This document shows, one piece after another, positions 1-64,000 of a stretch of DNA of 64,000 nt. The stretch is from an uncultured Flavobacteriales bacterium (GTDB lineage Bacteria; Bacteroidota; Bacteroidia; Flavobacteriales; BACL11). The stretch covers positions 9,666-73,665 of the forward strand of contig CAJQHO010000013.1 of assembly GCA_905478185.1 (NCBI GenBank), in the 5' to 3' direction. Positions within the stretch are counted from its first letter, which is position 1; every line of letters begins with the position of its first letter. The position numbers were made by a program, and so were the translations under genes. The notes beneath the pieces are model-generated. The model did not search any database. It was not told the origin of the DNA and saw nothing but the letters and a program-made list of their open reading frames with translations.

Positions 1-339
1 AAACCAAGTTTTATTAGTTCGATTGATAAAATAAATAGAGTCTGGAGTAAGTTGAGCTCTGAACACTTCAATACCAAAAGGAGCACTGATATTAAGCCAA
101 ATAATACTGTCTTTTCTGTTTTTTACAGAAACATTAAGAGTTACATTTTGATCCTTATTTTTTAAATTAATTTTTCCTTTTAAGTACAGCCATTCAGGAT
201 AATTATTTTTTGCATTTACTCTCGCTATTAACTCTTTATCATTTTGAGGAGGAACTGAAAAATAAACTTTATCAACCTTTTTTAACCCACAAGAATGAAG
301 CAGTAAAGAAATAATTAAAAGAGTGTAAATCTTATTCAT
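1..339 (-). CDS. DUF4292-like (LolB-like) lipoprotein, partial; the C-terminus lies beyond the window edge
   Basis: Own translation of the minus strand from the ATG at 339..337: MNKIYTLLIISLLLHSCGLKK..., with a lipobox (LHSC). It continues ...KNRKDSIIWLNISAPFGIEVFRAQLTPDSIYFINRTNKTWF, resembling the conserved DUF4292 core. The frame is open to position 1. It overlaps the stop of the upstream TPR gene by 8 nt. Absent from the ORF track because it is truncated. Confidence 0.55.
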   Translation of the reverse strand, partial: MNKIYTLLIISLLLHSCGLKKVDKVYFSVPPQNDKELIARVNAKNNYPEWLYLKGKINLKNKDQNVTLNVSVKNRKDSIIWLNISAPFGIEVFRAQLTPDSIYFINRTNKTWF

Positions 340-2074
340 AGAGCTTCCCTTCTGTGATTTTTTTAGATAATTCTTTAGATCCATCACCTAATTCCTTAGC
401 TCTTTTCCATTGCTCAACTGCCAACGTAACTTCACCTAATTTGTAAAGAATATCACCATAATGTTCAACAACAACTGCACTTTTATCACCGCCATTTGTA
501 AGCGATTTTTGCATCCATATTTTTGCATCTTCATAATCTCCCATCTCGTACAAAATCCAAGCGTATGTATCTTGATAAGTTCCGTTATTTTGCTCCAATT
601 CATTGCACTTAAATGACATTGCTTTTGCTCTTTCAAGGTTTACTTTTCTAACAGAAAGATAGTATGCGTAATTATTTAAGACCAATATATTGTTAGAATC
701 AACAGCTAATACTTTTTCATAAAACGTATCTGACAATTTATGAGCTTTAGTTGCATGATAAACATCAGCTAATGAAGAGTAAAATTCTAATAATAAATTC
801 TGATTATCAATTACAAACTCAACTCCCATTTCAAGTGAATTAATAGCATCATCATAATTTTTAAACCTCTTATTAGAAACACCATTAAAGTAATAAAACA
901 GTGGATCAGTTGGGAAATACTCTAGAGCCTCATTACTGGTCTTAAGCAATCCCTCAAAGTCATTTTGTTCTGCTTGAATAAACAAAACTTGACTCCATAT
1001 CTGTGACTTACTTTTATCTTGTTCTAATATAGATAAATATTGCTCTTTTGCTTCTTGAAACTGATTATCGGTATACAATATATCAGCATAAACTGATCTT
1101 GCTTTTATATCATTAGGGTGGACTGAAATCATAATTTTAGAAAGTTCATGAGCTTGTAAACTCATCTCAGGATTTAGTGCTATTAATTGATAATAAGAAA
1201 TTAAAATTCTAACCTTGGTATCAATATTTAATTTTGTACTTTTGAAAGCAAGTTTTAGCTCATTATAAGAAGTTTCATTTTCTCCATTTTCCCTATAGTA
1301 ATCAGCTAGGGTAAGGTGGATTCTTCCATTTTCAGGTGCTAAAACTGCTATCTTCTTAAATAGTTCAAAAGCTTTCTCTTTTTCATCATTAAGTAAATAC
1401 AATTCGGATAAAATCTCCATTGCCTCAATATCATCAGGGAAAGCATTAAGTATAGATTGCAACTCCTTAATTGCTCCTTTCATATTGTTAATTTCCCTAT
1501 ACAATTTATGTTTTTGCATAGAAATTACTTTATCAACTCCCTTATGTTTTTCTAGCTCATCATATACTGCAATTGCTTTCTCAAAATCATTTGCGTAAAT
1601 ATAGGTATCTGAAAGCATAAAATAAAACTCCTCATTCCCAGGCTCCAAAGCAATTAATTTCTTGTATTTTATTGCGGCATTTTTAAAATCTTGGTTTGAA
1701 AATAAAATCTCAGCATAAGCTATAACAAACCATCTGTTATCTTTTTCAATTGCAACTGCCTTTTTAATCTGTTCAGTTGCTAAATCAAAATTTCCGTGCT
1801 CTTTATTGATAACTGCTGATTCATAAAAAGGAACTGCTTGGCTATCATCTAACTTTATACATTTTTGAAAAAACTTTAGTGACTCATCAAAGTTCTCTAA
1901 TGATTTTGCTTTTAAAGCATTAAACAAATATTGATTAAAAAGAAAGTTGTCTTTTTCCTGATTCTGTTCTTTTACTCCCTTTTTGCTTTCATTTGTTTCA
2001 GGGTAATACGATTTCCATTGCGCAAAGGTTGGCGCACTAATCAAATAAAATAATATGAAAAAAAGTTTTTTCAT
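332..2074 (-). CDS. Secreted tetratricopeptide-repeat (TPR) protein
   Basis: 580-aa ORF with an N-terminal signal peptide (MKKLFFILFYLISAPTFAQ). Repeated 34-aa A/Y/F-rich helical repeats (..A...Y.KAL..DP.N..) run throughout. Confidence 0.8.
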   Translation of the reverse strand: MKKLFFILFYLISAPTFAQWKSYYPETNESKKGVKEQNQEKDNFLFNQYLFNALKAKSLENFDESLKFFQKCIKLDDSQAVPFYESAVINKEHGNFDLATEQIKKAVAIEKDNRWFVIAYAEILFSNQDFKNAAIKYKKLIALEPGNEEFYFMLSDTYIYANDFEKAIAVYDELEKHKGVDKVISMQKHKLYREINNMKGAIKELQSILNAFPDDIEAMEILSELYLLNDEKEKAFELFKKIAVLAPENGRIHLTLADYYRENGENETSYNELKLAFKSTKLNIDTKVRILISYYQLIALNPEMSLQAHELSKIMISVHPNDIKARSVYADILYTDNQFQEAKEQYLSILEQDKSKSQIWSQVLFIQAEQNDFEGLLKTSNEALEYFPTDPLFYYFNGVSNKRFKNYDDAINSLEMGVEFVIDNQNLLLEFYSSLADVYHATKAHKLSDTFYEKVLAVDSNNILVLNNYAYYLSVRKVNLERAKAMSFKCNELEQNNGTYQDTYAWILYEMGDYEDAKIWMQKSLTNGGDKSAVVVEHYGDILYKLGEVTLAVEQWKRAKELGDGSKELSKKITEGKLYE

Positions 2075-2509
2075 CTACTTAACTCCAGTGCTTCCAAACC
2101 CTCCAGCACCTCTTTCTGTTTCATCTAAAGTTTCCACTTCAACCCAATCAGCTTGTCCGTGTTTTGCAATTACCATTTGCGCAATTCTTTCACCATCCTC
2201 AATTACAAATTCTTCTGCTGATAAATTTACTAGAATCACTCCAACTTCTCCTCTATAATCAGCATCAACTGTTCCAGGAGAGTTTAAAACAGTAATGCCT
2301 TTTTTAAATGCCAAACCACTTCTTGGGCGAACTTGTGCTTCAAACCCTACAGGCAATTCCATAAAAATTCCTGTCTTAACAATTGTTCTTTCTAGTGGCT
2401 TTAAAGATATTGATTCATCAATATTAGCTCTTAAATCCATTCCTGCTGATGCAATTGTTGAGTAATGTGGAAGGGAATGTTTTGATTTATTTACAACTTT
2501 TACTTTCAT
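2075..2509 (-). CDS. dut: dUTP diphosphatase
   Basis: 144 aa with classic dUTPase motifs: [44 protein letters not shown]. Confidence 0.95.
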
Positions 2510-3909
2510 GATTTTTGAATAGTTTTTGGTTTTTCTAAAAGATATACAAATATGATAAATCCAAGTAATAATAAGGAATTAAACAAAATGTTTTCTGGCA
2601 CAAAATAGATAAAGAAATAAATTCCGAACATATTAAAGAGGTAAAGACCAATTCTCTCAACTTGATAAGGAATAGGGAAATGTTTCCTTCCAATATAATA
2701 AGAAGCAACAGTCATACTAAAATAACAAATTAAAGTTGCCCATGCAGAGCCAACAAATCCAATTTTTGGAATTAAAATAAAGTTAAGAATAAGAGTTATT
2801 ATCGCCCCAAAAAGAGAGAGATAAGCTCCATACTTAGTTTTTTCAGTAAGCTTATACCAAATTGAAAGGTTATAATAAATTCCTAAAAAAAGATTGGCTA
2901 ATAACAAAATTGACACGACTAAAAAACCTCTTTCATCATGATAATCACTTCCTAAAAACCCTTTTATAATATCATAAAAAATAGTAACTCCTAAAAATAT
3001 AACCGACATAATGATGGTAAAATATTTCATTACATCAGCATATACTGTTTTGCTATTCTTATTATTAGCTTGAGCAAAAAAGAATGGCTCTGCCGCAAAC
3101 CTGAAAGTCTGAATAAACAAAGTCATTAGTATTGAAAGCTTATAAAAGGCACCATATAAACCCAATTCTGTTGCCGATATTTCAGGGTGAGGTAGTAAAT
3201 GTTTTAATAGTATTCTATCAATTGTTTCGTTTGTAATTCCTGCTAATCCGGCAATTAAAAGAGGAAGTGCATATACCCTCATTTTATTCCAAAGTTTTTT
3301 ATCAAACACCCAGACTGACTTTAGCATCTCAGGAAGCAGTAAAAGAATAGTTACTACTGATGTAATAAGATTTGAGATAAAAATATATTCTATGCCAAAT
3401 TCTTTGTAAACAATAAAATAAAGGTTAAACCCAATATTTACAAAAATGTTAAGCAAGCGAATAGAGGCAAATCTTAATGCTTTGTTTTGCTCTCTTAAAC
3501 TTGCAAATGAAATGGAGGAAATTGCATCCAAAGCAACAATAATTGCAAACCATTCAATGTATTTGGTTTCGATTCCATAGCCCATTAAATTAGAAATTGA
3601 ATCAGAAGATAAAAAAGCTAACAAAACAAAAAGAGCAGAAGAAATTAGTAGGGATATTAAGGCGGTACTGTACACAACTTTTACATCATTTTCCTTTTTA
3701 GAAAATCTAAAAAAAGCAGTCTCAAAACCATAAGTAAGTACAATTACCAAAAAGGCAACATAAGCATACATTTCGGTAACAACTCCATATTCTGATGGTA
3801 AAAAATAGCGTGTATAAAGCGGAACTAAAAGGTAATTTAAAAACCTTCCTATTACACTGCTCAAACCATAAACAGCAGTCTGACTTGCTAATTTTTTAAG
3901 TGGATTCAA
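2506..3909 (-). CDS. Polysaccharide/oligosaccharide flippase family membrane protein (MOP/Wzx-like)
   Basis: 467 aa, polytopic (about 12-14 hydrophobic segments). The N-terminus [29 protein letters not shown] is typical of the polysaccharide biosynthesis protein family. Overlaps dut by 4 nt. Confidence 0.75.
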
Positions 3910-4683
3910 TTAAAAGTTTGCTTTTCTTTTTTCCATAAATGCAGTAGTTCCTTCAATAAACTCAGGGGTTCCAAAACAGTTTCCAAATTCTATTTTCTCT
4001 ACCTCAAAACCGTTAGTTCCATCAATAAAACCAGCATTAACTGACTTTATTGCCTTTGCGATTGCGTTAGGTGAATTTCTTTTAATTTTTGAAGCAATCT
4101 TTTCTGCAAAGGAAATCAACTCTTCCTGCTCACAAATATGATTTACCAAACCCCATTGTTTTGCATCTTCAGCAGATAACATTCCAGCAGTAGTAATCAT
4201 TTCCATTGCCTTTCCTTTTCCAACAAGGCTGGCTAGTCTTTGAGTTCCTCCATAACCTGGAATTACACCTAAAGAAACTTCTGGTAGTCCCATTTTAGAA
4301 TTTGTTGATGCAATACGCATATGGCATGACATAGCAAGTTCTAATCCTCCTCCTAAAGCAAATCCATTAATAGCTGCTATTGAAGGTGTTCCAATATTTA
4401 CTAATAAGTCAAACAATAATTCCTGACCTTTTCTAGCTAAATCCTCCCCTTCAGAAGTATTGAAAGAAGCAAATTCTTTAATATCAGCACCAGCCACAAA
4501 AGCTTTTGTATCCGATCCAGTTAAGATGATACATCTAACTTCTTTATCTGTATCTGCAGTAATAATCGCTTTATTCAGCTCAGAAATAGTTGATGCATTT
4601 AAAGAATTAAGTTGTTTTGGGCGATTGATTGTAAGGTAACAAATACCATCCTTATGCTCACTTAATATATTTTCATATTCCAT
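3910..4683 (-). CDS. Enoyl-CoA hydratase/isomerase (crotonase) family protein
   Basis: 257 aa with crotonase hallmarks: FVAGADIKEF, AAINGFALGGGLELAMSCHMRIAS, GLPEVSLGVIPGYGGTQRL. Confidence 0.9.
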   Translation of the reverse strand: MEYENILSEHKDGICYLTINRPKQLNSLNASTISELNKAIITADTDKEVRCIILTGSDTKAFVAGADIKEFASFNTSEGEDLARKGQELLFDLLVNIGTPSIAAINGFALGGGLELAMSCHMRIASTNSKMGLPEVSLGVIPGYGGTQRLASLVGKGKAMEMITTAGMLSAEDAKQWGLVNHICEQEELISFAEKIASKIKRNSPNAIAKAIKSVNAGFIDGTNGFEVEKIEFGNCFGTPEFIEGTTAFMEKRKANF

Positions 4684-4698
4684 TGTAATTGTTTTTTA

Positions 4699-4706
4699 CA
4701 AATATA
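4699..4706 (-). promoter_or_regulatory. Bacteroidota -7 promoter box (TATATTTG), 15 nt upstream of the crotonase ATG
   Basis: The minus strand reads TATATTTG, matching the TAnnTTTG consensus. It sits just downstream of the atp terminator hairpin. Confidence 0.45.
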
Positions 4707-4728
4707 GAACAATCCGACTACCTTTAAC

Positions 4729-4760
4729 AAAAAAACCCTCTTCCTAAGAAGAGGGTTTTT
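4729..4760 (-). terminator. Rho-independent terminator of the atp operon (bidirectional hairpin)
   Basis: Perfect inverted repeat aaaaaccctcttc (4731..4743) / gaagagggttttt (4748..4760) with loop ctaa. An A7 run on the plus strand gives a U-tail on the minus-strand transcript. The hairpin lies 22 nt after the atpG stop. Confidence 0.8.
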
Positions 4761-4782
4761 AACAATAATATTAAATTATTAT

Positions 4783-5646
4783 TTACCCGTTCAAAGCCTC
4801 AGCTCCTCCTACAATTTCCAGAATTTCTCCAGTAATTGCTGCTTGACGCGCTTTATTATATGTTAATGTAAGGTCTTTTTTTAATTCACTAGCATTATCA
4901 GTTGCTTTATGCATGGCAGTCATTCTTGCTCCATGTTCAGCAGCATGAGAATCTAAAATTGCTTTAAATAATTGAGTTTTTAATGATTTAGGAATCAATT
5001 CCTCAACAATTTCTTTTTTACCTGGTTCAAATATATAATCTCCAATCTGCTCTCCTTCATTAGAGGTAGTTTGAATTGGTAAATAATTTTCATTCATGAT
5101 AATTTGAGTTGCAGCATTTTTAAACTGGTTATAAACTAGTACTACTTTATCATAATTTCCATCAACAAATTTCCGCATAATATCCTCTGCAACATTAGAC
5201 ACATTTTCAAATGTTAAGTCATTAAACAAAGCATCATGTGTAGAGACAACATTAAAATCATTTTTAGTAAAATGCTCTGATGATTTTTTACCAATAGATA
5301 AAACCTCAACATTAACATTTTCAAACTCATCATTCATTAAAGCTTTTGCGCTTTTAATAATGTACGAATTGAACCCTCCACAAAGGCCTCTATTAGATGT
5401 AATTGTAACTAAAAGAACATTTTTTATAGCTCTTTCTTTTGAATAAATTCCTCCATCATCAGCATCTAAACTTGCGCTTAAATTCATTAGTAATTCTGTT
5501 AACTTATTGGCGTAAGGTCTCATTTGAGTAATAGCATCTTGAGCTCTTTTAAGTTTAGCAGCAGATACCATTTTCATAGCAGAAGTAATCTGCATAGTTG
5601 ACCCAACAGATGTAATTCTTGACCTTATTTCTTTTAAGTTAGCCAT
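4783..5646 (-). CDS. atpG: F0F1 ATP synthase subunit gamma
   Basis: 287 aa. Starts MANLKEIRSRITSVGSTMQITSAMKMVSAAKL and ends ITGEILEIVGGAEAL, both canonical for the gamma subunit. Confidence 0.97.
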   Translation of the reverse strand: MANLKEIRSRITSVGSTMQITSAMKMVSAAKLKRAQDAITQMRPYANKLTELLMNLSASLDADDGGIYSKERAIKNVLLVTITSNRGLCGGFNSYIIKSAKALMNDEFENVNVEVLSIGKKSSEHFTKNDFNVVSTHDALFNDLTFENVSNVAEDIMRKFVDGNYDKVVLVYNQFKNAATQIIMNENYLPIQTTSNEGEQIGDYIFEPGKKEIVEELIPKSLKTQLFKAILDSHAAEHGARMTAMHKATDNASELKKDLTLTYNKARQAAITGEILEIVGGAEALNG

Positions 5647-5649
5647 TTT

Positions 5650-7230
5650 TTATTTTACGTATTTTGATGATAAATCAGCAGCTACAGACTCTAAAGTTGA
5701 TTTTATTTCATCAGTTAATTTCCCTGCAGCTAAAGCATCAAGAGTGTCTTGGTGTTTAGAATGTAAGAAAGAAATGTATTCCGTTTCAAATTCTTTAATT
5801 TTATTAACAGGAACATCCGTTAATAAACCATTTGTACCACAGAAAATAATAGCAGCTTGCTCTTCAACTCTTAAAGGAGAATACTGTCCTTGCTTTAAAA
5901 TTTCAACATTACGCTTACCTTTTTCAATAACAGCATTAGTTGCCGCATCTAAATCAGAACCAAACTTAGCAAAAGCCTCTAGCTCTCTATACTGTGCTTG
6001 ATCCAACTTTAAAGTTCCTGAAATCTTTTTCATTGACTTAATCTGTGCAGCACCTCCAACTCTTGATACCGAAATACCAACATTAATTGCAGGACGAACA
6101 CCTGATAAGAAAAGATTAGATTCTAAAAAAATCTGACCGTCAGTAATTGAAATTACATTAGTCGGAATATAAGCAGATACATCACCCGCTTGAGTTTCAA
6201 TAATTGGTAAGGCTGTTAACGAACCACCACCCTTTACAATTCCTTTTAAAGAATCAGGTAAATCATTCATTTGAGCAGCAATAGTATCATCATTAATTAC
6301 TTTTGCAGCACGCTCCAATAACCTGGAATGTAAGTAAAATACATCTCCTGGGTAAGCCTCACGCCCTGGAGGCCTTCTTAATAGTAAAGATACCTCACGG
6401 TAAGCAACAGCTTGTTTTGATAAATCATCAAAAACAATAAGTGCAGGTCGACCAGTATCTCTAAAGAATTCACCAATGGCAGCACCTGCTAATGGAGCAT
6501 AAACTTGCATAGGAGCAGGGTCAGCAGCACTTGCAGAAACAATAACAGTATAAGGCAATGCTCCAGCTTTTTCTAAAGTATCTACTAAAGCAGCAATAGT
6601 AGAGGCTTTTTGCCCAACAGCTACATAGACACAAAAAACAGGCTCACCTTTTTCATAAAATTCTTTTTGATTGATAATAGTATCAACAGCTACTGCAGTT
6701 TTTCCAGTTTGTCTATCTCCAATTATTAATTCTCTTTGCCCTCTTCCTACAGGAATCATAGCATCAACTGCCTTTAATCCTGTTTGTAAAGGCTCATCAA
6801 CAGGTTGACGATAAATTACTCCTGGAGCTTTTCTTTCAATAGGCATTTCGTAAGTTTCTCCTGTAATAGGTCCTTTTCCATCAATAGGATTCCCCATACC
6901 ATCAACAACTCTACCTAACATTCCTTCACCTACTTTTAGTGAAGCAATTTTCTTAGTTCTTTTTACAGTATCTCCTTCTTTAATTCCTTTTGAAGGCCCT
7001 AATAATACCGCCCCAACATTATCTTCTTCAAGATTCAATACGATAGCTTGAATTCCATTATCAAATTCAACCAACTCTCCTGATTGAACATTAGTAAGCC
7101 CGTAAATACGAGCAATACCATCTCCAACTTGTAAAACAGTTCCTACTTCCTGTAGTTCTGCCTCAGATTTAAATCCTGATAATTGTTGTCTTAAAATTGC
7201 TGATACTTCAGCTGGTTTTACTTCTGCCAT
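5650..7230 (-). CDS. atpA: F0F1 ATP synthase subunit alpha
   Basis: 526 aa with Walker [31 protein letters not shown] and [25 protein letters not shown]. Confidence 0.98.
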
Positions 7231-7242
7231 TGTTTTTATTTT

Positions 7243-7800
7243 TTAGAAGTCCTGTAAATACAGGTTTTTGTTAAACATTTGTCTTAATTCTGAGATCTCG
7301 TTAGCTACACTTGTGTCTAACTGCTTATCTCCCATGCGGATAATTGCTCCTCCGATTATATTTTTATCTACTACTTCAGTAAGTTCTACTTTATTATTAC
7401 TATCAGCTTTAATAAAAGCTAAAACTTCATTCTTTAATGTTTCAGTTAAAGGAATAGCTGTTGTAACAGTAGCTGTTTCGATATTATTATGCTCCTTATA
7501 TAAACTAATAAAACTTTTAGCAATTTCTGCCAAGAAAGATTCTCTCTTTTTAGTTGTTATAATGCTCACAAACATCATACTTACCTTGCTAATTTTAGAT
7601 GCAAAAATTTCATCAAAAATTCTTAATTTATGATCTGTTTTTACAATGGGGCTCTTAAGTAATATTGAAAAGTCCTTACATTCAGAGCAAAGGGAATCAA
7701 TAAACATCATGTCATTATAAGCATCCTCTAATGAGTTTTGCTCAACAGATAACTGCAATAAAGCTTTTGCGTATCTTATGGTTACTCTTGATTGCTTCAT
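7243..7800 (-). CDS. atpH: F0F1 ATP synthase subunit delta (OSCP)
   Basis: 185 aa. N-terminus RYAKALLQLS, C-terminal GGAIIRMGDKQLDTSV, and its position between atpF and atpA. Confidence 0.9.
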   Translation of the reverse strand: MKQSRVTIRYAKALLQLSVEQNSLEDAYNDMMFIDSLCSECKDFSILLKSPIVKTDHKLRIFDEIFASKISKVSMMFVSIITTKKRESFLAEIAKSFISLYKEHNNIETATVTTAIPLTETLKNEVLAFIKADSNNKVELTEVVDKNIIGGAIIRMGDKQLDTSVANEISELRQMFNKNLYLQDF

Positions 7801-7803
7801 TAT

Positions 7804-8304
7804 CTAATTAAGTTCGGTTTCTTTTAGAGCATTTGCCACTAAATCTTCTTGTTTTTTCTTATCTGCTAATTCTGATCTTAGTACTTTTTCAGCAATATCA
7901 ATTGATAAAGTAGCTACTGTGTTTTTAAGTTCAGTCATTGCTTTCATCTTTTCATTATTTATTTGATCCTTAGCAGTAGTTAAGATTTTATCAGCTTCAG
8001 TATTTGCTAATTCTTTTGCATCATTAACAATTCCGTCTTTAATTTCTCTTGCTTCTTTTAATAAAGCATCTCTCTCAATCCTTGCTTCAGCTAAAATTCT
8101 TTCATTATCAGCATTTAATGCTTGCATCTCTGCTTTTGCTTTTTCTGCTGCCTCTAATGCATCCTTAATTCCGTCTTCACGTTCCTCAACAGCCGTCAAT
8201 ATTGGTCCCCATGCAAATTTCTTTAGCAAAAGAATTAATGCAATAAAAAGTAATGATTGCCAAAAAAATAATCCTACTGAAAAGTCGTTTATTAATTTAT
8301 CCAT
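7804..8304 (-). CDS. atpF: F0F1 ATP synthase subunit B
   Basis: 166 aa with a single N-terminal TM helix followed by a long charged coiled coil (ERE..I...L..AE.AK.E). Operon position fits. Confidence 0.9.
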   Translation of the reverse strand: MDKLINDFSVGLFFWQSLLFIALILLLKKFAWGPILTAVEEREDGIKDALEAAEKAKAEMQALNADNERILAEARIERDALLKEAREIKDGIVNDAKELANTEADKILTTAKDQINNEKMKAMTELKNTVATLSIDIAEKVLRSELADKKKQEDLVANALKETELN

Positions 8305-8339
8305 TTTTGTTTCTTTTCTGTTTAATTTTTAAAATATAA

Positions 8340-8370
8340 TCAAAACTACAAGCAACCCTTGTAGTTTTGA
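8340..8370 (-). promoter_or_regulatory. Intra-operon stem-loop between atpE and atpF (13-bp perfect stem)
   Basis: tcaaaactacaag (8340..8352), loop caacc, cttgtagttttga (8358..8370). The two arms are exact reverse complements. Confidence 0.6.
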
Positions 8371-8384
8371 TTAATTGGTTTGTT

Positions 8385-8576
8385 TTACAGTGCAAATAAA
8401 GCTGCAAAACCAATACCCTCAATAAGTGCAGCTGCAATAAGCATCACAGTTTGTATTTTACCAGTAAGCTCTGGTTGTCTCGCCATTGCTTCCAATGCCG
8501 AACCGCCAATTCTACCAATACCAATACCTGCTCCAATTACAACTAAACCTCCACCTACAATTGCTGGAATTTCCAT
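8385..8576 (-). CDS. atpE: F0F1 ATP synthase subunit C
   Basis: 63 aa, a two-helix hairpin with a G-rich helix 1 (GAGIGIGRIGG), the loop ARQPE, and the carboxylate in helix 2 (AALIEGIGF). Confidence 0.95.
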   Translation of the reverse strand: MEIPAIVGGGLVVIGAGIGIGRIGGSALEAMARQPELTGKIQTVMLIAAALIEGIGFAALFAL

Positions 8577-8622
8577 AATTAATTAATTTAAATTAAACAC
8601 TCTAGTTAATATTTTATATTTT

Positions 8623-9627
8623 TTATTCATGATGATGCTCTTCTACTGCCGCACCAAAATAAAGTGCAGATAACATGGTAAATATATATGCTTGTAAGGC
8701 TGCTACTAACAGCTCTAATAATGATAATGCAAATGCCAATCCAAATGATAAAGAACTTCCGACCCATCCTTTGAAAATAAATATCATTCCTAAAATACTC
8801 ATCAACACGACATGTCCAGCGGTAATGTTCGCATATAAACGAATCATTAAAGAAAATGGCTTAATAATTGTTCCTAATAACTCGATAGGGGCTAAAATAA
8901 ATTTCATTGGAATTGGTACGCCTGGCATCCAAAAGATATGTCCCCAGTAACTCTTGTTAGCAGTAACTGTCGTTAACACATACGTAATCAATGCCAAAGA
9001 AAAGGTTACTGCAATATTGTTAGTTACATTTACTCCCAGTGGAGTTAATCCAAATAAATTAATAATCCAAATAAAGAAAAATACCGTAAGCAAGTAGCTC
9101 ATGTATTTTTTATAGTGCTTCTCTCCAATATTAGGAATAGCAATGTCGTCTCTTATATATAGGACTATTGGTTCTAACAGCCTGCCCATACCATTTGGCA
9201 AAGCATTCTTTTTATATGATTTTGCCATTCTTGTAAACATGATTAACATTATTAAAAAAACAATCATGATGAAAGTTACATTCTTAGTAATAGAAAAATC
9301 AATAGGATGTAGGCCGCTTGCCTCAATAATGTGCCCATGATCTAAAGAATAGGTTCTTCCATTTACCGTATGAGGTGTTGTTCCGTGATGAAAATTAGAG
9401 GATGAGAAAATATCCAAATTACCATCTGTATATAAAATTATCGGTAGCGAAAATGAAATGTCGTGTGTTAATACAAAATCATGCGAATCCATTAAGTGAT
9501 GCGCAATTGTTTCTTTTATCTCCGTTTTGATGTCTTTATCACCATGATTCATATGCTCTTCAGCTAAAATATTAAGGCTTGAAAAAACCGAAATTACTAT
9601 GGTGAAAATTATTGTTTTTATATTCAT
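8623..9627 (-). CDS. atpB: F0F1 ATP synthase subunit A, with a His-rich N-terminal extension
   Basis: 334 aa. The C-terminal core carries LSLMIRLYANITAGHV (essential Arg) and further TM helices. The N-terminal ~110 aa holds a signal/TM segment and 12 His by my count. Confidence 0.93.
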   Translation of the reverse strand: MNIKTIIFTIVISVFSSLNILAEEHMNHGDKDIKTEIKETIAHHLMDSHDFVLTHDISFSLPIILYTDGNLDIFSSSNFHHGTTPHTVNGRTYSLDHGHIIEASGLHPIDFSITKNVTFIMIVFLIMLIMFTRMAKSYKKNALPNGMGRLLEPIVLYIRDDIAIPNIGEKHYKKYMSYLLTVFFFIWIINLFGLTPLGVNVTNNIAVTFSLALITYVLTTVTANKSYWGHIFWMPGVPIPMKFILAPIELLGTIIKPFSLMIRLYANITAGHVVLMSILGMIFIFKGWVGSSLSFGLAFALSLLELLVAALQAYIFTMLSALYFGAAVEEHHHE

Positions 9628-9663
9628 CTTACAGGACTAGGATTGTCTTTTTTAAAATCGGTG

Positions 9664-9671
9664 CAAAAATA
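9664..9671 (-). promoter_or_regulatory. Candidate -7 promoter box (TATTTTTG), 36 nt upstream of atpB
   Basis: The minus strand reads TATTTTTG, matching TAnnTTTG. I found no clear -33 TTTG. Confidence 0.35.
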
Positions 9672-9729
9672 GATATTTATGTTAATCTAACTATTTTTTT
9701 TGCAGTAATTTTATTCTACTACAAATAAG

Positions 9730-10098
9730 TTATTTGTTAGCTGTATTTAAAAGTGAAATTAACGATTTTGTTTCTACAAATAAAGATAGTAAATAAGGGA
9801 TGAAGAAAGACATAAACTCTGTTTTAGAAACAATATCGTTCTCTTTAAAAATTGGTAACACAATCTTAAAAAAAACAATGAATTTTATAAGGGTTCCTGC
9901 TAAAAAATAAAATCCCAAATATTCTTTTTGTTTATCTCTTAATAAAAAAACCAGCCAATAAACAAAACAAGCAACAGATAAATTAAGAGCGTATAATAAA
10001 ATTAAGTGATCAAAACTTACAATATAATCGTGAATAAAATATGATCCCCCTAAAACAAAAAAAAGGTAAAAGTGAAAACTTATTAGTTGTTTATTCAT
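9730..10098 (-). CDS. Small polytopic membrane protein of the atp operon leader region (function unknown)
   Basis: 122 aa with about four hydrophobic helices. It sits between the AtpZ-like gene and atpB and overlaps the AtpZ-like stop by 8 nt. Confidence 0.55.
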   Translation of the reverse strand: MNKQLISFHFYLFFVLGGSYFIHDYIVSFDHLILLYALNLSVACFVYWLVFLLRDKQKEYLGFYFLAGTLIKFIVFFKIVLPIFKENDIVSKTEFMSFFIPYLLSLFVETKSLISLLNTANK

Positions 10099-10321
10099 TA
10101 TTAAGCTTATTTAATTGTTGTATTAAATTATACATTGAAATTATTAGAGCTAATAAAACAAACAATATAGTAAACCAGTTTTTTTCTAGATTATATTTAA
10201 TGTCCAAATATTTTCCTAGATAAGATCCTAGATAAATTGTAATTCCAATCTGAAAAGAAGCGGATGTTAAAACAAGGTATTTGTTAAGCTGTTTTTTCCT
10301 TTTTTTCTTGTTTTTCGGCAT
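10091..10321 (-). CDS. AtpZ/AtpI family protein (putative F0F1 ATPase accessory subunit)
   Basis: I place the start at the internal Met (MPKNKKKRKKQLNKYLVLTSASFQIGITIYLGSYLGKYLD...). A basic N-terminus plus two TM helices is the AtpZ pattern. The track's longer ORF (to 10414) would lie inside the bactofilin gene. Confidence 0.65.
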   Translation of the reverse strand: MPKNKKKRKKQLNKYLVLTSASFQIGITIYLGSYLGKYLDIKYNLEKNWFTILFVLLALIISMYNLIQQLNKLNNE

Positions 10322-10697
10322 ATTTAATGTCTTTAATGACCGCCCCCATACTACAAGATCCAGTAAATGAAGCCCCTGGCTCAATTGATAGTTTATTAGT
10401 GATAATATCACCATTTAATTTAGCAGTAGATTTTAAAGACAATAATTGTGCTACTGAAATTTTTGCTTTAATTGTTCCAGAAACATCTGCATCCGTACAA
10501 ACAACATCACCCTCAATAACACCATCTTTTCCTAAAACAACCTTACCAGAAGTGTTAACGGACCCTTTTAAAGTGCCATCAACTCTAATATCGCCTTTTG
10601 ACTGAATATCACCTGTAATTACAGTCCCTGCACCAATCATATTTATTGCAGCAGTTGTTTCTGTATTTTTCATATCTTCATTTTTATTTGTAAACAT
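10284..10697 (-). CDS. Bactofilin (polymer-forming cytoskeletal protein, DUF583)
   Basis: 137 aa. Repetitive beta-helix pattern: G.VI.GDI...GDIRVDG.LKG.V...GKVVLGK.G.IEGDV.C....V.G.I. Confidence 0.88.
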   Translation of the reverse strand: MFTNKNEDMKNTETTAAINMIGAGTVITGDIQSKGDIRVDGTLKGSVNTSGKVVLGKDGVIEGDVVCTDADVSGTIKAKISVAQLLSLKSTAKLNGDIITNKLSIEPGASFTGSCSMGAVIKDIKYAEKQEKKEKTA

Positions 10698-10743
10698 ATT
10701 TCTAGATTTTAAGTACGCAAAATTACTAAATTCTTTTTATTCT

Positions 10744-13332
10744 TTATTCAATCGTTAAATAATTCTTTTTAAAGAAGTTGTGATAACCATACTCATCCTT
10801 ATTTTTATAAAATTCTTGGAAATTCTCAAAAGAAATTGCCATCACCTTGTGTTCTGATTTGTTAAGTTCTTTTAAGATGCTTTCTTCCAAAACAAACATT
10901 TCATGATATACCATAACATCAGAAGTATTGTCAAAAGCTTTTATCATTAGCAAATGTTTATCCATCCCTAAAAGTAATGCGCTTATTTCAAACACTTCAT
11001 TTTCAAAATCCTGTGAGTGATAATCGGAAATAAGGGTTTTTAAATAAGTTATATCAACAGCTCCTTTTGGTATTATAATAATTATCATTTGAGGTAAGAT
11101 GCTTCTGTATAAATAAGGAGAGCCAGCAATAGCCAATTCATTAGCTTTTTCCATTTTAGAAGGATCATTAAGAGCGTCCAAAATATGTTGAGCTTCTTTA
11201 ACTATTTTTTCATCTGCATCAAGAGAAATAAGTTTGTTTAATATTTCTGTTCCTCTATCAAACTCATCTTTATTTAAAAATGATAAAGCTCTTAAAAATA
11301 AATATTTTGATTGATACTCGTTTTCTAAAATTACAGTTGTTTTGTCTATTACCTGTTGATATTCTTCCAAAGAATAATTTGCAAAAACTGCCCTATAGTC
11401 CAATTCTTTTTTAGCTAATTTATTGGTTGCCTCTAGTTTAAAATCAGGATTTGTAAGCATTTGAGCATAAATGCTTTTTGGAAACCTTTCAAGTAATACT
11501 TGTTTTGAGTTTTGAGCTTCTAATTTATTGTCAATATCTGTGTGGTTTAAATAAATACTGTAGCAAGAAAGTGGTGCGTACTGTTCGTCATCAGAAAACC
11601 TAGCGTATAAGGCTGAAAAAACTTCAGTGCTTTTAGTAATTTCTTCTAAATCTTCTTTATAAATTGTTCCTACTTGGAATAATGCTTCTTTAATTTGGGT
11701 ATCAGAAAGTTCAAAATCTTCAATTGAAGATGGCAGTTGATCTAAATAAAATTTTGGATTTTTTTTGTTTTTTGTCGCTATTGCTGAAGAATCAATTGCT
11801 GAAGAATCAACCTCAAAACTAGAAGTTATTTTTTTATCCTTTCTTCTCCAATCATCTTCTAACTTTCTTTTGCCCCATTTTTTTCTAAATTCTGACATCC
11901 CAAAACTTAATGTTGCTGGGTTGTAAAAATACCATTTTCCTCCAGAGGTGTTGTTTCCAAACTGATCTTCTCTTCCTCCGTTTCTTCCATTTTGATAGGA
12001 CATTTGCTGTCTTAACCTTTCGTTTTCTGCTTCTTCTCGTTCTTTTTCAACTTCAGCCTGTATAATTTGAGTTATCATTTGGTTCTTCTCAGCTTTTGGA
12101 AGCATTGCAATCATTTGCAAACTATCTTGCAATTCAATAACATCTAAATTATTTATAAGTTCGGAAAGTATCTCATGCTTTTCGCTAGCGTCTTCATACA
12201 TTCTAAAATCAGAATCCATATAAAATAAGGTGCTATCATAATATATTTTTGATGACCTGTAAAGCGACCTCTCAAACTCAATAACACCAAGCTTTAAAAA
12301 TGATATTGCTTTTTGAGAATTATTTTGAATGCTATTTACAGCAGATAATGTGTAATTTTCAATTGCAGAAATTGTGTCCTTGTTATTTATATCCATTTCT
12401 GCTAAAGTAAAGTAGATTTGATCAAGATACTCTTTATTTTTATCGTCCTTAGTCATTTTAAGGAGTTTTTCCTTCATCTTTTTGCTATCCTTATTTCCGA
12501 TTTCTAATGATCTTGCTAAATTCATTTTTGCATTAAAAGTCATCACATATTCAGGATTTGATTTTAATACGAGTTTGTAATATTTTTGAGCTTGTTTATG
12601 GTTTTTGTCTTGCTGATAAAGCTGAGCTAATATATAATAGTACCTTGCTTTTTTACGCTTTCTTTTAATTAGTTGAGTAGCATTAGTGAGCTCAGTAACT
12701 GCTTGTGAATAATCGCCTCTTTGTATGTAATAATCAGAAGCCACAATTGCCAACTTTTTTTCTAGCTTATCAGGAAATCTTTTATTGCTCATGAGTTCGT
12801 CAAGCTCAGATTTAGCAGAAGAGAAATCACCTTTTTCAACAAATGAACGAATAAGCCAAAGAGATGATTTATAAATTATCTCATTCTTTTTATATTCATT
12901 ATTTATAAAACTAAATGTTTTGATTGCTTCATCAAATTCACCCTTATAAAAATAGGATTTCCCAACCATAAAATAGTTGTCATCAATCCATTTGCAATAC
13001 TCTTTTCCTTTTATTTTCATGGAATGCCTTTGAATCACAATTGATCCTTTTTTAATGGCTTTATCCATATAAGAATGTGTTTTTTTAGATTTTTTCAAAT
13101 CTCCTGTTGGGTAGACAGAAAGAATGTCTGTAAAATCATCAATATGTTTTGCGTGCAGTTTTTTTACACCCAATCTCACACTTTCATTTCCATTAAAGTG
13201 CCCGTTAAATTTTGCGGTTGTATTATGATATTGCCTGTTGACCCAAGATTTTTTCTTTGTAGAGCAAGAGGAAATTACAAGCAAAATTGAAAGTAAAATT
13301 ACTCTCTTTATATGATGTGTTCTTAGCTTCAT
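10744..13332 (-). CDS. sprE: T9SS periplasmic lipoprotein PorW/SprE-like (TPR-containing)
   Basis: 862 aa with lipoprotein signal LLVISSCST. The N-terminus WVNRQYHNTTAKFNGHFNGNE resembles the conserved PorW/SprE start as I remember it. Several TPR-like repeats and a length near 870 aa also fit. Confidence 0.65.
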   Translation of the reverse strand: MKLRTHHIKRVILLSILLVISSCSTKKKSWVNRQYHNTTAKFNGHFNGNESVRLGVKKLHAKHIDDFTDILSVYPTGDLKKSKKTHSYMDKAIKKGSIVIQRHSMKIKGKEYCKWIDDNYFMVGKSYFYKGEFDEAIKTFSFINNEYKKNEIIYKSSLWLIRSFVEKGDFSSAKSELDELMSNKRFPDKLEKKLAIVASDYYIQRGDYSQAVTELTNATQLIKRKRKKARYYYILAQLYQQDKNHKQAQKYYKLVLKSNPEYVMTFNAKMNLARSLEIGNKDSKKMKEKLLKMTKDDKNKEYLDQIYFTLAEMDINNKDTISAIENYTLSAVNSIQNNSQKAISFLKLGVIEFERSLYRSSKIYYDSTLFYMDSDFRMYEDASEKHEILSELINNLDVIELQDSLQMIAMLPKAEKNQMITQIIQAEVEKEREEAENERLRQQMSYQNGRNGGREDQFGNNTSGGKWYFYNPATLSFGMSEFRKKWGKRKLEDDWRRKDKKITSSFEVDSSAIDSSAIATKNKKNPKFYLDQLPSSIEDFELSDTQIKEALFQVGTIYKEDLEEITKSTEVFSALYARFSDDEQYAPLSCYSIYLNHTDIDNKLEAQNSKQVLLERFPKSIYAQMLTNPDFKLEATNKLAKKELDYRAVFANYSLEEYQQVIDKTTVILENEYQSKYLFLRALSFLNKDEFDRGTEILNKLISLDADEKIVKEAQHILDALNDPSKMEKANELAIAGSPYLYRSILPQMIIIIIPKGAVDITYLKTLISDYHSQDFENEVFEISALLLGMDKHLLMIKAFDNTSDVMVYHEMFVLEESILKELNKSEHKVMAISFENFQEFYKNKDEYGYHNFFKKNYLTIE

Positions 13333-13345
13333 TCTGCTTATAAAC

Positions 13346-13353
13346 TACTTTTG
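13346..13353 (+). promoter_or_regulatory. -7 promoter box (TACTTTTG) for the M23-GH3-dxr-rseP gene string
   Basis: Exact TAnnTTTG match, 72 nt upstream of the ATG at 13426. Confidence 0.4.
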
Positions 13354-13425
13354 TTTAAATTTATTTTATGGCAATTTGTAAAATTCACGCAAATATGCTC
13401 ATATTTTTATGATATTTGCAAACTT

Positions 13426-14280
13426 ATGCAAGATAAAGAAGGTTTAAATAATTTCTGGAAAAAACTGCTACATAAATACCGTTTTGTAATAATTACAGAT
13501 GATTCTTTTGAAGAGAAATTGTCTGTAAAATTAAACAGATTAAATATATTTGCTTTTGCTGGTATTTTTGTTTTTATCTGCTTTTTTAGCGCATTATTAC
13601 TTATTGCTTACACACCTTTAAAAGAATATGTTCCAGGGAAATCTACAACTGAAGTTCAAAAAAGTTTAATTGAATTAAACATTAAAACCGATTCATTAGA
13701 AAGAGCTTTAAACAGTAAGGAAATTTATCTGCAGAACATAACTAATATTATAAATGGAGATGAGTTAATTACACCTAAAAATACAGAAGATATTTTAAGT
13801 TCTGAAAAAGAGATTTTTTTTGAAAAATCAATTGAAGATTCTCTTTTAAGAGTAAAGGTAGAGACTGAAGACAAAAGCTCTATTACTTTTAATAAAGACA
13901 AAAACAATGAGTTTTTAATGTTTTACCCTCCATTAGGTGGAATAATAACAGATAAATTTAACAATAAAACTAGGCATTTTGGGGTCGATTTAGTGGCCAA
14001 GGAAAAATCAAGAATTGCCACAGTTTTAGAGGGGACAATAATTGTTAGCCACTGGACTTCTGAAACTGGTTATGTAATTGGAGTGCAACATAAAAATGAT
14101 TTTATCTCTCTTTATAAGCATAATTCGGTTTTATTAAAAGAGGTTGGGGATTTTGTAAATGCTGGCGATCATATTGCAATAATTGGGAATTCTGGAGAGC
14201 TTTCAACTGGGCCACATTTACATTTTGAACTTTGGCACAAAGGAATTCCTGTAAACCCAGAAAATTACATTTCATTTTAA
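13426..14280 (+). CDS. M23 family metallopeptidase (LytM-type), membrane anchored
   Basis: C-terminal HFGVDL...GNSGELSTGPHLHFELW matches the HxxxD / HxH M23 signature, with one TM helix near the N-terminus. Start moved from the track's TTG (13351) to the first ATG (MQDKEG...). Confidence 0.88.
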   Translation: MQDKEGLNNFWKKLLHKYRFVIITDDSFEEKLSVKLNRLNIFAFAGIFVFICFFSALLLIAYTPLKEYVPGKSTTEVQKSLIELNIKTDSLERALNSKEIYLQNITNIINGDELITPKNTEDILSSEKEIFFEKSIEDSLLRVKVETEDKSSITFNKDKNNEFLMFYPPLGGIITDKFNNKTRHFGVDLVAKEKSRIATVLEGTIIVSHWTSETGYVIGVQHKNDFISLYKHNSVLLKEVGDFVNAGDHIAIIGNSGELSTGPHLHFELWHKGIPVNPENYISF

Positions 14281-14281
14281 G

Positions 14282-15769
14282 ATGAGTATTAAAGCATCAT
14301 TAAGTTTGCCTTTTGCTAAATTTATTGTTACCAAAAACAGTAAGTGGAAAAAAAATGCTGTAAAAGTTCAGCAAAAACTAATGTTTGAATTAATTGAACA
14401 GGCAAAAAAAACAAAATTCGGAAGGGAGCATAATTTCTCGGAAATTAGAAATTATTCTAATTTTAAAATGCAAATCCCAATTAGAGATTATGAAGGTTTA
14501 AAAGGGTATGTAAAGCTAATAATTGACGGAGAAAAAGACATTCTTTGGCCTGGGAAACCACTTTATTTTTGCAAAACATCAGGAACTACATCAGGAGAAA
14601 AATACATTCCAATTTCCAAGGAAAGTATGCCTAATCACATTACAGCTGCTCGTGATGCAATTCTGAGTTATGTTGCTGAAACAAAAAACACATCTATAGT
14701 AAATGGGAAGATGATATTCTTACAAGGAAGTCCAGAACTTACAAAAACGGGAGATATTTTAACGGGGAGACTTTCTGGTATTGTTGCGCACCATGTACCC
14801 GCTTATTTAACAAAAAACCGCTTGCCTTCTTTTGAAACAAATTGTATTGAAAATTGGGAGATGAAAGTTGATGCAATAGTTGATGAAACTCTTCCTGAAA
14901 ATATGAGTTTAATCTCTGGAATTCCTCCTTGGGTGCAAATGTATTTTGAAAAATTACAAAAAAAAACAGAGAAACTCATAAAAGATATTTTTCCAAATTT
15001 TGACCTTTTTATTTATGGTGGCGTAAATTACGAACCCTACCGTAAGTCCTTTGAAAAATTGATTGGAAAACAAGTTGATGGTATAGAGTTATATCCTGCT
15101 TCAGAAGGTTTTATTGCTTATCAAGATTCACAAACAGAAGAAGGGATGTTGTTGTGTGTAAATCATGGAATATTTTATGAATTTATACCATCAGAAGAAT
15201 TTTTTAATAAAAATCCAACAAGAATCTCTCTAGAAGATGTGGAAGTTGGGGTGAATTATGTAATTATTTTAAATACGAATGCTGGACTTTGGGGGTATAA
15301 TATTGGGGACACTATTAAATTTGTTTCTATAAATCCTTATAGAATTATTGTAAGTGGCAGGATAAAACATTTCACCTCAGCTTTTGGAGAGCATGTTATA
15401 GCTGAGGAAGTTGAGAAATCATTAAAAGAAACGATAGAAATACTAACTTCAGAGGTAAATGAATTTCATGTTGCTCCTCAGGTAAACCCAGAAGAAGGGC
15501 TGCCTTATCATGAGTGGTTGATTGAATTTGAAAAAGAGCCGGAAGATTTAAATCAGTTTGGTGGTGAAATTGATAAAACTCTTCAAAAATATAATTCTTA
15601 CTACAAAGATTTAATTACTGGTGGAATTCTGAATCCTTTAAAAATAACTCCTATTTCTAAAAATGGATTTAGAGAATACATGAAGTCAATAGGAAAACTT
15701 GGGGGACAAAACAAAGTGCCCAGACTAGCCAATGATAGAAAAATTGCAGATAAATTAACAGCATTTTAA
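14282..15769 (+). CDS. GH3 family (auxin-responsive GH3-like) adenylate-forming enzyme homologue
   Basis: 495 aa. KFGREHNF..I......F....PIRDYE.L..Y and YFCKTSGTTSGEKYIPIS (the adenylation P-loop-like motif of the GH3/ANL superfamily). The length is typical of bacterial GH3 homologues. Confidence 0.8.
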   Translation: MSIKASLSLPFAKFIVTKNSKWKKNAVKVQQKLMFELIEQAKKTKFGREHNFSEIRNYSNFKMQIPIRDYEGLKGYVKLIIDGEKDILWPGKPLYFCKTSGTTSGEKYIPISKESMPNHITAARDAILSYVAETKNTSIVNGKMIFLQGSPELTKTGDILTGRLSGIVAHHVPAYLTKNRLPSFETNCIENWEMKVDAIVDETLPENMSLISGIPPWVQMYFEKLQKKTEKLIKDIFPNFDLFIYGGVNYEPYRKSFEKLIGKQVDGIELYPASEGFIAYQDSQTEEGMLLCVNHGIFYEFIPSEEFFNKNPTRISLEDVEVGVNYVIILNTNAGLWGYNIGDTIKFVSINPYRIIVSGRIKHFTSAFGEHVIAEEVEKSLKETIEILTSEVNEFHVAPQVNPEEGLPYHEWLIEFEKEPEDLNQFGGEIDKTLQKYNSYYKDLITGGILNPLKITPISKNGFREYMKSIGKLGGQNKVPRLANDRKIADKLTAF

Positions 15770-16926
15770 TGGAACAAAAGAAAAAACAAATAGCAATTTT
15801 AGGTTCAACTGGTTCAATAGGAACGCAAGCTTTAGAGGTTATAAACGAACATTCTGATTTGTTTGAAGTGGAAGTCTTAACCGCAAATAACAATAGTGCT
15901 CTATTAATAGAGCAAGCAAAAAAATTCAAACCAAATACTGTAGTAATTACTAATGAAGATAAATACAAGGAGGTTGATGCTGCTCTTTTTGATTTAGGGA
16001 TAAAAGTTTTTGCTGGCGCTCAATCGTTAGAAGAAGTTGTTGAGGGAGAAAATATTGATATTGTATTAACAGCCTTGGTGGGTTATTCGGGATTAAAACC
16101 AACTATTAGAGCGATAAAAGCTAAGAAGAATATTGCTTTAGCCAATAAGGAAACTTTGGTTGTTGCTGGAGATTTAATCACCAAACTATGCCAAGAATAT
16201 AATGTTCAGATTTATCCAGTAGACTCTGAACATTCTGCAATATTTCAATGTTTAGTTGGTGAGGCTTATAATCCTACTGAAAAAATATATTTAACAGCTT
16301 CTGGTGGCCCTTTTAGGGGTTGGGCAAAAGAAAAACTACAAAACATCAAAAAAGAGCAAGCACTAAAGCATCCTAATTGGGAAATGGGTGCAAAAATTAC
16401 AATTGATAGCGCAACCTTAATGAATAAAGGTTTGGAGGTTATTGAGGCAAAATGGTTGTTTGATTTAAAAGCCGAGCAAATTGAAGTTGTGGTTCACCCT
16501 CAATCAATTATTCATTCGGCCGTGCAGTTTGAGGATGGTTCTATAAAAGCACAATTAGGAATTCCCGACATGAAACTACCAATACAATATGCGCTTGGAT
16601 TTCCTGAAAGGTTGAAAAATACTTTTAAGCGTTTCAATTTTATGGATTACCCAAATTTAACTTTTGAAAAACCAGATGCCAAAACTTTCAGAAACCTTCA
16701 ATTAGCTTATGATGCTATGGAAAAAGGAGGAAATATGCCGTGTATTTTGAATGCTGCAAACGAAATTGCAGTAGCTTCATTTTTGCAAGATAAAATTGGT
16801 TTTTTAAATATGTCAGATTTAATTGCAGATTGTATGGAAAGAATTACTTTTGTTGCCAATCCAACTTTGGAAGATTATATCGCTACTGATGAAGCAACAA
16901 GAAAATTAGCTAACGAACTATTATAG
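15769..16926 (+). CDS. dxr: 1-deoxy-D-xylulose-5-phosphate reductoisomerase
   Basis: 385 aa with ILGSTGSIGTQAL, LANKETLV, PVDSEHSAIFQCL, HPNWEMGAKITIDSATLMNKGLEVIEA. Its ATG overlaps the GH3 stop (TAATG). Confidence 0.97.
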   Translation: MEQKKKQIAILGSTGSIGTQALEVINEHSDLFEVEVLTANNNSALLIEQAKKFKPNTVVITNEDKYKEVDAALFDLGIKVFAGAQSLEEVVEGENIDIVLTALVGYSGLKPTIRAIKAKKNIALANKETLVVAGDLITKLCQEYNVQIYPVDSEHSAIFQCLVGEAYNPTEKIYLTASGGPFRGWAKEKLQNIKKEQALKHPNWEMGAKITIDSATLMNKGLEVIEAKWLFDLKAEQIEVVVHPQSIIHSAVQFEDGSIKAQLGIPDMKLPIQYALGFPERLKNTFKRFNFMDYPNLTFEKPDAKTFRNLQLAYDAMEKGGNMPCILNAANEIAVASFLQDKIGFLNMSDLIADCMERITFVANPTLEDYIATDEATRKLANELL

Positions 16927-18264
16927 ATGGAATTTTTAATAAAAGCTGCTCAACTCTTAATGAGTTTATCAATACTAGTAGTACTACATGAGTTGGGGCA
17001 TTTTATACCCGCAAAATTATTTAAAACAAGAGTAGAGAAATTCTACTTGTTTTTTGACCCTTGGTTTTCGGTTGTAAAAAAGAAAATTGGCGATACTGAA
17101 TATGGAATTGGTTGGCTCCCACTTGGTGGATATGTAAAAATATCAGGAATGATTGATGAAAGTATGGATAAGGAGCAGATGGAAAAGCCTGCTGAACCTT
17201 GGGAGTTTAGAGCAAAACCAGCTTGGCAAAGGCTAATCATTATGCTGGGTGGGGTTACTGTAAATTTATTGCTAGGTATTTTTATTTATTCTATGACTTT
17301 GTTTGTTTATGGAGATAAGTATTTACCAAACGAAAATTTGGTTGATGGGGTTTGGATGGTTAGTGATATGGCAACCGATCTTGGTTTTGAAAATGGGGAT
17401 AAATTTGTGACTGCTGATGGAGAAAAAATAGAGCGTTTCTCTGATGTTTTAGAGAAAGTTATTATTTCCAAAACAATAACGGTTGAAAGAAATGGAGTTG
17501 CTACTGATATCACCATGCCAATTGATGTGATTGATCAATTTTTAAATAATGGAAATCAACAATTATTTTACCCAAGAATACCTACAGTTGTTAGTGGTTT
17601 TTCGGAAAATTCTAATGCAAAAAAGGCTGGGTTAAAAAAGAAAGATATTCTGGTTGCAATAAATGGAGTTTCATTAACTTATTATGATGAGTTTAAAGAT
17701 GAATTAGCAAACTATAAATCAGAAGAAATTATAGTTTTAGTTGATAGAGGTGGTGAAGAATTAACTATAAATGTAAATGTAAATGAGGATGGAATGCTTG
17801 GGTTTAAACCTGCCAACCTTTCACTAAAACAACTTGAGGAGTTAGAACTTTATACTCTTGCTTCTCATAAATATGGATTTGCCGCATCTTTCCCTGCGGG
17901 CTATAATAAAGCAATAAAAAAACTAAGTTCATATATCGATCAATTTATGTTGATTTTATCCCCAAGTACAGGGGCTTATAAAGGAATGGGTGGTTTTGGG
18001 GCAATTGGTTCTATGTTCCCAGCAACATGGAATTGGGAGGTGTTTTGGAATTTAACGGCTTTCTTGTCTTTAATGTTAGCGTTTATGAATGTATTACCTA
18101 TTCCCGCCTTAGATGGTGGGCATGTTGTATTCTTGCTTTACGAAATGATAGTGGGTAAGCCCGCTCCTGAAAAAGTAATGGAAAATGCTCAAGTGGTTGG
18201 AATGATAATGCTGTTAAGTTTACTTGTTTTTGCAAATGGTAATGATGTTTTAAGACTCTTTTAA
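16927..18264 (+). CDS. rseP: RIP (site-2) zinc metalloprotease RseP
   Basis: 445 aa with HELGHF near the N-terminus, a PDZ region (AKKAGLKKKDILVAINGV), and C-terminal NVLPIPALDGGHV. Confidence 0.93.
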   Translation: MEFLIKAAQLLMSLSILVVLHELGHFIPAKLFKTRVEKFYLFFDPWFSVVKKKIGDTEYGIGWLPLGGYVKISGMIDESMDKEQMEKPAEPWEFRAKPAWQRLIIMLGGVTVNLLLGIFIYSMTLFVYGDKYLPNENLVDGVWMVSDMATDLGFENGDKFVTADGEKIERFSDVLEKVIISKTITVERNGVATDITMPIDVIDQFLNNGNQQLFYPRIPTVVSGFSENSNAKKAGLKKKDILVAINGVSLTYYDEFKDELANYKSEEIIVLVDRGGEELTINVNVNEDGMLGFKPANLSLKQLEELELYTLASHKYGFAASFPAGYNKAIKKLSSYIDQFMLILSPSTGAYKGMGGFGAIGSMFPATWNWEVFWNLTAFLSLMLAFMNVLPIPALDGGHVVFLLYEMIVGKPAPEKVMENAQVVGMIMLLSLLVFANGNDVLRLF

Positions 18265-18265
18265 A

Positions 18266-19534
18266 TTGTTGGAAGCGATAACTACATATCATTTAATAAT
18301 TATCTTTTCGGTAACGATTATTATTTCTTATTTCTTTAATTTATATGCTAAAAAATCAGGAATACCTGCTGTTTTACTACTAATAGGATTGGGAATTGGA
18401 ATAAATTATGTTTTGCGTTTTTCAGGGTTTCCAAAACCAGATTTACTACCTATTTTAGAGGTTTTAGGTGTGGTTGGATTAATCTTAATTGTGTTGGAGG
18501 CAGCTTTAGATTTACAACTTTTAAAGGAAAAAGTTGGACTCATAATTAAATCATTTTTAGTTGCTCTTATCGGTTTGGCTGGTACTGCTTATTTAGCTGC
18601 TTTAGCACTCAACTATTTAATGGAAGTTGAGGTGTTGAACGCACTGCTTTATACTATTCCGCTTTCTATTTTAAGTTCGGCTATCATCTTACCAAGTATT
18701 GATGATTTAGATGAAGACAAGCGTGATTTCATGATTTATGAAAGTACTTTTTCAGATATTGTTGGGATAATTGGTTTTTATAGTGTATTGACTATGGTGG
18801 GGTCTGGTTCTAACGAAAGTGTGTATGGTGAGGTTTTTGGCAACTTAGCTTTAACTGTAGTTTTCTCAATTATTATTTCTTACATACTTATATATGTGTT
18901 CCAAAACATAAAAGGACATGTAAAGTTGTTTTTACTAATTGCAATCTTACTTCTGCTTTATGCTGTTGGTAAAATGTTCCACTTATCTTCTTTAATTATC
19001 ATTCTTATTTTTGGTATGATACTAAACAATTACAAAGTGTTTTTCAGAGGAGGTTTAATGAGGTTATTGAATAAAGAAAAAGTAGAGGAAGTGCTGAATG
19101 ACATGAGGGTGGTAACTGCTGAAACTGCTTTTGTGGTGAGGACTTTCTTTTTTATTATCTTTGGTTGGTCGGTATATTTGGGCTCCCTTTTAAGTTTTAA
19201 GGTTATTGGAATTGGCTTAGTTATTTTGTTTATAATCTATTTAGTTAGGGCTATAACACTCTTTATTTTTAACGGAAAAAACATTGTTACTCAACTTTTT
19301 TTAGCTCCAAGAGGATTGATAACCATACTCCTGTTTTTTGCCATTCCTGAAGAGTTATCAATTGGGCCTGAGTTTCAAGGAGTGTTACTATTTGTGATTT
19401 TGGTAAGTTGCCTTGTGATGACATGGTCCTTAATTTCCTATAAAAACAAACTCGCTCAAATTGGGGAATATGAAGATGAGGAATTGTTGGGGGAAAAAGA
19501 AATTGAGGAGAAAGAAAGTGAAGCCAAGGAATAA
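18266..19534 (+). CDS. Cation:proton antiporter (Na+/H+ exchanger family)
   Basis: 422 aa, about 11-12 TM helices with an acidic C-terminal tail. TTG start as given in the track. Confidence 0.8.
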   Translation: MLEAITTYHLIIIFSVTIIISYFFNLYAKKSGIPAVLLLIGLGIGINYVLRFSGFPKPDLLPILEVLGVVGLILIVLEAALDLQLLKEKVGLIIKSFLVALIGLAGTAYLAALALNYLMEVEVLNALLYTIPLSILSSAIILPSIDDLDEDKRDFMIYESTFSDIVGIIGFYSVLTMVGSGSNESVYGEVFGNLALTVVFSIIISYILIYVFQNIKGHVKLFLLIAILLLLYAVGKMFHLSSLIIILIFGMILNNYKVFFRGGLMRLLNKEKVEEVLNDMRVVTAETAFVVRTFFFIIFGWSVYLGSLLSFKVIGIGLVILFIIYLVRAITLFIFNGKNIVTQLFLAPRGLITILLFFAIPEELSIGPEFQGVLLFVILVSCLVMTWSLISYKNKLAQIGEYEDEELLGEKEIEEKESEAKE

Positions 19535-19568
19535 CAAAGCATATCAAATCATAGCTCATCTTTTTTTC

Positions 19569-19576
19569 TACTTTTG
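19569..19576 (+). promoter_or_regulatory. -7 promoter box (TACTTTTG) upstream of the aldehyde dehydrogenase gene
   Basis: Exact TAnnTTTG match, 28 nt before the ATG at 19605. Confidence 0.45.
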
Positions 19577-19604
19577 CACTCTCATTTTATAAAAATAAAT
19601 TACA

Positions 19605-21137
19605 ATGATTGATATTAAAAAAAAACTAGGCGTTTTAGGAATTAAAGCATCTAATAATGGTACTTCAACAGGAGCTAATTCTTTTGGTGGTGGTGCTGAA
19701 ATTGAATCTTATTCTCCGGTAGATGGAAGTTTGATTGGAAAAGTTACTGCAACAACTCCAGAAGAATATGAAAAAGTAATGCAAGCTGCAACAGCTGCAT
19801 TTAAAGATTGGAGACTAAAACCTGCTCCACTTAGAGGGGAGATTGTTCGTCAGTATGGGGAAAAATTAAGGGCTTATAAACAAGAGTTGGGAGAGCTTGT
19901 TTCTTATGAAATGGGGAAATCTTTACAAGAAGGTTTAGGAGAGGTGCAAGAAATGATTGATATCTGTGATTTTGCTGTTGGTCTTTCTCGTCAGCTACAT
20001 GGTTTAACCATGCACTCTGAGCGTCCAGGACACAGAATGTACGAACAATATCATCCGCTTGGTGTAGTTGGAATTATTTCTGCATTTAATTTCCCGGTTG
20101 CTGTTTGGAACTGGAATACAGCATTAGCATGGATTTCAGGAGATACTTGTGTTTGGAAGGCGTCAGAAAAAGCACCTTTATGTGCCGTTGCTTGTCAAAA
20201 CATCTGGAATGAAGTAGCGAAAGAAAATGATTTACCAGAAGGAATTTCTTGTATCATAAATGGAGATTATAAGGTGGGTGAAATGATGACTTCTGACGAT
20301 AGATTACCTTTAATTTCTGCTACTGGTTCAACAAGAATGGGTAGAATTGTGGGTGCTGAGGTGGCTAAAAGATTCGGAACATCATTATTAGAATTAGGAG
20401 GAAATAATGCAATTATCATTACTCCAAATGCTGATTTAGAAATTACAATTATTGGTGCATTATTTGGTGCTGTTGGTACTTGCGGACAAAGATGTACTAC
20501 CACAAGAAGATTAATTATTCACGAATCCGTTTATGATGAGGTTAAGAATAAATTAGCGAAAGCTTATACTCAATTATCGATTGGCAATCCGTTAGATGAA
20601 AGTAATCATGTTGGACCGCTTATTGATAAAGATGCTGTAAATATGTATTTAAATGCTATAGAAAAAGCAAAAGAAGAGGGAGGGAATGTGTTGGTTGAAG
20701 GTGGTGTTTTAGGGGGTGAGGGTTATGAAAGTGGTTGTTATGTAAAACCAGTAATTATTGAAGCTGAAAATCATTTCCAAATTGTACAAGATGAAACTTT
20801 TGCTCCTATTTTATACATCATGAAATATACTGAGTTAGAAGAGGCTGTTGAAATGCAAAATGGTGTAAAACAAGGATTGTCTTCTGCTATTATGACAACT
20901 AATTTGCGTGAAGCTGAAAAATTCTTATCAGTTGCGGGTTCTGATTGTGGTATTGCAAATGTAAATATTGGTACTTCAGGTGCTGAAATCGGTGGTGCTT
21001 TTGGTGGGGAAAAAGAAACGGGTGGAGGAAGAGAAAGTGGCTCTGATGCTTGGAAAATTTACATGAGAAGACAAACAAATACAATTAACTATACTGAAGA
21101 ATTACCTTTAGCGCAAGGAATCAAGTTTGATTTGTAA
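19605..21137 (+). CDS. Aldehyde dehydrogenase, ALDH7/alpha-aminoadipic-semialdehyde (piperideine-6-carboxylate) dehydrogenase-like
   Basis: 510 aa with ELGGNNAII (catalytic Glu), GTCGQRCTTTRRL (catalytic Cys), EQYHPLGVVGIISAFNFPVAVW. Confidence 0.9.
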   Translation: MIDIKKKLGVLGIKASNNGTSTGANSFGGGAEIESYSPVDGSLIGKVTATTPEEYEKVMQAATAAFKDWRLKPAPLRGEIVRQYGEKLRAYKQELGELVSYEMGKSLQEGLGEVQEMIDICDFAVGLSRQLHGLTMHSERPGHRMYEQYHPLGVVGIISAFNFPVAVWNWNTALAWISGDTCVWKASEKAPLCAVACQNIWNEVAKENDLPEGISCIINGDYKVGEMMTSDDRLPLISATGSTRMGRIVGAEVAKRFGTSLLELGGNNAIIITPNADLEITIIGALFGAVGTCGQRCTTTRRLIIHESVYDEVKNKLAKAYTQLSIGNPLDESNHVGPLIDKDAVNMYLNAIEKAKEEGGNVLVEGGVLGGEGYESGCYVKPVIIEAENHFQIVQDETFAPILYIMKYTELEEAVEMQNGVKQGLSSAIMTTNLREAEKFLSVAGSDCGIANVNIGTSGAEIGGAFGGEKETGGGRESGSDAWKIYMRRQTNTINYTEELPLAQGIKFDL

Positions 21138-21166
21138 AACAGTTGTTGATTGCTATAAAATAATAA

Positions 21167-21195
21167 AAAACCCTGCTCTTTTTGAGTGGGGTTTT
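21167..21195 (+). terminator. Probable rho-independent terminator after the aldehyde dehydrogenase gene
   Basis: aaaaccctgctc / gagtggggtttt stem (12 bp including 2 G-U pairs), loop ttttt, followed by a T-rich tail. It overlaps the track's GTG start at 21186, which argues for the ATG at 21216 as the next gene's start. Confidence 0.5.
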
Positions 21196-21215
21196 ATTTT
21201 TTGTATTTTTCGAAA

Positions 21216-22322
21216 ATGAAAAGATTTCAAAGCCTACTAATTTATTTTTTATTACTACTTCCTTTTATTTCTTTTTGTCAAACTAATTCAGATTGCAGTG
21301 ATGTTACTATATCATCAGCAACTGTTAATGGTAGTTATACTGTAAATTCTTATTTAGAAAGTGACGGGATAAGAGATGGTAATGATTATTATGGCTCGAC
21401 AATATATTATCCAGAAAACACAAGTGGTTTATTACCAAGTATTATTATTATCCCAGGTTATGCTAACCCAGAATTAAGTATTCAAGCTTGGGGATCTTTT
21501 TTAGCTTCTCATGGTATTGTGTGTATGACTATTGGCACTAATAGTATTTGGGATGAGGTAATAGATAGAAAAGAAGCCCTACAAGATGCTTTAATTAGTT
21601 TGAAAGCTGAAAATAACCGAACAAACTCTCCTTTATTTAATAAGTTAGATACTAACCTTATTGCCCTTGGTGGTTGGTCAATGGGTGGTGGGGGTGCTCA
21701 ATTAGTTGCAGCTGAAGATCCTAATATAAAAGCAATTCTTGCTTTCTGTCCTTGGATCGACCCATCAGCTGTATCTCCTTCCTTGTTAAACCACGGCGCT
21801 CCAATTCTCATTTTTAGCGGACAAATTGATTTTGTAGCTCCGCCAGGTACTCATGCTGATATACAGTACAACTACACCCCAAGTTCTACAAAAAAACTTA
21901 AATATGAAGTGTTTGGTGGTGGGCACACAATTGCAAACACTCCTTTAGGTGGGTTTGGTGAGGTGGGAAGAATGGGTCTTTCTTGGTTAAAAAAACACCT
22001 TGTTAATGACAGTTGCTACTGCCCTTTATTGTTAGACACGCCAACTACAGCTTCTGATTATGAAACCAACATAGATTGCTCCACCTCTACTGGTGTTGTT
22101 GATTATATAAATGATTTAATTGTTTATCCTAATCCGTCAAGTAGTACAATTACTTTGAAGGGGGTGTTAATCAAAAACAATATTTATCAAATTATAAGTA
22201 TAGATGGTAAGGTGTTAAAGAGTGAAGTCTTAAAAACCTCTAAAATTGATGTTTCTTTTTTAAAAAAGGGAGTCTATTTTTTAGACTATGAAAATCGGAA
22301 AATAAAAATAATTAAAAATTAG
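21216..22322 (+). CDS. Secreted PETase/cutinase-like (dienelactone-hydrolase-fold) polyesterase homologue with a type A T9SS C-terminal sorting domain
   Basis: Signal peptide MKRFQSLLIYFLLLLPFISFCQ. Motif blocks YYP, IIPGY, LASHG, T-I-G-TNS, GWSMGGGG (Ser codon 21678..21680), CPW, ILIFSGQIDFVAP (Asp 21828..21830) and GGGHTIAN (His 21924..21926). C-terminal VYPNPSSSTITL...GVYFLDYENRKIKIIKN is a Por_Secre_tail-type CTD. Confidence 0.85.
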   Translation: MKRFQSLLIYFLLLLPFISFCQTNSDCSDVTISSATVNGSYTVNSYLESDGIRDGNDYYGSTIYYPENTSGLLPSIIIIPGYANPELSIQAWGSFLASHGIVCMTIGTNSIWDEVIDRKEALQDALISLKAENNRTNSPLFNKLDTNLIALGGWSMGGGGAQLVAAEDPNIKAILAFCPWIDPSAVSPSLLNHGAPILIFSGQIDFVAPPGTHADIQYNYTPSSTKKLKYEVFGGGHTIANTPLGGFGEVGRMGLSWLKKHLVNDSCYCPLLLDTPTTASDYETNIDCSTSTGVVDYINDLIVYPNPSSSTITLKGVLIKNNIYQIISIDGKVLKSEVLKTSKIDVSFLKKGVYFLDYENRKIKIIKN

Positions 22323-23353
22323 TTTTCTTTTTTATCCAACTCAATTCTCTCGTCTCTATTTGCAAGTTCCCATGCGGTTAAAAAAACCAAGCGCGTAATA
22401 GTTTCAATTTTTTGAAAATCAATTTTTTCTACAGTGTCTGTTACTTTGTGATAGTCTTCATGAATACCATTAAAATAGAAAATTACGGGAATGTTATTTT
22501 TAGCAAAATTATAATGATCAGATCGGTAATAATATCGGTTAGGGTCGTCCTCTTCATTAAATTTATAGTCTAATTCTAAACCAATATGCTCTTTATTTAC
22601 TTGTTCGTTTATATCGTGCAGCTCTTGGCTTAGCCTGTCTGCCCCTATAAGGTATACATAATTAGGATTGTCTTTAAAATCTCCTATCCTTCCAATCATA
22701 TCAATATTTAGGTTTGCTACTGTTTTTTCTAAAGGATAAATTGGGTGGTCTGTGTAGTATTTACTTCCTAATAATCCTTTTTCTTCTCCTGAAACTGCCA
22801 TTACTAAAACAGATCTTCTTGGTCCCTGCCCTGCTTTTTTAGCAAGCATAAAGGCTTCTGCTGTTTCCATTGCTGCAACCGTTCCGCTTCCATCATCATC
22901 AGCCCCATTAAAAATTAAACTATCATGTTTTCCTAAATGATCATAGTGAGCGGTAATAATAATAAGTTCGTCTTTTAGGTCTGTTCCTTCAATATAACCC
23001 AAAACATTTTCTCCTTTTATTTTCTTTTTATTTCCAAATATCTTTTTTATTAGGCTCTGATCGCAATCATCACATTTACAAAGATGTCTGCCTGACTTTA
23101 CTTTGAATTTCTGATAGTAGGTTTTCTTTTTATAGGGTGGTATTCCTATTTTTTTAAAATGATTCATTATATAGTCAGCTGCCATTTTTTGTCCTGGCTT
23201 TCCTGTTTCTCTACCTTCTAAAGAATCAGATGCAAGTATTGTAAGGTGTTTTTCTAAATCTGAAGCAATAATTGTTTCTGAGTATTTTATATTGTCTTGA
23301 GAAAAAGAAGAAGTTGATATTCCTATAAAAAATATAAATATTATTTTTTTCAT
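22319..23353 (-). CDS. M28 family zinc aminopeptidase, secreted
   Basis: 344 aa with a signal peptide. HYDHLG, GADDDGSGTVA, SGEEKGLLGS and SDHYNFA are M28 metal-ligand blocks. Confidence 0.9.
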   Translation of the reverse strand: MKKIIFIFFIGISTSSFSQDNIKYSETIIASDLEKHLTILASDSLEGRETGKPGQKMAADYIMNHFKKIGIPPYKKKTYYQKFKVKSGRHLCKCDDCDQSLIKKIFGNKKKIKGENVLGYIEGTDLKDELIIITAHYDHLGKHDSLIFNGADDDGSGTVAAMETAEAFMLAKKAGQGPRRSVLVMAVSGEEKGLLGSKYYTDHPIYPLEKTVANLNIDMIGRIGDFKDNPNYVYLIGADRLSQELHDINEQVNKEHIGLELDYKFNEEDDPNRYYYRSDHYNFAKNNIPVIFYFNGIHEDYHKVTDTVEKIDFQKIETITRLVFLTAWELANRDERIELDKKEN

Positions 23354-23354
23354 A

Positions 23355-23786
23355 TTAACAACAAGATATTTTATTTACTCTAGTTTCATGTCTTCCTCCT
23401 TCAAAATCTGTATTTAAAAAAGTATCTACAATTTTTTCTACTTCTTGCCATTCTAAATGTCTGGCTGGCATAGTAAGTATATTAGCATTATTATGTAATC
23501 TCGCTTGTTCTGCAATATGAGTATTCCAACAAAGTGCCGCTCTAATTCCCTGGTGTTTATTAGCCGACATATTAATTCCATTACCCGTTCCACAAAATTG
23601 AATACCCAAATTGTTTTCCTTTTTTTCAATACTTTCAGCCAATTTGTGTGCAAAATCTGGGTAGTCCACACTCTCCAAAGAAAAGCATCCATAATCTCTT
23701 ATTTCATTACCTTTACTAGATAAAAGTTCTTTTATTTTTTCTTTATATTCAAACCCTGCATGATCACAAGCTACCCCTATTTTCAT
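23355..23786 (-). CDS. rpiB: Ribose-5-phosphate isomerase B
   Basis: 143 aa with MKIGVACDHAGFEYKE, CGTGNGINMSANK, RAALCW, NNANILTMPAR. Confidence 0.95.
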   Translation of the reverse strand: MKIGVACDHAGFEYKEKIKELLSSKGNEIRDYGCFSLESVDYPDFAHKLAESIEKKENNLGIQFCGTGNGINMSANKHQGIRAALCWNTHIAEQARLHNNANILTMPARHLEWQEVEKIVDTFLNTDFEGGRHETRVNKISCC

Positions 23787-24337
23787 AATTTATTATTTTA
23801 ACAGTGTGTTAGTAATTTTAAAATTTAACCTAGTAGGTTTATTTTACTTATTAATATTTATTTTAAAAATATGTTAATAAATAAGTAACCAAATAAAACA
23901 ACTTCTCTTTTATTTATAATTATAAAAACTAAGCTTTTATCAATTTTTAAAGTCAAGTAAAATTATTGTTTTTTATATTCTACTTTTAAACTCACTTATT
24001 AACTTTATTTAATTGTAAAAATAGTTTTATTTATTAAAATAAAGCTGTTGGTTTAGCTTATTAACAACTATTTATAAGTGTTAATATAATATTTAAGTAG
24101 TTGATTATTAAAATTTAAAAATTAACAATTATTTAAAAAAGTGTTAGTTTGTTTTAATATATAATATAAACTAAAAATTACAACTACATTTATTAACTGA
24201 GTTAACATTTATATATATAAATTATATTTATTTTTAATTTTTAAAATAACTTATATATATTATAATATAAAAATAAACTCAATTTTTAATTTTATAAAAT
24301 TATTGTACTTTTACAACTCACTAATAAATTTAAAAAT
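23787..24337. other. Unusually long (551 bp), extremely AT-rich (about 13% GC by hand count) non-coding divergent region
   Basis: No ORF of 60 aa or more on either strand. All other intergenic gaps in the window are under about 125 bp. It contains three copies of TTATTAAC and a near-consensus -7 box TACTTTTA (24306..24313) upstream of the ATG at 24338. Confidence 0.7.
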
Positions 24338-26362
24338 ATGAAAAAAATATTTACTTTATCTACCGCTTTACTTTTAGTTGGTAGTGTTTTTTCACAAGGA
24401 ACATCAGTTACTTTTTGTGATGACTTTGATTCTTATCAAAATGGAGATCCTATTGCAGCAACTTCTTCTGATTGGGAAACTTGGGGGTCTATTACATCTC
24501 CAACTCCTCCTTATGTAGATGATGCTGATGTAACTAATATATTATCAAATTCTGGAGATTTTTCTTTGTATTTTGAGGCAGTAGGAGCAGGAGGACCACA
24601 AGATGTTGTACTTCCTTTTGGTTCAGGTACTCCATATACTATTGGAGATTTTGAATTTTCAGCAAACTTTTTTGTTAATCAAGGAACAGGCGCATATTTT
24701 AATTTTCAAGCCGAAAATACTCCAGGAACAACATGGAGTTTAGATGTACAAATGGACGCAACAGGTAATATTTCTTTTCAAAATGGAGGAGGTGCAACAA
24801 TTTTTTTAACATCAACATATCCTATGAATACATGGTTTGAAATTAAAACTGTTGTTGATTTAACAAATAATAATTGGGAAATATTTATAGATAATCAATC
24901 TCAAGGAAGTTTTACAAATACAGTTAATAAAATAGCATCATTAGATTTATATCCGATTACAGGACATCAATTTTATGTAGATGATGTTTGTTATTCTTAT
25001 ACTCCAGTGTTTTTAGAAAATTTAAATGCTCAAGTTTCATCAGTTACTCCAATAACAGGTTTAACAGGTCAAACAAGAAATCCTTCTGTAGAAATTAGAA
25101 ATTTAGGTTTAACTAACGTTACTTCTTTTGATGTTGATTTTGAATATAATGGAAATACAATTACTGAAAATATTAGTGGATTAAATATGGTTACTCTTGA
25201 TGTTTATCAGGTTAATTTTAACAACTCTATTTCTTTAATTGCTGGAACAAATCCAGGAATAGCTACTGTATATAATGTTAACGGTTTAGGTCAAGATGAT
25301 GAACCTTTAGATGATCAAATGACAATAAATATAGCATCTATTACACCTGCAGCAGGAAAAGTAGTAATTGGTGAGGAAGCAACAGGTACATGGTGCGGTT
25401 GGTGTCCTAGAGGTGCTGTAGCTTTAAACTGGATGGATCATGATTATGAAGGATATTGGCAAGGTATTGCTGTACACAATGGAGACCCAATGACAGATGC
25501 TGATTATGATAATGGAATGGCTCCATATATAGGGGGATATCCAAGCGGAATGGTTGATAGAGGACAAGAAATAGATCCAGGAGCCTTTAAAAATGATTTT
25601 TTACAAAGAATAATTATTGAACCAAACGGAGTAATTACAAATGGAGCAGCATTAAATGGAGATACTCTTAAAGTTAATTTAAATGTTAATTTTCAAAATT
25701 CAGTAAGTGGAAATTATAAGCTAGCATGTGTTTTAGTAGAAGATTCGGTTACAGGAACAACACCTCAATATTATCAATCTAATTCATATAGCGGAGGATC
25801 TTCTTTAATAGATGTAGATGGAAGTGATTGGGCAAATAAACCATCTAATGTTCCTGCATCACAAATGGTATACAGACATGTAGCTAGAGGAATTGCTCCA
25901 AACTTTAATGGAAGTCCATTAGCAAATACGTCATATAATTCTGGAGATACTGAAACTTTATGTTTCGAATTTACTTTAGACCCATCATGGGATTTATCAA
26001 AAATTCATATTGTTGGGATGTTAATAGACAATGGAAATATGATTGATAACGCCTCTTCAAGCTCTATAGGTGATGCAGAAAATTTAGGATATACTGCTTG
26101 TGCAACAACTTCAACAGGACTAGAATTAAATGGACCAGATAAAATAAATATTTATCCAAATCCAGCAACTGATAATATTTATATTTCAAATTTATTTGAA
26201 AAATCTATTATTAAAATTTATGATATTCAAGGTAAACTAGTTTTAGAAAATAAAATATCAAATAAAGAATATGTAAATATTTCAACCCTAGCTAAAGGAA
26301 TTTATCAAGTTAAGTTTGAAGGAAATAATTTAAATGAAACAAGAAAATTAATTGTAGAATAA
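24338..26362 (+). CDS. T9SS-sorted secreted multidomain protein with a thioredoxin-like/Omp28-related CxxC module
   Basis: 674 aa with a signal peptide. The N-terminal ~220 aa look like a jelly-roll/LamG-type domain, followed by a CARDB-like Ig domain. Then GEEATGTWCGWCPRG (Cys codons 25394..25396 and 25403..25405). C-terminal INIYPNPATDNIYI...GIYQVKFEG...RKLIVE is a type A T9SS CTD. Confidence 0.8.
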   Translation: MKKIFTLSTALLLVGSVFSQGTSVTFCDDFDSYQNGDPIAATSSDWETWGSITSPTPPYVDDADVTNILSNSGDFSLYFEAVGAGGPQDVVLPFGSGTPYTIGDFEFSANFFVNQGTGAYFNFQAENTPGTTWSLDVQMDATGNISFQNGGGATIFLTSTYPMNTWFEIKTVVDLTNNNWEIFIDNQSQGSFTNTVNKIASLDLYPITGHQFYVDDVCYSYTPVFLENLNAQVSSVTPITGLTGQTRNPSVEIRNLGLTNVTSFDVDFEYNGNTITENISGLNMVTLDVYQVNFNNSISLIAGTNPGIATVYNVNGLGQDDEPLDDQMTINIASITPAAGKVVIGEEATGTWCGWCPRGAVALNWMDHDYEGYWQGIAVHNGDPMTDADYDNGMAPYIGGYPSGMVDRGQEIDPGAFKNDFLQRIIIEPNGVITNGAALNGDTLKVNLNVNFQNSVSGNYKLACVLVEDSVTGTTPQYYQSNSYSGGSSLIDVDGSDWANKPSNVPASQMVYRHVARGIAPNFNGSPLANTSYNSGDTETLCFEFTLDPSWDLSKIHIVGMLIDNGNMIDNASSSSIGDAENLGYTACATTSTGLELNGPDKINIYPNPATDNIYISNLFEKSIIKIYDIQGKLVLENKISNKEYVNISTLAKGIYQVKFEGNNLNETRKLIVE

Positions 26363-28495
26363 TTAAACTAAAATAAAATCCATTTGCTTTCTTTCTAAGT
26401 CAGCTCTTTGTATTTTAATTTTAACTTTTTGCCCTAGTTGGTAACTGACTTTTGTTCGGTATCCAATTAGGGCATATTTTTTTTCATCATAAATATAATG
26501 ATCATCTTTTATACTACTAACCTTAACCAAGCCCTCACATTTATTTTCTATAATTTCTACATACAAACCCCATTCAGTTACACCAGAAACCACACCCTCA
26601 AAGGAATCACCAATTTTATTTTTAAGGAATTTTACCTGCATGTATTTAATAGAATCTCGTTCAGCAGTTGATGCTACTTTTTCCATTTCAGAACAGTGTT
26701 TACAAACCTTCTCTAAATTTTCTTTACCTACTGAAGTTGCACCATTAATATAATCTTCTAGTAACCTATGAACTATTAAATCAGGGTATCTTCTAATGGG
26801 AGAAGTAAAATGAGAGTAATAATCAAAAGCCAACCCATAATGACCAATGTTATTAGTTGAATAAACAGCTTTTGCCATTGAACGAATAGTTAATGTTTCA
26901 ACCATTTGTTGTTCTTTTTTACCCTTCACTTTTTTAAGCAAATCATTTAATGATTCTGAAAGTTTATTTGAATTTTCATTATTTATAGAGTGTCCAAACT
27001 TTTTTACAATATTATTTAAAGTTGAAATTCTATCTGTATCTGGCAAATCATGAACTCTATACACAAATGATTTAGCAACTTTTTTTGGAAACCCAATATG
27101 TTTAGCAACTGTTTTGTTTGCTAAAAGCATAAACTCCTCAATCAAATGATTGGTTGATAAACTCTCTTTAAAATAAACATCTATAGGGTTATTGTCTTTA
27201 TCTAAAATAAATTTAACCTCAGTGCTTTCAAAATTTATTGACCCCTTTTTTTTTCTTTTTATTCTTAATACTTTAGATAATTTATCTAACAAAAGCAACT
27301 CAACCGAAAGCTCTCCTTTTTTATTATCAATAACATCCTGTGCTGTTTGGTAAGTAAAACGAACATCAGAATGAATAACGGTTTTTGCTATTTTGTAATC
27401 AACCAAATTTGCTTTTTCATCCATTTCAAACAAAACCGAGTAGGCTAAACGATCAACATTTGGTTTTAATGAACAGATATTATTAGATAGTATTTCAGGA
27501 AGCATTGGAATAACTCTATCCACCAAATAAACAGAAGTAGCCCTTTCAACAGCTTCTTTGTCAATAATACCCCCTTTTTTCACATAATGAGATACATCAG
27601 CAATATGCACTCCTATTTCCCAATTTCCATTAGTTAGTTTTTTTACTGATAATGCATCATCAAAGTCTTTTGCGTCCTTTGGATCAATAGTAAAAGTAGT
27701 TGTTTTTCTAAGGTCTAAACGATTCTTAATTTCTTCAACTGATATTTTCTTAGCTATACTATTTGCTGATTTTTCAACTTCTTTTGGGAATTTTGGTGCA
27801 AAACCATAATCATAAAGAATAGAGTTTATTTCGGTATTATGGTCATCAACTTTTCCAATTATTTCAACAACCTTACCAATAGGGTTTTTATAATTTTCAT
27901 TCCAACCCTCTACTTTTACCAATACTTTTTTGTTTAAGTATTCTTTTCTAACTGATTTTGGTGGTATAAAAACATCAAAAGAAACCCTTCTATCATCAGT
28001 TATTAAAAAATAATTTGATGACGAATTATCTATTACACCAACAAATTCGGTCTTTTTTCTTTTAATAACACTCACAACCTCTCCCTCTTGTTTTTTATTT
28101 ATTTTTGTAAAAAGCAACACTTCCACCTCATCACCCGCTAAGGCAAATTGACTGTATTCTTTTGGGATGAAAACCTCATTTTCATCATCAATATTTGCAT
28201 AAACACCTCTTTGATTAGTGTTTTTTATAGTGGTAATAATTTTTGACGTCTTCTCCTTCAGCCTAAACGCATCCCTTTGAGTTTCTTCTAAAACACCCGA
28301 TAAAACCATATCTTTCATTACATCAATTATCTGGATTTTCACACCCATTTCTTTAACTTTTAAAATTTTACCAACTTGTTTGTAATTTAGCTTCATTTTA
28401 GAATTTTCTCTAAAAATTACTAATAACAAATCATATAGACGAGTGTTTGAAAACTCACCTTTTCTATTTTTCTTAGATTTTTTCTTTTTCTTCAT
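26363..28495 (-). CDS. rnr: Ribonuclease R
   Basis: 710 aa with the RNB catalytic region (TIDPKDAKDFDDALSV, VHIADVSHYV, MLPE.LSN..CSL, HYGLA...YSHFTSPIRRYPDL.VHR) and a C-terminal S1 domain. Confidence 0.95.
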   Translation of the reverse strand: MKKKKKSKKNRKGEFSNTRLYDLLLVIFRENSKMKLNYKQVGKILKVKEMGVKIQIIDVMKDMVLSGVLEETQRDAFRLKEKTSKIITTIKNTNQRGVYANIDDENEVFIPKEYSQFALAGDEVEVLLFTKINKKQEGEVVSVIKRKKTEFVGVIDNSSSNYFLITDDRRVSFDVFIPPKSVRKEYLNKKVLVKVEGWNENYKNPIGKVVEIIGKVDDHNTEINSILYDYGFAPKFPKEVEKSANSIAKKISVEEIKNRLDLRKTTTFTIDPKDAKDFDDALSVKKLTNGNWEIGVHIADVSHYVKKGGIIDKEAVERATSVYLVDRVIPMLPEILSNNICSLKPNVDRLAYSVLFEMDEKANLVDYKIAKTVIHSDVRFTYQTAQDVIDNKKGELSVELLLLDKLSKVLRIKRKKKGSINFESTEVKFILDKDNNPIDVYFKESLSTNHLIEEFMLLANKTVAKHIGFPKKVAKSFVYRVHDLPDTDRISTLNNIVKKFGHSINNENSNKLSESLNDLLKKVKGKKEQQMVETLTIRSMAKAVYSTNNIGHYGLAFDYYSHFTSPIRRYPDLIVHRLLEDYINGATSVGKENLEKVCKHCSEMEKVASTAERDSIKYMQVKFLKNKIGDSFEGVVSGVTEWGLYVEIIENKCEGLVKVSSIKDDHYIYDEKKYALIGYRTKVSYQLGQKVKIKIQRADLERKQMDFILV

Positions 28496-28505
28496 ATTAT
28501 TGTGG

Positions 28506-28513
28506 CAAAAATA
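28506..28513 (-). promoter_or_regulatory. -7 promoter box (TATTTTTG), 10 nt upstream of the rnr ATG
   Basis: The minus strand reads TATTTTTG. The short spacing implies a very short or absent leader. Confidence 0.4.
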
Positions 28514-28532
28514 ATAGTAATTTTACCATCAA

Positions 28533-28778
28533 GTGCTAATTAAAAGTAAACATATCATTATCTTGTTGTTAAGTGTTTTGATTTTATCGTCATGCAGAAC
28601 AAAAAAGAAAACGTTTAACGGTACTTCAACTCTAAAATGTGCTGATTATGATGGGTCGTCTACCAAAACAAAAGAAAAGAAAAAAACAAAATGGAGTTTA
28701 GTGCTTTATAAAGATGGAGATAAGGTTGGAGGAAAAACTAAAAAAGGAAAAAGCAGACTTTTTAAAAAGAAAAAATAG
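28533..28778 (+). CDS. Small lysine-rich putative lipoprotein
   Basis: 81 aa, GTG start, lipobox LILSSC. The remainder is highly basic (KKKTKW..GGKTKKGKSRLFKKKK). I recognise no family. Confidence 0.4.
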   Translation: MLIKSKHIIILLLSVLILSSCRTKKKTFNGTSTLKCADYDGSSTKTKEKKKTKWSLVLYKDGDKVGGKTKKGKSRLFKKKK

Positions 28779-28833
28779 TATTTCGTAACCCTTCCTAAAA
28801 CATAGTCGTTAATCAAAGTAACGGGAAACGACT

Positions 28834-29817
28834 ATGAAAAAATCTTTACTTACAATTATTATTTTACCATTTTTACTTTCTGCACAAACAGAGGGTAAAA
28901 AAACATTTAGTTTCTCAAACCATCCTATTCCTGATCAAAACATAACCGCAATTGCAACTGATAATACTGGATTAAATTGGATAGGAACACTTGAAGGTTT
29001 AATTTGTTACAATGGAAAAAGGTGGCATACAATCACATCTAAAAACAGCAAACTACCTTCTAATAAGATTTTATCAATAAAAATAGTTGGCAACACAAAA
29101 TACATTGGTACCACTGAAGGGTTTCTGGTAATTGATAATAACACTTGGGATGTTTATACTTCAAAAAACAGCAAACTCCCTTCTGATAAAATCAGGAAAA
29201 TTATAAAAACAAAAGATAATATTTTAATAGCAACATCAAAAGGGTTGGTAAAATATAGTAATGATTTTGAAGTGATTTTGTCAAGTGATAAAAATGGAAT
29301 AATTGATGATGATTTTATATCAATGAGTGTAGATCATAATAATGTCGTTTGGCTTGGAACAAATAGCGGTTTATATAGTTTTTCAAATAATATATGGAGA
29401 ATTTATAACACAAAAAACTCAGAGTTACCCAATAATAATATTTGGGATATAGTAATTGACGGGGAAGGAAAAAAATGGATAGCAACAAAAAGAGGTATAA
29501 TTACTATACTAGACGATCAATGGGTTTTGTTCAATAAAAAAAATACACCACTTAAAACAAATACAATTAAATCTTTGGTTTATGATGATTATGATCAAAT
29601 TTGGGTGGGAACCGACAAAGGAGTTGTTTCTTTTGATGGAGAAGATTGGAAAAAACATAAAATAAGCCACAAAAAAGCGCTTGTAACCTCATTATTTATT
29701 GATGATTTTGATAACAAATGGGTGTGTACCTTAAAAGATGTAATTGTATATAATATTGATGGTGTAGAGTTTAAGAACAATATTAGTGCGCAAAATAGCG
29801 TTATTGTAAGCAAATAA
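28834..29817 (+). CDS. Secreted beta-propeller protein built from two-component-regulator propeller (Reg_prop) repeats, with no kinase module
   Basis: 327 aa with a signal peptide. About 7 repeats of the pattern I..I..D..G..WIGT..GL..Y.G..W..Y...NS.LP.N.I. Confidence 0.78.
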   Translation: MKKSLLTIIILPFLLSAQTEGKKTFSFSNHPIPDQNITAIATDNTGLNWIGTLEGLICYNGKRWHTITSKNSKLPSNKILSIKIVGNTKYIGTTEGFLVIDNNTWDVYTSKNSKLPSDKIRKIIKTKDNILIATSKGLVKYSNDFEVILSSDKNGIIDDDFISMSVDHNNVVWLGTNSGLYSFSNNIWRIYNTKNSELPNNNIWDIVIDGEGKKWIATKRGIITILDDQWVLFNKKNTPLKTNTIKSLVYDDYDQIWVGTDKGVVSFDGEDWKKHKISHKKALVTSLFIDDFDNKWVCTLKDVIVYNIDGVEFKNNISAQNSVIVSK

Positions 29818-29856
29818 AAAAATCAAAGAGTAAAATATATTTTTTGGTTAATACGC

Positions 29857-29887
29857 AAAAAGTCCAACCATTATGGTTGGACTTTTT
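29857..29887 (+). terminator. Rho-independent terminator after the propeller gene
   Basis: aaaaagtccaacc (29857..29869), loop attat, ggttggacttttt (29875..29887), with the T-run continuing. Confidence 0.8.
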
Positions 29888-29905
29888 GTTTAATATTGAT
29901 TTTAG

Positions 29906-30142
29906 ATGAAAAGAATATTTTTAATAGTTTTTGGTATTTTGTTACTCCCACTTCTTACAATGCAGTTTTCTAGTGAAGTTAATTGGAATATTTTTGATTT
30001 TTTAATGATGGGATTTTTACTAACAACAACTTTATTTTTGATTAGATATTCAAAAAAATATACGCATAACACAACAATTATCATATGTGTTGTTGCAATA
30101 TTCTTAACTATATGGATACAGTTAGCGGTAGGGATTTTTTAA
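29906..30142 (+). CDS. Small membrane protein (about 3 TM helices), function unknown
   Basis: 78 aa, strongly hydrophobic, followed directly by a terminator hairpin. Confidence 0.5.
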   Translation: MKRIFLIVFGILLLPLLTMQFSSEVNWNIFDFLMMGFLLTTTLFLIRYSKKYTHNTTIIICVVAIFLTIWIQLAVGIF

Positions 30143-30145
30143 AAT

Positions 30146-30176
30146 AAAAAAAACCAATCATATGATTGGTTTTTTT
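30146..30176. terminator. Bidirectional terminator hairpin between the small membrane protein gene and tRNA-Asn
   Basis: An A-run, then ccaatc (30154..30159), loop atat, gattgg (30164..30169), then a T7 run. Confidence 0.7.
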
Positions 30177-30177
30177 G

Positions 30178-30251
30178 CTCCCCCTCTAGGACTCGAACCT
30201 AGGACCCTCTGATTAACAGTCAGATGCTCTAACCAGCTGAGCTAAGGAGGA
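30178..30251 (-). tRNA. tRNA-Asn (anticodon GTT)
   Basis: The reverse complement folds as a cloverleaf: acceptor TCCTCCT/AGGGGGA, D stem GCTC/GAGC, anticodon stem TCTGA/TCAGA with loop CTGTTAA, variable loop GGGTC, T arm CTAGG-TTCGAGT-CCTAG, discriminator G. 74 nt; CCA is not encoded. Confidence 0.95.
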
Positions 30252-30302
30252 GTGTTTGTTAAAAACGGCTGCAAAAATATAAGAATGGATTAAATAATAC
30301 AA

Positions 30303-30310
30303 TATATTTG
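30303..30310 (+). promoter_or_regulatory. -7 promoter box (TATATTTG), 13 nt upstream of the PfkB kinase ATG
   Basis: Exact TAnnTTTG match. Confidence 0.45.
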
Positions 30311-30323
30311 CAAAAAAAAATTT

Positions 30324-31247
30324 ATGAGTATTTTAGTAGTAGGCACAGTAGCTTTTGACGCGATAGAAACACCTTTTGGAAAAACAGATAAAATAGTTGG
30401 AGGGGCAGCAACATATATTTGCTTGTCATCATCTTTTTTTACAAAGAAATTAAATTTAGTATCTGTAGTTGGAGAAGACTTTCCTAAAGAGACCATTCAA
30501 ATGTTAAAAGAAAAAAATGTAAACACTAAAGGGCTTCAAATAAAAGAAGGAGAGAAAACTTTTTTCTGGTCAGGTAAGTATCATAATAACATGAACACTA
30601 GAGATACAATGGACACTCAACTTAATGTTTTAGAAAATTTTGAACCAATTGTACCAGAAGAATTTAAAGATTCAGAATTTTTAATGTTAGGAAATTTGAT
30701 GCCTTCGGTACAAAAGAAGGTTTTAGATCAAATGACAAAAAGGCCAAAATTAATTGTTTTGGATACTATGAATTTTTGGATGGATCTTTTTATGGATGAC
30801 CTGAAAGAAGCATTAAAAGAAGTTGATGTTCTTACCATTAATGATGAAGAAGCGCGTCAGCTTTCTAGCGAATACTCGTTAGTTAAAGCGGCAAAAGTAA
30901 TATTAGCAATGGGACCTAAATATTTAATTATTAAAAAAGGTGAGCATGGGGCATTGTTATTTAATAACAAAGAAGTGTTTTTTGCACCAGCATTACCTTT
31001 AGAAGAAGTTTTTGATCCAACAGGAGCGGGAGATTCTTTTGCAGGAGGATTTATTGGTTATTTAGCTAAAACTAATGATGTTTCGTTTGAAAACATGAAG
31101 AGAGCAGTAATTAACGGCTCTGCAATGGCATCATTTTGTGTGGAGAAATTTGGAACACAGAAATTAACTGAAATCAACCAGGATGATGTTGACGCAAGAA
31201 TTAATGAGTTTGTGAATTTGGTTAAGTTTGATATTTCTTTAAAATAA
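30324..31247 (+). CDS. PfkB family carbohydrate/nucleoside kinase
   Basis: 307 aa with N-terminal VVGTVAFD..ET, GGAATY and C-terminal DPTGAGDSFAGGF (the PfkB signature 2 region). Confidence 0.88.
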   Translation: MSILVVGTVAFDAIETPFGKTDKIVGGAATYICLSSSFFTKKLNLVSVVGEDFPKETIQMLKEKNVNTKGLQIKEGEKTFFWSGKYHNNMNTRDTMDTQLNVLENFEPIVPEEFKDSEFLMLGNLMPSVQKKVLDQMTKRPKLIVLDTMNFWMDLFMDDLKEALKEVDVLTINDEEARQLSSEYSLVKAAKVILAMGPKYLIIKKGEHGALLFNNKEVFFAPALPLEEVFDPTGAGDSFAGGFIGYLAKTNDVSFENMKRAVINGSAMASFCVEKFGTQKLTEINQDDVDARINEFVNLVKFDISLK

Positions 31248-31718
31248 AGAATCACCCTTATTAGCCACATTGTTTTCATACCACTGATCGGTTAATAGGC
31301 TTTGGCCATCAGCAGCTTCAACTGCTAAAAAATCACACCTTTCATTTTCCTTGTTGTTAGCATGACCCCTTACCCAGATAAAAGAAACTTTTTGCATTCT
31401 ATAAATTTTAAGAAACCTAATCCATAAATCAGGATTTTTCTTTTTATTGAAATTCTTTTTCTCCCAACCGAACACCCATTTTTTTTCTACTGAATCAATA
31501 ACATATTTTGAGTCAGAGTAAATTGTAATTTCAGAATTTGCTTTTTTTACACTTTCAAGAGCAATAATTACAGCCAATAATTCCATTCTATTGTTTGTAG
31601 TCAACTTAAACCCCTGTTTTAATTCTTTTCGATAACTACCACTCATCATTACAATTCCATAACCCCCATTTCCAGGATTGCCTTTAGCTGAGCCATCAGT
31701 ATAAATAATTATACTCAT
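31239..31718 (-). CDS. rnhA: Ribonuclease HI
   Basis: 159 aa with IYTDGSAKGNPGNGGYG, TNNRMELLA, IYSDSKYV, W..VRGHANN.ENERCD.LA. Confidence 0.95.
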   Translation of the reverse strand: MSIIIYTDGSAKGNPGNGGYGIVMMSGSYRKELKQGFKLTTNNRMELLAVIIALESVKKANSEITIYSDSKYVIDSVEKKWVFGWEKKNFNKKKNPDLWIRFLKIYRMQKVSFIWVRGHANNKENERCDFLAVEAADGQSLLTDQWYENNVANKGDSLF

Positions 31719-32284
31719 AAGGAGAATAATGTTTTTTCAATAATTTTAGGGTATAAAGATTGTTCTAATTCGTGAATCTTAGCAGTTAAACTTTCTAAAT
31801 TTTCATCAGGAGAAAGACTAAAACTTTTTTGGAAAATAATTTTTCCCTCATCATAATTTTGATTTACAAAATGGACACTAATTCCACTTTCAGTTTCTTT
31901 GTTTTCCAAAACTGCTTTATAAATATTTTCACCATACATCCCTTTTCCACCATATTTAGGCAACAAAGCAGGGTGAATATTAATAATCTTATTGGGGTAC
32001 TGTTCAATCATTTTTGAAGGTATTTTTAATAAAAATCCAGCCAAAATAATATAATCAACCTGATATTTTACCAGTATTTTAGCTAAATCATCAAAATTTT
32101 CAAGCTCAGTTTTTGATGTAAAAACCATTGGAATCTTCAATTTTTTAGCTCTCTCTACAATAAAAGCATCTTTTCTATTTGTACACATCATCACTAACTT
32201 AATATCAGATGATTTATTGAAATAAACACAAATATTCTCAGCATTACTTCCCGCTCCTGAACCAAAAATTGCTAACTTTTTCAC
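31715..32284 (-). CDS. purN: Phosphoribosylglycinamide formyltransferase
   Basis: 189 aa with FGSGAGSNAENI, ILAGFL, INIHPALLPKYGGKGMYG, G.SVHFV...YDEG.II.Q. Confidence 0.95.
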   Translation of the reverse strand: MKKLAIFGSGAGSNAENICVYFNKSSDIKLVMMCTNRKDAFIVERAKKLKIPMVFTSKTELENFDDLAKILVKYQVDYIILAGFLLKIPSKMIEQYPNKIINIHPALLPKYGGKGMYGENIYKAVLENKETESGISVHFVNQNYDEGKIIFQKSFSLSPDENLESLTAKIHELEQSLYPKIIEKTLFSL

Positions 32285-32405
32285 TCCTAAAAATTTTTAT
32301 CAAAAATAGTATAAACAAACAGATGTTAAAATAGAAAATAAGAAAGTTTGCAAATTCTTTTTATTATAGTTTTATTTGCACCTTATTAACTAAAAACATA
32401 TTAAC

Positions 32406-32642
32406 ATGTCAGATATAGCAGAAAAAGTAAAAGCAATTATTATTGATAACCTAGGGGTTGATGCTAGTGAGGTAACAGCTGCAGCAAGTTTTACAAATGA
32501 TTTAGGAGCAGATTCTTTAGATACAGTAGAGCTTATTATGGAATTCGAAAAAGAATTTGACGTTCAAATTCCAGACGATAAAGCTGAAGCTATTGCAACA
32601 GTTGGTGATGCTGTTTCTTTTATTGAAGAAGCGAAAGCCTAA
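32406..32642 (+). CDS. acpP: Acyl carrier protein
   Basis: 78 aa with the phosphopantetheine attachment motif [16 protein letters not shown]. Confidence 0.97.
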
Positions 32643-32648
32643 CTAAAA

Positions 32649-33902
32649 ATGAAAAGCAGAAGAGTAGTTGTTACAGGAATAGGAGCTTTAACTCCTATAG
32701 GTAACAATTTACAAGATTATTGGAAATCATTAGTTGATGGAGTAAGTGGTGCCGCACCAATCACCAATTTTGAGGCTTCAAATTTTAAAACACAATTTGC
32801 TTGCGAGTTAAAAGACTTTAAGGTTACAGATTTTTTACACAAAAAAGCAGCAAGAAAAATGGATCCTTTTTGCCAGTACGCTATGGTTGTAGCGGATGAG
32901 GCAATAAATGATTCGCTTTTAAATATTGAGGGCATAGATTTAGATAGAGCTGGAGTTATTTGGGGTTCTGGAATTGGAGGAATGAAAACATTTCAACAAG
33001 AAGCTTCTGATTTTGCAAAGGGGAGCGGAACACCTAGATATAGTCCATTTTTTATTCCAAAGTTAATTTCTGATATTCCTGCTGGTCATATTTCAATAAA
33101 ATATGGTTTTAGAGGCCCAAACTTTACTACAGTTTCAGCTTGTGCTTCATCAACAAATGCATTAATTGACGCGTTTAATTATATTAAATGGAATAAGGCA
33201 GATATTTTTATTGCTGGTGGTTCTGAGGCTTGTGTTTTTGAAACAGGAATGGGGGGTTTTAACGCAATGATGGCGCTATCTACTCGTAATGATGATCCAC
33301 AATCAGCATCTCGTCCATTTGATAAAGATAGAGATGGTTTTGTAATGGGAGAAGGGGCTGGAGCAATTGTGTTGGAAGAATATGAGCACGCTATAAAAAG
33401 GGGAGCAACAATTTATGCAGAAGTTGTTGGTGGAGGATTAACAGCAGATGCACATCACATTACAGCTCCACACCCGGAAGGATTAGGAGCAAGAAATGTA
33501 ATGAAACTAGCTATTGAAGACGCTGGTGTTGATGTTACAGATATTGATTATATAAATGTTCACGGAACATCTACACCTCTTGGAGATATTGCAGAAACAA
33601 AGGCAATTAAGGATTTGTTTGGGGAGCATGCGTATAATTTAAATATTAGCTCAACTAAATCAATGACAGGACATCTTTTGGGTGCTGCTGGAGTAATTGA
33701 GTCTATTGTTTGTATAATGGCGGTAAAAAATGACACTATTCCTCCTACAATAAATCATAAAACAGATGATCCAAATATTGACAATAAGTTGAATTTAACT
33801 TTTAATACAGCACAAAAAAGAAAAGTTAATTATGCACTTACTAATACATTTGGATTTGGAGGACATAATGCCTCTGTATTATTTAAAAAATACGAATCAT
33901 AA
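32649..33902 (+). CDS. fabF: 3-oxoacyl-ACP synthase II
   Basis: 417 aa with active-site SACASS, HGTSTPLGD, KSMTGHLLGAAG, FGFGGHNA. Confidence 0.97.
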   Translation: MKSRRVVVTGIGALTPIGNNLQDYWKSLVDGVSGAAPITNFEASNFKTQFACELKDFKVTDFLHKKAARKMDPFCQYAMVVADEAINDSLLNIEGIDLDRAGVIWGSGIGGMKTFQQEASDFAKGSGTPRYSPFFIPKLISDIPAGHISIKYGFRGPNFTTVSACASSTNALIDAFNYIKWNKADIFIAGGSEACVFETGMGGFNAMMALSTRNDDPQSASRPFDKDRDGFVMGEGAGAIVLEEYEHAIKRGATIYAEVVGGGLTADAHHITAPHPEGLGARNVMKLAIEDAGVDVTDIDYINVHGTSTPLGDIAETKAIKDLFGEHAYNLNISSTKSMTGHLLGAAGVIESIVCIMAVKNDTIPPTINHKTDDPNIDNKLNLTFNTAQKRKVNYALTNTFGFGGHNASVLFKKYES

Positions 33903-34579
33903 GTTTTTTTAAAACAATAATATCAAAGCTCACTTTTAAAAATAAAGGTGAGCTTTTTTTATTTCAATTATTAGGGTATCATTCAGAAAATGAAATTTAT
34001 AAAAAAGCATTTATTCATAAATCTTCCAATAAGAATAGTCATAACGAGAGATTAGAATACCTAGGTGATGCGATTCTATCCTCTATAGTTTCGGAATCAT
34101 TATTTAATGATTATCCCAGTGAAGCAGAGGGTTTTTTATCTCAAAAAAGAGCAATAATTGTAGGGAGAAAACACTTGAACCTGGTTGGTAAAAAGATAAT
34201 TCCAACTCAAGAGATTAAAAGTAAATTGAATAAAATACCTCTTAGTGTTTATGGAAATACTTTGGAGGCAATTATAGGAGCAATCTATATAGACAAGGGT
34301 TTTGGTAAAACAAACTTATTTGTTCAAAAGCATATTTACACTTCAGAGTTTATAAATGAATTATCAGATACAGATTTTAAGAGTAAACTTTTAAAATATT
34401 CCCAAAAGAAGAATATAAATATGGAGTATAAAGTGGAAAAACAAGAAGGGCCTGATCATAAGAAAGAATTTTTAATTGCAATTTATCTTAATAATAATAA
34501 AATTGCAGAAGCAAAGGGATCATCAAAAAAGGAAGCCGAACAAAAAGCAGCCAAAAAAGCATATAAAATTGTATTTTAG
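33899..34579 (+). CDS. rnc: Ribonuclease III; no ATG/GTG/TTG start is available upstream of the catalytic motif, so the start is uncertain
   Basis: The frame is open from 33887. Own translation: ..ISFFKTIISKLTFKNKGELFLFQLLGYHSENEIYKKAFIHKSSNKNSHNERLEYLGDAILS.., with the signature ERLEYLGDA at 34046..34072. It continues into the track ORF 34175..34579, which carries NTLEAIIGAIY and a C-terminal dsRBD (DFKSKLLKY...GSSKKEAEQKAAKKA). The only near-cognate codons at the 5' end are ATA/ATC (33890, 33896, 33899). Confidence 0.8.
   Translation: MSFFKTIISKLTFKNKGELFLFQLLGYHSENEIYKKAFIHKSSNKNSHNERLEYLGDAILSSIVSESLFNDYPSEAEGFLSQKRAIIVGRKHLNLVGKKIIPTQEIKSKLNKIPLSVYGNTLEAIIGAIYIDKGFGKTNLFVQKHIYTSEFINELSDTDFKSKLLKYSQKKNINMEYKVEKQEGPDHKKEFLIAIYLNNNKIAEAKGSSKKEAEQKAAKKAYKIVF
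33925..33960 (+). terminator. Terminator-like hairpin 23 nt after the fabF stop, lying inside the inferred 5' coding region of rnc
   Basis: aaagctcac (33925..33933) pairs with gtgagcttt (33948..33956): a 9-bp perfect stem and a 14-nt loop, with the right arm running into a T7 tract (33954..33960). Confidence 0.5.
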
Positions 34580-34584
34580 CCCTA

Positions 34585-35004
34585 ATGAAAACGCATTACA
34601 CATTAGAATGTGAACAAGAATATGAATTTGTTGTTTTAGCAATAAACAGCCATAGCAAAGCATATAAACTGTGTTGGAATTTAAATAACACACTTTTATT
34701 AAATTTTGAAATGACTGATGAGCATTCGATTTCAGATGAATTGTTATTTACAAGATATAAAACTAAAACTGAAAGCGGAGCACAGATTGACCTTCTTGCC
34801 AACAGAACCAAGAAGGGTTACTTAATTCCATCACAAAAAAGTGTAAATTACTTTTTAGTTATTAAAGATGAGTGCTGGTGTGATACAAAAGAGTCGTTTT
34901 TAAGTAAATTAAGAGCAATAAATGACATACTTTTGGTGTTTGAACTAGACTTAGAAAAAACTAAAAAAAGTGAAAGATTTATAATACATGATAAGAAAAA
35001 CTAA
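34585..35004 (+). CDS. IPExxxVDY family protein (small conserved Bacteroidota protein of unknown function)
   Basis: 139 aa, immediately downstream of rnc as I remember for this family. The motif region reads YLIPSQKSVNYFLVIK, a variant of IPExxxVDY. Confidence 0.55.
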   Translation: MKTHYTLECEQEYEFVVLAINSHSKAYKLCWNLNNTLLLNFEMTDEHSISDELLFTRYKTKTESGAQIDLLANRTKKGYLIPSQKSVNYFLVIKDECWCDTKESFLSKLRAINDILLVFELDLEKTKKSERFIIHDKKN

Positions 35005-36403
35005 AATAATAGCCACAATTGGTCCAGCTACATCTTCAAAAGTAATGTTGAAGAAGATTATTGGTAAAGGGGTGAATGTTTGTAGGTTAAATTTCTCTCA
35101 TTTAACTCATGATGATGCAAAAGAAATAATTTCAAATATTAAAGAAATTAACCAAGAACTACATGTTCACACTGCAATATTAGCGGACCTACAAGGACCA
35201 AAAATCAGAGTTGGAGAATTTAAAAATCCAATAAATCTTGTAAAAGGGAATGAAGTGATTTTTAGCACTAAAGATAAAAAAGATTGCATTTACATCAACT
35301 ACCAGAATTTTGCGAAAGATGTTAATGCAAAAGATAAAGTATTGTTAGATGACGGAAAACTAGCACTTAAGGTAGTTAGTACAAATAAAAAAGATACGGT
35401 AGTTTTAAAAGTAGTTTTTGGAGGTCTATTGCAATCAAGAAAAGGGGTAAACTTACCTAATACACCAATCTCCCTTCCTTGTCTTACTAAAAAAGACAAA
35501 GAAGATTTAGAGTTTGTGTTGTCAGAAAAAATTGAATGGATTGGACTTTCATTTGTAAGAAAGGCTGATGATGTTCGCATTCTTAAGGAGATAATTGCAA
35601 AAAGAAATTTACACCATAAAGTAATTGCAAAGATTGAAAAACCTGAAGCAATAAAAAATATAGATGAAATTATTGATGTAACTGATGCAATAATGGTTGC
35701 TAGAGGTGATTTGGGTGTTGAAGTCCCTCCTCAGAAAGTTCCTGTATATCAAAAGATGATAGTAAACAAATGTATTATTCATGCTAGGCCAGTTGTTATT
35801 GCAACACAAATGCTCGAAAGCATGCTCGAAAGCCCATCAGCCACAAGAGCAGAAGTGAATGATGTAGCTAACTCAGTAATTGATGGGGCTGATGCGGTAA
35901 TGCTTTCAGGAGAAACATCAGTAGGGAAATATCCATTGAATACTGTAGATACTATGAGGGAAATTATTAGGGATGTTGAAGCAAGTGAGCATAATATTTC
36001 TCAGAATAAAGTAATTAGGCCATTGATAAATAACAGTAGATTGTTGAGTAATGCTATCTGCTCTCATGCTTGTGATATTGCGGAAAACACAAAGGCTAAA
36101 GCAATAATTACCGTTACTTATTCTGGGTTTAATACCATAAAAACTTCAAGTTTTAGGCCCCAAGCTTTTATTTATGCTTTCACCAATAATCATACGATTT
36201 TAAATACACTTAGTTTGGTCTGGGGGGTTCAGGGGTTCTATTATGACAGAGGAACAACAACTGATCAAACCATTAGAGAAACAAAAGAAATACTAAAGCA
36301 AGAAAAACACCTTAAAAAAGGCGATTTAGTTGTAAATTTGGCCAGTATGCCAGCCCAAGAAAAAGGCATGACAAATATGATGAAAATTAGTAAAGTAAGA
36401 TAA
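34988..36403 (+). CDS. pyk: Pyruvate kinase
   Basis: 471 aa with RKTKIIATIGPA, CRLNFSHL, DLQGPKIR, IAKIEKPEA, MVARGDLGVE, ATQMLESM, RAEVNDVANSV.DGADAVMLSGETS.GKYP. Confidence 0.96.
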   Translation: MIRKTKIIATIGPATSSKVMLKKIIGKGVNVCRLNFSHLTHDDAKEIISNIKEINQELHVHTAILADLQGPKIRVGEFKNPINLVKGNEVIFSTKDKKDCIYINYQNFAKDVNAKDKVLLDDGKLALKVVSTNKKDTVVLKVVFGGLLQSRKGVNLPNTPISLPCLTKKDKEDLEFVLSEKIEWIGLSFVRKADDVRILKEIIAKRNLHHKVIAKIEKPEAIKNIDEIIDVTDAIMVARGDLGVEVPPQKVPVYQKMIVNKCIIHARPVVIATQMLESMLESPSATRAEVNDVANSVIDGADAVMLSGETSVGKYPLNTVDTMREIIRDVEASEHNISQNKVIRPLINNSRLLSNAICSHACDIAENTKAKAIITVTYSGFNTIKTSSFRPQAFIYAFTNNHTILNTLSLVWGVQGFYYDRGTTTDQTIRETKEILKQEKHLKKGDLVVNLASMPAQEKGMTNMMKISKVR

Positions 36404-36411
36404 AACCAAAA

Positions 36412-37458
36412 ATGATAAATACAGCATTATTAGCAGAAATTTGTAAGGTGGCGGGAGCTCCAGGACACGAACAAAGAGTAAGAGAAATTGTACTAAGAGA
36501 AACAACAGGTTTAGTTGATGAAATTAAGATTGATAATCTAGGGAACTTGGTCGCGATTAAAAAAGGAAAAGAAAGGAAAAGAGTAATGATTGGAGCTCAT
36601 ATGGATGAGATTGGCTTTATTGTAACTCACATTGATGATAAAGGATTTGTTTACTTTCATACTTTAGGCGGTTTTGATCCTAAAACTTTAACCGCACAAA
36701 GAGTAATAATACATGGAACAGAAGATGTGATTGGGGTAATGGGAGGTAAGCCAATTCATTTGATGAATGCTGCTGATAGAGCAAAAGTGCCTACTATTAA
36801 AGATTATTTTATTGATACTGGAAGGCCTAAAAAAGAATTAGACAAAATAATTTCAGTTGGTGATACTATTACCAGAAGCAGTGAGCTGATTGAAATGGGA
36901 GATTGTATCAACTGTAAATCTTTAGATAATAGAGTTTCTGTATTTATACTTATTGAGATGTTCCGTGAAATGAAAAAAACACCTCCTTATGATGTGTATG
37001 GTGTATTTACTGTTCAAGAAGAGATAGGAATTAGAGGGGCAAATGTTTCTTCAATGGATATAAATCCTGACTTTGGTTTTGGATTAGATACTACTATCGC
37101 TTGGGATACTCCAGGAAGCACAAAGCAAGAACAAGTTTCTGTTTTGGGTGATGGTGCTTGTATTAAGGTGATGGATTCAGCAACTGTATGTGATTACCGT
37201 ATGGTAAAATACATGAAGGAGTTATCGAAAAAGAAGAAGCTAAAAACACAATTAGAAATATTACCTGCAGGAGGAACAGATACAGCAGGAATACAAAGAA
37301 TGAATCCAGGTGGATGTATTGCGGGGGCGGTTTCTATCCCAACAAGACACATACATCAATCTATTGAAATGGTACACAAAAAGGATGTTAGAGGAGCAAT
37401 AGATTTGTTGCGCCACTCGGTAGAAAACTTACATACTTACGATTGGAGTTTTAGGTAG
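36412..37458 (+). CDS. M42 family metallopeptidase (FrvX/glutamyl aminopeptidase-like)
   Basis: 348 aa with GAPGHE..VR, GAHMDEIGF, KSLDNR, TVQEEIGIRGA, P.R.IH...E. Confidence 0.9.
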   Translation: MINTALLAEICKVAGAPGHEQRVREIVLRETTGLVDEIKIDNLGNLVAIKKGKERKRVMIGAHMDEIGFIVTHIDDKGFVYFHTLGGFDPKTLTAQRVIIHGTEDVIGVMGGKPIHLMNAADRAKVPTIKDYFIDTGRPKKELDKIISVGDTITRSSELIEMGDCINCKSLDNRVSVFILIEMFREMKKTPPYDVYGVFTVQEEIGIRGANVSSMDINPDFGFGLDTTIAWDTPGSTKQEQVSVLGDGACIKVMDSATVCDYRMVKYMKELSKKKKLKTQLEILPAGGTDTAGIQRMNPGGCIAGAVSIPTRHIHQSIEMVHKKDVRGAIDLLRHSVENLHTYDWSFR

Positions 37459-37475
37459 AGAAAAATATATAAAAG

Positions 37476-37499
37476 AAAACCAGCTGAAAGGCTGGTTTT
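37476..37499. terminator. Bidirectional terminator hairpin between the convergent M42 peptidase and TauE genes
   Basis: aaaaccagc (37476..37484), loop tgaaag, gctggtttt (37491..37499), with the T-run continuing. Confidence 0.75.
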
Positions 37500-37505
37500 T
37501 TGTTT

Positions 37506-38279
37506 TTATAGAACCCCCAACCCAATAGCAATTGCCATTAGCATAATCATTACCGCAACAGTAATTTGCACAAATGTAGTTGTGATTTTCTTCAGTATTT
37601 TTTTACCAATTAAAGCGCCAGCAAAGGCAGCTAATACAGCAGCTAAAAGCAAATTGATATTTTCTTATATTCCCATAGAACTATATTTTGTAAAATAAAC
37701 TGATACTCTTGAAATATCAATCACAGAGGAAATCATAACCCCAGTAGCAATAAAACTTTCCTTATTCAATCCACACTTAATTAAGAAAGCACTTCTTAGC
37801 GCTCCTTGATGTCCTGATAGACCTCCAAAAAAACCACTAATAATACCTCCAAAAAATAGTTTGTTTTCATCAAACTCTAATTTTTTGAAAAAGGGTAATA
37901 ATTCCAAAAATGCAAAAGCAAACATTAAAATAGCAATCATCACTTTTATGGGAGTAATCATAAATTCTTTTGCACCTAAAGTATAAGTGTACCATGCTGT
38001 AGTTTCAGAAAAAGACATCAGTATCCATGCTCCAATTAATGCACTCACTATAGCGGGAGCACCAAATTGTATAACGATTCTCCAATTAGCTTCTTTCCCT
38101 ACCAAATACATCTTAAAGAGGTTGTTTAGCAAATGCACAACACCTGTTAAAGCAATTGCCATTTCCAAAGGAAAGAAAAGTGCAAAAACAGGCATCAGGA
38201 TAGTTCCTAAACCAAAACCTGAAAAGAAAGTAAGTAGTGATGCAAAAAATGCAGCTAAGCAGATTAAAAGAATTTCCAT
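37506..38279 (-). pseudogene. Sulfite exporter TauE/SafE family permease interrupted by an in-frame TAA (codon 205 of 257)
   Basis: The track ORF 37665..38279 ends ..VYFTKYSSMGI*. Reading on in the same frame past the TAA (37665..37667) gives ENINLLLAAVLAAFAGALIGKKILKKITTTFVQITVAVMIMLMAIAIGLGVL*, the expected last two TM helices of a ~255-aa TauE protein. Confidence 0.75.
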
Positions 38280-38285
38280 TTAAGT

Positions 38286-39302
38286 TTAAATACTCTTATC
38301 AAACTGCTTTAAGAAACGCACATCATTTTCAAAAAACAAGCGTAAATCTTTTACTCCATATTTTAACATGGCAATTCTTTCAATTCCCATTCCAAAGGCA
38401 TAACCGCTATATTTCTTAGAGTCAATTCCACAGTTTTCCAATACATTTGGGTCCACCATACCGCAACCTAAAATCTCCAAATAACCTGTGTATTTACATA
38501 CATTACATCCTTTACTATTGCAAATATTACAACTTACATCTACCTCAGCACTTGGCTCAGTAAACGGGAAGTAAGAGGGTCTTAATCTTATTTTTGTTTT
38601 TTCTCCAAACATCTCTTTTGCAAAATACAATAGCGCTTGTTTTAAGTCCGAAAAACTTATATTTTCGTCAATATACAATCCTTCCACTTGATGAAAAATA
38701 CAATGTGCTCTTGCTGAGATCACCTCATTTCTATACACCCTACCAGGAGATAGTGTTCTAATTGGCGGGTTGTTATTTTCCATATACCTTACCTGTACGG
38801 ATGAGGTATGTGTCCTAAGTAAAACATCAGGATTAGTTTGTATAAAAAAGGTATCCTGCATATCTCTTGCCGGGTGTTCTTCTGGTAAATTTAAAGCAGA
38901 AAAATTATGCCAATCATCTTCTATTTCTGGCCCCTCACTTACTGTAAACCCAATTCTATTAAAAATATCTACAATCTGATTTCTTACCAATGAAATAGGA
39001 TGTCTGCTACCTAAATTATCCAAAGAAACAGGTCTTGTAAGGTCAATTTCACCATCATTGCTTTCTGTTTCAAAAGTTCCTTTGTAGGAGTCAACTTTCA
39101 CTTGAGCATTTTGTTTAAGCGTATTTATTACTTGTCCGAATTCTTTTTTACTTTCATTAGGAACGCTTTTAAAAGCAGCAAAAAGCTCATTCATTTTCCC
39201 TTTTTTTCCTAAAAATTTTAGACGAAAATCTTCTACTTCCTTTTCGGATTTTGGAATAAAACTATCAACCTCTTGTAGTAAATCTTTAACTGTTTCTAAC
39301 AT
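38286..39302 (-). CDS. pheS: Phenylalanine--tRNA ligase subunit alpha
   Basis: 338 aa with HPARDMQDTF, LLRTHTSSVQ, GRVYRNE, FHQVEG, FPFTEPS.E.D, GCGMVDP.V, GYAFGMGIERIAML. Confidence 0.97.
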   Translation of the reverse strand: MLETVKDLLQEVDSFIPKSEKEVEDFRLKFLGKKGKMNELFAAFKSVPNESKKEFGQVINTLKQNAQVKVDSYKGTFETESNDGEIDLTRPVSLDNLGSRHPISLVRNQIVDIFNRIGFTVSEGPEIEDDWHNFSALNLPEEHPARDMQDTFFIQTNPDVLLRTHTSSVQVRYMENNNPPIRTLSPGRVYRNEVISARAHCIFHQVEGLYIDENISFSDLKQALLYFAKEMFGEKTKIRLRPSYFPFTEPSAEVDVSCNICNSKGCNVCKYTGYLEILGCGMVDPNVLENCGIDSKKYSGYAFGMGIERIAMLKYGVKDLRLFFENDVRFLKQFDKSI

Positions 39303-39316
39303 TCTAATAAATTGTA

Positions 39317-39324
39317 TATCTTTG
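39317..39324 (+). promoter_or_regulatory. -7 promoter box (TATCTTTG), 28 nt upstream of the lipoprotein gene
   Basis: Exact TAnnTTTG match. Confidence 0.4.
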
Positions 39325-39352
39325 CTTATCTAAACACAAAGAAACAATAATT

Positions 39353-39808
39353 ATGCTAAATAAAATTTTAAAGTCAGTATTATTAGGGGTTTTTGCCCTA
39401 GCGATTGTAACAAACTTTAGTTCTTGTAAAAAAGAAAAAGAAACTATAGCAGCAATTGTTGTTAAAAATGATGCAGGTCTTCCAATTTCACATGCAAGAG
39501 TTGTGTTACATGCTATGCCTTTAAAAAACTCACTTTACACATATAACCCTGATAATTATGATACTTTTGACTATATGATTAAGTCTAATTTAGACACGGT
39601 TTATAGCGCACAAGGTCAAATTTCAGATATTTTTGTTGCTGATTGGACTGATGATAATGGGAGAGCAGAATTTACTTTACCACTAGCAATGATACTGAAT
39701 GTTTCTGCTTTATGGCAAGTTGATAATAATATTGAGCGTATGGGGGCTAATATTATTAATATTAAAGAAGGAGAGATTACAACTCAAGTTGTAGAAATTA
39801 GAAACTAA
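39353..39808 (+). CDS. Putative lipoprotein, function unknown
   Basis: 151 aa with signal plus lipobox (TNFSSC). A beta-rich stretch (IAAIVVKNDAGLPISHARVVL) hints at a carboxypeptidase-regulatory-like fold; that is inference only. Confidence 0.55.
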   Translation: MLNKILKSVLLGVFALAIVTNFSSCKKEKETIAAIVVKNDAGLPISHARVVLHAMPLKNSLYTYNPDNYDTFDYMIKSNLDTVYSAQGQISDIFVADWTDDNGRAEFTLPLAMILNVSALWQVDNNIERMGANIINIKEGEITTQVVEIRN

Positions 39809-40128
39809 GCAAGATATTTTAAAATAGCCTCTTGCATTAATAATCCCTGTTGGTTTTCTGTTAGGTTTTTTACTGCTTTTAATTCAGTAAAATGTGGCCA
39901 TCCATCCTCATCAATACTATCAAATTTATAGTAGCCAAACGAACACAAAACCTTACAAGTTGCTACATGTAATACATCTAATTTTTCCTCTCTACTAAAA
40001 CGATAGCTTTCAAAATTTAATTCTTGAATTCCAATTAAGTATAGAATTCCTTTAAGAGTCATTTCATCATCAAACTGTTTTTCTAGCTTTTTAATTAAAG
40101 CATCCCACTTTTTATTTAGATCTTCCAT
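39805..40128 (-). CDS. Hypothetical cytoplasmic protein (107 aa)
   Basis: Clean ORF with a -7 box immediately upstream. I recognise no motif. Confidence 0.55.
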   Translation of the reverse strand: MEDLNKKWDALIKKLEKQFDDEMTLKGILYLIGIQELNFESYRFSREEKLDVLHVATCKVLCSFGYYKFDSIDEDGWPHFTELKAVKNLTENQQGLLMQEAILKYLA

Positions 40129-40132
40129 TTTG

Positions 40133-40140
40133 CAAAAGTA
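40133..40140 (-). promoter_or_regulatory. -7 promoter box (TACTTTTG) only 4 nt upstream of the ATG; predicted leaderless transcript
   Basis: The minus strand reads TACTTTTGCAAAATG. Confidence 0.45.
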
Positions 40141-40160
40141 AGTTTTAATATCTTTACCAA

Positions 40161-40709
40161 ATGAATTATTTAGATATTGTTATCGCAATCCCATTGCTTT
40201 ATGGTTTAATTAAAGGATTTACTAATGGACTTATAAAAGAGATTACTGGTTTATTAGGTTTAATTATTGGAGCTTATGTAGCTATTAATTTTTCTTCTTA
40301 TTTACATCCAAAATTTGAAGAAATTTTAGGAGGATATGAGCAGTTTATACCAATAATAGCATTTGCAACCCTAATTATAGTAAGCGTATTGATGATAAAA
40401 ATATTAGGTTATATTATTGATAAATTAACTAAAGCTTTAGCTTTAGGCTTTGTTAGTAGGATTTTAGGAGCTATGTTTGGTTTTTTAAAAGTTGTAGTGA
40501 TTTTCAGTTTTCTTTTAGCAATAGTCTCTGATTATGATTTGATTGATAAAAACACACAAGACGAGTCAGTTCTGTTAAAACCTATCCAAGAAGTATCCGA
40601 CTTGATAAGTCCAGAAATTAACAAACATAAAACTACAATTTTAGATAAAGTAGAAAAAAGTGCAGATGAAGTAAAGAACAAACTAAATAACTCTAACTCT
40701 TCTGAATAG
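40161..40709 (+). CDS. cvpA: CvpA family membrane protein
   Basis: 182 aa. The N-terminus MNYLDIVIAIPLLYGLIKGFTNGLIKE plus 4 TM helices is the typical CvpA organisation. Confidence 0.82.
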   Translation: MNYLDIVIAIPLLYGLIKGFTNGLIKEITGLLGLIIGAYVAINFSSYLHPKFEEILGGYEQFIPIIAFATLIIVSVLMIKILGYIIDKLTKALALGFVSRILGAMFGFLKVVVIFSFLLAIVSDYDLIDKNTQDESVLLKPIQEVSDLISPEINKHKTTILDKVEKSADEVKNKLNNSNSSE

Positions 40710-41886
40710 CAACAACACCAGGAAGCTCTTTACCCTCTAAGTATTCTAGCATTGCCCCACCACCGGTTGAAATATAAGAGACTTTATCTGCAAACCCAAA
40801 TTTCTTTACTGCAGCCACTGAATCACCCCCACCAACTAATGAGAATGCTCCGTTTTCTGTTGCCTCACAAATTGCCTCACCAATTTCTTTGGTTCCTTTA
40901 CAGAAATTTTCCATTTCAAAAACCCCCATTGGCCCGTTCCAAATTATTGTTTTTGAGTTTTTAATTATACTCGAAAAACTAGCAATACTTTCTGGGCCTA
41001 TATCTAACCCCATGTATTCATCAGCAATATTTTTGATATCAGTAATATTGGTATTTGCATCATTTTTAAAATCATTTGCATTTACTGAGTCACTTGGAAG
41101 CAGTAAATTTACCCCTCTGTTTTTCGCATCTTCAATAAGTTGCTTTGCAAGGGCAATTTTCTCTTCTTCAACTAAAGACTTCCCGATATTACCACTACAA
41201 GCTTTTGCAAAAGTATAAGCCATACCTCCTCCAATAATTAAATTATCAACCTTATCAAAAAGAGATTTTATAACATCAATTTTTCCTGAGATTTTTGCTC
41301 CACCAATAATTGCAGTAAAAGGCCTTTTTGGTGTAGTAAGTGCTTTTTCTAATGATTCAATTTCACCACTCAGTAAAAACCCAAAATATTTAGTATTAGG
41401 AAAATAATCTGCAATAATTGCTGTAGAAGCATGAGCTCTATGAGCAGTTCCGAATGCATCATTGATATAAATATCAGCAAGTTCAGAAAGCTGTTTAGCA
41501 AATTTTAGACCTCCTAATTTTTCTTCTTTATAAAACCTTAAGTTTTCTAAAACCAACACATCTCCATTCTCCATTTTAGAAATATCAGCAGTAGTGCTTT
41601 CTCCAATACAATCGCTACTAAACGCTACAGTTCTATCTATTAATTTTGATAACTGCTTTACAATGTGTTTTAATGAAAACTTTTCCTCAAAACTATCTTT
41701 TGGCCTACCAAGATGGGACATTAGAATTGCTTTTCCTCCACAAGAAATAACTTTTTTAATAGTTGGTAGTGCAGCAAGAATTCTACTGTTATCAGTAATA
41801 TTAAAATGTTCATCCAAAGGAACATTAAAATCTACACGAATTAAAACTCTTTTGCCCTCTAGCGAAACGTCTTGTATGTTTTTCAT
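40693..41886 (-). CDS. pgk: Phosphoglycerate kinase
   Basis: 397 aa with RVDFNVP, RI.AALPTI, SHLGRP, DAFGTAHRAHAST, GGAKISGKI, GGGMAYTF, WNGPMGVFE, GGGDS.AA. Confidence 0.97.
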   Translation of the reverse strand: MKNIQDVSLEGKRVLIRVDFNVPLDEHFNITDNSRILAALPTIKKVISCGGKAILMSHLGRPKDSFEEKFSLKHIVKQLSKLIDRTVAFSSDCIGESTTADISKMENGDVLVLENLRFYKEEKLGGLKFAKQLSELADIYINDAFGTAHRAHASTAIIADYFPNTKYFGFLLSGEIESLEKALTTPKRPFTAIIGGAKISGKIDVIKSLFDKVDNLIIGGGMAYTFAKACSGNIGKSLVEEEKIALAKQLIEDAKNRGVNLLLPSDSVNANDFKNDANTNITDIKNIADEYMGLDIGPESIASFSSIIKNSKTIIWNGPMGVFEMENFCKGTKEIGEAICEATENGAFSLVGGGDSVAAVKKFGFADKVSYISTGGGAMLEYLEGKELPGVVAIQKS

Positions 41887-41890
41887 TTTG

Positions 41891-41898
41891 CAAAAGTA
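41891..41898 (-). promoter_or_regulatory. -7 promoter box (TACTTTTG) only 4 nt upstream of the pgk ATG; predicted leaderless transcript
   Basis: The minus strand reads TACTTTTGCAAAATG, identical to the 15-mer at 40126..40140. Confidence 0.45.
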
Positions 41899-41929
41899 AA
41901 ATAAATGCTATAAATCAGTACATTTTTTT

Positions 41930-41937
41930 TACATTTG
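41930..41937 (+). promoter_or_regulatory. -7 promoter box (TACATTTG), 17 nt upstream of holB
   Basis: Exact TAnnTTTG match. Confidence 0.4.
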
Positions 41938-41954
41938 ACAGAAAGAAATTTTAA

Positions 41955-43100
41955 ATGTTATTTAAGGATATAATAGGCAATAATGCTGTAAAAAAGCAAC
42001 TGACTGAGGCGGTTAAGAACAATCGAATAAGTCATGCACAACTTTTTTCAGGAAAAAGTGGTAGTGCAAAATTAGCCCTTGCACTTGCGTATTCTCAATA
42101 TTTAAATTGTGAAAATAAAACTGAGAATGATTCTTGCGGATCTTGTTCATCATGTCTGAAATTTTCTAATTTATCTCATCCCGATTTGCATTTAATTTTT
42201 CCTGTTTTAAAAGTGAATGGGGTAAAAACCCCAACTAGTGATATTTTTGTAAATCAATGGAGAGAGTTAATTTTATCTAATCAGTATATTAGCATAAATG
42301 ATTGGATTGATTCTTTTGGTACCGAGAATAAAACAGGACAACAAGGGTCTATTTATATTGATGAGGCAGCATCTATTCAAAGAAAATTGAGTCTTAAAAA
42401 CTATGAAGCTGAATATAGAGTTGTTCTTATATGGATGCCAGAAAGAATGAACCTTACAGTTGCCAATAAGTTGCTAAAACTACTTGAGGAACCCCCAAAA
42501 GGGACAGTTTTTATTTTGGTTTCAGAAGACGCAAATAATTTATTGCCAACTATCATCTCTCGCTTACAAACTTTAAAAATCCCTGATTTCAATCCTGAAG
42601 ATATTGTTCATTATTTTGGAGGCATTACTCTTGAAAAAGCAAAACATCTTAAAAATATTACAGATGCTGATTTAGGGAAAATGATTAAAATTCAGCAAGA
42701 TTCTGAAGGGATTTTAGATTTTTTTGAGGAGTTCTCAGCATGGATGAGGCTTGCATACAAAATGGATATTGGTGGAATCTCTAAATGGGTGGATAAAATC
42801 TCAACAACGGGTAGAAAGCACCAAAAATTGTTTTTATCTTATGCAATAAAAATGATGAGGGAGTGTTTAATTTTGAACTTTGCCAACTCATCACTTTTAA
42901 AAACAAACGAAAAAGAGCATGCTTTTATAGGTAAATTTTCACCCTTCATACATGAGGAAAATAGTGTTAAGATAGTGGAAGAATTAGAAAAATCAATAAA
43001 ATCAATTAACAGAAACGCAAATGCAAAAATTTTATTTTTTGAGCTATCATTAAAAATGGTAAAATTCTTAAAAGTTAAGCGTAAATTTGCACTTAAATAA
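41955..43100 (+). CDS. holB: DNA polymerase III subunit delta prime
   Basis: 381 aa with NRISHAQLFSG..GS.KLALALAY, the zinc-module-like CGSCSSC, HPDLH, and KLLKLLEEPP..T.FILV. Confidence 0.87.
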   Translation: MLFKDIIGNNAVKKQLTEAVKNNRISHAQLFSGKSGSAKLALALAYSQYLNCENKTENDSCGSCSSCLKFSNLSHPDLHLIFPVLKVNGVKTPTSDIFVNQWRELILSNQYISINDWIDSFGTENKTGQQGSIYIDEAASIQRKLSLKNYEAEYRVVLIWMPERMNLTVANKLLKLLEEPPKGTVFILVSEDANNLLPTIISRLQTLKIPDFNPEDIVHYFGGITLEKAKHLKNITDADLGKMIKIQQDSEGILDFFEEFSAWMRLAYKMDIGGISKWVDKISTTGRKHQKLFLSYAIKMMRECLILNFANSSLLKTNEKEHAFIGKFSPFIHEENSVKIVEELEKSIKSINRNANAKILFFELSLKMVKFLKVKRKFALK

Positions 43101-43111
43101 AATTATAAAAT

Positions 43112-44290
43112 ATGAGTTGTGGAAGCGGAGGAGGTTGTGATACATGTGAAGTCTCAGAATCTAGAGGTTGTGGAGTAAGTTCAGTATTTGATTGGCTTTA
43201 CCAGATTGATGGGCCTAAAACTGATAATTCTAACCTAATTGAAGTTCAATTTAAAGGAGATAGAAAAGATTTTTATACAAATACAGAAAATCTTGATATA
43301 AAACATGGAGACATGGTAGCTGTTCAGGGAGATAAATCTGGGCATGATATTGGTAAAATAACTATGATTGGAGAATTAGTGGCACTTCAAATTACTAGAA
43401 AAAACAGAAATACTGAAAAAGACCCTCTTAAAAAATTATATCGTTTAGCATCAGAAACAGATATTGAAAAACAAAAAGGAGCCATTGAAAGAGAGGATGG
43501 CATTCTTGAAAAAGCAAAAAGAATTATTGAAGATTATAAGCTTGAGATGAAGTTGGCTGATGTGGAATTTCAAGGAGATAATTCAAAAGCTACTTTTTAC
43601 TATACTGCTGATAAAAGAGTTGATTTTAGAGAATTAATTAGAGAATATTCTAGGCAATTTGGTGTTCGTGTAGAAATGAGGCAAATTGGAGTAAGGCAAG
43701 AGGCTGCTAAAATTGGAGGAATTGGAAGTTGTGGTAGAGAGCTTTGTTGCTCTACTTGGATGTCAGAGTTTCCTTCAGTTTCAACTAGTGCAGCGAGGTA
43801 TCAACAACTTTCAATAAATCCTCAAAAAATTTCAGGGCAATGCGGTAGGTTAAAGTGTTGTTTGAACTTTGAGCTTGATGGTTATGTTGAGGCGCTTAAA
43901 GACTTTCCAAGTAATAAAGTACAATTGAAAACCAAAAAAGGAACTGGGAAATTCGTAAAGATCGATGTATTTAAAAGATTAATGTTTTATTATAATCCTG
44001 AAAGTCCAGGAGATTTTATTGAACTTCCAGTTGATGGTGTAAAACAGCTTATTGAATTAAATAAAAAAGGAGACATTCCTGTAAGTTTTGATGAGTTTAC
44101 TGTTGAAGAAGAAGTTGTAGAAGTGAGTTTTGAAGATGCAATGGGACAAGATAATATCAATAGATTTGATAAGAAAAATCCTAAGAAAAGCAAAAAAAGA
44201 AAACGACCAGAAAGAAGAGAAAATTATAAAAAAAACAAAGCCAAAGCACAACAAAGAAGGCAAGAAAATAAACCAAAGAAGAATGCGTAA
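43112..44290 (+). CDS. PSP1 domain protein (RicT/YaaT-like) with a long basic C-terminal tail
   Basis: 392 aa. PSP1 core (..FYYTADKRVDFRELIREYSRQFGVRVEMRQIGVRQEA...GSCGRELCCSTW...QCGRLKCCLNFE). The last ~45 aa are K/R-rich. Confidence 0.9.
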   Translation: MSCGSGGGCDTCEVSESRGCGVSSVFDWLYQIDGPKTDNSNLIEVQFKGDRKDFYTNTENLDIKHGDMVAVQGDKSGHDIGKITMIGELVALQITRKNRNTEKDPLKKLYRLASETDIEKQKGAIEREDGILEKAKRIIEDYKLEMKLADVEFQGDNSKATFYYTADKRVDFRELIREYSRQFGVRVEMRQIGVRQEAAKIGGIGSCGRELCCSTWMSEFPSVSTSAARYQQLSINPQKISGQCGRLKCCLNFELDGYVEALKDFPSNKVQLKTKKGTGKFVKIDVFKRLMFYYNPESPGDFIELPVDGVKQLIELNKKGDIPVSFDEFTVEEEVVEVSFEDAMGQDNINRFDKKNPKKSKKRKRPERRENYKKNKAKAQQRRQENKPKKNA

Positions 44291-44741
44291 TTTGAGCGGC
44301 ATTTTTTTGTTTTTTGTTTTTTTTTCTTGTGATAACACAGTTTATGAAAGCCATAATTCTTTTGAAGAAAAATCATGGAATTCTGATAGTGTTATAACTT
44401 TTAATTACAATATTTCAGATACTTTAACCCCGTATGAAATGAGTGTTTTAGTTCGTCATACTGTTGATTACGAATACCAAAACTTATTCCTTTTTCTATC
44501 AGGAGATTTAAACGATACTATTGAGCTTGAATTGGCTGATAAAATTGGAAAATGGAAAGGAAGTGGTCTTAGCGACATAAGAGAGTTTGAATATCTTATT
44601 GCAAAAAATAAAGTGTTCTCAAAAAAAGGAAACCACTCAATAAATATTGAACAAGCAATGCGATTTGGGGCTAAAGAAAAAATACAAAATTTGGAGCATG
44701 TTATTGATATTGGATTAATAATCAGAAAGCAAAATGACTAG
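44283..44741 (+). CDS. gldH: Gliding motility lipoprotein GldH
   Basis: Start moved to MRNLSGIFLFFVFFSCDN (lipobox). About 152 aa with W..DS...F.Y.I.D....Y...V.VRH...Y.YQNLF, LADK.GKW.G.G and IEQAMR. The track's longer ORF (from 44130) overlaps the PSP1 tail. Confidence 0.8.
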   Translation: MRNLSGIFLFFVFFSCDNTVYESHNSFEEKSWNSDSVITFNYNISDTLTPYEMSVLVRHTVDYEYQNLFLFLSGDLNDTIELELADKIGKWKGSGLSDIREFEYLIAKNKVFSKKGNHSINIEQAMRFGAKEKIQNLEHVIDIGLIIRKQND

Positions 44742-46989
44742 AGGGAAAAAAATCATATTATGGCTTGTTGTTTTAGGGCCTTTTATTGGACTTTTCTCAT
44801 TAGTTTGGCTTACTTCACTAGGGTTCTTTGGTGCTTTACCAACTTTTGATCAATTAGAAAATCCTAAGAATAATTTAGCAACTGAAATCATGTCAGAAGA
44901 TGGTGTTGTTTTGGGAAAATACTTTTTTGAAAACAGAAGTAGAGTAAGCTACAATGAGATTCCACAAAATTTAATCACAGCTTTAATGGCAACTGAGGAT
45001 GTTCGTTTTAGAGAACATTCAGGGATAGACGGACGAGCTTTACTTAGAGCAATTTTTGGTGCAGTTACAGGAAAAAGCAGTTCGGGTGGGGCAAGTACAA
45101 TTACGCAACAATTAGCAAAAATGTTGTTTACTGAAAAACCTAGCTCGGGTATTGATAGGGTAATGCAAAAGCTCAAAGAATGGATTATTGCTGCTCAGCT
45201 CGAGAAAAGATATACAAAAGATGAGATTCTTGCAATGTATCTAAACCGATTTGACTGGGTAAATAATGCAGTTGGAATTAAATCTGCAGCAGGAGTTTAC
45301 TTTAATAAAAAACCATTTGAGTTAGATATAGTAGAATCAGCAATGTTGGTAGGAATGCTAAAAAACCCTGCTTTATACAATCCAAATAGAAGATTAGAAT
45401 TAACTGAAGGAAGAAGAAATATTGTGCTTTCTCAAATGAATAGATATGAGTTTATTTCTGATTCATTATTTGATGTTCTCAAGAATCAGCCTATTGTTTT
45501 AGATTTTAAAAGGGCTAGTCATAATGAAGGCTTAGCTCCTTATTTTAGAGAATATTTAAGGGGAAAGTTAAAAGAATGGTGTTCCAATCATACCAAGCCA
45601 GATGGAACAAACTATAATGCTTATACTGATGGATTAAAAGTTTACACAACCATTAATTCTCGCCTCCAAACTTTCGCAGAGGAAGGGCTAAAATCTCACA
45701 TTTCATCACTTCAAAAGGACTTTTACAAACACTGGAAAGGGTATAGTAAAGCACCATATCCTAAAGATTTTGAGTGGGAACAAATCAATGCTATTATTGA
45801 TGCAGGAATGAAAAGGTCGGAACGCTACAGAAAACTAAAAAAAGCTGGAAAATCAGAAAGTGAGATTAAGCAAATTTTCAAAATAAAAGTTCCAATGACT
45901 TTGTTTTCTTGGGGTGGCGAAATAGACACTGTTTTATCTCCAAGAGATTCTATAAAGTATAACAAGTATTTCATCCATTCTGGAATGATGAGTATGGACC
46001 CTAAAACTGGCTTTGTAAAGGCATATGTTGGCGGAATCAATTACAAACATTTTAAGTACGACCATGTTAAAGTTGGAAAAAGACAAGTAGGGTCAACTTT
46101 TAAGCCATTTTTATATTCGTTAGCAATACAAGAGGGTTACTCCCCATGTTATAAAATACCAAATGTGCCTGTTGTTTTTGATAAAGAAAGATGGGGGTTA
46201 GCTAAAGATTGGGCGCCCAAAAATTCTGGTGATGATTTTGATGAAATGAATATTACGCTAAAGTTTGGTTTGGCAAATTCTATCAATACAATTACTGCTT
46301 ATATCATGAAGCAATTTGGTCCTCATGCAGTTGTTGATTTAGCTAAGAAGATTGGAATTCAATCAGAGATATTAGCAGTGCCGTCATTATGTCTTGGTAC
46401 TTTTGATTTATCAGTTTATGAAATGGTAGGGGCTTACTCCACATTTGTGAATAAAGGCGTTTGGACTAAGCCGATTTTTATTACTAGGATAGAAGATAAG
46501 AATGGTGTTGTTTTGGAAGATTTCACTCCAAAAACTCAGGAAGCAATGAGTGAGGAAACAGCTAATTTAATGGTGCGTATGTTACAGGGGGTAGTTGATG
46601 GAGTTTACAGTCCAGCAGCTGATAAAACATTAGGAACAGGAGTGAGGTTGCGCTATAAGTATCAGTTTAAAAATGAAATGGGTGGTAAAACAGGGACTAC
46701 TCAAAATCAATCGGATGGTTATTTTATGGGAATTACTCCCAACTTAGTAACTGGCGTTTGGAGTGGTTGTGAGGATAGGGCAGCTCATTTTAGAACAATA
46801 GTTCTAGGACAAGGCGCTAATATGGCTTTGCCAGTTTTTGCTGAGTATATGCAAAGGGTTTATGCTGACACTTTGGAGACAGGAATTTATCCAATTGATT
46901 TTGATATTCCTCAGTCAGTTGATGATAGACTTGATTGTGGCGAATCAATTCAAGGAGGAAATAATGATGAATATGAAGAAGAATTTTAA
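44734..46989 (+). CDS. mrcA: Penicillin-binding protein 1A (bifunctional transglycosylase/transpeptidase)
   Basis: 751 aa with the GT51 motifs ATEDVRFREHSGID, GASTITQQLAK, RKLKEW..A.QLE..YTKDEIL..YLN. Transpeptidase motifs: SxxK = STFK (GSTFKPF), SxN = SIN (GLANSINT), KTG (GGKTGTTQN). Confidence 0.95.
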   Translation: MTRGKKIILWLVVLGPFIGLFSLVWLTSLGFFGALPTFDQLENPKNNLATEIMSEDGVVLGKYFFENRSRVSYNEIPQNLITALMATEDVRFREHSGIDGRALLRAIFGAVTGKSSSGGASTITQQLAKMLFTEKPSSGIDRVMQKLKEWIIAAQLEKRYTKDEILAMYLNRFDWVNNAVGIKSAAGVYFNKKPFELDIVESAMLVGMLKNPALYNPNRRLELTEGRRNIVLSQMNRYEFISDSLFDVLKNQPIVLDFKRASHNEGLAPYFREYLRGKLKEWCSNHTKPDGTNYNAYTDGLKVYTTINSRLQTFAEEGLKSHISSLQKDFYKHWKGYSKAPYPKDFEWEQINAIIDAGMKRSERYRKLKKAGKSESEIKQIFKIKVPMTLFSWGGEIDTVLSPRDSIKYNKYFIHSGMMSMDPKTGFVKAYVGGINYKHFKYDHVKVGKRQVGSTFKPFLYSLAIQEGYSPCYKIPNVPVVFDKERWGLAKDWAPKNSGDDFDEMNITLKFGLANSINTITAYIMKQFGPHAVVDLAKKIGIQSEILAVPSLCLGTFDLSVYEMVGAYSTFVNKGVWTKPIFITRIEDKNGVVLEDFTPKTQEAMSEETANLMVRMLQGVVDGVYSPAADKTLGTGVRLRYKYQFKNEMGGKTGTTQNQSDGYFMGITPNLVTGVWSGCEDRAAHFRTIVLGQGANMALPVFAEYMQRVYADTLETGIYPIDFDIPQSVDDRLDCGESIQGGNNDEYEEEF

Positions 46990-46992
46990 GAT

Positions 46993-47694
46993 ATGATAAA
47001 TAAAGTTGTAAGTAATATTGAACAAGCACTAAAAGGAGTTGAAAGCAATATGACTTTTATGGTTGGTGGGTTTGGTCTTTCAGGAATTCCTGAAAATTCT
47101 ATTGCAGCACTTTCTAAAATGGATGTTTTTGGGCTAACTTGTATTTCTAATAATGCTGGAGTTGATGATTTTGGTTTGGGACTTTTATTGCAGAGAAAAC
47201 AGATTAAAAAAATGGTATCCTCTTATGTAGGTGAGAATGCTGAGTTTGAAAGACAAATGCTTTCAGGAGAGTTAGAAGTTGATTTAATCCCTCAAGGATC
47301 TTTGGCTGAAAGATGCAGAGCAGGAGGAGCAGGAGTACCAGCATTTTTTACTCCAGCAGGATATGGAACTGAAGTAGCAGAAGGAAAAGAAGTACGCGAA
47401 TACAATGGAAAACCTCATATTTTAGAATCAGCACTTACTGCAGATTTTGCATTTGTAAAAGCTTGGAAAGGAGATACTGCAGGAAATTTGATTTTTAAGG
47501 GAACTGCAAGAAACTTTAATCCACTTATGGCAATGGCAGGGAAAATTACGGTTGCTGAGGTAGAGGAATTAGTGCCAGCAGGAGAACTTGATCCAAATCA
47601 AATTCATACACCAGGAATTTTTGTTCAGAGAATTTTTCAAGGTGAAAAATATGAAAAACGCATTGAGCAAAGAACAACTAGAAAAAGAGAATAA
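46993..47694 (+). CDS. scoA: 3-oxoacid CoA-transferase subunit A
   Basis: 233 aa with [46 protein letters not shown]. Confidence 0.93.
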
Positions 47695-48350
47695 TGGCTT
47701 TAAATAAAAACCAAATAGCACAAAGAATTGCTCAAGAATTAGAGCGCAATACTTATGTAAATTTAGGAATTGGTATCCCAACATTGGTTGCTAATTATAT
47801 TCCTAAAGGTATTGATATTGAGTTTCAATCAGAAAATGGAGTGTTAGGAATGGGGCCATTTCCTTTTGAAGGAGAAGAAGATCCGGATTTGATAAATGCA
47901 GGAAAACAAACCATTACTACTTTGGATGGTGCGGTGCTTTTTGATTCTGCCACTTCCTTTGCTATGATTAGAGGACAGCATGTTCAATTGACTGTTTTGG
48001 GAGCTATGGAGGTGTCTGAAAATGGAGATATTGCCAACTGGAAAATACCAGGCAAGATGGTAAAAGGTATGGGTGGCGCTATGGATTTGGTAGCCTCAGC
48101 TGACAATATTATTGTGGCTATGATGCACACCAACCGTGCAGGTGCAAGTAAAATTCTAAAACAATGTACTTTACCTATTACAGGAGTAAATTGCGTAAAA
48201 AAAGTAGTAACTAATTTAGCTGTTTTAGAAGTTACAGAAAATGGCTTTAAATTGTTGGAAAGAGCTCCTGGCGTAAGTGTTGATGAGATTAAAAATGCAA
48301 CTGATGCAGATTTAATTATTGAAGGTGAAGTTCCTGAGATGGCATTTTAA
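47694..48350 (+). CDS. scoB: 3-oxoacid CoA-transferase subunit B
   Basis: 218 aa with YVNLGIGIPT, QSENG..G, GMGGAMDLV (the catalytic-Glu region context SENG). Confidence 0.93.
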   Translation: MALNKNQIAQRIAQELERNTYVNLGIGIPTLVANYIPKGIDIEFQSENGVLGMGPFPFEGEEDPDLINAGKQTITTLDGAVLFDSATSFAMIRGQHVQLTVLGAMEVSENGDIANWKIPGKMVKGMGGAMDLVASADNIIVAMMHTNRAGASKILKQCTLPITGVNCVKKVVTNLAVLEVTENGFKLLERAPGVSVDEIKNATDADLIIEGEVPEMAF

Positions 48351-48351
48351 A

Positions 48352-49279
48352 CTAACCTTTAAACAATTTAAAATTTACTCTATATCGGTAAAACTCAATG
48401 TTAGAGGTCACAGATAATGCTCTTTTAATTTTTAAATTATCTTCTAATCCAATAATAATTCCCTTTACATTTTTATTATCTTCTGCTAATTCTTCTTTTA
48501 CATATCCCATGTATCTTTGAATTTGCCCAACAACATTATCACTAACTCTTCCTTTTTTTAATTCAACAACTAATATTGTTTTTTTGTCTTTACTTATCGC
48601 AAGAATATCAATTGGTCCTGTATCACTTTGGTATTGTTGTCCAACTAATTCGCCATTTTCTTCATAAATATCATAATCATTACCTAATTCAGTAGATCCC
48701 CAATTTTTTACCAAGAAATCTTCAAGATGCTTCTCTAAAGCAAATGCAGAAGCATCTTCAACTGCTTCATCATTACTAAATATCATTGGTGGTTTTTTCC
48801 CTTTTAATAATATTTCAATCTCTTCAGAATATTTTGTTATATCACTTACCGTTCCAATAGAACCTGTTGAATTACGTAAAGCATCACTCATTTCAGATCT
48901 ATCAATTAAAGAAGAATACCAATTTACCTTTCTTCTATGAGGTAAGTCTGTTTTTGATTGATAATAATAATTAGATGTGATCTCTCCAACATAATATCTC
49001 CCCTCTCCAGTAGGGCATAAAACAATATCTCCTGTTTTTATTCCCTTACAAATAGTCCATAGCATTCCACACGCAAGTCCTGCAGCAATTTTTTGATTTC
49101 CCAGGATGGCTTTTTAACCAAATAGGGCGAAACGCAATATTAAATTCCCTCCATTTTTCTTGCAAGTTATTTGTCATATCAATATCAGAAATAAAATCAG
49201 CACCAATAAACCCTCCTTCATAGCATTGTTTTGAGAACACACTATTTGCCCCTAACATTATTCTTTTGTATTGTTTCAT
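48352..49279 (-). pseudogene. NucS-like PD-(D/E)xK nuclease domain protein, split by a +1 frameshift in an A6 tract
   Basis: Two overlapping same-strand ORFs (49046..49279 and 48352..49065). Removing one A from the minus-strand A6 run (plus-strand T6 at 49089..49094) joins ..WLKSHPGKSK to IAAGLACGMLWTICKG.., giving about 308 aa. The C-terminal half carries GPIDILA...ILVVELKKG...VVGQIQRYMGY, the D...ExK...QxxxY pattern of the NucS/DUF91 nuclease core. Confidence 0.7.
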
Positions 49280-49283
49280 AGGT

Positions 49284-51080
49284 TTAAACTTTAATCCCCT
49301 TACTTTCCAAATGCTTTTTTATGTCTTCTAATTTTCCCTCAGGAATAGCATCAATTAATTTTTGAGTATATTCTGTCCCGGGATTGTTATAAATCTGGTC
49401 GGCATCACCCATTTCTTCAATTTTTCCTTCTTGCATTACCACCATTCTATCACTCATGTATTTTACTACAGAAAGATCATGAGAAATAAAGATATAGGTC
49501 AAGCCAAACTCCTCTTTTAGTTCATTTAACAAGTTAAGAACTTGTGCTTGTACTGAAACATCTAATGCTGAAACAGATTCATCACATATGATGAATTTAG
49601 GGTTTACAGCTAATGCTCTTGCAATACCAATTCTTTGTCTTTGTCCTCCAGAAAACTCATGTGGGTATCTGTAAAAATGAGCAGGGTCTAAACTTACTCT
49701 AGCTAACAACTCTTCCACTCTCTTTTTTCTTTGCTCATCATTTTCTAAAATTCCATGCACTTGCATAGGTTCCATAATTGCATTTCCAATTGTCATTCTT
49801 GGGTTTAATGATGAATAAGGATCTTGGAAAATAATCTGAACATCTTTACGGAAAATTCTCAATTCATCTGCATTCATTTTTGCAATGTCTTTTCCTTTGT
49901 AAATCATTTCTCCTTCAGTTGGTTCTTCAAGTCTGATAATTGTACGACCACAAGTTGTTTTTCCACATCCACTTTCCCCAACAAGCCCTAAAGTTTCTCC
50001 AGGGTAAACATCAAAAGTTATATTATCAACTGCTTTTACATAGTCGCTTATTCCTCCAAAAAACCCGTTTTTAATTGGGAAATAAGTTTTCAAATTCTTT
50101 ATTTGTAAAATGGGTTCTTTAGCAAAAAGTTCTTTTTGTCTTGCTGTTCTTTCACTTTCAGGAATTGCTAAATCTTTTGTAAAATCAGCAACTGAAATTC
50201 CATTATCAATAATCTCACCATTTTCATCAATTTTCATAAAATCAGCAACAGTTGGCAAGAAAGTATAGCGTTTATCCAATGGTGGACGACAAGCTAAAAG
50301 CCCTTTAGTATACGGGTGTTTTGGGTTAGTAAAGATATCCCAAACATTACCTTGCTCTACAATATTTCCTTTGTACATCACAACAACTTTATCGGCTAAT
50401 TCTGCAATTACCCCAAGGTCATGTGTAATAAACATGATTCCCATATCGTGTTCTGTTTGCAAGTTTTGCATCAGTTGCAAAATAGTTTTTTGTACAGTAA
50501 CATCAAGTGCTGTAGTTGGCTCATCAGCAATTAAAACTGACGGCTGACAACTCATAGCCATAGCAATCATTACTCTTTGTTTTTGTCCCCCAGAAATTTG
50601 ATGAGGATAAGTACTGAAAATTCTTTCAGGCGTAGGAAGTTGAACTTCTTCAAACAACTTTATTGTAAGGTCTTTTGCATCTTTTTTATTTAACTTTTGA
50701 TGCAATATAATAGCCTCCATCACTTGATCACCACAAGTAAAAACAGGATTTAAAGATGTCATTGGTTCTTGGAAAATCATAGCAATATCATTTCCTCTGA
50801 ACTTCCTCATTTCTTCTTCTGAAATCTTTAATAAGTCAGTAGCTGTTCCGTCATTTTGATTAAAAATAATTTCACCTCCACTAATAATGCCAGGAGGTGA
50901 AGGGATTAATCGCATTGCAGAAAGTGAAGTAACTGACTTACCTGAACCAGACTCCCCAACAATCCCAATCGTTTCCCCTTTATTTAAAGTGAAACTCACG
51001 CCATTTACAGCCTTTACAGTTGTTCCTTCTGTATGAAATTCTGTTACCAGATTCTTAAATTCTAACAATGTATTTTCCAT
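49284..51080 (-). CDS. ABC transporter ATP-binding protein with two fused NBDs (Dpp/Opp-type ATPase)
   Basis: 598 aa. Two sets of Walker A (GESGSGKS; GESGCGKT), signature (ISGGQKQR; FSGGQRQR) and Walker B (LIADEPTTALD; IICDESVSALD). There is no adjacent permease gene. Confidence 0.92.
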   Translation of the reverse strand: MENTLLEFKNLVTEFHTEGTTVKAVNGVSFTLNKGETIGIVGESGSGKSVTSLSAMRLIPSPPGIISGGEIIFNQNDGTATDLLKISEEEMRKFRGNDIAMIFQEPMTSLNPVFTCGDQVMEAIILHQKLNKKDAKDLTIKLFEEVQLPTPERIFSTYPHQISGGQKQRVMIAMAMSCQPSVLIADEPTTALDVTVQKTILQLMQNLQTEHDMGIMFITHDLGVIAELADKVVVMYKGNIVEQGNVWDIFTNPKHPYTKGLLACRPPLDKRYTFLPTVADFMKIDENGEIIDNGISVADFTKDLAIPESERTARQKELFAKEPILQIKNLKTYFPIKNGFFGGISDYVKAVDNITFDVYPGETLGLVGESGCGKTTCGRTIIRLEEPTEGEMIYKGKDIAKMNADELRIFRKDVQIIFQDPYSSLNPRMTIGNAIMEPMQVHGILENDEQRKKRVEELLARVSLDPAHFYRYPHEFSGGQRQRIGIARALAVNPKFIICDESVSALDVSVQAQVLNLLNELKEEFGLTYIFISHDLSVVKYMSDRMVVMQEGKIEEMGDADQIYNNPGTEYTQKLIDAIPEGKLEDIKKHLESKGIKV

Positions 51081-51118
51081 CTTTTATTCTGTTTTTAGGT
51101 TGCTAAAAATAACTATTT

Positions 51119-51838
51119 TTATGCAAACTCAATGTTTTCTTCTTTTATTAATTCCTCCCCTTTGTAACGTAATAGTAATTGTGCCACAGTAAGCGTATCT
51201 TTCTGGCAATATATTTTGATGCGTTCCAAATCTTTTTCTTTGTAATAAACACTTGCCACTTGACTTCCGTCAATATCATCTTTTGGAGTTGGAATCCCAA
51301 AAAGTGCTGCCAATAATTTTATTGATGTATAGTGTTTGTAATCTCCAAAACGCCAAAGCTCCATAGTATCTAAATGACTTACTTCCCAAGGTTTTTTGCC
51401 TGCTATATCTAAAAGTTTTGGAAGTTTTAAGCTATTTATAAGTGTTCTTCTTGCAATAAAAGGAAAGTCAAATTCCTTACCATTATGCGCACAAAGCTGA
51501 TGTTGATTTTTGTTGAATTCTGAATTTAGTAAATCATTAAACTCTGAGATAATCAGCTTCTCATTATCACCATAAAATGATTTTATTCTGAAATGTTTTT
51601 CGCCTTTTTCTGTAAATAAATAACCTACTGAAATGCAAATAATTTTTGCAAACTCAGCCATTACTCCTGCTTTTAGTTTGTAAAATTCTGCTGGAGAGCA
51701 CTCCTCTTTTCTTTGCCAAGTAGTTTTTTCAGCCCATAGCTTTTGGAAAGTAGTATCTAAATCTTCAAAATTTTCTTTTACCGGAACAGTTTCTATGTCC
51801 AGAAATAAGATGTTTTGTGTTTTTGTCTGACTTAACAT
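51119..51838 (-). CDS. RNase H-fold 3'-5' exonuclease (PolB-exonuclease-like, DEDD type)
   Basis: 239 aa with ILFLDIETVP (ExoI D-x-E), CAHNGKEFDFPF (ExoII) and YCQKD (ExoIII-like). Confidence 0.75.
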   Translation of the reverse strand: MLSQTKTQNILFLDIETVPVKENFEDLDTTFQKLWAEKTTWQRKEECSPAEFYKLKAGVMAEFAKIICISVGYLFTEKGEKHFRIKSFYGDNEKLIISEFNDLLNSEFNKNQHQLCAHNGKEFDFPFIARRTLINSLKLPKLLDIAGKKPWEVSHLDTMELWRFGDYKHYTSIKLLAALFGIPTPKDDIDGSQVASVYYKEKDLERIKIYCQKDTLTVAQLLLRYKGEELIKEENIEFA

Positions 51839-52989
51839 TAGGGGTACATTTCTAAAGCAGCATCAATAAATTGATAGAAATCTTCCGAATGTCCATCTGC
51901 CAAATCAAAACCATAATTCCTGCCCAACCTAACAATAATCATATCTTTTTCAGGGATACAAATTACATATTGACCCCACAAACCTCTTGTGTAATATACA
52001 TCTAAACCTTTCCTATTTGCAATCCAAAATTGATAGCCATAATTTATATTTTTATTTCCATCTTCATCAAATAAATTAGCAACTGAAGTTGCTTCCTTTA
52101 CATAGTTGCTGTCCAAAAGTTGTGTGCCATTCCAATTTCCTTGATTCATGTATAATTTACCAAGTCTTGCAAAATCTCTAGCGTTAGAATTGATGCAACA
52201 AAAGGCCTTTTCATCACCTCTTTCTGTGTCTGTATTCCAAAGAGCAGGATGTTTTGCTCCCATTGGTTTCCATAATTTTTCAGAAGTGTATTCATTTACA
52301 CTTTGTCCTGTAGCACTTTCCACAATAAATGCTAATAGCTGTGAGCATGAGCTATGATATTTAAAGATTTTCCCTGCAGTTTCAACAGCTTTTAGTTTCA
52401 TCATTTGCTTTTTAAGGTTTGGCGCAAAATAAGCCTCTGCAGTTTGCCCTAATGGGTCGTGATAATCCTCATCCCAATCAAGACCTGAGCTCATTGTGAG
52501 TAAGTGCTTTATTGTAATTTTAGAATTATCTCCTTCACAAAATTCTGGCAGAAAATCACAAGCCTTTTGATTAATACTCTCAATCTTTCCTTCTTTAATA
52601 GCAATTCCAACCAAAGTAGATATCCAGCTTTTTGCCATAGAAAAGGAGTTTGAAGAACTGTCTGCAGAATAACCATTCCAATACTCTTCAAAAATGATAC
52701 TGTCATTTTTTATTACCACATAAGCAACCGTACCCAACTTATCATTTATGGGTTTTATAAATTCAGGAAGTTGTGCTTTATTGTATTCTTTTGAAACTAA
52801 CCATTCTTTATGATTCCCATTTTTAATACTATTTGAAGGAAAATGAATATAATCATCAATATATGAAGATGTATGTCCCTTTAAATAAGTAACAGAAACT
52901 GCCTTATAAAGCCAAGATTTACCACTTAATATGATGAGAAAATTAAGAATTACAAAAATTGCTAATATGTATTTCAATGCTTTTTTCAT
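51838..52989 (-). CDS. Serine hydrolase, class C beta-lactamase/DD-peptidase family
   Basis: 383 aa with an N-terminal TM/signal segment. SxxK motif in NSFSMAKSW (S-M-A-K). LLTMSSGL is typical of the family. Confidence 0.85.
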   Translation of the reverse strand: MKKALKYILAIFVILNFLIILSGKSWLYKAVSVTYLKGHTSSYIDDYIHFPSNSIKNGNHKEWLVSKEYNKAQLPEFIKPINDKLGTVAYVVIKNDSIIFEEYWNGYSADSSSNSFSMAKSWISTLVGIAIKEGKIESINQKACDFLPEFCEGDNSKITIKHLLTMSSGLDWDEDYHDPLGQTAEAYFAPNLKKQMMKLKAVETAGKIFKYHSSCSQLLAFIVESATGQSVNEYTSEKLWKPMGAKHPALWNTDTERGDEKAFCCINSNARDFARLGKLYMNQGNWNGTQLLDSNYVKEATSVANLFDEDGNKNINYGYQFWIANRKGLDVYYTRGLWGQYVICIPEKDMIIVRLGRNYGFDLADGHSEDFYQFIDAALEMYP

Positions 52990-52990
52990 G

Positions 52991-53686
52991 TTAAATTATT
53001 TCCATTTCAAAAAGCTCAATTAAATGAGTTTTTACTTTGTTTTTTACTTCTTCAAAATCTATTTCTCTTTCTAATTCTTTTTCTAATGAAGTGACTTTTT
53101 TATTTGCAATTCCGCAAGGTATAATGTTCCCAAAATAGGATAAATCTGAATTTATATTAAAAGCAAATCCGTGCATAGTTACCCATCTACTGCTTTTTAC
53201 CCCAAGGGCACATATTTTTCTGGCTTTTGGTGTCCCCACATCAAACCAAACTCCAGTTTCTCCTGGAGATCGTTCGGACTCCAAGCCGTACTCTTTTAAT
53301 GTAAGGATTACCGCCTCTTCCAAAAAGCGTAAGTACTTGTGGATATCCGTAAAAAAGTTGTCTAAATCCAAAATTGGATAGCCAACAATTTGTCCAGGAC
53401 CATGATAGGTAATATCACCACCTCTATTAATTTTATGAAAAGTTGCCCCCCTGCTTTTTAGATAATCTTCATTTACCAAAAGGTTTTTTTCATCACCACT
53501 TTTCCCTAACGTATAGACATGAGGGTGTTCACAGAAAATTAAATGATTTTTGGTGGCAACTGTTTTATCCTCCTTTCGATTGGATGATTTTACCGTTAAT
53601 ATTTCTGCAAAAAGCTCTTCTTGAAAGTCCCAACATTTTTTGTAATCAATCAGCCCTAAATCTTTAAATGATACTTGTTTATTCAT
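52991..53686 (-). CDS. lipB: Lipoyl(octanoyl) transferase
   Basis: 231 aa with EHPHVYTLG, RGGDITYHGPGQIVGYPI, RKICALGV, HGFAFN. Confidence 0.95.
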   Translation of the reverse strand: MNKQVSFKDLGLIDYKKCWDFQEELFAEILTVKSSNRKEDKTVATKNHLIFCEHPHVYTLGKSGDEKNLLVNEDYLKSRGATFHKINRGGDITYHGPGQIVGYPILDLDNFFTDIHKYLRFLEEAVILTLKEYGLESERSPGETGVWFDVGTPKARKICALGVKSSRWVTMHGFAFNINSDLSYFGNIIPCGIANKKVTSLEKELEREIDFEEVKNKVKTHLIELFEMEII

Positions 53687-54675
53687 TATATCTTCCCCAG
53701 TTCTCCCTTCAAAAAGTCAATTACATCTATCTCAATTGCATCAACATTATTCATTTCGGACAAGTACCAACTCACCCAATCCCCAAGGTTGATGTGGTAA
53801 AGCGAATTTTCAATTAAAGAATCTCCTTTGCTCCAGATTTCTGAAATATTATCCGTGTATTCTGAAATTACTTTTTTATTGATATCCATTCTTATTTGAT
53901 TACGGTCATAGTCCGATTTATTACGGAAATAAACGACCGCTAAATCATTAACATTGGTACGCCAACCCAATAATTCATTATGATTCATTTCAGGAACCAC
54001 ATGATGCCAACAAAGCATTTTACTATTTTCATTTATCTGCTGACGAAAACGAACTGCCACTCCTTCAAAGCCATTTGCCACATAAATAACGGGAGTTTGT
54101 TTGTACATTTTTTTAGCCAAACCCATTGCCTGCTCTTGGATATCACTTTTTTCAGTATCAAGTAATTCTATTGCTTTAGTAAAATCAGATTTAAAAGAAT
54201 CATCAATAATTCCGTAATGGTTTAGTATAAAAAATAATTCAGTAAATGCATAGCCAAACATAGCCCTTGGAGGCTGGTTCCCTGGTATGATTATTTTATT
54301 ATAATTATTTTCTTCAGCAATTGTTTTCAATTTCCCTCCTGAAGTAATTACTGCAATTTCTGCACCTTTTGCTTGGCATTTTTCCAAAGCATAAAGTGTT
54401 TCTTCAGTATTTCCTGAGTAAGAATTTGCAATAACTAGCGTATGTTCATTCACAAAATTAGGGATACTGTAGTCTTTTGTTGCAGTAATAGGAATATCTA
54501 CTTTTGGCGAAATAATATCACTTACAATTGTTCCTCCAATTCCAGAACCACCCAAACCACAGATCAAAACATTTCTGATTTCTTTAGTACAGGAAGTTAA
54601 ACTTGTATTGTTTGCAAGCTCTATTGCTTCTCTTAAATGATTGCTAAAATCATCAATGTAATTGTTCATTTTCAT
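53686..54675 (-). CDS. Bifunctional phosphoglucose/phosphomannose isomerase (SIS domain)
   Basis: 329 aa with CGLGGSGIGG, SYSGNTEET, PPR. Size and motif order fit the archaeal-type PGI/PMI family. Confidence 0.82.
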   Translation of the reverse strand: MKMNNYIDDFSNHLREAIELANNTSLTSCTKEIRNVLICGLGGSGIGGTIVSDIISPKVDIPITATKDYSIPNFVNEHTLVIANSYSGNTEETLYALEKCQAKGAEIAVITSGGKLKTIAEENNYNKIIIPGNQPPRAMFGYAFTELFFILNHYGIIDDSFKSDFTKAIELLDTEKSDIQEQAMGLAKKMYKQTPVIYVANGFEGVAVRFRQQINENSKMLCWHHVVPEMNHNELLGWRTNVNDLAVVYFRNKSDYDRNQIRMDINKKVISEYTDNISEIWSKGDSLIENSLYHINLGDWVSWYLSEMNNVDAIEIDVIDFLKGELGKI

Positions 54676-54757
54676 CTTATATATTTTTATAATTTGATAT
54701 TAAAATTGGCTTGTTAAAAGAAGTCGAAAATACGAAATAATAGGATAATAGAATTCC

Positions 54758-54765
54758 TATCTTTG
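54758..54765 (+). promoter_or_regulatory. -7 promoter box (TATCTTTG), 15 nt upstream of lysS
   Basis: Exact TAnnTTTG match. Confidence 0.45.
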
Positions 54766-54780
54766 CAAAAAATTTAACAG

Positions 54781-56301
54781 ATGACAAGAGTACTTTCCGA
54801 GCAAGAATTAGTTAGAAGAGAATCCTTACAAAAATTAAGAGATTTAGGAGTTGATCCTTATCCTGCAGAAATGTTTGATGTAAATATAACATCCAAACAG
54901 ATTAAGGGAAAGTATAAGGAGGGAGAAGAGTTAAATGTAGTGCTTGCAGGAAGGTTGATGAGCAGAAGAATTATGGGTAAAGCCTCTTTCGCTGAGTTGC
55001 AAGATTCTGATGGAAAAATTCAGATTTATGTAAATAGAGATGAAATTTGTGAAGGGGAAGATAAAACTATGTACAATACAGTTTTTAAAAAACTATTGGA
55101 TATTGGTGATATTATAGGAGTTACAGGAACTGTTTTTATTACTAAAGTTGGGGAGATATCAGTAAAAGTAAAAGAACTAAAAGTGCTTACAAAATCCTTA
55201 CGCCCATTGCCTTTACCAAAGGTGGATGCTGACGGAACAGTGCATGATGCCTTTACTGATCCTGAAAAAAGATACAGGCAGAGATATGTGGATTTAGTAG
55301 TAAACCCTGAAGTAAAAGATGCTTTTATTAAGCGTACTAAACTGACAAATTCCATGCGTGAGTTCTTGAATAAGAAAGAATATTTGGAAGTGGAAACGCC
55401 AATTTTACAACCACTTTATGGAGGGGCTGCTGCCCGTCCGTTTAAAACGCATCACAATACTTTGGATATGGAATTGTACCTAAGGATTGCCAATGAGTTA
55501 TATTTAAAAAGATTGGTTGTAGGTGGTTTTGATGGGGTATATGAATTTTCAAAAGATTTTAGAAATGAGGGAATGAGTCGTTTTCATAATCCTGAATTTA
55601 CACAAATGGAATTGTATGTTGCCTACAAGGATTATGCTTGGATGATGGATTTGGTTGAAGAAATGGTAGAAAAAATTGCTATGGATTTACACGGGAAAAC
55701 AGAAATTCAAGTTGGTGATAATTTAATCAACTTTAAAAGACCTTGGAAGCGTTATACTATGTATGAGGCAATTGAGCATTTTACTGGAATTGATATTTCA
55801 AAAATGGATGAGGCTACTATGGCTGAAACTGCTAAAAAATTAGGAGTTGAAGTGGATAAAAGCATGGGTAGAGGAAAATTAATTGATGAAATTTTTGGTG
55901 AAAAATGTGAAGGACAGTTAATACAACCTACTTTCATTACGGACTATCCTGTTGAGATGTCGCCATTGGCAAAAAAACACAGGGAGCATGAAGGATTAGT
56001 TGAGCGATTTGAAGCGATTTGTAACGGAAAAGAAATCTGTAATGCATTCTCTGAACTTAACGATCCTATTGACCAAAGAGCACGATTTGAAGAGCAGTTG
56101 GAACTTGGAAAAAGAGGAGATGATGAAGCAATGTTGTTGGATGAAGATTTCCTAAGAGCGATTGAATACGGAATGCCACCAACAGCAGGCTTAGGAATTG
56201 GAATTGATAGGTTAAGCATGATTATGACCAATAGCAACTCTATACAAGATGTGCTGTTTTTCCCACAAATGAAAGCAGAAAAAGGCAGAACTGAGGAGTA
56301 A
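54781..56301 (+). CDS. lysS: Lysine--tRNA ligase (class II)
   Basis: 506 aa with [48 protein letters not shown]....HNPEF...[20 protein letters not shown]. Confidence 0.97.
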
Positions 56302-56323
56302 GAAAAAGCTTACTTAAAGTAAA

Positions 56324-56686
56324 TTATCTTGCTAAAAGTTTTTTTGAAACTTTATATGTTGCAGAATACAAAAGACCTTCTTGTCGAGTTTTAAGTGTCT
56401 TAAATTCTTTTTTGTACCATTTTGGGTCAGTTGCTTTCTTTTTATGATCTTCATGTGATGAAGCTTCATGAGTTTCATCTTTAGACCAAGGCGCAATAGT
56501 GTAAATGCTCAATCCGAAATATTCAGCTCGGTCTAAAACAATACCAAAATCTGATTCAGAAAAATATTGAACTCCATCCTGTCCAAATCCATCATTCAGG
56601 TTTTTTAAATCTGTAAATATATTTTTTTCTAAAAATTGTGATTGTTCCATGTTTGCGTTTTTGATGAGGGTTTGTGTATGAATCAT
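56324..56686 (-). CDS. Hypothetical protein (about 120 aa)
   Basis: Start placed at MIHTQTL.. (ATG at 56686..56684) because a -7 box lies 6 nt upstream. The track start (56746) would precede that promoter. I recognise no motif. Confidence 0.5.
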   Translation of the reverse strand: MIHTQTLIKNANMEQSQFLEKNIFTDLKNLNDGFGQDGVQYFSESDFGIVLDRAEYFGLSIYTIAPWSKDETHEASSHEDHKKKATDPKWYKKEFKTLKTRQEGLLYSATYKVSKKLLAR

Positions 56687-56692
56687 AGGTTG

Positions 56693-56700
56693 CAAAAGTA
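56693..56700 (-). promoter_or_regulatory. -7 promoter box (TACTTTTG), 6 nt upstream of an ATG; predicted leaderless transcript
   Basis: The minus strand reads TACTTTTGCAACCTATG. Confidence 0.4.
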
Positions 56701-56752
56701 TGCTAAATTTCTCACAACTGATAGCTGAAAGGGTAAGGGGTGGCAAACAAGT

Positions 56753-58540
56753 TTATTTTTCATAAATCTTTTTGGATTTTGCCTTCCCAATCAATTTTTC
56801 TAATTCTTCCTTTTTAGCTTCCATTACTTTTTTAACTGAACCAAAATGAGAGATGAGTAGCTCCACTGTTTTTGGGCCTATTCCATCAATTTTATCCAAT
56901 GAAGTGCCAAGGATATCTTTTCCTCTTTGCTTGCGGTGATGCATAATGCCAAAGCGGTGGGCTTCATCTCGTAATTGCTGTATCAACTTCAAACTTTCTG
57001 ATCGTTTGTCTAAATATAACGGAACACTATCTCCAGGAAAATAGATTTCTTCCAAGCGTTTTGCAATTCCAATAATAGCTACTTTCCCTCTCAACTTTAA
57101 TTTGTCCAAACTTTTTACTGCTGAGCTTAATTGTCCTTTTCCCCCATCAACAACAATCAATTCTGGCAAAGTCTGCTGTTCATCCAAAAGGCGTTTGTAT
57201 CTTCTATACACCACCTCTTCCATACTTGCAAAATCATCAGGGCCAACAACCGTTTTAATATTAAAATGGCGATATTCTTTTTTGCTCGGCCTCGCATTTT
57301 TAAACACCACACAAGCAGCAACAGGGTTTGTGCCTTGTATGTTGGAATTATCAAAACACTCAATGTGTCTTGGGCGATTTATAAGGCGTAGATCTTTTTG
57401 CAACTGTTCTAAAATACGCTTATTGTCTTGCTTTTCAATGTTATTGATTTTGCGTTTTTGCTTGTCTAACTGCATGTATTTTGCATTCCTCAAACTCAGG
57501 TCAATTAGTTTTTTCTTGTCTCCAATTTTAGGGATAGTAATACTTAAGTCCTCCCATACATTTTCTAAGGAATGGGAACAATAGATAGTTTTTGACGTAC
57601 TCTCAAATCTTTGTCTAAGCTCAATAATTGCTAATTGCAATAACTCTTCTTCTGTTTCATTCAATTTTTTATTCAGTTCCAAAGTGTGTGCTTGAATAAT
57701 AGCTCCTGAATTTATCTTTAGATAATTTACAAAAGCAGTGTCTTCATCCGAAAGAATCGTAAACACATCCACATCATTAATCTTAGGATTTACAATGGTT
57801 GATTTTGCCTGATAGTTATTGAGTAAATCAATTTTATCTTTTACTGATTGAGCTTTTTCAAACTCCATTTTTTCAGAAAAATGAAGCATAGCTGTTTTTA
57901 AATGTTGCGTTACCGATTTGATATCTCCCTTGATAATTTGTTGGATATGTTCAATTCCCAATTGATATTCTTCAGTAGTTTGCTTGTCCTCACAAGGGCC
58001 TAAACAGTTTCCTATATGGTACTCCAAGCATACTTTGAATTTCTTTGCATAGATGTTTTTATCCGTTAAGCTTAGGCTACAATTTCTTAAAGGGTATAGT
58101 TGATGAAAGAAATCTAATAGCGTTTTTACCAAACGAACAGAAGTGTATGGTCCAAAATATGCTGAGCCATCTTTAATTACATTTCTTGTTTGGAAAATTC
58201 TTGGGAAGGGTTCGTTTTTTATGCAAATCCAAGGGTAAGTTTTCCCATCTTTTAAGGCAACATTGTATTTGGGTTGATGTTTTTTTATCAGATTATTTTC
58301 TAATAAAAGGGCATCAATTTCAGTAGGAACAACTACATATTTTATGTCGTGAATCTTACTGACAAGTACTTTTGTTTTTCCGTGTTCTTGTTTTTTGTTA
58401 AAGTAGGAACTTACTCTTTTTTTTAGGTTTTTTGCTTTTCCAACATATAATAAAGTTTCATTTTTATCATAGTAACGATAGACCCCTGCTTTTTCAGGGA
58501 TAAGTTTTAATAAGCCTTTTATGTGTTCGCTTGCGGGCAT
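56753..58540 (-). CDS. uvrC: Excinuclease ABC subunit C
   Basis: 595 aa with the GIY-YIG N-terminus (GVYRYYDKNETLLYVGKAKNLKKRV), a UvrBC-interaction region, the endonuclease domain (IECFDNSN..G...VA) and a C-terminal HhH (IDGIGPKT...L). Confidence 0.97.
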   Translation of the reverse strand: MPASEHIKGLLKLIPEKAGVYRYYDKNETLLYVGKAKNLKKRVSSYFNKKQEHGKTKVLVSKIHDIKYVVVPTEIDALLLENNLIKKHQPKYNVALKDGKTYPWICIKNEPFPRIFQTRNVIKDGSAYFGPYTSVRLVKTLLDFFHQLYPLRNCSLSLTDKNIYAKKFKVCLEYHIGNCLGPCEDKQTTEEYQLGIEHIQQIIKGDIKSVTQHLKTAMLHFSEKMEFEKAQSVKDKIDLLNNYQAKSTIVNPKINDVDVFTILSDEDTAFVNYLKINSGAIIQAHTLELNKKLNETEEELLQLAIIELRQRFESTSKTIYCSHSLENVWEDLSITIPKIGDKKKLIDLSLRNAKYMQLDKQKRKINNIEKQDNKRILEQLQKDLRLINRPRHIECFDNSNIQGTNPVAACVVFKNARPSKKEYRHFNIKTVVGPDDFASMEEVVYRRYKRLLDEQQTLPELIVVDGGKGQLSSAVKSLDKLKLRGKVAIIGIAKRLEEIYFPGDSVPLYLDKRSESLKLIQQLRDEAHRFGIMHHRKQRGKDILGTSLDKIDGIGPKTVELLISHFGSVKKVMEAKKEELEKLIGKAKSKKIYEK

Positions 58541-60843
58541 TATCTGCTTAGAACTACAACTTGTTTAAACCTTTCAGTTGTACAATCTTCACTAAAAACC
58601 TCCATCCAAATAATATACATTCCTGTTTCTAATTGTAGCCTATTTTCATCTGTCCCCTCCCAAGATTTACTTCCGGAATTTCCAATCATTTCATTATTTA
58701 TTAGGTTTTTTACTAACCTTCCATTATTATCAAAAACTTTGATTGTAGCCATTAAATTATTTTGGCTAAAGCTCCAATTTATCATTGTTACATCTTTGTT
58801 TCCATCATTGTTAGGGCTAAAGGATTTTGGATCAATATTCATTTCGCCAATACTCTGGCTGATGTAATGTTGTGAGTTTTTATAAGTTGGTGTGCCAAAA
58901 CCTTCTGTGCTTGCAGCCGAATGCCAATTGCTTGTATTTTGCGTTTCATTATTCTTATCTAATCGTTCTAAACTTACCCCATCCTCTCTTTCCAATAATG
59001 AAAAATGCATGTCTTCATGATAATAAAAAGCATCAATTATCTGGTTTAAGGATTGATGCACAATACAAATTGTTCCTTCTTTATTGGATAGGGTTGGCAT
59101 ACTTTCAATCTCAATAAAATTGTAAGGGTTTTCACAATTATATTGTGCTTTTACTTTTGATGAATCGTTAGTTAAAACCAAATAAGTATGGGGGGCAAAA
59201 AGCAATGTTTCTTCTGTAATAATTTTACTATTCTCAGAGCTTAACACTCCTCCAAATTCAAAGAAATTGGCTATTCGTAATTTTGATAAATCAAGAAATG
59301 AATTGGAGTTATTATAAATTTCTACATAATCTACTCCATCATCTTTTGGGTTAAACAGAATTTCATTTATGATGATATCATTTTCCAATGAGGAGTCTGG
59401 CATTCCAAATTGCATAGCATTAATAATGCTATTTCCTGAGCAATCAATCAAGCCATTTGCAGAAATTGTATAAGTAGTGGTTTCTAAAAAGTTAAAATTA
59501 AAAGTCAGGATTGTAGCATCAAAAAAGGGAGCAATTGGACTGCTATTTGTTGCTGTGTTTCCGTTAATTTTAAAAAATGAAGAATCTGACAAAAGCAAAG
59601 AATCTAAATTCTTATTAAAACTAACTTGCATTTTATTACTTCCTATTATATATGCATTTGTAATCCTGAAATCTGCAATATAAACATTTTCTCCCGAAAC
59701 AGAATTTTGCTTTCCAGGAGTTCCTCCAATATTAGAAATTGAAGCTCTCCAATTATGTTGTCTCTCACAATAAAGGTTTGAATTTGCCCTTTCAATACTC
59801 CAACCTCCCTCTGATTTATCCTCATTATTGTACCATTTATCAGAATATGAAATGGCATTTATAGTCTTCCCATTATTGTCTTTTAAAACAATATCTGCCC
59901 CTACATTTGTTAGAGAAATAGAAGAAAAACCGATTTTAGAAATATTGCTTGGAAAAGAATTAAGCGCATCTTCTTTTACTAAGAGCACGAAACTGTCTGG
60001 TTCAATTTTTGAAGTAGGAAAACCCTTTTCAGTTGTTTCAATTGTAATGATCCAATCTGTTAAATCAATTGTTGAGTTTGTATTATTGTAAAGTTCAATG
60101 TATTCAAATTCAGGAAGTCCAATTGATGGCGTTGGGTCAGCAAAAATTTCATTAATAATGATGTCATTTGCACTAATGTTTTGAGGTGTTGGCGGTACTA
60201 CTGAATCACCACTTACTATAAAATTATCAAACCAAAATTTATCAGCTCTTGTTGAGGTATACTTGCAATAAACTCCAAAATAGTCTGAAGGTAAAAGGAT
60301 ATTGTCAAAAGCAGTTCCTTCAGAAAAATAGATATTAGAAGTATCAGTAAAGAGTTCCCAATTCCCTATACTATCTCGAGTAACTTTTATTTTTAAATCT
60401 GGACTTATTGCTGCAATTCCTTCTATTCCGTTAATTAATAATTCATCAGTATCCCCTTCTTGCTTATAAAGCCTTATATTATCTGTTGCTCCAGTTTGAC
60501 CTCCTATTTGAATAAAAAAGCCATTTAAGTCTGCAGTTAAATTTTGATCATCAGCTGTTAAATAAACTTTAGCAAAGTTTGAACTTGAAGAGTTAAATTC
60601 TAGGCGAACATCAAACTCCCAAACAGCATTAATAGAAACATTACTTTCTGTTGCCAAAAAACTTTCCCCACTAATCGTATCATTTAAGTGCAATTTAAAA
60701 GTTGAATCTACTTCAAAAACACCAACACTCCCACTCCAAATGGGATTATTTGTAAACTCTCCATCCGAGAAATTGTCAAGAAATTGTGCGAATACTACTT
60801 GAGTAAAGGTGGTTAAGATAAAAAGTAGTAAGCATTTTCTCAT
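58540..60843 (-). CDS. Large secreted protein with two lamin-tail domains and a type B T9SS (CHU_C-like) C-terminal sorting domain
   Basis: Start moved to MRKCLLLFILTTFTQVVFAQ (signal peptide; ATG at 60843..60841). LTD motifs IIINEIFADPTP...EYIELYNNTNSTIDLTDW and IIINEILFNPKDDGVDYVEIYNNSNSFLDLSKL. C-terminal FSPNNDGNKDV...VFDNNGRLV...W.G......L..GMYIIWMEV....RFKQVVVLSR resembles the gliding-motility-associated C-terminal domain. Confidence 0.75.
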   Translation of the reverse strand: MRKCLLLFILTTFTQVVFAQFLDNFSDGEFTNNPIWSGSVGVFEVDSTFKLHLNDTISGESFLATESNVSINAVWEFDVRLEFNSSSSNFAKVYLTADDQNLTADLNGFFIQIGGQTGATDNIRLYKQEGDTDELLINGIEGIAAISPDLKIKVTRDSIGNWELFTDTSNIYFSEGTAFDNILLPSDYFGVYCKYTSTRADKFWFDNFIVSGDSVVPPTPQNISANDIIINEIFADPTPSIGLPEFEYIELYNNTNSTIDLTDWIITIETTEKGFPTSKIEPDSFVLLVKEDALNSFPSNISKIGFSSISLTNVGADIVLKDNNGKTINAISYSDKWYNNEDKSEGGWSIERANSNLYCERQHNWRASISNIGGTPGKQNSVSGENVYIADFRITNAYIIGSNKMQVSFNKNLDSLLLSDSSFFKINGNTATNSSPIAPFFDATILTFNFNFLETTTYTISANGLIDCSGNSIINAMQFGMPDSSLENDIIINEILFNPKDDGVDYVEIYNNSNSFLDLSKLRIANFFEFGGVLSSENSKIITEETLLFAPHTYLVLTNDSSKVKAQYNCENPYNFIEIESMPTLSNKEGTICIVHQSLNQIIDAFYYHEDMHFSLLEREDGVSLERLDKNNETQNTSNWHSAASTEGFGTPTYKNSQHYISQSIGEMNIDPKSFSPNNDGNKDVTMINWSFSQNNLMATIKVFDNNGRLVKNLINNEMIGNSGSKSWEGTDENRLQLETGMYIIWMEVFSEDCTTERFKQVVVLSR

Positions 60844-60858
60844 AGTCCGTAAATATAG

Positions 60859-60866
60859 TATTTTTG
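60859..60866 (+). promoter_or_regulatory. -7 promoter box (TATTTTTG), 18 nt upstream of asd
   Basis: Exact TAnnTTTG match within the 41-bp divergent spacer. A near-consensus TATATTTA (reverse complement of 60850..60857) faces the opposite gene. Confidence 0.4.
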
Positions 60867-60884
60867 GGGAGTAAAATAAACAAA

Positions 60885-61871
60885 ATGAGATTAGCAATAG
60901 TTGGAGTAACAGGAATGGTTGGCAGGGAAATGTTAGAGGTTCTTTCTGAAAGGGACTTTCCATTAAAAGAGTTGATTCCTGTAGCTTCCGCAAATTCATG
61001 CGGAAAGACTATAAATTATCTTGGGAAAGAGCATGAAATTATTTCATTAAATGACTTACTTGCTAGAAAAGTTGATTTAGCATTATTTTCTGCTGGGGGT
61101 AAAATTTCAAAAGAATGGGCACCAAAATTAGCTGAAAGAGGAATTAAAGTTATCGATAACTCTTCATTTTGGAGAATGTCAGAAAATCATAAATTGATAG
61201 TTCCAGAAATTAACGGGAAAGAACTAACCAATGAGGATATGATTATAGCTAATCCGAATTGCTCTACTATACAGCTGGTAATGGCTCTTGCGCCACTTCA
61301 TCAAAAATTTGGTATTAAAAGAGTAGTTGTCTCTACATATCAATCAATTAGCGGAACAGGTAAAAAAGCAGTTGAGCAATTAGAAAATGAAGAGAAAGGA
61401 GTGATTGTAGACATGGCTTATCCTCATCAAATTTACAAAAATGCTTTGCCACATTGTGATGTTTTTGAAGATAATGGGTACACTAAGGAGGAAATGAAAC
61501 TCACAAATGAAACCAAGAAAATTTTAGATGAATATATTGATGTTGTTGCAACTGCTGTCCGTATTCCAGTAGTTAGAGGGCATTCTGAAAGCGTAAATAT
61601 AACTTTTGAAAATGATTTTGATTTAGATGAAATTAGATTTGCATTAAATCAAATGGCCGGTGTAGTTGTGATGGATAAGCCACAAAAAAACGAATATCCA
61701 ATGCCAATAAATTCTTACAAAAAAGATGAAGTTTTTGTTGGGAGAATTAGAAGAGATTTTACTCAAAAAAACACCTTAAATATGTGGATAGTGGCTGATA
61801 ATTTAAGAAAAGGAGCTGCTACAAATACAGTGCAAATTGCTGAGTATTTAATTAAAAACAAGCTCCTATAA
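60885..61871 (+). CDS. asd: Aspartate-semialdehyde dehydrogenase
   Basis: Start moved to MRLAIVGVTGMVGREM. Contains IANPNCSTIQ (active-site Cys), SGTGKKA, R.PV..GHS and VADNLRKGAA. Confidence 0.95.
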   Translation: MRLAIVGVTGMVGREMLEVLSERDFPLKELIPVASANSCGKTINYLGKEHEIISLNDLLARKVDLALFSAGGKISKEWAPKLAERGIKVIDNSSFWRMSENHKLIVPEINGKELTNEDMIIANPNCSTIQLVMALAPLHQKFGIKRVVVSTYQSISGTGKKAVEQLENEEKGVIVDMAYPHQIYKNALPHCDVFEDNGYTKEEMKLTNETKKILDEYIDVVATAVRIPVVRGHSESVNITFENDFDLDEIRFALNQMAGVVVMDKPQKNEYPMPINSYKKDEVFVGRIRRDFTQKNTLNMWIVADNLRKGAATNTVQIAEYLIKNKLL

Positions 61872-62654
61872 ATGATTATTAGCCATAAATACAAGTTTGT
61901 TTTTATAGGATTACCATTCTCTGCTTCATCAGCAATTTCAAAAGAATTGTACTTGCAATATGAAGGAGCGCCATATTTAAGAAAACACTCGCTTTATCAT
62001 GAATTTGAAAAAGTAGCTACTAAAAATGAGAAAGATTATTTTGTTTTTGCTCTTCTTAGAAATCCAATGGAAATAGTTGTGACTGTTTATGAAAAGATGA
62101 AGGCAAATTCAAAAGGCAATTTCACTAACCCTGATTTATTTTCAGAAAATGGAGGGCATATCACCAAGAAGCATAGAGAAAAATTTAATTTTATTCATGA
62201 TAATAAAGCTAGCTTTCAAGAATATTTTTTAAATTTTTTTAAAAAGCCATTTGATAATTTTTCATCATTGACTTTAGATAATTGTGACTTTGTAATAAGG
62301 TATGAAAATATTGCAGAAGATTATATCTTAGCACTTGAAAAATCCGGTGTTTCAAACCCAAAACCCTTACCTGTAGCAAACAAAACAGCAGGAAAAAAGA
62401 AAGACCTTTCGTTATATTATTCTAATGAGATTAAAGACAGGACAATTAAAGTATTTGGCCCATTTTTATCAAAATATAATTACCCTTTTCTTGAAAGTTG
62501 GGGTGAGGTTAAAGTTCCTTTAAGTAGTAAATTACAATTTATGATTTTAGGGTTTTTAAGAAAGGTTAATCAAAAATACTTTAAGAAACTTCCGAACACC
62601 ACAGAGATTAAAGGTACAATTTATGGTGATATGCAAAGAGGAAAGCTTAACTAA
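61872..62654 (+). CDS. Sulfotransferase-family-like protein with a non-canonical 5'-PSB loop
   Basis: 260 aa. The block order KFVFIGLPFSASSAISKEL ... FALLRNPMEIVVTVY ... FVIRYENIAEDY...LP.ANKT ... resembles the bacterial sulfotransferase family 2/3 layout. PFSASS sits where P-K-x-G-T-S is expected. Confidence 0.5.
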   Translation: MIISHKYKFVFIGLPFSASSAISKELYLQYEGAPYLRKHSLYHEFEKVATKNEKDYFVFALLRNPMEIVVTVYEKMKANSKGNFTNPDLFSENGGHITKKHREKFNFIHDNKASFQEYFLNFFKKPFDNFSSLTLDNCDFVIRYENIAEDYILALEKSGVSNPKPLPVANKTAGKKKDLSLYYSNEIKDRTIKVFGPFLSKYNYPFLESWGEVKVPLSSKLQFMILGFLRKVNQKYFKKLPNTTEIKGTIYGDMQRGKLN

Positions 62655-63237
62655 ATTCTTTTCTGTAAAAAAGTAGAATCATAAAAATTCCAACTGAAAT
62701 TCCAGCATCAGCAATATTAAAAACAGGTCGGAAAAAGATAAAATGATCACCCCCCCATAATGGCATCCAAGCAGGGAAATGGGAATTTATCAGAGGAAAA
62801 TAAAACATATCTACAACCTTCCCATGAAGCAGAGGAGCATATCCTCCAGTTTCAGGTAAAAAAGCAGCCACATTGTTATAGCTTTCATTAAAGATTAGCC
62901 CATAGAAACAACTGTCTATTATATTCCCTATTGCACCACCAATAATTAGGCCTAAAGCAATTAATGAGCCGCTAGAAATTTGATTTTCTCTTACAATATC
63001 AATTACATATTTAATTCCAAATCCAACTACTATGATTCGAAACAATGTTAACATTGTTTTTCCTGTATAGCCTCCAAACTCCATTCCAAAAGCCATTCCG
63101 TTATTTTCAGTAAAGTGTATTATAAACCAATCAAAAATTTGAAATTCCTGACCTAAAAACATAGATGTTTTTATCCAAATTTTAAGAATTTGATCAAATA
63201 ATACTAAAAGAAATGTGGTGAAAAATATTTTTTTCAA
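62647..63237 (-). CDS. lspA: Lipoprotein signal peptidase II
   Basis: 196 aa with DQ..K, NNGMAFG, GGAIGN.IDS, VVDMF and FNIADAGISVG. Confidence 0.93.
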   Translation of the reverse strand: MKKIFFTTFLLVLFDQILKIWIKTSMFLGQEFQIFDWFIIHFTENNGMAFGMEFGGYTGKTMLTLFRIIVVGFGIKYVIDIVRENQISSGSLIALGLIIGGAIGNIIDSCFYGLIFNESYNNVAAFLPETGGYAPLLHGKVVDMFYFPLINSHFPAWMPLWGGDHFIFFRPVFNIADAGISVGIFMILLFYRKEFS

Positions 63238-63246
63238 AGCAAGGAT

Positions 63247-63621
63247 TTATTGAGCTTTTTTTGCCTCAATACTTAATGTGGCATGAGGAACCAAGTTCAA
63301 TCTTTCTTTGGCAATTAATTTACCTGTAACACGGCATATGCCATAAGTCTTGTTTTTGATTCTTAATAAAGCATTATTAAGATGTAAAATAAACTTTGCT
63401 TGTCTTTCAGCTAATTTAATATTTTCTTCTTTGGATAAAGTAGATGAGCCTTCCTCAAACTGTTTAAATGTTGGAGAGGTATCTTCCGTTCCATTATCAG
63501 AATCGTTTGCTGTTGCAGCTCTTAATATTTTTAAATCCTCTTCTGCACTTTCAATTTTTGCAAGTATTATTTTTTGGAATTTTTCTAATTCATCTGCTGA
63601 GTATGTTGTTTTTTCTGCCAT
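63247..63621 (-). CDS. DksA/TraR family C4-type zinc-finger-like protein
   Basis: 124 aa with an N-terminal coiled coil and C-terminal YGICRVTGKLIAKERL...P.AT.S. The ileS-dksA-lspA order is typical of Bacteroidota. Confidence 0.8.
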   Translation of the reverse strand: MAEKTTYSADELEKFQKIILAKIESAEEDLKILRAATANDSDNGTEDTSPTFKQFEEGSSTLSKEENIKLAERQAKFILHLNNALLRIKNKTYGICRVTGKLIAKERLNLVPHATLSIEAKKAQ

Positions 63622-63625
63622 AATT

Positions 63626-64000
63626 TTAATTTTTAATAATCAGAACTTTAGTTGAAATATTGTCAATTAACTCAATCTCAGAACCATTCATTATTGAATG
63701 CTCTTCAAAATCCAATTGTACAGCTAAAGTTTCATCACAAATATAAGCGAAATTATTCTTAATAGCAGCTGTTAAACTATCATTTTTTTCAACCTGTATT
63801 TTTACCTTGTCAGTAACTTTAAGACCACTATCCTTTCTTAAGTTTTGTATACGATTTATAAATTCTCTTGCCAAACCCTCCTCTCTCAATTCATCAGAAA
63901 GTGTAATATCCAATGCAACTGTTAAGCCATTATTTGTTGCAACTATACAGCCAGGAATGTCCTTGGATGTAATTTCAACATCAGAAATATCAATAGTAAT
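63626..64000 (-). CDS. ileS: Isoleucine--tRNA ligase, C-terminal fragment (the N-terminus lies beyond the window)
   Basis: The frame is open to the window edge. Own translation: ITIDISDVEITSKDIPGCIVATNNGLTVALDITLSDELREEGLAREFINRIQNLRKDSGLKVTDKV.., the conserved IleRS C-terminal region. Confidence 0.88.
   Translation of the reverse strand: MTIDISDVEITSKDIPGCIVATNNGLTVALDITLSDELREEGLAREFINRIQNLRKDSGLKVTDKVKIQVEKNDSLTAAIKNNFAYICDETLAVQLDFEEHSIMNGSEIELIDNISTKVLIIKN

Follow-up and report, generated by a model that had tools for sequence, protein, structure and literature searches.

The gene at positions 21,216 to 22,322 of the window, by which we mean the whole 64-kb stretch of DNA analysed here, raises the question of whether its uncultured Flavobacteriales host secretes a PET hydrolase or an esterase of similar build that serves another substrate. 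The product is very probably a secreted serine carboxylesterase or polyesterase of the PETase-like (cutinase-like) family, in the PET27/PET30-type subgroup of the Bacteroidota. By analogy with these enzymes, its most likely role is that of a T9SS-exported promiscuous carboxyl- or polyesterase with a natural substrate other than PET. It is a solid polyesterase candidate within a described clade, an incremental addition that involves no new mechanism or system. The features on which this reading is built are collected in Table 1. Conservation was counted over 38 homologues, and the IsPETase reference sequence was identical to PDB 6qgc_A.

Table 1. Features of the esterase gene and of its upstream flank, in window coordinates
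Feature	Position	Strand	Basis or remarks
Intrinsic-terminator-like hairpin and T-run, end of the upstream aldehyde dehydrogenase gene	21167..21195	+	fold
Complete CDS, PETase-like esterase, 368 aa and TAG stop	21216..22322	+	ATG 21216, TAG 22320..22322
Sec (signal peptidase I) signal peptide, residues 1-21	21216..21278	+	predicted cleavage SFC|Q, mature N-terminus Gln22
PETase-like alpha/beta-hydrolase catalytic domain, residues 36-282	21321..22061	+	PF12740
Tyr82 (PGY), oxyanion hole and aromatic clamp	21459..21461	+	equals IsPETase Tyr87 and PET30 Phe80; Tyr in 36/38
Trp154-Ser155-Met156 in GWSMGGGG (from residue 153)	21675..21683	+	alignment; all three invariant in 38 homologues
Ser155, nucleophile, codon TCA	21678..21680	+	IsPETase alignment; invariant in 38 homologues
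Trp180, aromatic clamp	21753..21755	+	equals IsPETase Trp185 and PET30 Tyr178; Trp in 37/38
Lengthened loop behind the clamp Trp, specific to the clade, residues 181-196	21756..21803	+	alignment
Asp205, catalytic, codon GAT	21828..21830	+	IsPETase alignment; invariant in 38 homologues
His237, catalytic, codon CAC	21924..21926	+	IsPETase alignment; invariant in 38 homologues
C-terminal cysteine cluster C267, C269, C288	22014..22079	+	7PZJ alignment, PMC8767016
Type A T9SS C-terminal sorting domain, residues 303-368	22122..22319	+	PF18962, TIGR04183

Gene limits, family and closest relatives

The identical 368-residue product was called by gene callers on at least 20 metagenome contigs. A 378-residue form starting at GTG 21186, which is given for some database homologues, was rejected. 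This codon is part of the hairpin that terminates the upstream gene, so that ATG 21216 is the real start; the ATG is also used by one related locus (L002) and by most homologues, exact-match contigs included. The stem of the hairpin comprises 12 pairs, five of them G-C, and is followed by ATTTTTTGTA; the intergenic RNA upstream of the esterase folds at -21.1 kcal/mol (z = -4.1). As this terminator separates the aldehyde dehydrogenase gene from the esterase gene, the latter is implied to have a promoter of its own. No second copy of the esterase is present in the 64-kb window, where only its C-terminal domain weakly matches another such domain.

The catalytic domain scored 158.6 bits with the PET hydrolase-like profile PF12740 (cut-off 28; E 2.6e-46; residues 36-282). 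Two other assignments were rejected, as both fell under their profile cut-offs: the BHET hydrolase BdeA equivalog NF051441 reached 108.4 bits (cut-off 520), and the dienelactone hydrolase profile PF01738 reached 18.2 bits (cut-off 21) over residues 141-220 only. The latter score indicates that the "dienelactone hydrolase" labels carried by homologues at JGI are generic. A sequence search of the PDB returned 180 matches at E <= 1e-3, and those listed were almost all PET or polyester hydrolases; together with the profile score, this places the similarity well outside what chance would give. The best was PET30 (7PZJ), which was matched over residues 8-367, sorting domain included, with an E-value of 1.3e-90, compared to 1.6e-47 at best for the other solved structures. 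The AlphaFold2 model has an overall pLDDT of 81, with values mostly of 83-97 in the catalytic domain and lower ones at residues 51-60 and 81-90. Foldseek gave target-normalised TM scores of 0.90 to 7PZJ and of 0.85-0.89 to IsPETase, PET2, PE-H and LCC. The first-pass annotation had described the gene as an IsPETase-like polyesterase fused to a type A T9SS domain, with PET27 and PET30 as precedents; profile search and structural superposition both agree with this description, and PET30 is indeed the best solved relative.

On sequence grounds, the protein belongs with the PET27/PET30-type T9SS-linked esterases of the Bacteroidota, its closeness having been measured against PET30. It shares with PET30 of Kaistella jeonii (Zhang et al. 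2022) a Sec signal with Gln at +1, a PETase-like domain and a PorC/T9SS type A domain, at 44% identity over the full length and 48% over the solved catalytic domain. Both proteins also exhibit an ES/ADGxRxG insertion near the N-terminus, CYC...C cysteines and a histidine at the position of IsPETase Ser214, and neither has the active-site disulfide. The differences lie in the clamp, which is Phe80-Met-Tyr178 in PET30 and Tyr82-Met-Trp180 here, in the loop behind it, which is five residues shorter in PET30 (12 versus 17), in the residue at position 238, which is serine in PET30 and threonine here, and in the host, a Kaistella for PET30 and an uncultured planktonic marine Flavobacteriales bacterium for the present enzyme. 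PET27 of Aequorivita sp. (PMC8767016) likewise belongs to the T9SS-linked PETase-like esterases of the Bacteroidota, has one disulfide and a PorC domain, and is the more active precedent of the two. It has a tryptophan at the Trp185 position, as here, but its clamp is F-M-W, with phenylalanine at the oxyanion and clamp position where our protein has tyrosine.

The next-best matches (E 1e-44 to 1e-47) were the marine and gammaproteobacterial type II enzymes PE-H, Ple628/629, PET44 and PET2, which are cold or mesophilic marine polyester hydrolases, with 35-38% identity and TM scores of 0.83-0.88. Identity to these type II polyesterases is far lower than that to PET30. None of the matched type II chains aligns with the T9SS domain, their matches stopping by query residue 282-290 or thereabouts, and several of them keep a partial or complete active-site disulfide, unlike the protein described here.

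Catalytic site

With regard to IsPETase (6EQE, 6QGC), the fold is common to both enzymes (TM 0.85-0.89), and the alignment gave 32% identity over 293 residues (E 5e-37; range 32-33%). Every sequence block that had been paired with IsPETase in the first-pass annotation aligns as proposed there, and the three triad codons named there are exact. The two enzymes share the triad, the GWSMGGGG motif, the Tyr-Met-Trp clamp and the equivalent of Trp159. By alignment, Met156 takes part in the oxyanion hole, and Trp154 is the IsPETase-type Trp159 equivalent; the tryptophan before the nucleophile, the oxyanion tyrosine and the Trp185 equivalent within CPW had all been predicted and are now placed at residues 154, 82 and 180, respectively. 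By homology, Ser155, His237 and Asp205 would hydrolyse ester bonds outside the cell, with the backbone NH groups of Tyr82 and Met156 forming the oxyanion hole and the substrate being clamped by Tyr82 and Trp180 in an open cleft. No insertion of more than five residues was observed relative to IsPETase in the alignment, which indicates that there is no lid.

The insertions that do occur relative to IsPETase are found at residues 48-51 and 183-191, apart from the added T9SS domain. The second lies within the loop that follows the clamp tryptophan: the span from Trp180 to Pro196 comprises 16-17 residues in this clade, versus 12 in PET30 and 13 in IsPETase. This loop is predicted with confidence in the AlphaFold2 model, with a short helix at residues 188-191. 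Being longer by four to five residues, it could, as judged from the sequence, narrow the substrate cleft.

In IsPETase, Ser214 and Ile218 allow Trp185 to wobble. The corresponding residues here are His213, which is invariant in the 38 homologues, and Gln217, which is Gln or His among them. As for subsite II, Trp154 is invariant and position 238, a serine in IsPETase, is occupied by threonine (Thr in 25 of the 38 homologues, Ser in four). The loop after the catalytic histidine is three residues longer in type IIb enzymes than in type I cutinases. In the present enzyme this beta8-alpha6 loop has the length seen in IsPETase, and the alignment is ungapped from H237 to G254. Type I enzymes are gapped at N244 and the Flavobacteriales variants are ungapped in the Data S2 table of Alam et al. 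(PMC12224614).

The positions of IsPETase C203 and C239 are occupied by Gly202 and Ile239 (G, A or S and I, V or A, respectively, in the clade), so that the C203-C239 disulfide of IsPETase is absent, as the first reading of the sequence had claimed. The C-terminal CYC...DC cysteines that it had pointed out are likewise confirmed: C267, C269 and C288 are invariant in the 38 homologues, as is Cys27. C269 and C288 align with the PET30 disulfide C262-C285; the cysteines are observed, and the bond between them is predicted. IsPETase also has a C-terminal disulfide, but the first cysteine lies three residues earlier here than C273 does in IsPETase, and the motif of the C-terminal helix is VNDSCYCPLLL instead of DNDTRYSTFAC. 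The cysteine pattern is consequently that of the PET27/PET30 type, with one predicted disulfide at the C-terminus and none near the catalytic loop.

Export and sorting domain

The signal peptide carries Lys2 and Arg3, followed by a hydrophobic core of 14 residues. The predicted cleavage site SFC|Q fits both the (-3,-1) rule and the Q-rule of Bacteroidetes; all 38 homologues have C, A, S or G at -1, and 37 of them have Gln at +1. At the other end of the protein, the type A T9SS domain that had been proposed for the last residues was recovered by two curated models over the last 66 residues or so, PF18962 (38.2 bits versus a cut-off of 27; E 1.8e-9) and TIGR04183 (32 bits versus a cut-off of 23; residues 303-367 of 368). 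In the AlphaFold2 model it is preceded by a low-confidence linker (residues 291-308), which overlaps its first residues, and it consists of seven beta-strands (301-304, 311-313, 323-328, 333-338, 343-345, 352-358 and 361-367) with a pLDDT of 67-88. It could be aligned with the PET30 PorC domain and, weakly, with the C-terminal domain of a neighbouring Omp28-like protein.

The preprotein would be exported by Sec and cut before Gln22 by signal peptidase I. The T9SS would then recognise the C-terminal beta-sandwich domain and, as with other type A domains, the catalytic domain of about 29 kDa would cross the outer membrane, where the sorting domain would be removed and the enzyme would be set free or remain attached to the cell surface.

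An alternative would be a lipoprotein or periplasmic enzyme that never leaves the cell and whose C-terminal domain is a mere structural or binding module. Cys21 might conceivably belong to a lipobox, and none of the core T9SS genes gldK-N, sprA and porU/V lies within the 64-kb window. Nevertheless, 24 of the 38 homologues have Ala, Ser or Gly in place of Cys21, while 37 of them retain Gln22, and on this basis the lipoprotein reading is rejected; a phenylalanine directly before the cysteine, as found here, is also atypical for a lipobox. The C-terminal domain passes both curated type A models and is located at the extreme C-terminus. Moreover, the window encodes GldH (TIGR03511, 92.5 bits versus 78.7) and two further proteins with such domains, one of type A and one of the CHU_C type B. 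An enzyme confined to the cell is thus highly improbable.

Substrate range and age of the gene

Given that the substrate range is assigned wholly by analogy, at 44-48% identity, the properties of the characterised relatives carry much of the argument. PET27 and PET30, cited in the first-pass annotation for PET-hydrolysing activity, combine a Sec signal with a PorC domain and are active on PET, PCL and BHET (PMC8767016). PET27-30 act on tributyrin, pNP-C6 and pNP-C10 esters, PCL, BHET and Impranil DLN (PMC8767016). Compared to IsPETase, PET27 releases 4.7-fold less TPA from PET foil and PET30 about 253-fold less, PET30 yielding approximately 16 uM in 120 h (PMC8767016). PET hydrolysis by the present enzyme, if it occurs, is by this analogy probably weak and within the range from PET30 to PET27. 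Mutation of the PET30 clamp to Tyr/Trp abolished its activity (PMC8767016), so that the Y-M-W motif found here is not predictive.

It is also conceivable, although we consider it somewhat doubtful, that the protein is a secreted esterase restricted to small soluble or lipid esters, which would show no activity of note on PET and might be inactive towards polymers altogether. In the study of Alam et al. (2025), the M5 motif separated PET-active from inactive ocean enzymes, all tested M1-M4 enzymes were inactive on PET, and it was concluded that functional marine PETases are M5-motif variants only, mainly from Pseudomonadales (PMC12224614). The present protein has the M1-M4 elements, namely Met after Ser, GGGG, [PG]-G-[YF] (PGY at residue 80) and a full triad. 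A regular expression built on the verbal definition of M5 in that paper (PMC12224614) found the element DxDxR(Y)xxFxC in IsPETase (DNDTRYSTFAC) but not in our protein (VNDSCYCPLLL). Its nearest tested marine relative, PETase_36.M4 from Tara Flavobacteriales, shows 51% identity over 275 residues, an ESxGIRNG insertion and a DSCYCPLL...NISCS C-terminal region in common with it, comes from marine Flavobacteriales as well, fails the M5 motif alike and showed no PET activity in vitro (PMC12224614). The very low TPA release of PET30 itself and the long loop beside Trp180, which might restrict the cleft, point in the same direction.

However, PETase_36.M4 differs at four key positions (F-S-K, PGF and YPF, versus W-S-M, PGY and CPW here) and thus lacks the Met after the nucleophile and the equivalents of Trp159 and Trp185, all three of which the present enzyme possesses. 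PET27-30 share the NDxCYC region and equally fail M5, yet they are active on PCL, BHET and Impranil, and two of them, PET27 and PET30, also on PET foil. In addition, the efficiency score of Alam et al. ranks LCC and Thermobifida cutinases, which are proven PET hydrolases, very low (PMC12224614), which indicates that neither this score nor M5 is a general predictor. A promiscuous esterase able to act on polyesters remains our preferred reading.

The combination of Tyr87, Met161, Trp159 and Trp185 equivalents is not seen in any of the 14 M2-M4 variants of Flavobacteriales catalogued from Tara and Malaspina, nor in PET27 or PET30; among the Bacteroidota T9SS-linked groups compared, only this clade has the full Tyr-Met-Trp clamp of the IsPETase/LCC type together with Trp159. 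It is unlikely, but worth considering, that at the temperature of seawater the clade equals or exceeds PET27 in its activity on PET. In that case, "M4" enzymes from Flavobacteriales would add to the slow weathering of polyester microplastics in surface oceans, which would contradict the published view that functional marine PETases are restricted to M5 (PMC12224614), and a very abundant marine lineage would provide a cold-adapted, naturally secreted polyesterase scaffold. Because all canonical substrate-binding residues are present while M5 fails, the enzyme offers a clean test of whether M5 is too strict a rule for ocean PETases.

A still stronger claim, that of an efficient IsPETase-like PET degrader adapted to ocean plastic, could draw on the complete clamp with Trp154, on the IsPETase-length beta8-alpha6 loop, on a residue combination not shared by the 14 ocean variants or by PET27 and PET30, and on the wide occurrence of the gene, which is common in coastal marine metagenomes, where it derives from uncultured Flavobacteriales. 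The history and surroundings of the gene argue otherwise. Among the five related MAG loci, four share the gene series Dxr, RseP, Na/H exchanger, ALDH, esterase, M28 peptidase and RpiB; the remaining one (L003) starts with the esterase gene, and from there on its genes are arranged alike. All metagenome contigs agree with the MAG gene order around the esterase. Esterase identity among the related loci is 79-90% and tracks that of the neighbouring genes. The wider esterase family has diverged to less than 50% identity, with synteny kept in the close MAGs. A recent horizontal acquisition was rejected on the grounds of this conserved synteny, of a divergence parallel to that of the neighbours and of a GC content equal to that of the flanks; a pseudogene or relaxed selection was rejected because dN/dS in the catalytic domain is 0.10-0.15 (values calculated without L003). 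The esterase gene is an old, vertically inherited chromosomal gene under purifying selection in an abundant planktonic marine Flavobacteriales lineage. Deep divergence, synteny and strong purifying selection indicate an origin and a function far older than PET.

Further evidence against an efficient PET degrader comes from the absence of the active-site disulfide, from the His and Gln at the Ser214 and Ile218 equivalents and from the weak activity on PET of the best-characterised relatives. No MHETase or TPA-catabolic gene was found among the window ORFs of at least 120 residues scanned against Pfam (55 of 59, all neighbours included). The adjacent aldehyde dehydrogenase matches the equivalog of lysine-catabolic L-piperidine-6-carboxylate dehydrogenase (828 bits versus 730); in view of this identity and of its own terminator, a functional link to the esterase, for instance in the oxidation of ethylene glycol or glycolaldehyde, was rejected. 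An efficient, plastic-adapted PET degrader is accordingly highly improbable.

The age, vertical inheritance and purifying selection of the gene make natural esters or aliphatic polyesters the likeliest natural substrates, and activity on PET, PCL and BHET, assigned by analogy with the characterised enzymes, would then be promiscuous. The enzyme is a reasonable candidate for screening panels comprising PCL, PBAT, BHET and PET, and its conservation, together with the synteny and the selection acting on it, argues for a natural ester or polyester substrate in planktonic Flavobacteriales.

Family assignment and export signals

By every testable criterion, the esterase is a Bacteroidota T9SS-linked PETase-like esterase of the kind described in 2022. 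Against the IsPETase sequence, identical to PDB 6qgc_A over all 290 residues, BLASTP of the esterase gave 32% identity over 293 residues (E 5e-37), and all block pairs quoted in the first-pass annotation align as stated (esterase/IsPETase: STIYYPENTSG/GTVYYPTNAGG, IIIPGYA/AIVPGYT, FLASHGIVCMTIGTNS/RLASHGFVVITIDTNS, GGWSMGGGG/MGWSMGGGG, CPW/APW, PILIFSGQIDFVAP/PTLIFACENDSIAP, GGGHTIAN/GGSHSCAN and LSWLKKHL/VAWMKRFM). The HMM comparison proposed there placed PF12740 ("PET hydrolase-like") on residues 36-282 (E 2.6e-46, 158.6 bits, Pfam cut-off 28) and left the true dienelactone hydrolase family PF01738 below its Pfam cut-off; the BHET-hydrolase equivalog of NCBIfam was far below (108, cut-off 520). 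The esterase is neither an M5-PETase (a motif class of ocean sequences, discussed below), nor a BdeA equivalog, nor a dienelactone hydrolase, as the M5 motif failed and the profiles were below cut-off.

A PDB sequence search returned 180 distinct chains, and among the matches listed nearly all are PET or polyester hydrolases. The best was 7pzj_A (E 1.3e-90, residues 8-367, CTD included), which is PET30 from Kaistella jeonii (PMC8767016), followed at about 1e-47 by Ple629, a Burkholderiales PETase, PET2, PET44, IsPETase variants and PE-H. The AlphaFold2 model, based on 38 homologues, has a mean pLDDT of 81, mostly 83-97 in the catalytic domain, with low confidence in the signal peptide, residues 22-40 and the linker 291-308. 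Foldseek against the PDB ranked 7PZJ first (E 1.5e-34, TM 0.90, 48% identity); PET2, Ple629, PET44, PE-H, many IsPETase entries and LCC followed at TM 0.83-0.89, a range that includes both enzymes suggested earlier for structural comparison, IsPETase and LCC. The type A T9SS CTD claimed for the C-terminus was recovered by TIGR04183 (NCBIfam, 32 bits, cut-off 23) and in the 7pzj_A alignment, and the last 65 residues of the model contain seven beta-strands. Family, fold and secretion signals are assigned with near certainty.

The ORF is intact and starts at ATG 21216, since the alternative GTG 21186 from the ORF list lies inside a hairpin with a T-run (folding z of the intergenic RNA, -4.1) and was rejected. 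This hairpin directly follows the upstream aldehyde dehydrogenase (ALDH) gene and provides it with a terminator of its own; the esterase gene is thus probably transcribed separately. Its stop codon overlaps that of the convergent M28 peptidase gene, an arrangement kept in the related MAG loci, and no terminator-like hairpin was found between the two genes. The N-terminus consists of MKR, a 14-residue hydrophobic core and SFC, followed by Q after the predicted cleavage site, and has the appearance of a signal peptidase I substrate. Across the family alignment, position -1 holds C, A, S or G, with Gln at position +1 in 37/38 sequences. This matches the Bacteroidetes "Q-rule" and argues against lipidation of Cys21. 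The predicted mature catalytic part (residues 22-295) is about 29 kDa with a pI of 4.5, and the CTD is basic (pI 9.5).

Coordinates of the esterase gene and of other features in the window
Feature	Position	Strand	Remark
Terminator hairpin	21167..21195		12-bp stem + T-run, immediately 3' of ALDH gene
Esterase ORF	21216..22322	+	368 codons, TAG stop
Cys27 codon	21294..21296		invariant, 38 homologues down to 46% identity
Catalytic Ser155 codon	21678..21680	+	read from ORF
Cys178 codon	21747..21749		invariant, as Cys27
Catalytic Asp205 codon	21828..21830	+	read from ORF
Catalytic His237 codon	21924..21926	+	read from ORF
Cys267 codon	22014..22016		invariant, as Cys27
Esterase/M28 overlap	22319..22322		4 bp at stop codons
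M28 peptidase gene	22319..23353	-	convergent
rpiB/Omp28-like spacer	23787..24337		550 bp
Omp28-like T9SS cargo	24338..26362	+	674 aa
RNase III frame	33902..34579	+	
fabF terminator-like hairpin	about 33925..33962		within RNase III frame
PSP1-domain gene	43112..44290		
GldH	44130..44741	+	TTG start listed
PDDEXK protein	48352..49065	-	237 aa
Lamin-tail protein	58540..60999	-	819 aa

Catalytic site compared with known enzymes

The catalytic apparatus is intact and conserved, and the export signals are present. The triad codons lie exactly where the first-pass annotation had placed them, and the Trp it reported before the nucleophile aligns with IsPETase Trp159.

Active-site residues and their conservation
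Role	Esterase	IsPETase	PET30	38 homologues
Oxyanion/clamp	Tyr82	Tyr87	Phe80	Tyr 36/38
Before nucleophile	Trp154	Trp159	Trp152	invariant
Nucleophile	Ser155	Ser160	Ser	invariant
After nucleophile	Met156	Met161	Met154	invariant
Second clamp residue	Trp180	Trp185	Tyr178	Trp 37/38
Catalytic Asp, His	Asp205, His237	Asp206, His237	Asp, His	invariant

Tyr82, Met156 and Trp180 thus give the esterase the same Tyr-Met-Trp "binding motif" that IsPETase, LCC and PET2 share, whereas PET27 has Phe-Met-Trp and PET30 Phe-Met-Tyr (PMC8767016). The active-site disulfide of IsPETase (C203, C239) is indeed absent, with Gly202 and Ile239 in its place; Ser214, Ile218 and Ser238 of IsPETase correspond to His213, Gln217 and Thr238, and the loop after the catalytic His is equal in length. 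As the disulfide and the Ser214/Ile218 pair are missing, the esterase is not of the IsPETase type (type IIb). The C-terminal Cys pair noticed earlier is present as C269 and C288, counterparts in the alignment of the PET30 disulfide C262-C285. Cys178 stands two residues ahead of the clamp Trp, and a possible second disulfide between Cys27 and Cys267 would anchor the N-terminal segment on the last helix; PET30 shares equivalents of all three, which were not discussed for that enzyme. The segment from Trp180 to Pro196 forms a clade-specific longer loop of 16-17 residues in 38/38 homologues, against 12 residues in PET30 and 13 in IsPETase, and might make the cleft narrower. The esterase is distinct by its canonical clamp in a T9SS scaffold, its longer post-Trp loop and its very abundant planktonic lineage, which are variations within an already described kind of enzyme.

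Predicted activity on polyesters

The esterase would be exported by the Sec system and translocated by the T9SS with removal of its CTD, and would hydrolyze ester bonds extracellularly in an open, cutinase-like cleft. PET27-30 act on tributyrin, pNP-C6/C10, PCL, BHET and Impranil DLN (PMC8767016). The PET27/PET30 precedent named in the first-pass annotation holds: from amorphous PET foil (120 h, 30 °C), PET27 released 872 µM TPA and PET30 16 µM, with 4056 µM for IsPETase (PMC8767016). The family has diverged deeply and everywhere kept its active site, which implies a function that would predate PET by far. We consider the esterase to be, with good probability, a T9SS-exported promiscuous carboxyl/polyesterase of the PET27/PET30 subgroup whose natural substrate is most likely not PET. 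That it would hydrolyze PET detectably at all is an even question on which we lean slightly towards the negative.

Inactivity on PET is suggested by Alam et al. 2025, who sorted ocean PETase-like sequences by motifs M1-M5; only M5 variants, mainly from Pseudomonadales, degraded PET in vitro, and Flavobacteriales sequences reached no further than M2-M4 (PMC12224614). M5 needs Met after the nucleophile, which the esterase has, and DxDxR(Y)xxFxC (PMC12224614), where it fails, with VNDSCYCPLLL in place of DNDTRYSTFAC in IsPETase. Its closest tested relative by identity, the Flavobacteriales enzyme PETase_36.M4 (51%), is PET-inactive (PMC12224614). However, that enzyme has F-S-K, PGF and YPF where the esterase has W-S-M, PGY and CPW, none of the 14 Flavobacteriales variants combines Tyr87, Met161, Trp159 and Trp185 (PMC12224614), and PET27 and PET30 fail M5 likewise, yet are PET-active (PMC8767016); these points limit the weight of the M5 evidence. 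The efficiency score used in that work also puts LCC and Thermobifida cutinases near the bottom (PMC12224614). The esterase clade seems to be absent from this catalogue, probably because PF01738, which the esterase fails, served as the screen. On the other hand, a Tyr-Met-Trp clamp does not ensure activity: the PET30 variants F80Y, Y178W and F80Y/Y178W were no longer active on BHET or PET (PMC8767016).

Distribution and genomic context

At least 20 contigs from marine metagenomes, of SOLA and one other marine project, encode the exact protein with the same neighbours. Homologues at E <= 1e-3 number 647 and come from ENA, JGI, Tara and Logan assemblies; dozens share 80-98% identity with the esterase. 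Among the species-representative genomes, the best matches (79-90% identity) lie in MAGs that carry the label uncultured Flavobacteriales or Cryomorphaceae and sample names including FRAM18 and NIOZ-UU. The gene was inherited vertically and is under purifying selection. The gene order around it (Dxr, RseP, Na+/H+ exchanger, ALDH and esterase; M28 peptidase and RpiB, both on the other strand; the Omp28-like T9SS protein; and RNase R, again on the other strand) is kept in 4/5 MAG loci; the fifth, L003, starts at the esterase gene and retains the downstream order. Identity is 88-90% to the closest loci and 79-82% to the others, parallel to the divergence of the neighbours, and the GC content (~0.35) equals that of the flanks. 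Against three orthologues, the catalytic domain has a dN/dS of 0.10-0.15 and the CTD one of 0.25-0.41.

The adjacent ALDH is an implausible partner, being an L-piperidine-6-carboxylate dehydrogenase equivalog of lysine catabolism. Among 55/59 window ORFs of at least 120 aa that were scanned against Pfam, all neighbours included, there were ordinary housekeeping genes but none resembling MHETase or serving terephthalate catabolism. The 64-kb window contains no core T9SS machinery; GldH and two T9SS-CTD proteins besides the esterase are consistent with a T9SS that would be active in the host.

Four database homologues (P0088, P0089, P0093 and P0094; 571-638 aa), 69-71% identical across the catalytic domain, are multi-domain forms of the esterase, and at least P0088 carries fibronectin type III PF00041 and PF16656 between esterase and CTD. 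The Omp28-like protein, two genes downstream (PF11551, type A CTD, TIGR04183 54.6 bits), evolves much faster, with 68% identity to its MAG orthologues against 81-98% for flanking genes. The spacer before it is very AT-rich (GC ~0.22-0.25, ~0.33 elsewhere) and contains no ORF of at least 60 aa or RNA family match.

The RNase III frame is open from 33902, and its first ATG/GTG/TTG is only at 34175, downstream of the signature ERLEYLGD; with a start there, little of the catalytic domain would be left. The gene either begins at a non-canonical codon (ATA/ATT) or has lost its start. GldH (TIGR03511, 92.5 bits, cut-off 78.7), a gliding-motility/T9SS-associated lipoprotein, would overlap the preceding PSP1-domain gene by ~160 nt from its listed start, which makes a start further downstream probable. 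The Lamin-tail protein has two PF00932 domains and a CHU_C type B sorting domain (PF13585, E 3.7e-7), with no NCBIfam match. The PDDEXK nuclease-domain protein (NucS_C/YhcG_C-like, E 1e-9) is flanked by a CoA-transferase pair and an ABC-ATPase gene.
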